Below, piece after piece: positions 1 through 15,340 of a stretch of 15,340 nt of DNA (position 1 is the stretch's first letter; each line of letters opens with the position of its first letter). A program made the position numbers and the translations under genes. Source of the DNA: a virus (lineage: Duplodnaviria > Heunggongvirae > Uroviricota > Caudoviricetes); IMG/VR virus record IMGVR_UViG_3300044765_000092, positions 222,679-238,018 of that record. One strand, given 5' to 3'. The notes beneath the pieces are model-generated. The model saw only the letters and a program-made list of their open reading frames with translations, was not told the origin of the DNA and searched no databases.

Positions 1-150
1 GCTTCGACTAGGCCGACAAGTACAGTGCCGCCCATACAGATCAAGAAGGCGAGCCCACAATCAGATAGCCAACGCAATGGCGCATCGACCATTCCGATGT
101 TTGATTCGTCCGATGGCTTCTTCTTGGCGATCAATTCAGGACTGTTCTAA
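1..150 (+). CDS. 3' end of an upstream gene (partial), possibly a tape-measure/gp29-like tail protein
   Basis: Frame 1 is open from base 1 (ASTRPTSTVPPIQIKKASPQ...TIPMFDSSDGFFLAINSGLF) to TAA at 148-150, which overlaps the next ATG (TAATG), suggesting translational coupling. Product guess rests on position and the Ser/Thr/Pro-rich tail only. Confidence 0.65.
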   Translation, partial: ASTRPTSTVPPIQIKKASPQSDSQRNGASTIPMFDSSDGFFLAINSGLF

Positions 151-1376
151 TGGACATCACAGCAGACGATGTTGGTCCGGCGGTGTACGGGCCCACGTTT
201 TCAAATAGGGCGGCTCGACTCAAGACCGGCACGTCTGCTGATGTCCTGTACTTGTTGCAAGCTGATCAAGAACAAGACTCGGTGTTGCGACTGATTCCAC
301 TGCTTCACGCACAGAAGAGTCTGAATCCGATTCATTCGACAGCCGGGATGGTGACCCTGGGTATCACATTTGTGATCGCAGCCTTTGCCATTGGGCGAAA
401 GCTGTTTGATCTGACTGACACCACGTCTGACGAACTGAACACTGATGTTAAACAGGCTGCGAGTGTAGAGACTAAACCTACTACGGGTAAGGTCACACCA
501 ATGGCCTTACCTCATACTGGTGAACAACAGCCAGCAGCAGCAACTGGCGGTCGGCCCTCTACTCGTCGCGGACCAAGTCGTCCTACACAGGACATCTTGG
601 ACATGATCAAGCGAGTGGCCTCGTCTTTGGGTGTTGACTATTCGGTACTGTACTCGATTGCGGGTGCTGAATCGGATTTCCGCGCCGGAGTCGCAGCTAC
701 AGGCAGTAAGGCGTTGGGTATGCTTCAGTTCATACCCTCTACCTGGAACTGGCTGTCTCAAAAGGTGTTTCCGTCTCTGCACTACAGTGCTGACGATCGA
801 ACAGACCCAGAGAAGTCTACAGTCATGGCTGCGCTGTATCTACGGATGATCCAACGCACATTGTCAGCTGCTCTAGGTCGTCAGCCAACGCTTGGCGAAC
901 TCTACACCGGGTACTTTCTGGGGCCTGATACTGCTGCTCGATTCTTCCGCATAATGCGCGATCATCCAAATGCGGCTGCCGCATTTGTGTTCCCACGTGA
1001 AGCACAAGCTAACCCGAACATCTTCTACGATGGCATTCGCCCCCGTTCATTTGTCGAAGTATTGTCACGTTTGAGTGGCCGGGTTGGTTCCTATTTGCGT
1101 GACGTGAGAGCCCTATCCTCGACGAGTGGTGCTGCTGCTCAGCAGCCAGCCATATCGTCGCCGGATCAGGAATTGCCGTTGCCCCAGGCCACTGCTACAA
1201 CGATCGAACTAGAAACGCCACCATCACCGAAAGCGTCGGCACCTAAACCACAAGCCAAACCTGTAGTTCGTGTAGACAAGGACTCGGCCAAGTCCACTGC
1301 ATCCGGAACAGGATCGGCTACTGACAAGACATATTTCCGTCGCAACGATCGTCTTTACTTTATCCCAGGTGGGTAG
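150..1376 (+). CDS. Virion-associated lytic transglycosylase (SLT-family domain), 408 aa
   Basis: SLT motifs: IAGAES (predicted catalytic Glu174), ALGMLQF, DPEKSTVMAALYL, LYTGYFLGP. Hydrophobic stretch GMVTLGITFVIAAFAIG near the N-terminus and Pro/Ala/Thr-rich flanks. AGGA 8 nt upstream of the ATG. Confidence 0.85.
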   Translation: MDITADDVGPAVYGPTFSNRAARLKTGTSADVLYLLQADQEQDSVLRLIPLLHAQKSLNPIHSTAGMVTLGITFVIAAFAIGRKLFDLTDTTSDELNTDVKQAASVETKPTTGKVTPMALPHTGEQQPAAATGGRPSTRRGPSRPTQDILDMIKRVASSLGVDYSVLYSIAGAESDFRAGVAATGSKALGMLQFIPSTWNWLSQKVFPSLHYSADDRTDPEKSTVMAALYLRMIQRTLSAALGRQPTLGELYTGYFLGPDTAARFFRIMRDHPNAAAAFVFPREAQANPNIFYDGIRPRSFVEVLSRLSGRVGSYLRDVRALSSTSGAAAQQPAISSPDQELPLPQATATTIELETPPSPKASAPKPQAKPVVRVDKDSAKSTASGTGSATDKTYFRRNDRLYFIPGG

Positions 1377-1382
1377 TAGATC

Positions 1383-2264
1383 ATGCCTTCGAATCCAAGT
1401 ATGACCAATGTTCAGCGGATGAGCGTCCCGCTGACGAGCGCACTGCAAGACTTCGGGGTCACGCTATCCCAACGCGATCTAGCGTATAAGGCGTTTGTTG
1501 TCTGTCAAGACCAGAAGATTCTGGTTGAAGCGTGGTTGCCTGAGCAAGTGGCAATGGATGTGCATGCTGACTACGATGCTCCATACGCTAAAGGCATCCA
1601 AGACGCGGTCAATCCCAAGCTCGGCGAGTTCACGCGCTTTATCGGCATGTCGCTCACTACTCAGGCGTTAACCGCACAGATCTGGCAGGGTGGATCATTC
1701 GTTGATATCACGCTACAGTTCATCTTTCAGTCCGAGAGTGGTGCGGCTGCCGATGTAATGAAACCGATTCAGGACCTGCTGCGTTTGATGATGCCTGCTG
1801 ATCCTAGCAACGGTGGATTCCTCCAAGCCCCAGGCCCACACGTGGATCTCAATTCGCTGGCCGCCAATGGCAAGGAGGCTGCGTCGCAGATCTCTAGCTC
1901 GATTGCCAGTGCGCTGTCGGCTATAGCCAGTTCGCCAGTCCAAACCATGAAGGACATGGTGACTAATCCATTGGGTGTAGCACAGAACGTGCAAGCTCAG
2001 GCCAACAAGGATCTAGTGCCAGCGTCTCAGGCGCTCATGGCATCGGTCAAGAACAACATTTCACTCTACGTGGGTCAGTTCTTGTACTTTCCATCAGTGG
2101 TGATCAAGGACGTGAGCCCCACATTTGACGTGACAATGGGTACTGACAAGAACCCAATTCGTGCCTCGGTCAACGTGACGTTCAGCACGTTCGTGATGCC
2201 AACCCAGAACGATATTGACACGATGTTCCCGGCTGCTACAGTCAAGACTCAAACCACGCGATAA
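1383..2264 (+). CDS. Tail tube initiator / baseplate protein (T4 gp48/gp54-like class), 293 aa
   Basis: Pattern WLPEQV..D..A.Y, QIWQGGS..DITLQFIF, V.KPI..L..L..P, LQAPGP, SLYVG..L....VVI.DVS..FD.....P.RA.V.V.F resembles contractile-system tube-initiator proteins. It sits directly before the LysM/gp53-like gene. Confidence 0.6.
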   Translation: MPSNPSMTNVQRMSVPLTSALQDFGVTLSQRDLAYKAFVVCQDQKILVEAWLPEQVAMDVHADYDAPYAKGIQDAVNPKLGEFTRFIGMSLTTQALTAQIWQGGSFVDITLQFIFQSESGAAADVMKPIQDLLRLMMPADPSNGGFLQAPGPHVDLNSLAANGKEAASQISSSIASALSAIASSPVQTMKDMVTNPLGVAQNVQAQANKDLVPASQALMASVKNNISLYVGQFLYFPSVVIKDVSPTFDVTMGTDKNPIRASVNVTFSTFVMPTQNDIDTMFPAATVKTQTTR

Positions 2265-2274
2265 GGGGTAGGCA

Positions 2275-2643
2275 ATGACTGCGCTAGTCAATCTTAGTCG
2301 TGCATACTACATGAGCACGACAACCACGCAGACCAACGTGGCTACGTCGCAATCGCTGGACTATCTGAGTCCAAGGTACAAGAACATCGCGTTCAAGATT
2401 CCAGCCACTCAAAAGTACACAGTAGGTGATCACGATCAAGCCAATGCTCCGGGTATCGCCTACAACATCTACGGCGACAAGGGATATTGGTGGGTCATCT
2501 GCATGTACAACGGAATCATTGATCCGGTGACTGAATTGGTGCCCGGTACAGTGCTCGAACTGCCGTCGATCAACGATATCAACTCGGTGCTATCACAGGA
2601 CACTGCGTCGGAAACCTCCGGTATCTCGACGGTGATCGTGTAA
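2275..2643 (+). CDS. Baseplate wedge protein, T4 gp53 / P2 gpX LysM-like, 122 aa
   Basis: Motif YTV......APGIAYNIYGDKGYWWVICMYNGIIDPVTELVPGTVLELP is typical of gp53/gpX LysM-like proteins. SD-like AGGGGT upstream. Confidence 0.8.
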   Translation: MTALVNLSRAYYMSTTTTQTNVATSQSLDYLSPRYKNIAFKIPATQKYTVGDHDQANAPGIAYNIYGDKGYWWVICMYNGIIDPVTELVPGTVLELPSINDINSVLSQDTASETSGISTVIV

Positions 2644-2658
2644 GGCTCTAGGACCATC

Positions 2659-3780
2659 ATGGCTCTTTACATCGCAAATCGGATCTACTTGCAACTCATG
2701 GTCGGGGACGTCGAGTTTCCGCTCACGGGCGGCAACACTATCGCCAACATTCACATAGCTGAGAATGTGCGTGTCTATCTGCCGATGCTGAGCCTGACGC
2801 TAACCGACGCGACCAAGTTCTTTTCTCGCAATCCGATTCTGAACGACGGTGTTCAGATCAAGTTGATCATCGGTGTAGAAGACAAGCGTAGAGTTTACCA
2901 GTTCCGTTTGTTCTCTGCCAGAGAAGCGATGTCAGGCGACGCCCTGCAATACGTTATTCAGGGGTACCTCGACGTCCCCCGTTATTGGGTTGAGTCAACA
3001 ATTGAGGCCATCTCGGGTTCGGCGTCGTCCGCCTTGTCGCGGATTGCCATACTTACTGGACTTACCTACGACGGTATTTCGACCACGGATGCGATGGTCT
3101 GGCACCCATACAACTCCAAGTATTGCGAGTGGGCCCGAACAATCGCCGAGCACGCTTATGCAGGACCTACGAGCTGTGTCAAACTCGGAGTCACTGCCGA
3201 CCTGAAGATGCGGCTGATCAATGTAGCAGATTTCAGCAAGCCGACAAGCGAAACGTTCTCCAATCTGCCGAACGATGGTGACTTAGTGGTCACCGACTAC
3301 CGATGGCTCAACAAATCGGGTGCGTTTAACGCCGTAGGTGGCTATAAGGACAAGCTGGTCTGCCAGTCGTTGACCAGTTCGTCCACTACGACGATCGATA
3401 GTCAGACTCTGGCGAAGAACAGTGTGAGTTTGCTGCTCAACTCCGACATCCAATCAAAGATCGGCCAATCGACAGTGCGATTTGCACCTATCGACTGCGG
3501 GAATGTGAGCGCCACATACTTGCAGGGTCAGTACCAGAACAGGCGACTTGCTGGATTCTACACGTTCGGGGTCGAGATTGTGACACCCAGACCTGTGACT
3601 TCGCAACTGCTGGACGTAGTGAACTGCACGCTCAGCAAGCCTGGACTTAGTGGTGTCAAACAGATCAGTGGTAAGTACGTGATCACCGGGAAGGTGACCT
3701 ACGTGCAGGGCATTAACTTCTATCATAAGCTGGAACTCTACCGTCATGGTTCCAATGTGATAGACCAGAGTCAGGTCTAA
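2659..3780 (+). CDS. Putative baseplate hub protein (T4 gp27 / P2 gpD / Mu gp44 class), 373 aa
   Basis: Size and position between the LysM-like gene and the spike. N-terminal IHIAENV...PMLSLTLTD beta pattern fits hub proteins. AGGA upstream. No strongly diagnostic motif. Confidence 0.6.
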   Translation: MALYIANRIYLQLMVGDVEFPLTGGNTIANIHIAENVRVYLPMLSLTLTDATKFFSRNPILNDGVQIKLIIGVEDKRRVYQFRLFSAREAMSGDALQYVIQGYLDVPRYWVESTIEAISGSASSALSRIAILTGLTYDGISTTDAMVWHPYNSKYCEWARTIAEHAYAGPTSCVKLGVTADLKMRLINVADFSKPTSETFSNLPNDGDLVVTDYRWLNKSGAFNAVGGYKDKLVCQSLTSSSTTTIDSQTLAKNSVSLLLNSDIQSKIGQSTVRFAPIDCGNVSATYLQGQYQNRRLAGFYTFGVEIVTPRPVTSQLLDVVNCTLSKPGLSGVKQISGKYVITGKVTYVQGINFYHKLELYRHGSNVIDQSQV

Positions 3781-3787
3781 GCACACC

Positions 3788-4483
3788 ATGCTCGACAACG
3801 TTTCTCAGATAGAGCCGCATGACTACGACGGCATTGTTTTCATCGGTACTGTAGTCGATAACAACGATCCACAAAAACTGGAACGTGTGCGGGTAACAAT
3901 CCCCAATCTGTTCCAGGGTGATACGTCGACCCTCCCGTGGTGCGCTCCGAAGTACGGACGCTTGCTCGCGTCCAATGGTGGTGCTGGGTCGTTCGGTGTC
4001 CCATCTATCGGCTCTACGGTGTTTGTGATCCTTCAGCAGGGTGACCCCAAGTTCCCTCTATACGTCGGAATGCCAGTCAACTCGTCGGGGCGTCCGGCTG
4101 AAGCTAGTGCCAACTACCCGAATCGTTACGGCTTTCATGATGAAGTCGGCAACATTTGGTACATCGACAAGACCAACGGTTCGCATATCATGCAGTTCAC
4201 GCATGCGAGCGGTAGCTTTTCGATGACGGTGGCAAACAATGGAGCGTGTACTGTCAATGCCAACAATGGTCTTACGATCAACGGCCCGGTAACGCACAAC
4301 GGTGATATGACGCACAACGGCAATACGAGCCAGAATGGGAACTACAGTCTGACCGGCACGTTGACGGCCAACGGACAGATCAAATCGCTGTCTGATGTCG
4401 TGGCCATCACCGTCAGTTTGCATGGACACCGTCACAATGCTGTCAAGGCTGGCTCTGATAACTCTGGACCTCCTAATCCATGA
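3788..4483 (+). CDS. Baseplate central spike (gp5 OB-fold + beta-helix + His apex; P2 gpV-type), 231 aa
   Basis: OB-fold signature GTVVDNNDPQKLERVRV..P.......LPWC.P....GSFGVPSIGSTVFV..QQGDP..PLYVG. Six-residue beta-helix repeats NGPVTH/NGDMTH/NGNTSQ/NGNYSL/TGTLTA/NGQIKS. C-terminal SLHGHRH.AVKAG..NSGPP apex. Confidence 0.9.
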   Translation: MLDNVSQIEPHDYDGIVFIGTVVDNNDPQKLERVRVTIPNLFQGDTSTLPWCAPKYGRLLASNGGAGSFGVPSIGSTVFVILQQGDPKFPLYVGMPVNSSGRPAEASANYPNRYGFHDEVGNIWYIDKTNGSHIMQFTHASGSFSMTVANNGACTVNANNGLTINGPVTHNGDMTHNGNTSQNGNYSLTGTLTANGQIKSLSDVVAITVSLHGHRHNAVKAGSDNSGPPNP

Positions 4484-4908
4484 CCTCCGCATCCGTTACC
4501 CAAACCCCAGACGTATCGATCACCGACACTCAGTGGTTGGACGTCAATACGCTGCTCGACGTCAATGGCAAGCCCGATCTCCTGCCAGGTGTTCAAGCCG
4601 TCAACAACAGCCTCTACAACCTGTTTCGATGCCACATCGGTGGACGTAGTGCCATCTTCGATCCGGAATACGGCACAGGCTTATACCTTCTGCTTCAGGA
4701 ACCGATCGACTACATCACTGCTGGCAAGATACAGATGTTCCTGATTCAGGCTATTCAGCGCTGGGAACCACGCATTCAGATAGATATGGGTCGGACGTCG
4801 ATCAAACCGGATGTGACAATTCCAGGATACGTCATCAGCATCTACTACACGCTGGTAGGTACTGGACAAGACGGCAACTACACAATCAACCTTTCGAACC
4901 GAGCGTAA
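4480..4908 (+). CDS. Baseplate wedge/sheath-initiator protein, gp25 / gpW-like, 142 aa
   Basis: AVNNSLYNLF....G.R..FDPEYG..L..LLQEP.......I.QAIQRWEPRI is the GPW_gp25 family pattern. ATGA overlap with the spike gene. Confidence 0.9.
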   Translation: MTSASVTQTPDVSITDTQWLDVNTLLDVNGKPDLLPGVQAVNNSLYNLFRCHIGGRSAIFDPEYGTGLYLLLQEPIDYITAGKIQMFLIQAIQRWEPRIQIDMGRTSIKPDVTIPGYVISIYYTLVGTGQDGNYTINLSNRA

Positions 4909-4911
4909 ATC

Positions 4912-6651
4912 ATGGTCACTACACTCCAACTTTCGACCGTCGCCCCTGACTTCGATGATCTGGCAAATCAGTTGACGAACGCGCTGTCGAATCAGCCGGC
5001 GTGGAAGGATCGGATTACCGGCGCGATGGGCACTACGCTCGTTCGAATGATCGCGGCTATCGGCGCCTATTCGCAGTACGCCATTGAGTCCGCGTATCAG
5101 GAGGCGTGGCCCGAATCTGCGAAGAACAAGACGACACTTTATGCAGCAGCCACGGCAATGGGTGTGCGATTTAATCGCAAGCTCCCAGCCTCTGTGCAGT
5201 GCTCACTTACAGCACCGTCGTCAATGATCATTCCGGTCAATAGTATCTTTGTTGGGGCCGGAACTTTCTGGTTCAACCGTACTCCACTGTCGGTGGGCGC
5301 CACTCCGATGGCGGCCACGCTGTATCAAGGGCAAATCGTTTCGACCACGATCAATGGCATCGGCACCGACTTTCAAGCCTATGTGACTCCGGAGGACAGT
5401 TTCCAAGTCAGCGATGAAGACGTGTTCATCACCGTCAATTCGGTCAGTATCCCGCTTTCTGGTGACGGTCTGTGGAACTACCCGAGTTTGCCCGGTGCCC
5501 AAGACTTCACACTGCCAAGCGGTCAAGCCATTTTCCTGTTCGGTAATTCACTGTACGGAACGCTGCCACAGCAGAGTGACGTTGTGTCCATTGTCTACGC
5601 GACAACCAGTGGTGCTGACGGCAATAATGTGCTGACGCTCAATAAGTCGGTGAACTTGCAGTCGAACACGTCGGTGACCGGCACATTCACCACGAATCCA
5701 AGTGGTGGTGCCAACGAAACTGATCCTCTCCAATACAAGACACTTACTCCGGCGCTCTTTGGTTCGTTCAATTCGAGTGTGACTGCCAGTCAGTACAAGC
5801 GTCTGCCCCTCACCTATCCTGGAGTGGTTGACGCACAAACATTCAGTCAGCGCGAGCTCAACCCTAACGCGCTAACCTACATGAATGTGATCACCGCTAG
5901 CATACTGCCGCAGAGCTCGTGGTCAACCACTGACTGGAACAACTTTGTGTCGTGGTATCAGGCGCGTACCATGTATTCGACACGCGTGATTCGTCAGGAT
6001 CCAACAGCCTACAACGTAACGATCAACGCTGATATCTACTGTTCGAATCTGAGCAATCTGCCTGACATTCAGAACAAGGTACAGACCGCACTCAACGCGT
6101 TGTTTGCGCCTCGCCAGGGCATCCTTGGCCTCGACGTGTATAGGTCAGACATCATCCGGGCGATCGAGAACGCTGACTCGAACATCGAGTATGTGGTGCT
6201 CAATACACCGGCGGCCGACATCGTGGTAAGTAACTTGACGATGCCTGCACCCAACGTCATTGCCACAGTAAACATAGACGACCTGCATCCATCAGTCATC
6301 ACACAGAATCAGACCTACACTTATGCAATTTCGGCTGTGACCCCCAACGGTACTACGAGTCCAACCAATTGGACAACGATTGTGGCGCCCCCTGGGGAGA
6401 TAGCAAATGGATGGTGGTTCCAATTGACCTGGACTCCTCTGGCGGGTGCCACGTCATACAATATCTACGGTCGGCAGTCACCTAGCAGCCTTGGTTTGCT
6501 CGGTTCAACATCGGGCACGCTTTTTGTTGATACTGGTCAGAACACGCCTAGTGGTGGTGTTCCGGTGGTCGGTACTCTGGGGGTTAGCTATCCTCATCTG
6601 TCGTCTACAACATTGAACATGCACTATAGCACTCGGAGCATCAAGCTATGA
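4912..6651 (+). CDS. Baseplate wedge protein gp6 / gpJ-like with an extra Fn3/Ig-like domain near the C-terminus, 579 aa
   Basis: DFDDL..QL.......W.D...G..G..L, ESA.......AA..MG....RK.PA, FGN..YG.LP....V.IVY.TTSGADGN, GGANET and VTASQYK motifs of the gp6/Baseplate_J family. Located after gp25. Confidence 0.85.
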   Translation: MVTTLQLSTVAPDFDDLANQLTNALSNQPAWKDRITGAMGTTLVRMIAAIGAYSQYAIESAYQEAWPESAKNKTTLYAAATAMGVRFNRKLPASVQCSLTAPSSMIIPVNSIFVGAGTFWFNRTPLSVGATPMAATLYQGQIVSTTINGIGTDFQAYVTPEDSFQVSDEDVFITVNSVSIPLSGDGLWNYPSLPGAQDFTLPSGQAIFLFGNSLYGTLPQQSDVVSIVYATTSGADGNNVLTLNKSVNLQSNTSVTGTFTTNPSGGANETDPLQYKTLTPALFGSFNSSVTASQYKRLPLTYPGVVDAQTFSQRELNPNALTYMNVITASILPQSSWSTTDWNNFVSWYQARTMYSTRVIRQDPTAYNVTINADIYCSNLSNLPDIQNKVQTALNALFAPRQGILGLDVYRSDIIRAIENADSNIEYVVLNTPAADIVVSNLTMPAPNVIATVNIDDLHPSVITQNQTYTYAISAVTPNGTTSPTNWTTIVAPPGEIANGWWFQLTWTPLAGATSYNIYGRQSPSSLGLLGSTSGTLFVDTGQNTPSGGVPVVGTLGVSYPHLSSTTLNMHYSTRSIKL

Positions 6652-7370
6652 CGCGTGAGGTTTTGCTTCCTCCATATATGGAGGACAGTCCTGCCTGGGG
6701 ACAGCTGATCACTGCAATCGATTCAGTGCTCGAAGGTGCGATCGACAATCCGACCAAGTGGTTGTCGCAGTTGCGGGATAACTGGATCCTCGACCAGAGC
6801 GCCACCAATTTGATTGCAAATGGTCAGATGATCGATGCGTCAAACTTTGCGGCATTTGATCATGATCTGTTGGTGCGGAAGACCAACCTGATTGGCTTTG
6901 ACCTGTCCGAAGCTGATCTGTTGACCGACGATGACTACACTCGTGTAGCTCGCCATCTTGCGCACTATTGGTACAGCAAGGGTACGCCTAGACTCATCGA
7001 CTTCCTCGGGTTCATTCTTAACTCGACGATGCAGGTGCAGAATCTGTGGTCAACCACTGGACCGACACCTGATACCTACGGTACGTTCTTACCAGAGGGC
7101 GATCCTGGAATCGGCACTCCAGTGTGGCAGGGTGGTACGTGGTTTCCCACCACTCACGTTCGCATCACATACGATCCGACTGCATTCAACAACTACACAC
7201 TACAAAAACTGACAGCCCTGTTCTACGCGATCGCCAACTACAATCTGGTGCTCGAATCCGTGGTGCTTAATGCTGTGACCTACATCCACACAAGTGATTC
7301 GACGAGTTTGGACCAGAGCATTATTCTGTATCCAATGACGTCGGTTGACTACACCATCGTCGCGGCCTAA
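6648..7370 (+). CDS. Baseplate wedge protein, P2 gpI / T4 gp7-like, 240 aa
   Basis: LLPPYM N-terminus and HYWYSKGTPRLIDFLGFIL (KGT motif of gpI-like proteins). Position after the gp6/J-like gene, with ATGA overlap. Confidence 0.65.
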   Translation: MTREVLLPPYMEDSPAWGQLITAIDSVLEGAIDNPTKWLSQLRDNWILDQSATNLIANGQMIDASNFAAFDHDLLVRKTNLIGFDLSEADLLTDDDYTRVARHLAHYWYSKGTPRLIDFLGFILNSTMQVQNLWSTTGPTPDTYGTFLPEGDPGIGTPVWQGGTWFPTTHVRITYDPTAFNNYTLQKLTALFYAIANYNLVLESVVLNAVTYIHTSDSTSLDQSIILYPMTSVDYTIVAA

Positions 7371-7406
7371 TCCGACACGATCTAGACCTAGATATAGACC
7401 AACACC

Positions 7407-8777
7407 ATGTCAAACTCCGGTTTCGTAGTTACCGACGTCGGTAACTCGGCGGCAGCGGCCGCCACTACTAGCGGTCCATATGTTCACATCACGCAGTTCA
7501 AGGTTGGCACTGGCGTCAATTACACGCCAACCCGCGCTGATACTGATCTACACGGGTCGGTCCTGTACACAGGCACTCCCACCACGTTTTCACTTATCTC
7601 AACGACGTTGCTCGAGATAGTGCTGACAATGGATGCGTCAGTAGGGCCGTTCAATTTTGGCGAGATCGGTCTGTATCTGGCGAGTGGTCAGCTGTATGCT
7701 CTCTGTTCGTTTACCAGTCTGCAGGAGAAGGTCAACACAGTGGGTGCGCAGGTCGGCAATACCTGGACAATTCGTGCCCGACTGACATTGGCGCAAGCGC
7801 CATACACTGCGCAGATCGCGATCACCAACACGATGGGGATGCTCGAATGTGCGAACTGGCAGTCGCTGGCAATTCCATCAGGTCAGCAATCCGGTGCGAA
7901 CTGCGCAATCGTTCATGATGACACAGAAGATCTCAAGCCGGTGTTCGTGGTCAAGCGCGACACCGTTCGATGGGAACCGGTTGGATACACAACTGCTCTG
8001 GTGGCCAACACTGCTGATTCGGGTGCTAGTGTCAGCACCGGGGGTCTGACACACCCGAGCCTGTCGGCCCTGCAAATGACATGGTCCCCTGGGAACAATC
8101 TGTACCAGCGTTATCTCGTTCGATTCTCTGACGGTGAAATCCGCAAGATCACGAGCAAGAGTGGTACGACAGTCAATTGGGCAGTACCAACGACCGGATC
8201 TGCAGCGGGGGTTTTTACCATCTTCACTGCAGATCCACTGATCAACGCACAGTCAGTGCCTCAGCAAGTTGGTGAGATCGCATATTTCATGCGATCGAGT
8301 CCGCCCACTGGCTGGTTGGAACTCAATGGACAAACCTTGAGTCGTACAACCTACGCAGAACTCTTTGCTAACTGCGGTTCTCAGTGTGGACCTGGTGATG
8401 GCAGCACGACGTTTACGCTACCTGATCTGCGTGGTGAGTTCCTCCGAGCGTGGGATCACGGTCGTGGTGTAGACGGCAGCCGCACGCTAGGATCTTGGCA
8501 GGATTGGGGAACCGGTGCGCCAAAGACCACAAGTGTCAACCGCATTACTGGCGATGGCTCGATCGGCTCACTGACCAACGGTACGAGTAATCCATCACAC
8601 GTCGGCTTCCTACGTGCATCAAAGTCCGGTGAAGGCATCACGCCCACTGGTTTCGATGGTAACGGATCAGGGAACGAACCTGATGTGTGGAACGTCGCGA
8701 CTGGTGACGCAGAAACCCGGCCACGCAACAGTGCATGGCTCATCTGTGTGCGAGCGTTCACCACCTACACATCTTGA
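7407..8777 (+). CDS. Tail fibre with N-terminal baseplate-attachment domain and phage tail collar domain, 456 aa
   Basis: N-terminus VVTDVG.......HITQFKVGTG ... GPFNFGEIGLY resembles the P2 gpH-type anchor (DUF3751-like). Collar motif VGEIAYF....PPTGWLELNGQTLSRTTYAELF....GPGDGSTTFTLPDLRGEFLRAWDHGRGVD, and terminal ETRPRN.AWLICVR. Confidence 0.9.
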   Translation: MSNSGFVVTDVGNSAAAAATTSGPYVHITQFKVGTGVNYTPTRADTDLHGSVLYTGTPTTFSLISTTLLEIVLTMDASVGPFNFGEIGLYLASGQLYALCSFTSLQEKVNTVGAQVGNTWTIRARLTLAQAPYTAQIAITNTMGMLECANWQSLAIPSGQQSGANCAIVHDDTEDLKPVFVVKRDTVRWEPVGYTTALVANTADSGASVSTGGLTHPSLSALQMTWSPGNNLYQRYLVRFSDGEIRKITSKSGTTVNWAVPTTGSAAGVFTIFTADPLINAQSVPQQVGEIAYFMRSSPPTGWLELNGQTLSRTTYAELFANCGSQCGPGDGSTTFTLPDLRGEFLRAWDHGRGVDGSRTLGSWQDWGTGAPKTTSVNRITGDGSIGSLTNGTSNPSHVGFLRASKSGEGITPTGFDGNGSGNEPDVWNVATGDAETRPRNSAWLICVRAFTTYTS

Positions 8778-8783
8778 TCTAGT

Positions 8784-8814
8784 GAGTGATAGCGACTGAG
8801 CTGCTACTCTTTTT
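8784..8814 (+). terminator. Possible weak intrinsic terminator between the two fibre genes
   Basis: GAGTGATAGC-gactga-GCTGCTACTC can form a 10-position stem (7 Watson-Crick pairs, 2 G-U, 1 mismatch) followed by TTTTT. Confidence 0.4.
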
Positions 8815-8829
8815 GGATAAGAAACCACT

Positions 8830-11800
8830 ATGCTTTTTCAGATCACAAGCCAAGGTCGCGCTATGCTCGACGCGAACCCAACTAGTCTGCACATCACGCA
8901 GATCAAGTTTGGTTCCGCATTCGGATATACTCTGCCGGTTAATCCAACAGGTTTGACCGGTTCGGTAGTTTATACGATCAACACGGACATTCTTCCGTTG
9001 GTCGTCGATCCGAATACGCTGCGCTACACACAGATTTTGGATACGACCATTGGTCCGTTCCAGTTCGGTGAGTGCGCGTTCTACGCAGGCTCTACACTGT
9101 TTGCTGTTGGCGTCAGCGGCTCTCTTATCTCCAAAGTAGCCGACAGTCAACAAGGTCCAGGCAATGTCTACCGGCTGGATCTGTTTACTGATGCAATCCC
9201 TGGGCAGCGTTATGCAGTGGCTGAACTCGGGACTAACGCTCAGGGTAGTTTCCCTCGCGTTCCGGTCCCTGACCTGCTGACACCTCCAGCACTGAACGAC
9301 AACAATGCCTATATCATCTACGGTCTGACGCAGAACGACATTCCGTACATGGCGTTTGCTGATCCTACTGGCAAGTGGTCGTTCACGACCAAGCCAGTGG
9401 TGGCTTATACCGGAACGGTGGCGAGTACCGGCAGTTACGGCCTGTTGGCCGATGCGATTTCTGGTTCGTTTGACGGCGACATCACGCAGTGCGTTCTGCA
9501 ATTCACTTCTGGTGACTTGCGTGGATACTGCCGTCAGATCGTATCGTTCAGTTCGCCAAAGAGCTGGGGGTGGAACACACCGCTCCCGATTCTGCCGGCC
9601 GTTGGTGACCAATTCATCATCAACGCACCTGCCACCAGTGGATATGGTGGCTCGTCGTCGGTGAGCAGTGTTCCGGCCGACATGCCATATGCGTTGTGGC
9701 GTTCGGACCCAGGACCTGCCACCGATCTTGACTATGTGGCGAACGACCCAGAGGAACCCACGGACCCGAATGCTCCGTATGGTTTCCACATCGCTTCGGT
9801 GTCGACGGCGCCTACTCTCCAGGATGGTGACCACGGTCTCGAACACGGCGTCTTTGACGCAACGTACAACGGCTACTACCAATACGCGGATCAGTTCCTG
9901 CTCAAGCCGGACAACGACGGCCTGTACGCGATCGAAGCGGCTATTCAGGGCAACCTGATGTCGCGATCTGGCGAGATTGCTTCGAACACGGTTGACGAGT
10001 ACACGATGACCTATCACGTGTGCCCGATCGTGCCGGCTGGCAGTAATTCGGAAATTGACTACATCAATCCGGTTGCTGTCTTTAGCACTACTCGCCGTTG
10101 CTACCGTGACAATGGTTCTTATGTGTCGTTTGACGCGACGACCGTCACTCGCTTGACGGGTGGCACTACCTACGCCATCCTGATCAAGCACGATCTGGGT
10201 AATCGGCCGAGTGATCCAGCGAACGAGAACAAGCTGTCGGTTACGAACACCCAAGTCCGAGTCTCTAGGCTCGTCGGCTTTAGTGCCACGGGGCTTGTGT
10301 CTGGAATCATCGACAGTGGTTCAGGTGGTGGCAGCAACGGTACTACCCAGGAAATCACTGACCTGACTCAACGTGTTACTGCGCTGGAAACTGAACTAAC
10401 CTCTAATCTGGTTACGCTCAGCTACCTGCAGAACACGTCGGTACCGTCGATTCAAAACACGGCACAGAACGCACAGACTGCAGTTCTGCAGGAAATCAAT
10501 GATCGCACAGCCGATGTCAATGCCCTGCAAGGATCGATCAACGACCTGATCACGCAGGGGAACGATTACAACACACGAATCAACGATAACGCAACGGCGA
10601 TCGTTAATCTGGGTGATAGTGTTAATCAGGATGTTGCCACTCTCAATGCTAGCCTGACCTCGATCGACACTGCACGGGCCGATGGGGATGCAGCCTTGGC
10701 AGGGCAGATTACGACCCTGACGGCCACGGTCAACAGCAATCAGCAGAATCTATCGTCTCAATTGACGACTGAGTCTGCTACTCGTGCGAGCGCGGATTCT
10801 GCTCTGTCGACGCAGATCACGACTCTGTCCACCACGGTCACCAACAACTACAGCTCGCTTAACTCTGCTATCCAGCAGGTTGATGCTACGCACACGACAG
10901 CTGAGTCGACGCTCGCCACACAGATCAATAATCTGACGTCGACGGTCAACACCAATAACACGAATCTGCAGTCGTCGATCAATTCGCTGAGTCAGACTCA
11001 AACCACAAACTACAACTCGCTCAGTGACCAGATCACGACTCTGACTTCGACGGTAGCTAACGACCAAACGGCGTTGACTGCAGCGATTAATAGTGAGGCC
11101 AGCACTCGTGCGACGGCCGACTCGGCTAACGCAGCGCAGACTGCTCTGGTTCAAGCACAGTTGCAGACTGAGAACTTGGTCTTCAACCCGATGTTCCAGC
11201 CTGCTGGCGGTGGCTGGCCGTCTGGCACGTTCTATTCGGCAACCGATGCTGCTGTTCCGATCGGAGCTCCTAGTGGCTATGTGTTGTATAGCAACAGTGC
11301 GAACTGCTGGTCCGGTGGTACGAGCATCACAACTGGAACTCGGAGTCCGGTGACTCCTAGTGATACGCTTGAACTCGAAGTCTGGGTAGGGATCAAGACC
11401 ACATTTACGGAGAATGCTGGTCTCCAGATCGGTTACCTGTCTCAGACGGGTACTGATCTTGGTGTTCCAACGTACACAACATTGTCGGTTCCGGGTTCGG
11501 CGGCTGGCTGGCAGAAACTGTCGATCACGGTAACGATCCCAAGCAACGCCTACTTCATTGTTCCAAACCTCTGGATCAGTAAGTCTGGTGGATCGACTGC
11601 TGCGTGCTTCTTTGCTCTGCCGTCGGTACGTCGCCAATCCGGGGCGATGGCGTCGGTTCAACAACAGTTGACTTCCGCAGTTGATTCGTCGGGCACGGCC
11701 ATCAGCCAGTACACGATCAAGACCTACGCTCGATCGACTGATGGTAAGTTGGCGATCGCTGGTATCGGTCTTGCATCCCAGGCGTCAGATCAGACAGGCG

Positions 11801-14800
11801 TTGCTCAGTCGGAGATCATTCTCGAGGCTAATCGGCTGCTTCTGACTTCGCCTAACACGCTGGAAGGAACAACCACTCCACTGCTAGTCGCTGGTCAGGT
11901 CAACGGTGTCAACACTGTAGTCATTCCATCGACAATCATTGGTGACCAGACGGTTGGAGCACAGGTTCTGATCGATGGTGCAGTCACCACTCGCTCGATT
12001 GCTACAGGGGCTGTGACCGCGACCCAATTGGCGGCCGACAGCGTGAACGCTGGATCGCTCAGTGTCTTGCCCTCAGGCGGTGCTGGGAACTTGGTTCAGA
12101 ACGGGTTGGACCGAGATTCTAGCGGCTGGTCAAGCGTTGAAGGGGCCAATAACGCTACTTGGCAAACTGCTACAGGCTCGCTTCCGGGTTGTTTGCAATT
12201 CAATCCAGGATCGGGTAGCGGTGGCTACGGCTTCAAGGCATTCCCGATCACTGCGGGTGAAACCTATCTAGTTCGTCTGCGATTCACACGTGGATCGGGT
12301 ACTTCTGGTACGATGACCATTCGTATCAACTGGTCAGCGAGCATGCCCAGCGGTGGATACGTGACCTCGACGAACAAGACGTCGAGTAGCGATGTTACGA
12401 CCTTGACGCTCAGTACCTACACGGCGGGTAGTCAACAACTCTACGAAGGAACGGTAATCGCACCTACGGGTGTCAACTTTGCGACGTTTGAAGTCTACTT
12501 CAACGCCACGGGTGCGTCAGCCACAGCCAGCTTCTGGGGTCCTGAGTTCATCACGTTCCAATCAGGTGTGTTCATCAAGAATGGAACGATTACTGCTCAA
12601 CAGATCGACAGCCGGGGCCTCAGCATCAAGGACGCAAGCGGCAACGTGATCCTGGCGGCAGGTACTCCGTTGTCGAGCTCGAACATCAACCCCTCGTCGG
12701 GTTGGCTGAACAGCAATATCACGTTGTCGTCGAGTGGTGCGCTCAACGGCGCTGGTGGAGGTCAGGTATCACTTTCAGGTCTGGGCCAACACGTATTTCG
12801 TGTTGTATCTTGTGGCAACAACGCGACTACTTCTGTACCAGTATCTCCTGGTCTATACAAAGACGGCTCACAAGCCTATGGTGCAGTACGAAGCTACAAC
12901 ATGGCACGAATCCGTCGTTCAGACGCGACGGTAACATTCCAACAGACGTACGACGTGTTTGGCAATGGTGCGACGACCAGTGGTCGTAACTCTGCAACTC
13001 TAGCGGCCGACCTCAACGCCACTGGTGCTGATTCTATTGTCGTCGTCTGGACCTACGACGAGCCACAGGCAAATCGCTTGACCAACGGTCTCGATACTGC
13101 GATGTATCGTTGTGGTGCCAGCCCCGCGTGCTTTGGCAGCCCTCAGTTCCAGTATCGTGGTGCATACATCCTTATCGGTATTCCAGGTGTTGGTCAGGGT
13201 AACGGTGTCGAAGCCTATCAAGGTAGTATAGCTGCTGACCCAAATGCGTGGTGTGATGTTTCGTTCGGCGTCACGTCGGGCACGATCAGTGGGGTGAGTG
13301 CTGGATACACCCCGCGCTCGCTCGGTGATTTCAGCTACACAGGCGACCTGAACGCCACCTATGGAGCCCATGTCGGCACTACGCTGCTTGACTCCTACGG
13401 TAATGTCGTTCCAACTGGCTTGGTCCAGAACAATTTGGTCGATGCGTCGTGGTGGCAAGTAGGTGTCAGCCCTACTCCGCGATGGGCAAGCAATCAAAAC
13501 GGTGGATCAGACTCGTTTGCTAACGGCACTGGCTGGAGTGGTGAATCCGGTGTTTTCTGGCGTGCAGTACAAGGACCGGCTGGTAACAATGGCGGTGGTT
13601 GGAATCCTGGCCCTTCGGGTAACGGTAACTGGTTCCCAGTCGATACGACAAAGACCTATCGGTTTATCTGTCCGATTTATCCTGGTCCATCGACTCACAT
13701 GTATTGGGGGATATCAGGTAACACAGTCTGTGATCTTAATACGAGCAACTTGAACGGGAATCCCTACTTCGCCAATGAGAGTGGCGCTAGTCTAGGCCCA
13801 AATAAGTGGTACCTCCTCGTCGGTTATGTGTTTCCGGCTGGATCAACGACTAACGCACATAGTGGCGCTGGTATTTATGATCTATCGACTGGGGCGCTTC
13901 GTGAAGGCGGCTTGAATTACTGCTGGGCAGCTGGAACACAGAATAGTGGGACCCGCGCCTATCAATTCTATGCCAATAGCGGGGAAGTGTGCTGGTTCGG
14001 CAAGCCGATGGTTCATGTAGTCAACGGCTCGGAACCGACCCTGGATTCGATTCTGTCGTCGGGTTCGATCAGTGCTCGCAACTCGATTAACAGTGGAAAC
14101 GCGTCGACATACATTGCCAATGCTGCAATTCAGTCGGCGATGATCCAGGACTTGCGGACTGCCAACTACTCGGAGGATGGGTCAGGCAATCCAACAGCCG
14201 GTGCAAAACTGTCGTCTACCGGCACAGCCATCAAGGTGGCGAGCGGTAGCTTCCAGCTAGGCACTGTGATCTTCACCGACTATTGGGCACGTCTGGTTCA
14301 GGGTCTGGATGGTGGTTCGGGTCTCCCAATTATCATCCGAGGCAACATCGACACCAGTGTCCGTGGTGGTGCCCCGAACATCGCATGCTTGTCCGTCTAC
14401 ACGTGGGAATCGCAGGTTCTAAACAGCAACTTCCAGCAGGTCTACCACAAGTTCACTATCACACCGTCCACGTACACAACGTACTCGGACAATGTGGACT
14501 TGATGACTCAGATCCACGCACAGTTCTTCCAAGGTACAGCGTATAGCTCTCCGTTCACGGAGTTCTACCTACCGTGCCCAAGTCGAACATACGACCGTGT
14601 TGCTGGTCAAGTTAACGGAGCGTGGCATTGGGGTTGGCGATTCCAACTCACTGGTGGCGGCGCCGTGGGTCCAGGTGTTCAGCTCGAAAACAATAACCAG
14701 TACAGCGGCTACCTACGCATTCGTATCGCTAATGTGTATGGTTGGTCGGCTACCCAAGACTTTGGGCCGAACCCGAACCGTGGCGGACAACTACCATACG

Positions 14801-15270
14801 CGACAATCACTGGTTCCTCGGGTTCTTCTGGTGGTGGCGGTGGTTCGTCTGGTGGTGCGTGCCCTGCTCCATGGGTGAAGATCAAGCTGATCAATGGCAC
14901 ATATGTTGAAGCTGACAACATCTACAACGGCGCCGTGGTTGCGGCGGTGAACGATACAACCCTTGAACCAATCCCAGAAGGTGGTGTGATCGAACATGTG
15001 AATCGCATCTGGAGCCCCCGTTGGCGAATCACACTCACTGATGGCACGGCCACTGAATGGTCGGAGAATCACCGAATTGCAGTTGTCAATAGCGGATGGG
15101 TTGCCGTGCAGGATATCTGCCCCGGTGACCAGCTAGTGGCCCAAAAAGAGGCGATTGTCCAATCAGTAGTGTTTGTCGGCGATGGGCAGGTTATCAGCTT
15201 CCTTGTCAAGGGTGCTGGTACCTACTTTGGTGACGATCTGCTGTGCCACAACACGAAGATGCTTCCGTAA
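8830..15270 (+). CDS. Giant multidomain tail fibre / host-specificity protein with C-terminal Hint (intein-like) domain, 2146 aa
   Basis: N-terminal anchor paralogous to 7407..8777. Coiled-coil shaft. SQYTIK....G..AIAGIGLA.......QSEIILEANR resembles DUF1983/lambda J C-terminal region. CBM-like NL..NP.F/W modules, an ILEI-like domain and a terminal Hint domain. Confidence 0.88.
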   Translation: MLFQITSQGRAMLDANPTSLHITQIKFGSAFGYTLPVNPTGLTGSVVYTINTDILPLVVDPNTLRYTQILDTTIGPFQFGECAFYAGSTLFAVGVSGSLISKVADSQQGPGNVYRLDLFTDAIPGQRYAVAELGTNAQGSFPRVPVPDLLTPPALNDNNAYIIYGLTQNDIPYMAFADPTGKWSFTTKPVVAYTGTVASTGSYGLLADAISGSFDGDITQCVLQFTSGDLRGYCRQIVSFSSPKSWGWNTPLPILPAVGDQFIINAPATSGYGGSSSVSSVPADMPYALWRSDPGPATDLDYVANDPEEPTDPNAPYGFHIASVSTAPTLQDGDHGLEHGVFDATYNGYYQYADQFLLKPDNDGLYAIEAAIQGNLMSRSGEIASNTVDEYTMTYHVCPIVPAGSNSEIDYINPVAVFSTTRRCYRDNGSYVSFDATTVTRLTGGTTYAILIKHDLGNRPSDPANENKLSVTNTQVRVSRLVGFSATGLVSGIIDSGSGGGSNGTTQEITDLTQRVTALETELTSNLVTLSYLQNTSVPSIQNTAQNAQTAVLQEINDRTADVNALQGSINDLITQGNDYNTRINDNATAIVNLGDSVNQDVATLNASLTSIDTARADGDAALAGQITTLTATVNSNQQNLSSQLTTESATRASADSALSTQITTLSTTVTNNYSSLNSAIQQVDATHTTAESTLATQINNLTSTVNTNNTNLQSSINSLSQTQTTNYNSLSDQITTLTSTVANDQTALTAAINSEASTRATADSANAAQTALVQAQLQTENLVFNPMFQPAGGGWPSGTFYSATDAAVPIGAPSGYVLYSNSANCWSGGTSITTGTRSPVTPSDTLELEVWVGIKTTFTENAGLQIGYLSQTGTDLGVPTYTTLSVPGSAAGWQKLSITVTIPSNAYFIVPNLWISKSGGSTAACFFALPSVRRQSGAMASVQQQLTSAVDSSGTAISQYTIKTYARSTDGKLAIAGIGLASQASDQTGVAQSEIILEANRLLLTSPNTLEGTTTPLLVAGQVNGVNTVVIPSTIIGDQTVGAQVLIDGAVTTRSIATGAVTATQLAADSVNAGSLSVLPSGGAGNLVQNGLDRDSSGWSSVEGANNATWQTATGSLPGCLQFNPGSGSGGYGFKAFPITAGETYLVRLRFTRGSGTSGTMTIRINWSASMPSGGYVTSTNKTSSSDVTTLTLSTYTAGSQQLYEGTVIAPTGVNFATFEVYFNATGASATASFWGPEFITFQSGVFIKNGTITAQQIDSRGLSIKDASGNVILAAGTPLSSSNINPSSGWLNSNITLSSSGALNGAGGGQVSLSGLGQHVFRVVSCGNNATTSVPVSPGLYKDGSQAYGAVRSYNMARIRRSDATVTFQQTYDVFGNGATTSGRNSATLAADLNATGADSIVVVWTYDEPQANRLTNGLDTAMYRCGASPACFGSPQFQYRGAYILIGIPGVGQGNGVEAYQGSIAADPNAWCDVSFGVTSGTISGVSAGYTPRSLGDFSYTGDLNATYGAHVGTTLLDSYGNVVPTGLVQNNLVDASWWQVGVSPTPRWASNQNGGSDSFANGTGWSGESGVFWRAVQGPAGNNGGGWNPGPSGNGNWFPVDTTKTYRFICPIYPGPSTHMYWGISGNTVCDLNTSNLNGNPYFANESGASLGPNKWYLLVGYVFPAGSTTNAHSGAGIYDLSTGALREGGLNYCWAAGTQNSGTRAYQFYANSGEVCWFGKPMVHVVNGSEPTLDSILSSGSISARNSINSGNASTYIANAAIQSAMIQDLRTANYSEDGSGNPTAGAKLSSTGTAIKVASGSFQLGTVIFTDYWARLVQGLDGGSGLPIIIRGNIDTSVRGGAPNIACLSVYTWESQVLNSNFQQVYHKFTITPSTYTTYSDNVDLMTQIHAQFFQGTAYSSPFTEFYLPCPSRTYDRVAGQVNGAWHWGWRFQLTGGGAVGPGVQLENNNQYSGYLRIRIANVYGWSATQDFGPNPNRGGQLPYATITGSSGSSGGGGGSSGGACPAPWVKIKLINGTYVEADNIYNGAVVAAVNDTTLEPIPEGGVIEHVNRIWSPRWRITLTDGTATEWSENHRIAVVNSGWVAVQDICPGDQLVAQKEAIVQSVVFVGDGQVISFLVKGAGTYFGDDLLCHNTKMLP
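10675..11106 (+). repeat. Four tandem 108-nt (36-aa) degenerate coiled-coil repeats in the giant fibre, plus a partial fifth from 11107
   Basis: Units begin at 10675, 10783, 10891 and 10999, each with Q-I-[TN]-[TN]-L-[TS]-x-T-V at the same offset (QITTLTATV, QITTLSTTV, QINNLTSTV, QITTLTSTV). RAxxD recurs at the start of units 1, 2 and 5. Confidence 0.9.
14860..15252 (+). other. Hint (intein-like / BIL-type) domain, residues C2011-N2141 of the giant fibre, with no homing endonuclease
   Basis: Block A CPAPWVKIKLINGTYVEADNIYNGAVV, block B TEWSENHRI, GWVAVQDICPGDQLV, block F/G VISFLVKGAGTYFGDDLLCHN, followed by T. Confidence 0.88.
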
Positions 15271-15277
15271 TATCAGC

Positions 15278-15327
15278 GGGGTGGGGGGGGGGGCCCCCCC
15301 CCCCCCCCCCCACCAAAAAAACCCCCA
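15278..15327. other. Low-complexity G/C homopolymer tract with inverted symmetry at the window end
   Basis: GGGGT, G11, C18, ACC, A7, then C5. GGT-G11 is the reverse complement of C11-ACC. Could be a distorted hairpin or a low-quality contig end. Confidence 0.5.
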
Positions 15328-15340
15328 CAAAGGACGTAAA

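Follow-up and report, generated by a model that had tools for sequence, protein, structure and literature searches.

The last gene of the myovirus-type baseplate and fibre module of a soil jumbo phage encodes a giant tail fibre of 2146 aa, in which the last 136 residues comprise a predicted Hint domain and a tail of five residues. The question raised by this locus is what such a domain does at the end of a fibre, i.e. whether it cuts itself off, splices, passes the fibre on to an amine elsewhere or is retained. The window, i.e. the whole stretch of DNA analyzed here, is 15,340 nucleotides long (positions 222,679 to 238,018 of the IMG/VR record IMGVR_UViG_3300044765_000092).

Fibre gene and C-terminal domain

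Genes located 5′ of the fibre gene match PHROGs for baseplate hub, wedge (gp25/gp6-like) and collar-type tail fibre, and homologues of the fibre carry the label 'predicted phage tail protein' and contain PF13550. Two soil or rhizosphere metagenome runs contain 94% of the words of the window; no RNA run is listed. Translation confirmed all coordinates and residues of the linker, the Hint domain, the tail and the stop codon that had been claimed from the sequence (Table 1), including Pro at Hint position 2 and Ser (Ser2123) at the block-F position, which is Asp in class-1 inteins.

Table 1 Features of the fibre gene, its C-terminal region and the record end.
Feature	Position	Strand	Basis or remark
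Giant tail-fibre gene, 2146 aa	8830..15270	+	ORF list and translation
Last fibre domain, beta-sandwich, residues ~1846-1982	14365..14775	+	AF2 model of residues 1745-2146
Gly/Ser linker GSSGSSGGGGGSSGGA, residues 1995-2010, ends G-G-A	14812..14859	+	translation
Hint domain, Cys2011-Asn2141, 131 aa	14860..15252	+	profiles, AF2 model, structure search, family alignment
Cys1 (Cys2011)	14860-14862	+	translation
Block-B motif S-E-N-H, His2081	15070-15072	+	translation
T-Y motif, T2131/Y2132	within Hint domain	+	translation
His2140-Asn2141	15247-15252	+	translation
C-flank T-K-M-L-P, five residues	15253..15267	+	Lys2143 (15256-15258) conserved, Thr2142 not; family statistics
Genuine stop codon TAA	15268..15270	+	end position conserved in homologues; downstream synteny restored across record junction
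Record end	15273..15340	.	15273-15283 equal to first 11 nt of record, then G-run and C-run
Downstream gene, ~170 aa	record positions 54-563		in this genome, lies across record end/start junction from fibre gene

The stop codon is real, given that 118 of the 159 non-redundant family domains terminate 4–15 residues past the Asn. It is further supported by the 11 nt past the fibre stop, which are identical to the beginning of the same 238-kb record and then run into the conserved downstream gene; the G-run and C-run at the record end probably represent an assembly artefact in place of the clean 14-bp hairpin at the record start. The alternative that the stop is an error and the ORF runs on into a toxin is refuted by the conserved end position and by the separate ORF that comes next.

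Direct scans of the phage's own Hint region against Pfam, NCBIfam and PHROG yielded no significant match, so that the domain is visible only through profiles and structure; a search for PF07591 in the phage's own record was likewise negative, and a single-sequence search with this Hint gave E = 0.16, to a DnaB mini-intein. The profile of 54 family sequences, compared with the PDB, had the bacterial intein-like (BIL) domain 2lwy as its top match (E = 5.9 × 10−13), with the NpuDnaB intein at 1 × 10−11, the PT-HINT-bearing 8w20 at 6 × 10−10 and BIL2 at 3 × 10−6. When the 54 members were scanned against Pfam at E ≤ 1, 42 matched Intein_splicing and 27 matched PT-HINT; this sequence by itself had no Pfam match. 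The AF2 model of the Hint (pLDDT 93, pTM 0.87) retrieved more than 50 intein, BIL and Hedgehog chains with Foldseek (TM 0.8–0.85, probability 1.00), among them NpuDnaB, gp41-1, BIL2 and the C. thermocellum BIL (TM 0.81–0.85), and its VIA Z scores were 18–19, reaching 19.2 over 131–140 residues for mini-inteins and BIL domains. Judged by model and profile, the C-terminal domain is a genuine Hint fold, with the horseshoe-like all-beta architecture, the N-terminal nucleophile and the block-B His of the superfamily. A Hint domain with a complete predicted catalytic set on a virion fibre, as originally proposed, is borne out by profile matches (E from 6 × 10−13 to 1 × 10−9), the AF2 model and the Z scores of 18–19, a level of agreement well beyond chance.

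The family and its carriers

Clustering at 50% identity divides the family into at least 210 clusters. Conservation was counted among 159 non-redundant domains, with identity down to ~27%, and the block-B His and T-Y motif were assessed in an alignment of 54 sequences. Both Cys1 and the C-terminal His-Asn are present in all 159 domains, and the N-terminal C-P-A-P motif is invariant or nearly so; the 54 aligned sequences all have the block-B His and the Thr of the T-Y motif, and nearly all have the Tyr. The survey of family domains upheld the catalytic residues named in the original prediction and showed the +1 residue to be variable. Such invariance is what an active enzyme predicts and, as a sequence pattern, leaves the type of product unspecified.

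In 118 of the 159 domains, the Hint is terminal (tail of at most 15 aa), and in 33 it is followed by more than 60 residues. The Hint-bearing proteins are long and fibre-like (median 950 aa, maximum 3017) and are encoded in jumbo-phage-type metagenomic contigs, in lambda-like prophages of Myxococcus, Corallococcus and Pyxidicoccus, and in marine and faecal contigs. A new observation is that two tail genes of lambda-like Myxococcus prophages bear the same module; a gpI-like tail assembly protein, which is not a receptor binder, also has the Hint at its end. When three family Hints were compared by tblastn with 50,697 deposited phage records, none of the hits was an annotated fibre; they comprised only true inteins located in terminases and a single faecal scaffold that lacks annotation and is itself a family member.

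The last fibre domain is confidently modelled (residues 102–238 of the AF2 model) and matches only generic FN3/Ig-like sandwiches (Z 7–8). The Hint is present in 52 of the 52 complete homologues of this tip-domain region, and the constant pairing of one beta-sandwich tip domain with a Hint is new, as is the conserved gene of ~170 aa that is always found 3′ of tip-plus-Hint genes, in contigs of the jumbo-phage type as well as in lambda-like Myxococcus prophages. This gene is absent after gpI-like Hint genes, i.e. it follows only Hint genes with the tip domain. Its product has an invariant Lys (K89); Pfam, PHROGs and the ESM Atlas gave no lead to it, and the predicted complex of tip plus Hint with this protein scored 0.26 (mark 0.32), which speaks neither for nor against binding. 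A weak PHROG match had linked the Hint to phrog_8610 (270 aa, encoded two genes downstream in relatives), but hhalign did not bear out this link (probability 0.6%).

The Gly/Ser linker between the tip domain and the Hint forms the N-extein side of the putative cleavage site. Gly occupies position −3 in 122 and position −2 in 130 of the 159 domains, position −1 is variable, and in the two-domain AF2 model the linker has a pLDDT below 50.

The C-flank and putative self-processing

The +1 residue varies across the family (T27, A24, L22, I19, V17, K17 and others among the 159 domains), being Ser or Thr in 32, Cys in none and non-nucleophilic in 127, which indicates that selection does not maintain a nucleophile at this position; the weight initially given to Thr2142 is accordingly lost. 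Conservation is found instead in a Lys that had gone unnoticed, present at +2 in 138 and within +1 to +4 in 158 of the 159 domains. Canonical PT-HINT controls do not show this C-flank pattern; a Lys within +1 to +4 occurs in 6 of only 14 controls.

Type-A BILs are defined by a C-terminal His-Asn, the lack of a +1 nucleophile, dominant cleavage, and splicing through attack of a freed amine on the thioester (PMC4031507). The phage family fits this definition in its C-terminal His-Asn and in having no obligatory +1 nucleophile, although this member has Thr; significant sequence similarity to known BILs is found with the family profile and not with the single sequence alone. Given the invariant Cys1 and His-Asn, the rarity of Ser or Thr at +1, the near-invariant Lys and the mostly short tail, the module is, by these sequence features, type-A-BIL-like, and is neither a canonical splicing intein nor a pretoxin Hint; the original prediction had likewise set aside both a mobile intein and a pretoxin Hint, in agreement with the lack of an insertion context and of a toxin. 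Self-processing remains the best reading. On the strength of sequence and model, it seems likely that the fibre ends in a type-A-BIL-like autoprocessing module which is self-removed after translation, and that members of the family probably cut themselves off the fibre via a thioester. Against this reading stand Pro at position 2 and Ser in place of the block-F Asp, both unusual in efficient inteins, as well as the negative Pfam scan and the non-significant single-sequence search with this Hint.

Under this mechanism, Cys2011, aided by His2081 of block B, would attack the carbonyl of Ala2010 (N-to-S acyl shift), which would leave the entire fibre bound as a thioester through the end of the flexible Gly linker, and Asn2141, aided by His2140, would cyclise and cut the Hint from the T-K-M-L-P tail. 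The thioester could then be resolved in one of two ways: hydrolysis would leave a fibre ending in ...G-G-A, whereas attack by a tail amine would join ...G-G-A to the tail. The 131-aa Hint would depart under hydrolysis and tail joining alike. Either the newly formed alpha-amine, which has been proposed for type-A BILs, or the epsilon-amine of Lys2143, by analogy with BIL2, might do the joining; in either case, the pentapeptide released when Asn cyclises would have to remain bound for ligation. Selection acts on Asn cyclisation, the +1 position varies freely and a Lys close by is almost fixed; from these sequence patterns, we think that plain hydrolysis is no more likely than joining to the tail. 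The invariant His-Asn suggests that the C-terminal cut is important as well. Of the originally suggested self-removing folding or trimerisation module, self-removal is the most likely part in outline, and the chaperone or trimerisation part finds no support here.

A bolder extension, which we put forward tentatively from sequence and analogy and consider unlikely on balance, is that this dedicated Hint subfamily (C-P-A-P-W ... H-N-x-K) acts as an ATP-independent ligase, joining the thioester-activated carboxyl of the fibre in an isopeptide bond to a conserved Lys, in the cis tail or in another virion protein, e.g. the downstream 170-aa protein. If true, this would yield a covalently capped or coupled fibre tip, a viral counterpart of the 'splicing-mediated conjugation' of the BIL2 type.

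Coupling purely in trans, whereby the Hint is a thioester donor that passes the fibre carboxyl to an amine on another virion protein, the downstream 170-aa protein or the host surface and so forms a covalent joint, is an unlikely reading. BIL2, one of the best structural matches of the Hint model, attaches a ubiquitin-like domain to lysines, makes Lys isopeptides and transfers to different substrates (PMC8616854), the Gly tether before Cys1 is flexible, and the same Hint also ends the gpI-like protein, which binds no receptor; nevertheless, the near-invariant Lys lies in cis, a few residues past the Asn, which favours an intramolecular acceptor, pure trans-transfer does not require the invariant Asn cyclisation, and a linear thioester is unlikely to last in free virions until the host is reached. 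The downstream gene, with its invariant K89, follows every tip-plus-Hint gene, as a coupling partner might, but skips the gpI-like Hint genes and may encode an ordinary fibre chaperone or a distal part of the fibre.

Canonical class-1 splicing through Thr2142, which would leave a fibre ending in ...G-G-A-T-K-M-L-P with a normal peptide bond, is a still more doubtful reading. This protein has the full residue set (Cys1, block-B His, His-Asn, Thr+1), such that ordinary splicing could also occur in it, and Thr is the most frequent +1 residue in the closest subfamily. However, relatives at 57–63% identity have Phe, Tyr, Leu or Ile at +1, and Ser replaces the block-F Asp that coordinates branch formation in class-1 inteins; with the +1 residue free and Lys2143 conserved in its stead, splicing through +1 cannot be what selection acts on.

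The least probable reading, a retained, non-catalytic Hint serving as a structural or binding tip or decaying as a relic of a polymorphic toxin of the tail-fibre type that has lost its toxin cassette, can draw on the described toxins with a tail-fibre-like stalk, HINT and C-terminal toxin (PMC3482391), on the minority of domains with long C-terminal extensions and on the sub-threshold Pfam scores of this sequence, but neither a relic nor a mere binding module would preserve Cys1, the block-B His and His-Asn without exception against a background of freely varying surface residues, most family domains have the short tail, and the canonical PT-HINTs of Myxococcota, which start with C-F-x-A-G-T and carry toxins of 84–230 aa, have a clearly different pattern.

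If self-removal by the type-A-BIL-like module is true, such fibres should be annotated as precursors, with a mature receptor-binding end ~136 residues shorter than the ORF. To our knowledge, the self-cleaving C-terminal modules of phage fibres recognised so far are S74 chaperone domains, and a module based on a Hint would add a second solution that relies on different chemistry. A review of jumbo phages mentions S74 alone (PMC7824862), and full-text literature searches yielded no description of a Hint or BIL domain at the end of a phage fibre. The combination of an invariant His-Asn, a free +1 position and a fixed Lys offers a sharp test for BIL-type amine ligation, possibly isopeptide-forming, in viruses, and terminal Hints of this small size, with their C-flank of five residues, might find use as self-cleaving or ligating tags.

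Comparison with known Hint and fibre modules

Inteins interrupt conserved host proteins, need Cys, Ser or Thr at +1 and restore the host protein. The mini-inteins (Npu/Ssp DnaB, gp41-1) are top structural matches of the phage Hint (TM 0.81, Z 19) and share its catalytic residues, whereas the phage Hint has no C-extein protein to restore, only five residues following it, no conserved +1 nucleophile and, at 131 aa, no room for an endonuclease. Hedgehog-type Hints are followed by a sterol-recognition or adduct region and do not cyclise a terminal Asn, whereas the phage domain has His-Asn and no following region; Hedgehog chains are also weaker matches (profile E = 0.07–0.12, Z 17.5).

Like the pretoxin HINT (PF07591), the phage domain ends a long filamentous protein as a presumed chain cutter, and 27 of the 54 scanned family members match PF07591 at E ≤ 1, with several distant relatives above the gathering cut-off. 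The architecture of tail-fibre repeats plus HINT has been described with a toxin, not for toxin-less phage fibres (PMC3482391). Unlike these proteins, the phage fibre carries no toxin, with five residues past the Asn, does not itself match PF07591 at E ≤ 1, and is encoded in a virion baseplate and fibre operon without an immunity gene, the next gene being a separate conserved ORF.

The S74 chaperones (endosialidase, T5 L-shaped fibre) resemble the phage Hint in role only, as C-terminal fibre modules thought to be self-removed; they are trimeric, use a Ser-Lys dyad and are unrelated in fold and chemistry, no S74 family is among the Pfam or PHROG matches of the whole fibre protein, and the structural matches are all Hint.

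In Tetrahymena thermophila, the thioester of BIL2 is resolved by the epsilon-amine of a lysine that lies either in the C-flank or in another protein (PMC8616854), which provides a precedent for a role of the conserved phage Lys, itself only a candidate nucleophile. BIL2 (BUBL locus; PDB 6Y75/6TMM) shares the fold (TM 0.81–0.85, Z 19.2; profile E = 3 × 10−6) but is eukaryotic, is flanked by ubiquitin-like domains on both sides and is 12–14% identical to the phage Hint.

The C. thermocellum BIL (PDB 2LWY) is the best profile match and shares with the phage Hint the fold (Z 18.2), Cys1, the block-B His, the H/x-T-Y motif that precedes the last strand, His-Asn and a +1 position at which no nucleophile is obligatory. 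As in type-A BILs generally (definition in PMC4031507), the domain does not interrupt a conserved enzyme motif and lacks a homing endonuclease. The phage domains differ from type-A BILs in their N-terminal signature (C-P-A-P-W vs. C-F/V-x-x-G-T), in their position at the extreme C-terminus (4–15 residues after the domain) with a near-invariant Lys at +2, in residing on phage tail proteins whereas BILs reside on secreted bacterial proteins, and in their association with a single tip domain and a single downstream gene.

The fibre gene and the record junction

The fibre gene lies 3' of a myovirus-type baseplate/fibre module, which encodes a hub, wedge proteins resembling gp25 and gp6, and a collar-type fibre of 456 aa; given this module, the reading of its product as a virion fibre is reasonable. 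The window forms the final 15,340 nt of a record of 238,018 nt with an estimated completeness of 99%. In Pfam and PHROG, the fibre matches coiled coils and an ILEI-like domain and, weakly, a tail-fibre PHROG. The baseplate module opens with the gene of a probable tail lysin (window positions 150-1376), 408 aa long and including a transglycosylase-like segment (phrog_4067, phrog_3201). Translation agreed with the original prediction in all details of the fibre C-terminus, namely the linker, Cys1 (Cys2011, directly followed by Pro-Ala-Pro-Trp), His2081 within a block-B-like S-E-N-H motif, Ser2123 at the block-F position (Asp in class-1 inteins), and His2140-Asn2141 at the domain end, followed by T-K-M-L-P and TAA.

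The concern that this stop might be an error was unfounded. The 11 nucleotides just 3' of the stop region (15273-15283) are identical to the first 11 nucleotides of the record, so that the record closes into a circle, and the stop is genuine. At the record start, these nucleotides are followed by a clean 14-bp hairpin and then by an ATG at position 54. Window positions 15284-15311 contain a G-run and a C-run that resemble a degraded version of the record-start hairpin, probably through an artefact of assembly.

Coordinates of the fibre features, the downstream gene and Hint-ended genes elsewhere (L086, the same record in its own coordinates; L053, a Pyxidicoccus prophage; L052, L054 and L055, further loci with this module; L087, a faecal phage scaffold)
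Feature	Position	Strand	Basis or context
Fibre gene, 2146 aa	8830-15270	+	ORF list, translation
Gly/Ser linker, 16 residues (1995-2010)	14812-14859	+	translation
Fibre stop codon TAA	15268-15270	+	translation
~170-aa protein	L086:54-563, across the junction from window end 15340		ATG at 54
Pyxidicoccus prophage Hint genes	L053:4116-5435 and L053:7949-10063		lambda-like tail-tip module M, L, K, I, J; also L052, L054, L055
734-aa Hint-ended protein	L087:647-2851 (MT835519.1, unannotated)		divergent family member

Fold and conserved residues of the C-terminal domain

The fibre's own domain sequence has no match in Pfam or NCBIfam, and a single-sequence search of the PDB gave at best E = 0.16 (NpuDnaB mini-intein). 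An exhaustive phmmer search over 1.84 billion cluster representatives retrieved 210 proteins at E ≤ 1e-3, of which 73 reached E ≤ 1e-10. The profile of a 54-sequence family alignment matched the C. thermocellum BIL (bacterial intein-like) domain 2LWY (E = 5.9e-13), the NpuDnaB intein (1e-11), the gp41-1 intein (6e-10) and Tetrahymena BIL2 (3e-6), as well as the Hint of the large toxin-like protein 8W20 (6e-10); at E ≤ 1, Intein_splicing (Pfam) was found in 42 of the 54 members and PT-HINT (pretoxin Hint) in 27. The AF2 model obtained from this alignment (pLDDT 93, pTM 0.87) matched mini-inteins, BIL2 and BIL in Foldseek at TM 0.8-0.85, and an independent all-against-representatives VIA search gave Z 18-19 across 123-140 residues. 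Thus, the anticipated Hint fold was recovered by the family profile, and the identity of the domain is settled, on profile and predicted-structure grounds, through its relatives, the fibre's own sequence being too divergent.

Conservation was assessed in 159 non-redundant full-length domains, extracted with an HMM built from close relatives. Cys1 and the terminal His-Asn are present in all 159, Pro2 in 149, Pro4 in 156 and Trp5 in 122, and Gly occupies the two positions preceding -1 in 122 and 130; in the 54-sequence alignment, the block-B His never varies, nor does the Thr of a T-Y motif that precedes the last strand, and the Tyr of this motif is nearly invariant. The +1 residue is very variable (T27, A24, L22, I19, V17, K17, M9, Y7, S5, others), is Cys in none of the 159 domains, and is Phe, Tyr, Leu or Ile in relatives ~60% identical to the fibre. 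Lys is found at +2 in 138 domains and anywhere in +1 to +4 in 158. The terminal Asn is followed by no more than 7 residues in 97 domains, by 8-15 in 21 and by more than 60 in 33, and the median length of the proteins ending in Hint is 950 aa (maximum 3017 aa). A small control set, 14 canonical PT-HINTs taken from a collection of 121 Myxococcota genomes, showed a C-F-x-A-G-T start, a C-terminal region of 11-230 aa (84-230 aa in 11/14) and Lys within +1 to +4 in 6/14, several of these being redundant. This pattern is suggestive of selection on the acyl shift at the N-terminus as well as on Asn cyclisation at the C-terminus; the neighbouring Lys also appears to be under selection, and the canonical +1 nucleophile does not. 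Among the residues singled out in the original prediction, Cys1, the block-B His and His-Asn are kept, and a Thr or other nucleophile at +1 is not conserved.

Distribution of the end-module and its neighbours

Immediately before the linker, a tip beta-sandwich (~residues 1846-1982) gave only generic FN3/Ig-like matches (Z 7-8). All 52 complete homologues of this domain (378 to 3017 aa) carry the Hint, none lacking it; their N-terminal parts are of varied length and precomputed Pfam content. The combination of tip domain, linker, Hint, x-Lys tail and ~170-aa gene is also found after the J gene in lambda-like prophages of Myxococcus, Corallococcus and Pyxidicoccus, where the gpI-like tail assembly protein is likewise Hint-ended, with neither the tip domain nor the ~170-aa gene (NCBI names: 'Hint domain-containing protein', 'tail assembly protein'). 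Because the same Hint occurs with or without the tip cassette, it is a portable end-module of tail proteins. In the Pyxidicoccus prophage, the gpI-like protein and the product of a 704-aa gene after J both end in Hint and x-Lys tail. The metagenomic proteins P0087 (marine, Tara), P0131, P0109, P0137, P0089 and P0074, at least the first of which is marine, contain 2-3 tandem related Hints (C-P-D-P ... S-H-N-K) with short spacers of 14-40 residues, and their processing might release short peptides.

The ~170-aa protein has an N-terminal A-L-A-N-E-A-R-R motif and invariant K89 and W152, and yielded no lead in Pfam, PHROG or Atlas. Its homologues lie 10-60 nt 3' of the Hint-ending fibre gene in 23/23 related viral loci with enough flank, and the gene follows every tip-domain+Hint fibre gene in these loci and in the Myxococcus prophages. 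The gene travels with the tip-domain cassette, not with the Hint as such, and participation in the chemistry is therefore no more likely than an ordinary chaperone or distal-fibre role. The next gene (L086:854-1948) is a 364-aa ORF with N-terminal H-N-S-L-T-G-L-Q-G-G ... Y-H-L.

A full-text literature search found no description of Hint/BIL domains at phage fibre ends, the closest being that, in polymorphic toxins, a HINT and a toxin can be joined to stalks resembling tail fibres (PMC3482391). Among deposited phages, none with annotation has the end-module; the sole deposited phage record found with it, MT835519.1, encodes a protein with a Cys-Val-Thr-Thr start, His-Asn-Ile-Lys and an eight-residue tail. 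The domain is of a known kind, a BIL/PT-HINT-type Hint, and its conserved viral setting is what is new.

Predicted processing and relation to known Hint classes

As originally proposed, neither a canonical intein nor a functional pretoxin Hint fits: an endonuclease, a host protein to be restored and a conserved +1 residue are all missing, and no toxin follows. A Hedgehog-type Hint is also rejected, His-Asn being present and no adduct-recognition region lying behind the domain.

The best-supported reading, which we consider probable, is that the fibre Hint would actively process itself and be removed from the fibre, the outcome being either hydrolysis or ligation to the tail; ligation is slightly preferred because Asn and Lys are conserved. 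Coupling of the fibre end in trans to another protein or surface appears unlikely, transfer of the N-extein onto other proteins being nonetheless documented for BIL2 of the Tetrahymena BUBL locus (PMC8616854). Ordinary class-1 splicing via Thr2142, as originally suggested, is chemically possible in this fibre; however, with a +1 residue that varies it is not the conserved function of the family, and we regard it as quite improbable. A Hint retained inactive, or as a toxin relic, is very improbable in a family with invariant Cys1 and His-Asn.

For the favoured self-processing, the family pattern fits, by its motifs, the published definition of type-A BILs, in which a C-terminal His-Asn is present, a +1 nucleophile is absent and cleavage products dominate (PMC4031507); the phage family likewise has His-Asn and lacks a conserved +1 nucleophile. 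Type-A BILs can also splice if Asn cyclisation releases an amine that then attacks the N-terminal thioester (PMC4031507). The near-invariant phage Lys may serve as nucleophile, as an anchor holding the freed peptide in place or as a catalytic helper. BIL2, among the best structural matches of the phage Hint, links the C-terminus of the N-extein to a lysine epsilon-amine through an isopeptide bond (PMC8616854), a documented parallel for this Lys.
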